The position numbers were made by a program, and so were the translations under genes. This document shows positions 1 to 12,070 of a DNA stretch of 12,070 bases, piece after piece. The notes beneath the pieces are model-generated. The model was not told where the DNA came from and did no database searches. It was given only the letters and a program-made list of their open reading frames with translations. The stretch is from NCBI GenBank assembly GCA_049599895.1, contig JBMYPC010000093.1:1-12070 (forward strand), written 5' to 3'. Source of the DNA: Bacteriovoracaceae bacterium (lineage in GTDB: Bacteria > Bdellovibrionota > Bacteriovoracia > Bacteriovoracales > Bacteriovoracaceae). Within the stretch, counting starts at the first letter, position 1; each line of letters starts with the position of its first letter.

Positions 1-1889
1 GTCAGAACTTGAGAAGTCTCTTTAAGTTTAAATTTTCGAAAAATCCCTCTTCTGCTGATAGTGCTTTATTAGAGAAAGAAATTCTTAAAAGGTTTGGTTC
101 CGGGGCCATGTCATTTGGTGCATTGAGTGCTGAATCGCAAAGAGATCTTATTCTCGCATTTAAAAATGTTGGAGGAAGGGCCAATAGTGGAGAAGGTGGG
201 GAGAATCCCTACTACTTCAAAGAAGGAATTTCTGCTAACGTCAAACAAATTGCATCAGGAAGATTTGGGGTAACTGCTGAATACCTTATCAATTCCGATG
301 AAGTCCAAATTAAAATTGCTCAAGGAGCAAAGCCAGGTGAAGGCGGACAACTTCCTGGTCATAAAGTGAACACTCAAATTGCCAAGGCCAGATTCTCAAA
401 AGAGGGCATTGGTCTTATTTCACCTCCTCCCATGCATGATATTTATTCCATTGAGGATTTAAAGCAACTTATTTATGAGCTCAAGCAATTTCATCCTAAG
501 GCCAAAGTCAGTGTGAAGCTGGTTTCAGCTCTGACGATTGGGCCCATTGCCGTTGGTGTTGCTAAGGCCGGGGCTGATGTTATTCAAATTTCTGGTGGAG
601 ATGGCGGGACAGGAGCCGCTTCACAGCTTTCTATGAAACATGCTGGACTTCCTTGGGAATTTGGGCTTTGGATTTCTCACCTTGCCTTAAAAGAATCAAA
701 CCTAAGAGAGGTAGTAAAACTAAGAACTGACGGTGGACTTCAAGTAGGAGAAGACGTGGCCAAGGCCTTCTTATTTGGAGCAGATGAAGTGGATTTTGGA
801 AAATCAGCTCTTATCGCCCAGGGCTGTATTATGGCGAGAGTTTGTCATAAAAATACTTGCCCTGCTGGGATTGCCACTCAGGATGAAAAATTTAAGGCAA
901 GATACAAAGGCAATGTTTCAGATGTTGAGAAATGGTTAAGAAGATTAGCGAAAGAAACTGCTAATATTCTCATGAACCTTAATGTTCAAGATCTTAATCA
1001 AGCAATCGGAAACATTTCTTTTCTTCAAAAAGCAGAGCTTCCTGCTCATCTCAAGAATCTCGATCTCAATTTTTTCAGTGAAAGTTCACTTAAAGAACCT
1101 CCTCCTGGCCTTAAAGCTGAGATTTTTTGGCAACATCGAAAAGATCAATTTCTTCCCAATCATCTCAATCAAAAAATAGTGGATCAATTCAAGGAAGGTG
1201 AGGAGTTTGACTCATTCTATCCTATAAACTCTCTTGATCGCGCCGTACCTGGGACATTGATGGGAGAGATTGGAAAGCTCCAAACTAAAAAAAGAACTGA
1301 CGAGAATGTAACTTTACCAGAAATTAAAATGAATTTCATTGGTCATGCCGGCCAGGGCTTTGGAGTATTCCTTAGTGGAAATACAAAATTAAATCTCAAG
1401 GGTTTTGCTAACGATTTTGTAGGAAAGTCGATGAATGATGGTGAGATCGTCATTAACCCGTCATTAAAAGGGAGAGATTTATTTCGTTTACGTTCTGTGG
1501 CCATTGGAAACTGTGCTCTTTACGGAGCTACCGGCGGGAATCTTTTTGTTCTTGGTCAGGCAGGGGATAGGTTTGCGGTAAGAAACAGTGGTGCCGAGAC
1601 CATTATTGGTGGAATCGGACATCATGGTTGCGAGTACATGACAGGTGGGAAGGTTATTGTTTTAGACACAGTTGTTGCAAACCTTGGAGCTGGAATGTCT
1701 GGTGGAGAAATCTTTATTCAAAGAAGAGAAGGTCTTAAAATTCACGATGGTTCAGTGTGTGTTAAGGCCCTCAATAATAAAGACTATGAATATCTTCTTT
1801 CAAAACTCAGTCTTTATGAACGTTATTTTGATATCAATTTAGGAATTGAAAAGTTGATTCCGGAGTTTGTAAAAGTTGTTCCGAAATAG
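1..1889 (+). CDS. gltB: Glutamate synthase large subunit, 5'-truncated by the window edge (FMN-binding domain, 3Fe-4S motif, C-terminal GXGXG domain)
   Basis: Frame is open from base 3 to TAG at 1887-1889. Motifs: GAMSFGALS, NSGEGGE, KQIASGRFGVT, QIKIAQGAKPGEGGQLPGHKV, HDIYSIEDL, CIMARVCHKNTCPAGIATQD (Cys codons at 825, 843, 858), GNCALYGATGG, RFAVRNSGA, GCEYMTGG, GAGMSGG. Confidence 0.97.
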   Translation, partial: QNLRSLFKFKFSKNPSSADSALLEKEILKRFGSGAMSFGALSAESQRDLILAFKNVGGRANSGEGGENPYYFKEGISANVKQIASGRFGVTAEYLINSDEVQIKIAQGAKPGEGGQLPGHKVNTQIAKARFSKEGIGLISPPPMHDIYSIEDLKQLIYELKQFHPKAKVSVKLVSALTIGPIAVGVAKAGADVIQISGGDGGTGAASQLSMKHAGLPWEFGLWISHLALKESNLREVVKLRTDGGLQVGEDVAKAFLFGADEVDFGKSALIAQGCIMARVCHKNTCPAGIATQDEKFKARYKGNVSDVEKWLRRLAKETANILMNLNVQDLNQAIGNISFLQKAELPAHLKNLDLNFFSESSLKEPPPGLKAEIFWQHRKDQFLPNHLNQKIVDQFKEGEEFDSFYPINSLDRAVPGTLMGEIGKLQTKKRTDENVTLPEIKMNFIGHAGQGFGVFLSGNTKLNLKGFANDFVGKSMNDGEIVINPSLKGRDLFRLRSVAIGNCALYGATGGNLFVLGQAGDRFAVRNSGAETIIGGIGHHGCEYMTGGKVIVLDTVVANLGAGMSGGEIFIQRREGLKIHDGSVCVKALNNKDYEYLLSKLSLYERYFDINLGIEKLIPEFVKVVPK

Positions 1890-1890
1890 T

Positions 1891-2415
1891 TTATTTTTTG
1901 GGAAAGTCGAACACTTCCACAGTGTTCTCTGGGGAGAGGTTGTAAGCAATTGCTCCAAGCTCTAAAAGATAAAGCCTCAAGCATTGGTTTCTTGTGTAAT
2001 GAGGATATTCTTCCTGAAGGATATCGACGAGTTTACTCTCAGCGATAGCAATTTCTTCAGCAATAGGGGATTTTCTTACTTTTTCAAGATAGAAAATAAC
2101 AAAAAGATAAGGCATTTTTTGGATACTTGTCAGTATTCCACTCATTCGGTCAGCGATTGTTTTGTCTCTTGAGCCTTCACCGAAATTAAAGAAAAGACCT
2201 ACCATGTATTTCCAAGCTTCATTGAAGATGACTTTCTTTTCTTTTCCAAAATAATAATAGACCAACGATCGAGTCACGTCGGCATCTCTTGCCACGTCAC
2301 TCACTGTCCACTTTAAATGGCCTTTTTCGACTTCTTTTTTAAGAACGCTGTTGCAAATCTTGAAAAAGACTTCTTCTTTGCCATGAAGTTGTGAGTTCGT
2401 TGAATCTGTGGACAT
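1891..2415 (-). CDS. TetR/AcrR-family transcriptional regulator (174 aa)
   Basis: N-terminal helix-turn-helix TVSDVARDADVTRSLVYYYFGKEK matches the TetR pattern T-x-x-D-[IV]-A-x-x-A-x-V-x-x-x-x-x-Y-Y-[YH]-F; size is typical of the family. Confidence 0.88.
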   Translation of the reverse strand: MSTDSTNSQLHGKEEVFFKICNSVLKKEVEKGHLKWTVSDVARDADVTRSLVYYYFGKEKKVIFNEAWKYMVGLFFNFGEGSRDKTIADRMSGILTSIQKMPYLFVIFYLEKVRKSPIAEEIAIAESKLVDILQEEYPHYTRNQCLRLYLLELGAIAYNLSPENTVEVFDFPKK

Positions 2416-2425
2416 CGTGGGATTT

Positions 2426-2454
2426 ATTATAAGGATTTTTTGTTTGAATTAAAA
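2426..2454 (-). promoter_or_regulatory. Candidate sigma70 promoter for the tetR gene
   Basis: Perfect TATAAT on the minus strand at 2431-2426, 10 nt upstream of the ATG. A weak -35 (TTTTAA, 2454-2449) lies at 17-nt spacing. Confidence 0.4.
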
Positions 2455-2591
2455 CTAAATCTGCTAATAATGAGCATTCAGTTGAGCTTCTTGCTCGGGT
2501 AAAGACAGCTAAATTAATTTTTACTAGCAGTTAATTTATTCTTCTGCTAACCTATTAATAATAGGGCATTAAACTGACAAAATTTTTCATC

Positions 2592-2596
2592 GGAGG
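2592..2596 (+). promoter_or_regulatory. Ribosome-binding site of ihfA
   Basis: GGAGG 7 nt upstream of the ATG at 2604. Confidence 0.85.
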
Positions 2597-2603
2597 AAAA
2601 ATT

Positions 2604-3011
2604 ATGAGTCTCACCAAGGCTGACATTATAGAAAGAGTCTATAAAGAGGCAGGGTTCTCTAAAAAAGAGGCTGCAGATCTTGTTGATCTTGTTTTTAAGG
2701 TAATCAAAGACACACTCGCACGGGGTGAGAAAGTGAAGATTTCTGGTTTTGGAAATTTTTCTATTCGCGACAAGGCCACAAGGGTAGGGAGAAATCCACA
2801 GACCGGACAGGCCATGGATATTTCTGCTCGACGTGTTCTTACTTTTAAACCAAGTCAAGTTTTAAAAGAAGATATTACATCTCGTTACTCACATCGACTT
2901 GATGATAAGGGTAATGAAGACATGTCACTTCCTTCAAAAGATGGAACTTCTCGAGCATTAAGTTCATTTATGAATAATGTCGAAGACAGTGGTTCTGATT
3001 TAGATTTTTAA
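2604..3011 (+). CDS. ihfA: Integration host factor subunit alpha (HU/IHF family) with a C-terminal extension (135 aa)
   Basis: MSLTKADI, GEKVKISGFGNF, GRNPQTG and ISARRVLTFKPSQ are IHF-alpha signatures. It has a strong RBS and is followed by a MerR-like gene, as in the widespread ihfA-merR pair. Confidence 0.92.
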   Translation: MSLTKADIIERVYKEAGFSKKEAADLVDLVFKVIKDTLARGEKVKISGFGNFSIRDKATRVGRNPQTGQAMDISARRVLTFKPSQVLKEDITSRYSHRLDDKGNEDMSLPSKDGTSRALSSFMNNVEDSGSDLDF

Positions 3012-3050
3012 ATTTTACTCATCATTTTTTGAGAGAAGGTACAAACGATT

Positions 3051-3572
3051 ATGCTAGAGACTCTTAATATCCCTGAAAAAAGCTCCTTCAAAGAAGACGA
3101 GGTCTGCCGTCTGACAGGTGTAAAGCCATACGTCTTAAAGTTTTGGGAGTCACAATTTGATGAAATCAATCCTTTAACTTCTGCTACAGGAAAGAAAGTT
3201 TATGAGCATTCTGATATTCAAGCAGTTGCTCTCATTAAAAAGTTTCTTTTTGAGGAGAAGTTAAGTGTTGAAAAAGCAAAAGAAAGGCTTGAAGCTTCTT
3301 TTGATCAGTTAGGAGAGGATGAGTCTGATCTCGAGGAGCATGTTCTAGCTCCTGAAGAAGGTGAAGTCCTAGAACAAGTCGAAGTTCAAAGAGATTTTGA
3401 TTACGATAATCTCAACTCTCAATTTCAAAAGAGTCAAAAACGCTTACAAGAACTCGAACTAATGCAAAAAAATAATAGTAAGAGCTTACAAAAAATTATT
3501 CTTGCAAAGGCCAAGATTAAAAATCTAATCGTTCAGACATACGAGTTTAAGCAACGACTCAATACGATCTAG
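3051..3572 (+). CDS. MerR-family HTH protein of the ihfA-associated type, with an acidic linker and coiled-coil-like C-terminus (173 aa)
   Basis: IPEKSSFKEDEVCRLTGVKPYVLKFWESQF...GKKVYEHSDI...IKKFLFEEKLSVEKAKERL aligns by eye to the ihfA-linked MerR pattern. GAAGGT lies upstream of the ATG. Confidence 0.85.
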   Translation: MLETLNIPEKSSFKEDEVCRLTGVKPYVLKFWESQFDEINPLTSATGKKVYEHSDIQAVALIKKFLFEEKLSVEKAKERLEASFDQLGEDESDLEEHVLAPEEGEVLEQVEVQRDFDYDNLNSQFQKSQKRLQELELMQKNNSKSLQKIILAKAKIKNLIVQTYEFKQRLNTI

Positions 3573-4496
3573 CTCATTATCACTTAAATGGACTCTAAGA
3601 CTTGTTTTTTGTTTTTGAAGTTCATTTAAATTCTTCTTGAAGTATTTTTTTACATAACAAGACGTGTAAGGATGATCTTTTAAAAGATCATCCGTCTTTT
3701 CTAGAACAGACTCAAGAACTTCAAGGCTCTGTGGTTTGAAATTAATCCATGGTTGAATGTCTTGTTCGTGATTGGTTTCACTACTGCTTTGTGTTTCTTC
3801 AAGATCAAAAAGGTCATCAAGAAACTGAAAACTTAGTCCCAATGAATAGCCCAATCTCCAGGATTGTTTTATTGGCCGGAAGTCTTTGTTTGCAAGAAGT
3901 GCTGCTCCAGCAATGGAAAGCTGGATAAGTCTTGCTGTTTTTAGCTCATGGGTTTTAAGAACATACTCAAATGAAGATTTCATCATTTTTGAGAGATCAA
4001 GATATTGGCCTAGAATGAGACCCTTAGCACCCAAAGACCAAGTTGCTAAGCGATAAAGCCTTTGGAAGTTTGGATGGTCGATATAGGAAAGATAGCGCCA
4101 AGAAAGGACTTGATAGGCATCACCTGTAAGTAAGGCCTCCCATTCAGAGAACTGTTTATGATGAGAGGCTTTCGACCTTCTCAAGTCATCATCATCCATA
4201 CAAGGCATATCATCATGTAAAAGGGTGTAAACGTGATGAACTTCGAGAAAATAGCAAAAATTCTCGATGTTTTTAAGGGCTTCTGTTTCGTTATTAAAAA
4301 GTTCTTCTGGAGATAAACCTGTTTTATCGCAAAAAGAAAAGAATGCGAGATTAGGTCTAAAGAATTTTCCTGGGGGGAGTAGAGAATACTTCAAGCCTTC
4401 AGAAAATCTTGAGAGCTTTGGGTTGTTTATGAGATGTTTTGAAAGAGAGTTTTCAAAGCGGCTTATAAGAATATCAACGTTTTGTTCTATGTTCAT
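3525..4496 (-). CDS. ispA: Short-chain trans-polyprenyl diphosphate synthase (IspA/farnesyl diphosphate synthase-like), 323 aa
   Basis: GKxxRP, first Asp-rich motif HVYTLLHDDMPCMDDDDLRR (DDxxxxD type, Tyr at -5 as in short-chain enzymes), LLTGDA, GQYLDL, KTA, and second Asp-rich motif FQFLDDLFD. Confidence 0.85.
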   Translation of the reverse strand: MNIEQNVDILISRFENSLSKHLINNPKLSRFSEGLKYSLLPPGKFFRPNLAFFSFCDKTGLSPEELFNNETEALKNIENFCYFLEVHHVYTLLHDDMPCMDDDDLRRSKASHHKQFSEWEALLTGDAYQVLSWRYLSYIDHPNFQRLYRLATWSLGAKGLILGQYLDLSKMMKSSFEYVLKTHELKTARLIQLSIAGAALLANKDFRPIKQSWRLGYSLGLSFQFLDDLFDLEETQSSSETNHEQDIQPWINFKPQSLEVLESVLEKTDDLLKDHPYTSCYVKKYFKKNLNELQKQKTSLRVHLSDNELDRIESLLKLVCLND

Positions 4497-4526
4497 AAAG
4501 TTTTTAAATGGAAGAGAGTAAGGATT

Positions 4527-5456
4527 TTATTTAAATTTTGGCTTTGTTTTACCATTAAATGGCCCATCAAAGGTAAAGCTATAAAACCCATCAACTGGCT
4601 TTTTACCAGAGAGATAGATCTTTAGTAAAGGTATTGCCTCTTTTACAGCTTGGCTAAATTTGATCTTTCCCTCTAGTTTTGCCTTGCTAAACCTTGGATT
4701 AAACTGATTAATTTCAATCTGACCTGACGTGTTGATATTGATGTCACTTTGTTCATTTCCAACTTCAAGTTTTGAAAGATTAAGTTTCATTACTTTCTTA
4801 TTAGGTGAGCTTGCTTTTTTGGCAATGACTGAAAATGGTCCTAAGTTAAGCTGAGGAAGATCAAGTGCTCCGTTCATGACCTTTGATTGCGGCATAAAAA
4901 GATGAGGAGATTTTACAACCAGGGCGAAATCATCTAGTTTTTGCTTTTGCAGTTCAATAAGACCCTCTAATTCAATATTTCCCTTGAGGTTAAAGTTTGG
5001 CCCTAAAACATTTCTCAGAAGCTCTGTTGAGATGATTGAGGAATCATCAAACTTGATTTGCTGAGTACTGGGTCCCGCTGCAACGTAGGCTTTCAGGTTG
5101 AGGTTTGGATCATCGACAATAAGACGGAATTTGGCCCCAAGACTTGTAAAGCTAGGACCAATAAAATCGAGGTCAATTGAGTTAATGGTTACTTTTGAGA
5201 GATTTTTTCCAAAACAAAACCCCGAAAAGTTAAGTTTATTAATTTTTACCCCAGGAAGGAGAAAGCTCACTTCAATGTCTCTAAAGTTCATAGGACATTG
5301 TTTTAAAGCATAGATTTGGTTACTAATAACTGTTTTAATGCTGCTTCGGATGGGAAGGTTACTCACAAGGCTCAAAACAAAAGCCCCTACGATAAATATA
5401 AAGAATTTATTTTTAGAAAAGTTTTGTTCGTATATCGAGTCTTTCTTTGATTCCAA
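4527..5456 (-). CDS. gspN: Type II secretion system protein GspN-like (309 aa, TTG start)
   Basis: Single N-terminal hydrophobic segment ending in LP (FFIFIVGAFVLSLVSNLP), then a beta-rich domain. It is the last gene after gspL/gspM. AGGA overlaps the upstream TAG, 6 nt before the TTG. The assignment rests mostly on position and architecture. Confidence 0.65.
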   Translation of the reverse strand: MESKKDSIYEQNFSKNKFFIFIVGAFVLSLVSNLPIRSSIKTVISNQIYALKQCPMNFRDIEVSFLLPGVKINKLNFSGFCFGKNLSKVTINSIDLDFIGPSFTSLGAKFRLIVDDPNLNLKAYVAAGPSTQQIKFDDSSIISTELLRNVLGPNFNLKGNIELEGLIELQKQKLDDFALVVKSPHLFMPQSKVMNGALDLPQLNLGPFSVIAKKASSPNKKVMKLNLSKLEVGNEQSDININTSGQIEINQFNPRFSKAKLEGKIKFSQAVKEAIPLLKIYLSGKKPVDGFYSFTFDGPFNGKTKPKFK

Positions 5457-5464
5457 GAATAATC

Positions 5465-6070
5465 CTAGTTTTTTCCAAAGTGTTCGAAATCAAACTTTCC
5501 TCTAAGCTGGCTATTGCTTGGATCCTTTGATATTTGGAAGTCGTTGATCTTCATTTTCTGATCAAAAATCATTTTTCTTAAAACATTAGAGAGCTCGCGT
5601 TGGCTGAAATTTGAGAACTTTAATGTTCCTAAACTTTTAAAAAGGGTAGGACTCTTTGAGTTTTTTTCAAAGTTTTCAATACTAATCTCTCCACGAGTTT
5701 TTGTCCCTGTGGCAAGAGATGTTGAATAGCTGCTTTTAAGATTGTTGGCATCACTGATACTAAAGGGTGAGACAATTTTTGATTCAAGCTGTCCTAAAGA
5801 GGTTTTGAAACGATTATAATCTTGAAGACCTGACATGATCTCTTGATATTGTTTGATTTGATCTCTTTTTGCGCTATTAAAAGAAAAAACAAACAGAGTT
5901 ATGCCAAGAGGGACCAAAACCGCTAAGAAGTTTAGTCCATAGTTTAAATATTTAATGACTTCATCATCGAGATCGGGAAGAAGGTCACTAAGACGAGGGA
6001 TTTTATCTTCGGCTTCAAGTTTTTTTACTTGAGTTTCGATCTGTTCATCAATCTTTTGAAATGGTCCCAT
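5465..6070 (-). CDS. Type II secretion system GspM/PilO-like inner-membrane protein (about 201 aa)
   Basis: One TM segment (LNFLAVLVPLGITLFVFSF), a coiled-coil-like stretch, then a C-terminal alternating beta/alpha domain; lies directly after gspL. Start moved from 6103 to ATG 6070 because GAGGA lies 7 nt upstream, just after the gspL stop. Confidence 0.6.
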   Translation of the reverse strand: MGPFQKIDEQIETQVKKLEAEDKIPRLSDLLPDLDDEVIKYLNYGLNFLAVLVPLGITLFVFSFNSAKRDQIKQYQEIMSGLQDYNRFKTSLGQLESKIVSPFSISDANNLKSSYSTSLATGTKTRGEISIENFEKNSKSPTLFKSLGTLKFSNFSQRELSNVLRKMIFDQKMKINDFQISKDPSNSQLRGKFDFEHFGKN

Positions 6071-6086
6071 TTCTTTATCCTCGTCT

Positions 6087-7745
6087 TTAGAGTTTAAATT
6101 CAACTCTAAGGTTTTTATCTGTTCGGTTTACCGATAACTCTTTAAGGCCTGAATAGTTTAAATAGTTTTGCATACGAACAATTTCTTTTTCTTCTTCAGC
6201 ACGAAGAAGAACTCTTGATTTAGAATCAGTTGTGATAAATTCCACAATAGAGACTTTATCATTTTTCCCAATCAAACTATTAAATTGAAAAAGACCTTCA
6301 ATATCTGATTTACTCGAAGCCTTTTGAAGTTGTTCATAATCCTTTTTAAGCAATGTGACTTTCTTTTTGATAAGTCGGTTCACATTTTCTGGTTTCCGTC
6401 TCATTCGCGAGAGATCTGTTTTTGTTAAGCCTATAGTTGAGGCCTTACCCATATTCCTCGCTTGTTTTGTCACTTTTTTAAGCTTTGGAGAAAGGAGCAC
6501 AAAATTTTCAATGACAAGAAAAAGACATATGAGAACCGATAGCATGGCGACTCTTGTGAGAACAAAAGCCGATGAAGTGACAGGAATGTTCTGTTGAAAG
6601 TTACTTTGGTACTGTCCGTGGAGGAAATTGGCCACATGAGCTTTATTAACAAGCGAATCGATCATGAGGGCACAATTATAAAAATCATGATCAAGTTCAA
6701 TTTGACCGTGAAAATTAAAAGACTTTGTTTCTGCAAAAACAACGGGAACATTTAATTGTTGCTGAAGAAATTTCTGAATACCATCAATTTTTGAGAGTCC
6801 GCCGGTTATAATAATTCGATCGAGACCTGATGCATGTTTGACTTTATGAGAGGTTACCCAACGTCTAATTTCTTTAATTAAAGGAAAGAAATACTGAAGT
6901 AAGAGCTTTTGCAGTTGATTAGGTTCTTCACCATCAGACATTCTAAGGGTCAGCTGTGTTTCAATAATTTCCCTGACGTATGATGCGTCTTGGTTAAGAA
7001 CAGAAATAAGGAACTCTTCTAATCCCTCTCCAGCACTTAAAGATTGGTGATTGGAAACAATAGTGTTATCAATCACATGATAGGCTTTAGTTGAGCGATA
7101 ACCAAAATCCACAAAGAGTGAATGTCCTTCATCAAGAGGTGCGTTTTGAAGGGCTGACTGATAAAAGCTCATCATGGGAGCTAAAGTTGCGGCGCCGATT
7201 TCATGAAGCTGCATTTGACCATAGAATCTATCGAATTGATTGAGTTTAGCGATATAAATAATGGCCTTTGACGATTGCTTGAGTTTTGTTACATCAAGAG
7301 CAAAATGAGAGTCGTTAAGTGAAAAGGGAAGACTCGACTCAAGTTGAAAAGGAATCATCTGTTCAAGTTTTTTCTTCTGAGTCACAGGAAGTTCAAGAAA
7401 CCTTGTGGTCAACATTGCATCTGATAAGTTTATGAGGACTTTTCCATCGAATTGATAAGTGTTTCGATAATACTCAATAACATCGTGAGCTGTTCTAAAA
7501 ATTTCATCAAAAAGCTTGATGAATTCTTGTATTTTGATCGCCTTTTTTTCTTCCAGAGAAAGAGCTTGCTCAGCCTCTTCTTCATTATCGGGAATAGAGG
7601 GGAGTTCAGGTTCTTTAAAATCAGCTTTCCATTCATGATTAAGAACAGTGGTATGGGCATCGATTATGGAAAAGTTTTTTCGTTCTAGTTCGCCCAAAAC
7701 CGATTTAATCGAATATGTCCCTAAATCAATACATAAACATTTCAT
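6087..7745 (-). CDS. gspL: Type II secretion system GspL: PilM-like actin-fold cytoplasmic domain, TM segment, PilN-like periplasmic domain (552 aa)
   Basis: IDLGTYSIK, RFLELP..., IPFQLESSLPF, VDFGYRSTK, IIITGGLSKIDG, then TM VAMLSVLICLFLVIENFVLL; located after gspK. Confidence 0.8.
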   Translation of the reverse strand: MKCLCIDLGTYSIKSVLGELERKNFSIIDAHTTVLNHEWKADFKEPELPSIPDNEEEAEQALSLEEKKAIKIQEFIKLFDEIFRTAHDVIEYYRNTYQFDGKVLINLSDAMLTTRFLELPVTQKKKLEQMIPFQLESSLPFSLNDSHFALDVTKLKQSSKAIIYIAKLNQFDRFYGQMQLHEIGAATLAPMMSFYQSALQNAPLDEGHSLFVDFGYRSTKAYHVIDNTIVSNHQSLSAGEGLEEFLISVLNQDASYVREIIETQLTLRMSDGEEPNQLQKLLLQYFFPLIKEIRRWVTSHKVKHASGLDRIIITGGLSKIDGIQKFLQQQLNVPVVFAETKSFNFHGQIELDHDFYNCALMIDSLVNKAHVANFLHGQYQSNFQQNIPVTSSAFVLTRVAMLSVLICLFLVIENFVLLSPKLKKVTKQARNMGKASTIGLTKTDLSRMRRKPENVNRLIKKKVTLLKKDYEQLQKASSKSDIEGLFQFNSLIGKNDKVSIVEFITTDSKSRVLLRAEEEKEIVRMQNYLNYSGLKELSVNRTDKNLRVEFKL

Positions 7746-7849
7746 TTCAAGCCTTTACAAGAAAAGTCATACTTAAAAACACTTATTTATTTTAACTTAT
7801 TCTTTGAATTAATGCAGCCGATTATTTGACCAAGTCGTGCCGTCAAGTA

Positions 7850-9235
7850 CTAGTCTGTTCGCATTTCAATGACTCGAGGTTCAAGGAGTTCCATCGGAGT
7901 TTTCTTTTTCTCTTTATCTTTGTCGTCTTCTCCATTGCTACCGTCTTTGTCACTATCATTTTCAGAACCTGAGTCTTTATCTCCGTCTTTGTCATCTCCC
8001 TTCTTTTTCTTCTTTGGAGGCTCGGGCTTGATAGGCAGATCAACAAAGGCCACAATTTTATAATAGCCTCTTTCGTATTCACCAACTGATTCAACTTTAA
8101 AAAGCTTTCCGGCTGTTCCAACTCTAAGGCCCGCGAGTTCTAGCTCTTTCATTCGGTCTTCAAAGTCTTTCAGTGGAACAGCTCCCATCTCCTCGACGAG
8201 GACCTTTTTAAAATCTTCTTGGGTCTCAAATTCTCGAGGTTCGATTTGCTTTTCTTTGTCTCCGTCTCGAATTTTAAAAAAGTCTTCGAGTTGTTCTTTA
8301 CTAAGTGAGGGAAAAAGTTGTTTCAGTTGTTTTTTAGTCAGGTCGTTTAAAGGAATGATGCTGACTTCGTGGACTGTCAGTCTGTCTTTAATCAGTTCGA
8401 TCATAGCATCTGGCCAACCTAAAAGAAGGTGCATTTCATCGACACTTGTCATTGGGGCATGTTTTGGCTCGATATTTTGAGAAAGATATTGGGCCTCAAT
8501 TTCAGCTCTTTCTGAGTCATTAAAATCTTCAGGTCTATTGACATAAAATTTAATCTCTTTTACCAGAAGCTCTGGACGAAGATTCCCATAAAGATTATCA
8601 AACTCTTCGTCTTCTTCACGTTTTTCATCCATGGATTGTTTTAAAGCTTCTATTAGCTCTTCTTCCACGAGTTGATGAGGAAGCTTCTTTTCTCCTCCCT
8701 CTCCCTCTTCTCCTTGAGAACGAGACTCACTGTCTTCGTCTTCATCTTGACCCTGACTAGGACTTTTCTTTGGAATCCTCATATTGTTGGGATTGAGAAA
8801 GCCTGAGACTGGGGTAATCGTGACAAAAAGTTTTCCTTTGAAAATAACACTTTTTTCAAACTCTTGAAGAAGGCTTTTTTGATTGGCAGAGGCCTTTTCG
8901 GGAAGAGGAATAGGGTAAGCAAAAGGTTGAGTAATGATTCCTTCGAGCATTGAGGGCTTGAGGACACTTTTCATATCCTTATTCTTTTCTAAGAGATTAA
9001 AAGCATCTTTGTAGAGTCTAAGCTTGGCCATCGCGAAATTAAGACCACTTTCAGCATTAAGTTTTGCCTGAAGTTTGTCTTGAAGGTTATAGACTTTAAA
9101 CTTATTGAGCTCTGTTTCGAACATAAGATCACTCATAAGAAAAGACATTATGGCAATTGAGGATATCACCATGAGAAGAGCGATGCCTTTTTGAGGTGCT
9201 AATAAAAGTTTTTTAAGGAAGTCTTTATTCTTCAT
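7850..9235 (-). CDS. gspK: Type II secretion minor pseudopilin GspK (461 aa)
   Basis: Prepilin site QKG|IALLMVI lacking Glu5 (typical of GspK), QAKLNAESGL, FLNPN, KHAPMTSVDEMHLLLGW, IPLN. AAGGAG RBS; overlaps the gspJ stop. Confidence 0.88.
   Translation of the reverse strand: MKNKDFLKKLLLAPQKGIALLMVISSIAIMSFLMSDLMFETELNKFKVYNLQDKLQAKLNAESGLNFAMAKLRLYKDAFNLLEKNKDMKSVLKPSMLEGIITQPFAYPIPLPEKASANQKSLLQEFEKSVIFKGKLFVTITPVSGFLNPNNMRIPKKSPSQGQDEDEDSESRSQGEEGEGGEKKLPHQLVEEELIEALKQSMDEKREEDEEFDNLYGNLRPELLVKEIKFYVNRPEDFNDSERAEIEAQYLSQNIEPKHAPMTSVDEMHLLLGWPDAMIELIKDRLTVHEVSIIPLNDLTKKQLKQLFPSLSKEQLEDFFKIRDGDKEKQIEPREFETQEDFKKVLVEEMGAVPLKDFEDRMKELELAGLRVGTAGKLFKVESVGEYERGYYKIVAFVDLPIKPEPPKKKKKGDDKDGDKDSGSENDSDKDGSNGEDDKDKEKKKTPMELLEPRVIEMRTD
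7901..8029 (-). repeat. Low-complexity K/D/G/S tract in gspK with four imperfect DKD repeats
   Basis: Encodes KPEPPKKKKKGDDKDGDKDSGSENDSDKDGSNGEDDKDKEKKK; GTCTTT[GA]TC-like units recur on the + strand. Confidence 0.7.
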
Positions 9236-10088
9236 CAGACTCCTTTGAATTATTATTATTTGATCCTGTCTTTGTGCTCTTTATCGCATCGATATCTTTT
9301 TGTGGATCAAAATACGGCCAATTGACTCGAAAACTTCTCTGAAATTCGATCTCATTGCCATCTTGGGATATCCAGACAAGATTGACCCTGAGTAGACGAA
9401 GAGAGTTTTTCTTTTCGTTGAGTTCTCTTGGTGAACTGACAAACTTTTTTAGTTCAGTAGACCAAAATTCAAACTCAAGAGACTTAATACTTTTTAATAG
9501 AACTTGGGCCCGAACTTTATCCCAACTGTGCTCTTTGGTGTAAATATTTTCAGCGACAACTTGTCTGACGAGCTCGTATTCTCCACGGGGAATCTCATCA
9601 TCGTCAGATTCATCTTCTTTTTCTTCGGTGTCTCTTAAAGAGTAACGAATCCAAGCATAATTTGATTGTTTCGTATCCTGAATTTTTCGTTTGTTGGCAG
9701 AACTGAGAAACACAATGGAGTCCTTTGATAAAGAATCCATACTTGGGACAAGATGTCCTCTTCCGGTCATCACTGGAAACTTTTCACTAGGAGTAAAGCT
9801 TGTATTTTGTTCGAACTCATCGAGGGAGTTATTTTCTTGTTCATATAAAGAAGAGTCAATTCGCTTCAGGCCTGAATGGAAGAGCGGAGAGTAGATACTA
9901 TCGATATCAAGTTCAAGGCGATAAAAAGCAAACTCTAATGAGAGGCGATCACGGTCTTCAGAGACAACAATTTCTCTTGTCTCTGTGCTATCAGAAATCA
10001 TTGTATAAACCATTGTCATCATAAGCCCGAGAAGAGTCAGGGCAATGAGGATTTCAAGTAATGTAAAGCCTTTATTATTTTGAACCAG
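9225..10088 (-). CDS. gspJ: Type II secretion minor pseudopilin GspJ (287 aa, probable CTG start)
   Basis: The frame extends upstream of ATG 10022 as (M)VQNNKG|FTLLEILIALTLLGLMMTMVY and is bounded by an in-frame TAG at 10103-10101. CTG at 10088-10086 lies 8 nt after AGGAGG. Position is between gspI and gspK. Confidence 0.82.
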   Translation of the reverse strand: MVQNNKGFTLLEILIALTLLGLMMTMVYTMISDSTETREIVVSEDRDRLSLEFAFYRLELDIDSIYSPLFHSGLKRIDSSLYEQENNSLDEFEQNTSFTPSEKFPVMTGRGHLVPSMDSLSKDSIVFLSSANKRKIQDTKQSNYAWIRYSLRDTEEKEDESDDDEIPRGEYELVRQVVAENIYTKEHSWDKVRAQVLLKSIKSLEFEFWSTELKKFVSSPRELNEKKNSLRLLRVNLVWISQDGNEIEFQRSFRVNWPYFDPQKDIDAIKSTKTGSNNNNSKESDEE

Positions 10089-10089
10089 T

Positions 10090-10596
10090 TTAAAACCCTC
10101 CTATTTCAACTTGAGCTTCAACATTATAAAGCCAATGAGTGACATTATATTTTTCACCAGAGAGTTTTGATTCAATTTCCACATCAACCTGCCAAATAAG
10201 CTTTTCCATATTTTTGGTGACGGTTTCAGAGATTTTCTTTTCTATTGCAGAGGCAGATTTGCCTTCAGGGTCGTCCGCCTGAGTTTTTAATTTGCTAAAG
10301 TCAGGCAAGGTAAACTTTTTCCATGTGAGAGTGTAAAGATAGTCTTCCTCATCATCAAAAGATTTTTGGGTAGAGGTTGCTGTCAACGATTCATTAAATG
10401 TTGGAGGATTGACAATGAGTTCATTGACCACTTTTTGGGCAAGGGATCTCAGTTTAAGGTTTTCTGGGAAAGTTCCAGAGATTCCAACTTGAGTTCCTTG
10501 GACTTGCACAAAAACTGTGGCAAAAGTTGCAAACATTGCTAGAGCAATAACAACCTCAAGAAGACTAAAGCCCTGTTGTTTCTTTAAAAAGCTCAT
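10090..10596 (-). CDS. gspI: Type II secretion minor pseudopilin GspI (168 aa)
   Basis: MSFLKKQQG|FSLLEVVIALAMFA prepilin motif. ATG 10596-10594 overlaps the gspH TGA (ATGA coupling), so it is preferred over TTG 10611. Confidence 0.8.
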   Translation of the reverse strand: MSFLKKQQGFSLLEVVIALAMFATFATVFVQVQGTQVGISGTFPENLKLRSLAQKVVNELIVNPPTFNESLTATSTQKSFDDEEDYLYTLTWKKFTLPDFSKLKTQADDPEGKSASAIEKKISETVTKNMEKLIWQVDVEIESKLSGEKYNVTHWLYNVEAQVEIGGF

Positions 10597-11276
10597 TTTA
10601 CTTTTTTCCAATCATTAAAAAGCTCTTGAGCTTTTGAAATTCCTTGATCATAGACATCTTCAATGTCATCAAGTGGAGGATCAAAAGGGTAGCGATTGAT
10701 TTCAAAATCATAAGTGAAGGCAGGAATCGTAAGAGAAACGACTTCATCGTAATTGGCGATAAAGAGAATCGATTCATCCCTTTCACCACTTGGATAAATA
10801 TAAACAGAAGCTTCAAAGTCTGTTAAGAGATCTTCATGGAGAAGGCTTCCAACCCCTATAATCACAGAGTCTTGATTAAATTCTTTTGCCTTTTCTTTAA
10901 ATTCTGGAAGGCGGTTAAATTTTTTATTTTCTTCTTTTTGAGTTTTTTCGAATTCTTCTTGTTCTCTTTCAGTAAGATCATCACGATTTTTTTGATTGAG
11001 TGAAGAAAGAGGAATAACGTAAGAATCATCTGGCCCGTATTCGAGGGTGAATTTTTGAGGTTCATCATCCAAATAGAAATGGAGTCTGACGATGGCATTT
11101 CTCATTGCTGCTTCGTCAACTCCAAAGCGAACAGCTCGTTCAATGAGATCAGTGCTATCAAGGGCGCGGTCTCGATCAGGGCCAGCAAAAGAAAGGGCCA
11201 TACCTAGGACAAGAGAAACAAGAACTAGGGCAACGAGAATTTCAAGGAGGCTAAAACCTTTTTGCTGCTTTAGGAT
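10593..11276 (-). CDS. gspH: Type II secretion minor pseudopilin GspH (227 aa, probable ATC start)
   Basis: The frame extends upstream of ATG 11201 as (M)LKQQKG|FSLLEILVALVLVSLVLGMAL. ATC at 11276-11274 lies 5 nt after AAGGAGG. VYIYPSG matches the GspH/FimT-type F-x-P-x-G motif. Position is immediately after gspG. Confidence 0.8.
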   Translation of the reverse strand: MLKQQKGFSLLEILVALVLVSLVLGMALSFAGPDRDRALDSTDLIERAVRFGVDEAAMRNAIVRLHFYLDDEPQKFTLEYGPDDSYVIPLSSLNQKNRDDLTEREQEEFEKTQKEENKKFNRLPEFKEKAKEFNQDSVIIGVGSLLHEDLLTDFEASVYIYPSGERDESILFIANYDEVVSLTIPAFTYDFEINRYPFDPPLDDIEDVYDQGISKAQELFNDWKKVK

Positions 11277-11293
11277 CTTGGCCTCCTTGGAAA
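11240..11293 (-). promoter_or_regulatory. Predicted mRNA hairpin that sequesters the gspH Shine-Dalgarno and start codon
   Basis: Perfect 9-bp inverted repeat: + strand CAAGGAGGC at 11243-11251 and GCCTCCTTG at 11281-11289; extendable on both sides. Confidence 0.6.
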
Positions 11294-11297
11294 GGTT

Positions 11298-11768
11298 TTA
11301 TTTATTGGATTCGTATAATAAAATGTCGGCATCTTGGCCTTCGCCACCTTCTTCATTATCAGGTCCAAGAGATTTGATATTAAATCTTCGTCCATCACTT
11401 TCATAAACATAGTCATTGTCCCAAGGATCGAGTGGAACACCTAGCTCGCCATCAAGAAAACCATTTGGTGGGTACTTCTTACATTCTTTACCTGATGGCT
11501 TACTGATAAGAGCTTCAAGGCCTTGGTCTTGAGTTGGGTAGAAGTTACACTTTCTTTTGAACTCCTTAAGTTGGGTTGCCAAATTTCCCATTTGGATTTT
11601 TGCTGCCTTAACATTCCCTTCATGAAGAGAGTCTAAAACTCGACCACCAACAAATGCGACGATCCCACCTAAGAGGGTCAGTGCGACAAGAATTTCAAGA
11701 AGTGAGAAACCAGCTTCGTAGTGTCGGTTCTGCTTTTTGTTAGTTTGAGTTTTTGTTTCGAGATTCAT
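11298..11768 (-). CDS. gspG: Type II secretion major pseudopilin GspG (156 aa)
   Basis: EAG|FSLLEILV, YPTQDQGLEALISKP, VPLDPWDNDYVY, and C-terminal SLGPDNEEGGEGQDADI (Ca2+-binding loop pattern). AAAGGT RBS. Confidence 0.96.
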   Translation of the reverse strand: MNLETKTQTNKKQNRHYEAGFSLLEILVALTLLGGIVAFVGGRVLDSLHEGNVKAAKIQMGNLATQLKEFKRKCNFYPTQDQGLEALISKPSGKECKKYPPNGFLDGELGVPLDPWDNDYVYESDGRRFNIKSLGPDNEEGGEGQDADILLYESNK

Positions 11769-11794
11769 AAATCGTTACCTTTTACTTAACAGTA

Positions 11795-12070
11795 TTAACT
11801 AATTTTATTCAGTTCCATCATAGGCATGACGACCGAAAAAACAATAAGCGCCACAGCGACACCCATAAAAACAATCATAACTGGTTCTAGGAGTGAAGTG
11901 AGGCCAGAAAGTTTATTATCTACCTGTTCTTGATAATTTTCCGCGACAATTTCGAGCATGGGTTCAAGCTCACCACTAGATTCGCCGAGTTTGATCATAT
12001 GGGTCATCATTGAGGGGAATAATCCGCTTTGATTGAGAGGTCCTACAAGAGAGGCACCAGCGGCGACTTC
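11795..12070 (-). CDS. gspF: Type II secretion inner-membrane platform protein GspF, C-terminal part (5'-truncated by the window edge)
   Basis: Frame is open to the window end: EVAAGASLVGPLNQSGLFPSMMTHMIKLGESSGELEPML...LTSLLEPVMIVFMGVAVALIVFSVVMPM, a GspF/PilC signature. Confidence 0.95.
   Translation of the reverse strand, partial: EVAAGASLVGPLNQSGLFPSMMTHMIKLGESSGELEPMLEIVAENYQEQVDNKLSGLTSLLEPVMIVFMGVAVALIVFSVVMPMMELNKIS

Follow-up and report, generated by a model that had tools for sequence, protein, structure and literature searches.

An ATC codon as the probable start of a gspH-position pseudopilin gene in a Bacteriovoracaceae bacterium, and the recurrent absence of canonical gspH starts in its family

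The gene in the gspH position of a T2SS operon from a Bacteriovoracaceae bacterium lacks a canonical start codon ahead of its prepilin motif, and we hold it highly probable that it starts at the ATC codon at 11276, whatever the purpose of such a start. The window analyzed is a 12,070-nt stretch of one contig (G000:C93:1-12070). Its source genome is labelled G000 and the relatives are labelled in the same manner (G003, G017 and so on). The host is a marine bacterium of a predator family; its relatives bear the names Bacteriovoracaceae and Halobacteriovorax, which are obligate predators. Its genus contains one genome, G000 itself.

On the minus strand of the window, the end of gspF is followed by gspG and then by genes in the H, I, J and K positions (Table 1). 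The best hits of gspF (which is cut by the contig end), gspI, gspJ and gspK were below the curated cut-offs. Elsewhere in G000, gspD and gspE on contig C25 and a Peptidase_A24 gene of the prepilin-peptidase family scored over theirs. The gspF-G-H-I-J-K order and the presence of the T2SS core in the same genome place these genes in a T2SS. The H-position gene matches the profile of its own family with an E value of 1.3e-77, contains no internal stop, and ends in an ATGA overlap with the start of gspI. TIGR01708 was its best curated hit (E 5e-08), but the score of 33.1 bits is below the cut-off of 80, so the name gspH rests on position. A profile search of solved structures with this protein returned no match at E 0.01. 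There was likewise no match to gspH in plasmids, where gspG hits were present. The protein thus resembles GspH/XcpU/PulH as described in PMC6211770 in its operon position, its G/FxxxE motif (the slash marks the cleavage site) and the gspD, gspE and prepilin-peptidase-family genes in the genome; it differs in being divergent, with a mature form of about 220 residues and 33 bits against the required 80. At the other end of the window, a long open reading frame at 9-1889 on the plus strand is cut by the contig start. It resembles a glutamate synthase large subunit, of which it would be the C-terminal part.

Table 1. Features of the gspG-gspJ region, by position in the 12,070-nt window
Feature	Position	Strand	Details
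gspG, major pseudopilin	11298..11768	-	ATG 11768, stop TAA 11300-11298; TIGR01710 102.2 bits (cut-off 88.85); PF08334
Buried ATG, +1 frame, in the gspG D-A-D-I codons	11270..11332	-	20 codons, stop TAA 11272-11270 just past the ATC; SD -7.5 kcal/mol
10-nt direct repeat	11275..11340	-	copies 11340-11331 and 11284-11275, before the buried ATG and before the ATC
Second 10-bp inverted repeat	11252..11300	.	11300-11291 with 11261-11252; begins at the gspG stop; absent from the lowest-energy fold
Predicted RNA hairpin (inverted repeat I1)	11243..11289	-	arm 11289-11281 pairs with 11251-11243 (S-L-L-E codons); covers the SD and the ATC
Shine-Dalgarno (SD) AAGGAGG	11282..11288	-	5 nt upstream of the ATC; -11.2 kcal/mol
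ATC, likely gspH start codon	11274..11276	-	7-residue leader M-L-K-Q-Q-K-G
gspH-position minor pseudopilin	10593..11276	-	227 aa from the ATC; cleavage site G/F at 11258
gspI-position minor pseudopilin	10090..10596	-	ATG 10596; weak SD (-3.3)
gspJ SD AGGAGG	10097..10102	-	within the last gspI codons; -10.7 kcal/mol, top 2.2%
gspJ-position minor pseudopilin	9225..10088	-	likely start CTG 10088-10086

A first-pass annotation had claimed that no ATG, GTG, TTG or CTG lies between the gspG stop and the G/FSLLE of gspH, and this is the case across all 13 codons. After the TAA of gspG, the minus strand reads AAC CTT TCC AAG GAG GCC AAG ATC CTA AAG CAG CAA AAA GGT TTT AGC CTC CTT GAA, with the SD, the 5-nt spacer and the ATC at exactly the positions the annotation had assigned to them. 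The ATC is the sole ATN, CTG or ACG codon within the 13-codon stretch. Its SD was compared with those of 276 canonical starts of G000, defined by their alignment to a canonical G003 start, and only 1.4% of these equalled or exceeded it. The anti-SD was checked on the 16S tail of G003 because the 16S rRNA is unassembled in G000. The distance between SD and ATC falls at the mode of the genome (5-6 nt after GGAG), and AAGGAGG occurs 222 times genome-wide, or about 0.001 per 30 nt. When translated from the ATC, the protein has the N-terminal G/F-x-x-x-E motif and the hydrophobic helix of a prepilin, scoring 31.5 bits with the Pfam N_methyl profile PF07963 (cut-off 21.2) and 25.6 bits with TIGR02532 (cut-off 16.3). 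When it is read from ATG 11201, no NCBIfam family was matched. The indispensable N-terminus is thus preceded by no ATG, GTG or TTG, and an SD is suitably spaced from a codon that differs from ATG by a single base. The missing canonical codon, the intact motif and the strong SD together uphold the earlier proposal that gspH needs a non-canonical start and that ATC is the best candidate. The prediction that gene callers would truncate the gene was borne out as well, since the protein collection carries exactly the 202-aa short form.

The same SD could in principle serve another codon, either CTA 11273 or AAG 11270, which lie 8 and 11 nt past it, or ATG 11201 could be used alone to give a protein without the helix. 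Two family genomes described below have no ATN, CTG or ACG candidate at all, which suggests that odd codons may serve in this family. However, in E. coli, 10.1101/063800 gives initiation at 1-2% of AUG for AUC, AUU, AUA and CUG and at 0.1-1%, below AUC, for the 57 other codons. ATG 11201 has no SD, and the helix encoded ahead of it is intact and typical of the family. We consider a start at any of these other codons quite unlikely.

The gspJ gene appears to be a second case in the same operon. There is no canonical codon before its G/FTLLE (10070), its frame is closed by an in-frame TAG, and the CTG at 10088, which is 1 nt past the gspI stop, is likely its start. At the offset of this CTG, genomes G017 and G081 have ATG. 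The hairpin at gspJ was not significant (z -0.05). Of 12 prepilin-like motifs in the list for G000, 10 look real, and two of these 10, those of gspH and gspJ, are without a canonical codon.

We surveyed gspH starts in the family. The GspH profile matched in 222 of 237 family genomes and all 222 loci were examined. The prepilin motif was found in 217 of them, and the removal of three that were cut upstream left 214 to be scored. A canonical codon was absent from the open frame before the G/F of gspH in 16 of the 214 genomes (7.5%), distributed over eight genera, and retained in the other 198. The same loss was seen in none of 210 gspG genes, none of 206 gspI genes and one of 203 gspJ genes, the single gspJ case being that of G000. 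On a midpoint-rooted FastTree of 200 genomes, the 16 gspH cases fall in 6 to 9 separate places; genera g1, g30 and g83 group with ATG genera in a clade of weak support. Among 21 scored gspH genes (from 23 loci) of the phylum's other families, none lacked a canonical codon, a sample too small to show a difference. An earlier and partly overlapping set had given 18 of 158 distinct junctions, including L122; this junction has an in-frame TAG four codons before the G/F, is probably an error or a null allele, and was left out.

The candidate gspH codons in the other lineages are CTG, ATA and ATT. In genus g12, the CTG is part of a CTGA stop-start overlap in all five of five cases, and a metagenome locus (L116) has kept its SD and CTG despite a shifted gspG stop. 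The ATA group has gaps of 41, 47 and 54 nt, and the ATA is in frame with each of them. In 14 of the 16 cases overall, an ATN, CTG or ACG codon is accompanied by an SD that scores -4.9 or better. The two without such a candidate belong to genus g68 (L257 in G122 and L299 in G127); both have a GTA directly past the gspG stop and a strong SD. This GTA, two bases off ATG, is our best guess for a possible g68 start. At two g83 junctions (L313 in G177 and L315 in G180), the gspG-gspH gap is 123 nt and the nearest canonical codon is more than 30 codons before the G/F; such junctions may hide more near-cognate starts. An SD with ATC at this position was seen in no relative, in a comparison where the genus has one genome and the nearest proteins appear to be called from inside gspG; CTG or ATA is conserved in other lineages.

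The strength of the SD also differs between the two genes. The median across genera is -5.15 for gspH versus -7.7 for gspG (52 versus 61 genera, p 1e-8), although the SD of gspG in G000 is itself weak (-3.9). Near-cognate starts have a significantly stronger SD when tested by species (p 0.024) but not when tested by genus (p 0.12). These survey p-values are overstated because kin are not independent.

In G000 the gap of 39 nt keeps gspH in frame with gspG, so readthrough of the gspG TAA would produce a GspG-GspH fusion. However, the 16 family cases lie in all three frames relative to gspG. The active site of prepilin peptidase is cytoplasmic and the pseudopilin domain periplasmic, and an internal prepilin site behind such a domain would not face the peptidase. 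Readthrough is most improbable.

A more substantial alternative is suggested by an ATG buried within gspG at 11332. In 113 of the 214 scored genes, the nearest canonical gspH codon is more than 8 nt inside gspG and is the only one; wherever the gap was open to scoring, such buried codons lay in the +1 frame. In genus g36, the Asp codon that supplies the buried ATG is GAT in 47 of 47 genomes, versus 23 of 47 for the next Asp codon, so the buried start looks real in that genus. The three nearest proteins (57-61% identity) appear, as judged from their N-termini, to be called from codons inside gspG in the same frame as ATG 11332. DNA for these proteins was not found in a single-protein metagenome scan or in a scan of the P0006 genome. 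In G000 the buried ATG is out of frame with gspH, and one added base would bring gspH under it. The main rival for the ATC is therefore that gspH belongs to ATG 11332 and that one base was lost, be it by an assembly error, in a recent null allele, or with correction by a slip of the ribosome or RNA polymerase; the ATC would then be a chance occurrence and the SD an arm of a hairpin only. The +1 frame has its own SD and is open to 11272, and genome G077 differs likewise by one base from its sister genomes. Regarding an assembly error, one Logan contig of run X1, which may derive from the source sample, spans 9800-12070 with no differing letters, no gaps and a word depth of 9.5 in a comparison of contigs rather than raw reads; runs X2 and X3 contributed no contigs. 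Regarding a slip, runs at the junction reach no more than 4 A and 3 T, and the X XXY YYZ heptamer, the slippage motif that we used to check for frameshifting, is absent from the +1 frame. Only G064 among the 222 genomes has an internally broken gspH, so an indel within a target of 25 nt must be far rarer than the 16 near-cognate cases among 214. Moreover, a lost base leaves gspJ unexplained, given the in-frame TAG that closes its frame. We regard the loss of one base as unlikely. The gspH of G064 (L249, G064:C111:364-1057) is in two overlapping pieces. At the 3' end of gspG in G167 (L324), the position of the buried ATG reads ACG since the Asp codon is GAC, and the gspH frame there has no canonical codon.

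We also considered whether initiation is relaxed throughout the genome and rejected this, as 851 ortholog pairs between G000 and G003 yielded only two clear cases and one possible one. The comparison covered 2.0 of the 3.4 Mb of G003. The raw filter picked out 24 pairs on the G000 side and 14 on the G003 side, and most of these were by eye alignment overhang. The cases left in G000 were gspH and gspJ as the clear ones, one possible gene, a frameshift gene of a known type that from its motifs we take to be prfB-like, and two split genes. The possible gene (G000:C95, minus strand, frame offset 7811), presumably murJ-like, has homology that precedes its first ATG, and a GGGGAG followed 3 nt on by a CTG that is a possible third near-cognate start in G000. 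The split genes are on C65 (offset 13038) and C66 (offset 11848), both on the minus strand; their homology to G003 begins after an in-frame stop, so that each is split or frameshifted. IF3 scored over its cut-off, with a core that aligns to five relatives without gaps. Judged from open frames, infC starts with ATA or ATT in all six genomes compared; in G000 (L031:1502-1489, minus strand, contig C41), an ATA stands behind GGGAGG, and the five relatives have ATT. The infC ATA appears to be a start of the usual autoregulated kind. In G003 (L404, plus strand, offset about 1583-1640), a gene that we assume to encode a TadE-like pilin has no canonical codon before its G/QSTIEF; its candidate start is an ATA behind AGGAGG.

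The gspG-gspH junction of G000 is predicted to fold into a hairpin with 9 bp of pairing at the SD and a stability of -20.3 kcal/mol (z -4.09), which none of 200 shuffles matched. Opening the start region would require 16.2 kcal/mol for gspH versus 4.3 kcal/mol for gspG; 7 of 300 synonymous recodings reached the gspH value. In the model, the stem stays folded when bases are held open to 11289 and the SD is freed only by opening to 11283; a ribosome standing at the gspG stop is thus not predicted to free the SD by itself. The second inverted repeat would compete with the inner hairpin. Since the SD is the 5' arm of the hairpin, it is not fully independent evidence for a start. The hairpin cuts both ways, as it could be a second brake on gspH, or the SD-like word could be kept merely as a stem arm. 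A direct repeat like the one in Table 1 occurs in 1.5% of 5000 random 100-nt windows, and its two copies would fit a duplication of the start site followed by a change of ATG to ATC.

In a survey of one genome per genus, hairpins with z < -2 within 65 nt past the gspG stop were present in 23 of 63 genera, compared with 7, 5 and 4 of 63 at control sites after gspH, after gspI and inside gspH. We examined the hairpin as a marker of non-canonical starts and discarded this idea (median z 0.03, n=16, versus -0.23, n=62; p 0.81). Two other roles for the junction were also rejected: no terminator-like site was listed by the scan and no U-tract follows the stem, and 4 promoter-like sites were seen versus 5.8 expected.

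We lean, with little more than even confidence, to the view that the ATC and the SD-occluding hairpin together form a selected step-down in translation, from GspG, which is abundant, to the tip pilins, which are present in few copies. We speculate that ribosomes finishing gspG, or those in the 20-codon +1 frame from ATG 11332, might open the hairpin; a ribosome in that frame would cross the SD stem. The strong SD would then set fMet-tRNA on the ATC at perhaps 1-2% of AUG efficiency, if the E. coli value applies. Prepilin peptidase would remove the 7-residue leader, and since the leader is cleaved off, the position and the codon of the start are free to vary. Through translational coupling, gspI, with its ATGA overlap and weak SD, and gspJ, with its CTG beside the gspI stop, would likely take on the low rate as well. 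PMC6211770 describes a single tip complex of the four minor pseudopilins, carried by a body of GspG, so little GspH is needed. The recurrent loss at gspH in eight genera, and never at gspG, fits a step-down after the major pseudopilin. Against a selected step-down, ATC was seen in no relative, the SD may be only a hairpin arm, and hairpins are not stronger in the non-canonical class.

It is possible, although on balance we doubt it, that the ATC is the true start and is merely tolerated. Weak starts would drift in at gspH with a strong SD to compensate, and the hairpin would stabilize the gspG part of the mRNA. Tolerance would be expected of a gene whose leader is cleaved off and whose product is needed at about one copy per pseudopilus. 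According to PMC6211770, P. aeruginosa and K. oxytoca can almost do without GspH, since secretion is barely affected in xcpU and pulH mutants. The codon also varies by lineage (ATC, CTG, ATA, ATT), most relatives have a canonical one, weak starts generally tend to have a compensating SD (PMC5622118), and lost starts are easier to detect in prepilins than in other genes. However, gspJ is also near-cognate here, yet its homologue XcpW is required for secretion (PMC6211770). Weak SDs and hairpins concentrate at the gspG-gspH junction across genera, and switches from AUG to CUG or AUU among close genomes amount to about 1e-5 per gene, or 3 in 61,358 (PMC5622118). The selected step-down remains the reading that we prefer.

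Translational coupling through a hairpin that occludes an SD is an established arrangement, and stem-loops follow the major pilin genes papA, bfpA and tcpA. Like those, the gspH stem is stable, lies just past a highly expressed gene and would lower the expression of the downstream gene. Unlike those, it comes on top of a near-cognate codon, and its 3' arm belongs to the sequence that encodes the pilin helix. Near-cognate starts described in PMC2830850 include those of infC (ATT or ATA), of dnaA (ATC) and rpsL (CTG) in Deinococcus, and of plasmid repA (CTG). Like these genes, gspH has a start that is probably one base off ATG and a conserved N-terminus upstream of the first canonical codon, and it is misannotated by gene callers. 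The genes in PMC2830850 function in translation or replication and each keep a single conserved codon; peptide evidence backs the starts of dnaA and rpsL. In contrast, gspH encodes a secretion pilin, varies its codon by lineage and has a predicted hairpin over the site. GUG and UUG starts are compensated by a stronger SD in PMC5622118, where CUG and AUU genes were left out as too few. The pairing of a weak codon with a strong SD at gspH follows this trend; the difference is that 7.5% of the members of one gene family are without a canonical codon here. In the literature searched, which included few subscription papers, we found no near-cognate starts in pseudopilins or minor pilins and nothing relevant on stems at the gspG-gspH junction. 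ATC, CTG and ATT/ATA starts and SD compensation are already known; what stands out here is the recurrent loss of canonical starts in one secretion-pilin gene.

Natural near-cognate starts are thought to be rare, most known examples being a handful of genes for translation and replication. A clean detector of lost starts is offered by prepilins, whose start must precede G/FxxxE. The loss at gspH in eight genera, with differing codons, provides a natural series for distinguishing a selected setting of subunit ratios from tolerance. In the broadest form of the idea, which we put forward only tentatively, the gspG-gspH junction of the Bacteriovoracaceae would be a step-down switch that has been rebuilt repeatedly from ATC, CTG, ATA, ATT and perhaps GTA codons, buried starts and hairpins. 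In G000, the 20-codon frame would open the SD hairpin and pass ribosomes to the ATC; through coupling, this would determine how much of every tip pilin is made. As gene callers cut off the pilin helix, the T2SS tip pilins of these predators will be overlooked or called broken.

Follow-up and report, generated by a model that had tools for sequence, protein, structure and literature searches.

A candidate templated insertion over the gspH start of a Bacteriovoracaceae genome, and recurrent near-cognate gspH start candidates in the family

In the 12,070-nt stretch of DNA analysed here (the window), the hairpin that covers the start of gspH may have arisen in one step: with a probability of about one half, a 17-nt insertion copied from neighbouring DNA by template switching made the stem, moved gspH out of the frame of its closest relatives and set a strong Shine–Dalgarno sequence (SD) 5 nt ahead of an isoleucine codon, ATC, which would then serve as a weak gspH start. 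Ribosomes on a remnant open reading frame (ORF), and not those on gspG, would melt the stem and re-initiate at the ATC, so that gspH would be coupled to the remnant ORF rather than to gspG termination, with low output; such weak initiation would be tolerated because the leader is cleaved at the G/F motif, as established for prepilin processing. What goes beyond the hairpin itself is the apparent templated rewiring, together with the recurrence of putative near-cognate gspH starts in the family, the translation steps being deduced from sequence throughout.

The minus strand of the window carries the end of gspF, then gspG, genes in the gspH, gspI, gspJ and gspK positions, and three further genes read positionally as gspL, gspM and gspN; gspD, gspE and the prepilin peptidase gene are unbroken elsewhere in the same genome (G000), which is the sole member of its genus among the genomes searched. 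The features discussed below are as follows.

11298–11768, minus strand: gspG, major pseudopilin (TIGR01710, 102.2 bits against a cut-off of 88.85; PF08334; prepilin motif)
10593–11276, minus strand: minor pseudopilin in the gspH position, open frame of 227 codons (PF07963; TIGR01708 below its cut-off)
11274–11276, minus strand: likely gspH start ATC, giving a 6-residue leader ahead of the G/F cleavage motif
11282–11288, minus strand: SD AAGGAGG, 5 nt ahead of the ATC, duplex of −11.4 kcal/mol with the assumed anti-SD
11277–11293, minus strand: likely 17-nt frame-shifting insertion, the 5′ (SD) arm of the hairpin, placed from relatives' protein leaders only
11275–11340, minus strand: 10-nt direct repeat, 11340–11331 and 11284–11275, the third tile of the junction (exact match)
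11270–11332, minus strand: remnant ORF of 20 codons, read from the gspG tail in frame +1; the GspH leaders of the closest relatives are its homologues
11243–11289, minus strand: hairpin A, predicted, with 9 bp (11289–11281 with 11251–11243) and an inner stem (11279–11272 with 11259–11253)
11252–11300, minus strand: helix B, predicted, 10 perfect bp (11300–11291 with 11261–11252), best fold −11.4
10090–10596, minus strand: pseudopilin in the gspI position, its ATG start overlapping the gspH stop
9225–10088, minus strand: pseudopilin in the gspJ position, named by position
10086–10102, minus strand: gspJ start region, SD AGGAGG (10102–10097) within the last gspI codons and likely CTG start (10088–10086)

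The gspG stop, TAA at 11300–11298, shares its frame with gspH. The gspH product has the prepilin G/F motif and E5 and is placed between gspG and gspI-J-K, as expected of GspH; TIGR01708 is its top family, yet at 33.1 bits against a cut-off of 80, and the name is given by position. In the public protein set this product (P0001) is shortened to 202 aa, with the pilin N-terminus missing, and that of gspJ is represented by a cut version of 265 aa. By GspG, the top five named relatives belong to Bacteriovoracaceae, Halobacteriovoraceae and Oligoflexia (51–63%), and on this basis the genome is regarded as that of a Bacteriovoracaceae-like predator. The region was present in one seawater run (X1) and in no RNA run among those listed; the X1 Logan contig is identical to the window across 9800–12070 without gaps, and X1 may be the source sample; metagenome scans returned no GspH relative, and five GspG loci only, all distant. 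The anti-SD sequence used for the SD energies was assumed, the search of the genome having given no 16S rRNA, and all folding energies are predictions for 37 °C.

Starting from the gspG stop, 26 nt of the junction are spanned by three tiles, each of which matches a neighbouring sequence exactly: 11300–11291 is the reverse complement of 11261–11252, 11289–11281 is that of 11251–11243, and 11284–11275 repeats 11340–11331. Two inverted matches and one direct match, each of at least 9 nt and within 70 nt, cover 25 of the 26 nt, and the tiles join at the short shared words TTT, AGGC and AT. Equal cover by three pieces, two of them inverted, was found in one of 2302 stop-codon windows of this genome (the present one) and in none of 252,606 random windows, under thresholds chosen after the case had been seen. 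New bases that copy nearby sequence, with short shared words at the joints, are the pattern of a template switch, here with one extra base in the inverted copy relative to its template; replication template switching is reported to yield perfect stems in one step (PMC8794818, as excerpted).

The extent of the insertion is suggested by the relatives. The closest GspH clusters are 61% (P0002) and 57% (P0003 and P0004) identical to this product, and the leaders of P0002, P0003/P0043 and P0004/P0045 match the +1 frame of the present gspG tail (P0047), unbroken into G/F; the difference in length and frame is read from these protein leaders, and their match is partly forced by the overlapping GspG sequence. 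At the junction this genome is longer by 23 nt than P0002, by 26 nt than P0003/P0043 and by 17 nt than P0004/P0045, all 2 mod 3. Among the 268 frame-restoring omissions tried, only that of 11293–11277 (with two equivalent placements) yields a five-residue match, NKTIL, to the leader of one relative, and the same omission weakens the fold from −27.3 to −12.9. Since 11293–11277 is the SD arm, this arm was likely copied from the S-L-L-E codons of gspH, the reverse of the logic of the original prediction; such copying accounts for the complementarity better than would a codon choice under selection for concealing the SD. Against the insertion, it must be said that it is read from protein leaders of relatives no closer than 57–61%, with a breakpoint set by five residues of one of them; that an ATC start behind a block of 13 kcal/mol could yield almost no protein; and that the case comes from one genome and one sample.

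The remnant ORF is opened by the former upstream ATG at 11332, or has 28 codons if the second ATG, at 11356, is taken as its start; it runs through the SD arm and ends 7 nt inside the frame that begins at the ATC. Its ATG has an SD strength of −6.9, the same as the median for the 48 relatives that have only deep-overlap ATG starts, and a ribosome modelled at remnant codons 14–16 lowers the opening cost from 12.9 to 0–0.4, against 4.6 for one at the remnant stop. The ORF is not in itself a sign of selection, since synonymous shuffling of the gspG tail preserves it in 97.5% of cases, and with 8 ORFs of this type against an expected 8.9 the family shows no enrichment; an apparent enrichment of "bridge ORFs" (14 of 47 loci against 14 of 163 gene pairs genome-wide) was gone against the synonymous-shuffle null. 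In the same genome infC (L192, minus strand of contig C41, near 1480) starts with GGGAGG, 6 nt and then ATA, the usual infC start codon being ATT. The codons AUC, CUG, AUA and AUU initiate at 1–2% of the AUG level in E. coli (10.1101/063800, as excerpted), a yield in keeping with the low output proposed. The junction would then be a local version of a family habit, in which gspH begins either at a deep-overlap ATG with a weak SD or at an SD with a near-cognate codon at the gspG stop.

The hairpin itself is well supported as a predicted structure. The perfect 9-bp helix of hairpin A holds the SD (11288–11282), as had been described, and the inner stem that encloses the ATC is also present in the predicted fold, for which the minimum free energy (MFE) and centroid structures agree (−20.3 kcal/mol, z −3.25, a stability reached by 2 of 200 dinucleotide shuffles); the outward UUU/AAA extension that had been added to it is absent from both. 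The assignment of the start is also upheld as likely, as the stretch from the gspG stop to the G/F motif holds no in-frame ATG, GTG or TTG. Compared with 1000 synonymous shuffles at the genome's codon usage, the fold is rarer than chance, albeit modestly: the MFE is matched by 7.5% of them, the SD-opening cost of 13.1 by 2.6% and the cost of opening −18 to +13 by 1.4%, the corresponding values with uniform codons being 11.9%, 1.1% and 1.4%. It had been argued that the anti-SD is not forced by the protein, gspG encoding its own SLLE with other codons; when these codons are put into gspH, the SD-opening cost is still 8.6 against 11.0, another CU-rich partner being available, and a cost of at least 4 kcal/mol is kept in 93% of synonymous shuffles. 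Among the 329 genes of this genome with a strong SD, the SD is as occluded in 2 and the start region in 9, none of 201 internal AGGAGG words is as occluded as the gspH SD, and the gspH start of this genome is the most occluded of 137 in the family. A second helix, B, contains the gspG stop, crosses hairpin A and is mutually exclusive with it, and is predicted to form before hairpin A in the course of transcription. No intrinsic terminator was found on the minus strand near 11240–11300. A perfect and statistically unusual stem over an SD can arise by one mutation and does not by itself imply a selected switch.

Among the rival explanations is the original prediction, in which the hairpin is selected and is opened by ribosomes terminating on gspG, and in the light of the modelling it is improbable. 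The stop does lie 9 nt from the SD, as claimed, but not so that the stem falls inside the footprint of the terminating ribosome: for a ribosome whose A site is on the gspG stop, hairpin A has its core stem from +15 onward, counted from the P site, and the SD occupies +16 to +22, whereas published work puts the ribosomal helicase centre some 11 nt from the P site, and duplexes at +13 to +16 were ineffective in one assay (PMC12170187, as excerpted). When the RNA is held open in the model, the residual SD-opening cost is 11.9 kcal/mol at +13, 8.9 at +15, 7.9 at +16, 3.5 at +18 and 1.1 at +19, so that the gspG stop appears to lie some 4–6 nt too far upstream, although the stem would be weakened. 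The distance between this stop and the ATC is +21 nt, outside the range of about −4 to +10 nt for termination-reinitiation (the remnant ORF is at −7); a separation of about 20 nt is reported nearly to abolish the process, and in E. coli 38 nt cut it by 80–100%, shorter gaps being variable (PMC10666635, as excerpted). The gene thus shares with the hairpin-coupled class an SD and start hidden in a stable predicted stem, while the stem arm is beyond the modelled reach of the gspG ribosome, and membership of that class with gspG as the opener fits poorly. In favour of the gspG ribosome, the stem beats 97–99% of synonymous shuffles for the opening of SD and start, covering to +16 removes about 4–5 kcal/mol, a post-termination subunit could slide in, and the gspH starts of the family are more structured than those of gspG (+2.6) and gspI (+1.4), kin not being independent. 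The stem is nevertheless unconserved, an outcome that the original prediction had itself named as refuting: it occurs in 1 of 137 gspH starts, in a set that includes no close relative's DNA, and leaves no room for covariation. In L012, a neighbour on the same supported branch that likewise lacks a canonical start, the start is open (2.4).

An insertion of this kind could instead be a young and damaging mutation that leaves gspH nearly silent in the population, with the SD–ATC spacing an accident, an unlikely alternative that deserves to be taken seriously. The three tiles match their templates almost perfectly, suggesting youth, the start is the most occluded of 137, and the reverse complement of Leu-Leu codons makes an SD automatically; the spacing and frame of the SD are ideal, however, gspH is open and of full length, and gspJ in the same operon has separately lost its ATG and gained a strong SD with CTG. 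The literature bears on both sides, the essentiality of GspH being questioned in the same excerpted source that gives XcpH as indispensable in Pseudomonas aeruginosa (10.1101/2020.12.11.420943). Alternatively, the two helices could form a selected two-state switch, in which helix B forms first and leaves the SD fairly open, and a ribosome at the stop then displaces B, so that A can close and the coupling is inverse. Helix B spans exactly +4 to +13 of the terminating ribosome, two crossing perfect helices of at least 9 bp occur in 27 of 20,000 synonymous shuffles and at none of 1933 genome starts, and B is the predicted fold for 3′ ends 11256–11248, with an opening cost of about 4; but A is ahead by 9 kcal/mol after 10 more bases, the arrangement is confined to this genome, and template switching accounts for both helices and the direct repeat where pairing accounts for two only, all of which makes the switch very improbable. 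Still less can be given to recoding, by a −1 frameshift from the remnant ORF or by read-through of the gspG stop, for which the stem 8 nt further on would be the stimulus. After a −1 shift the mature GspH would be normal once the leader is cleaved, and gspH is in frame with gspG, but the sequence from one stop to the other contains no X XXY YYZ site, only 4 of the 15 family loci without a canonical start are in the gspG frame against 10 in frame 2, and, from the topology of pilins, the second cleavage site of a GspG–GspH fusion would lie across the membrane from where it is needed. An assembly or library artefact has an equally slim chance. Amplified libraries can yield patchworks of short inverted copies, and a single sample was available; a second assembly, however, gave one identical contig of 6442 nt at depth 9.5, and repeats of 9–10 nt are far below assembly word length.

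The templated insertion, with the remnant ORF as opener, is therefore taken forward, and its setting is provided by the gspH starts of the family. GspH was matched in 143 of 151 family genomes and 140 loci were taken, three matches at contig edges being left out; 139 of them have the motif and 137 a closed frame. An in-frame ATG, GTG or TTG is lacking in 15 of 137 gspH, compared with 0 of 135 gspG, 0 of 127 gspI and 1 of 126 gspJ (that of this genome), and two further gspH have a canonical start only beyond 30 codons. The 15 fall in seven genera: g12 (5 of 5, with CTG overlapping the stop by 4), g61 (4 of 5, ATA and GTA), g27 (2 of 3), and single cases in g1, g30, g48 and g49. On a FastTree tree of 123 rows, which leaves out 16 loci lacking gspG or gspI, the 17-row label needs nine changes, seven of them forced by well-supported branches, changes being counted without regard to direction. 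An SD of at least 4 nt precedes the candidate codon in all 15, compared with 46 of 120 others (kin not independent), GTA having joined the candidate codons after L063 and L085 were seen; under the strict definition, a single-mismatch near-cognate codon with an SD of at least 4 nt at the gspG stop, 11 of the 17 loci qualify, as do 3 of 66 and 2 of 52 others. The gspH without a canonical start are of full length (214–221 aa), and by their pN/pS of 0.05–0.36 in seven within-genus pairs, close to or slightly above gspG and gspI, the 15 are under purifying selection. The gspH of the window has the features of this group, with no canonical codon, an SD within 3–9 nt and an intact conserved frame, which makes its ATC a candidate site of initiation.

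The position of these candidates bears on coupling. Fourteen of the 15 lie at −14 to +3 nt from the gspG stop, and 13 of the 14 loci besides this genome at −4 to +3, so that translational coupling, as originally proposed, is plausible across the family, but the present locus, at +21, is the one positional exception. The expectation that gspH is held low relative to gspG was probably right: an SD of at least 4 nt is found at 99% of gspG starts against 36% of canonical gspH starts in the family. The 14 relatives appear to use other rare gspH starts, which would probably keep the minor subunit scarce. In the model, the switch first proposed for the window fits the g12 loci better than the window itself. 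At the five g12 loci (L032, L042, L044, L048 and L057) CTG overlaps the gspG stop by 4 in 5 of 5, and a 5–8-bp stem lies over stop and start; opening it costs 10–13 kcal/mol and nothing under a terminating ribosome, and its core pairs are invariant, so that there is no covariation. A conserved SD-hiding structure was not found among the 15 loci, of which 3 exceed 95% of 100 shuffles (group difference p 0.08, kin not independent), and many family loci fold a small stem that is forced by the codons of G-F-x-x-x-E-I.

The commonest family state is gspH in frame 1, the +1 frame (81 of 134). In 52 of 135 loci the canonical gspH start lies only deep inside gspG (14–59 nt), at exactly −29 in 19 of them, and such starts come from the conserved Asp-Ala codons of the gspG tail when these are read in the +1 frame; similar deep-overlap layouts occur in other families and in the Gammaproteobacteria loci L147–L151. 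In other families of the phylum, 50 loci (47 scorable) included none without a canonical start and one with it far upstream only. At the gspG–gspH junction of L012, two short direct repeats of sequence close by account for 14 of 26 nt in the SD region, and ATA/ATC overlaps the stop; the SD–ATC register of L012 was considered as a conserved start and set aside, being equally explained by a conserved Ile-Leu-Lys leader. In g61, L063 and L085 have GTA right after the gspG stop at ideal SD spacing, and since the leader frame of L063 holds no single-mismatch near-cognate codon, a GTA start, or read-through, would be needed there. The g48 loci L004, L005 and L011 have a 123-nt gap between gspG and gspH with a shared CTGTT...AACAG stem and a variable loop; the first codon of this stem, CTG, is in frame 14 codons before G/F, and in two of the three no canonical codon is nearer than a TTG 31 codons upstream.

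Relaxed start choice was not a genome-wide property: among 407 ortholog pairs (345 with resolved N-termini, over 800 kb of G098), only about one or two genes per genome showed clear homology ahead of the first canonical codon, as judged by eye among 14 flags, and near-cognate starts look rare genome-wide. L159 of G098 (plus strand, near 17225), which we take from its motif to be of the metallo-beta-lactamase fold and RNase J-like, aligns with its homologue over 151 residues ahead of the first canonical start, and has a CTG after AGGA near the left end of its frame. A minus-strand frame of contig C66 of G000, near strand position 11848, encodes a solute-binding-like protein that aligns to its G098 homologue from residue 117 only and may be frameshifted or cut. 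In the window, gspJ has no canonical start codon in frame; the five closest GspJ homologues with a whole N-terminus have an ATG at the place where this genome has AGGAGG and CTG, which suggests that gspJ likely lost its ATG and gained the strong SD with CTG. An 11-bp predicted stem lies over the gspJ SD (region −18.3), with an ordinary opening cost (62 of 329 genes as high). The frames at 3–1889, 2604–3011, 3051–3572 and 3525–4496 presumably encode the end of the glutamate synthase large subunit and IHF-like, MerR-like and polyprenyl-synthase-like proteins, and the 3′ ends of the last two overlap by 48 nt.

In Vibrio cholerae, how active the pilus is depends on the ratio of minor to major pilins (PMC13249403, as excerpted), while the manner in which operons set this ratio has been little tested, and a family that switches among deep-overlap ATG, canonical and near-cognate gspH starts offers a natural series for reporters; in addition, gene callers cut such proteins and lose the pilin motif (P0001, P0048). 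In separate lineages the candidate gspH starts are ATC, CTG, ATA, ATT, ACG and GTA, mostly at the upstream stop, and a search of open-licence papers (PMC11981180 and PMC13347799 among them, as excerpted) found no report of a non-canonical gspH start. A wider reading, which we advance tentatively and hold at somewhat under even odds, is that a single template-switch insertion made a natural bicistronic design, with a remnant leader ORF, a new SD, a self-hiding stem and an ATC, and that gspH of the Bacteriovoracaceae is a hotspot at which five or six non-canonical codons, GTA included, were repeatedly adopted, keeping the ratio of minor to major pseudopilin low.

Several known systems resemble parts of this arrangement, as far as the excerpted sources describe them. 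Template-switch mutations that make RNA stems (PMC8794818) share the perfect reverse-complement copy of nearby sequence and the one-step stem; they were shown on reconstructed histories of RNA genes, whereas here a patch of several pieces at a gene junction is deduced from protein leaders. The bicistronic design (PMC5995908) likewise has a leader ORF of about 17–20 codons, with the SD of the next gene at its 3′ end and a stop that overlaps the start, but it is engineered, with a strong SD1 and an ATG as second start, whereas the present candidate is natural, inside gspG, with a weak SD1 and an ATC. In translational coupling, whether by termination-reinitiation or by de novo initiation dependent on upstream translation (PMC10666635), too, a hidden start is freed by the upstream ribosome, and the −1/−4 overlaps of most relatives without a canonical start agree with it; here, in contrast, the gspG stop is 21 nt off, the pairing partner lies downstream in gspH, and the opener would be the remnant ORF (−7). 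The ATT start of ebpA in Enterococcus faecalis (PMC4447247) is also a rare start on a low-abundance pilus subunit that was missed by annotation and lowers its level, although it concerns a sortase pilus and a single codon tested in vivo, and not a type II secretion pseudopilin. In Streptomyces, the GTC start of sigR and the infC-type starts under IF3 control (PMC5472188) are non-canonical starts that set stoichiometry, with IF3 dependence and function tested there, and they give a GTN precedent for GTA; the gspH starts, in comparison with both of these systems, are candidates predicted from sequence.
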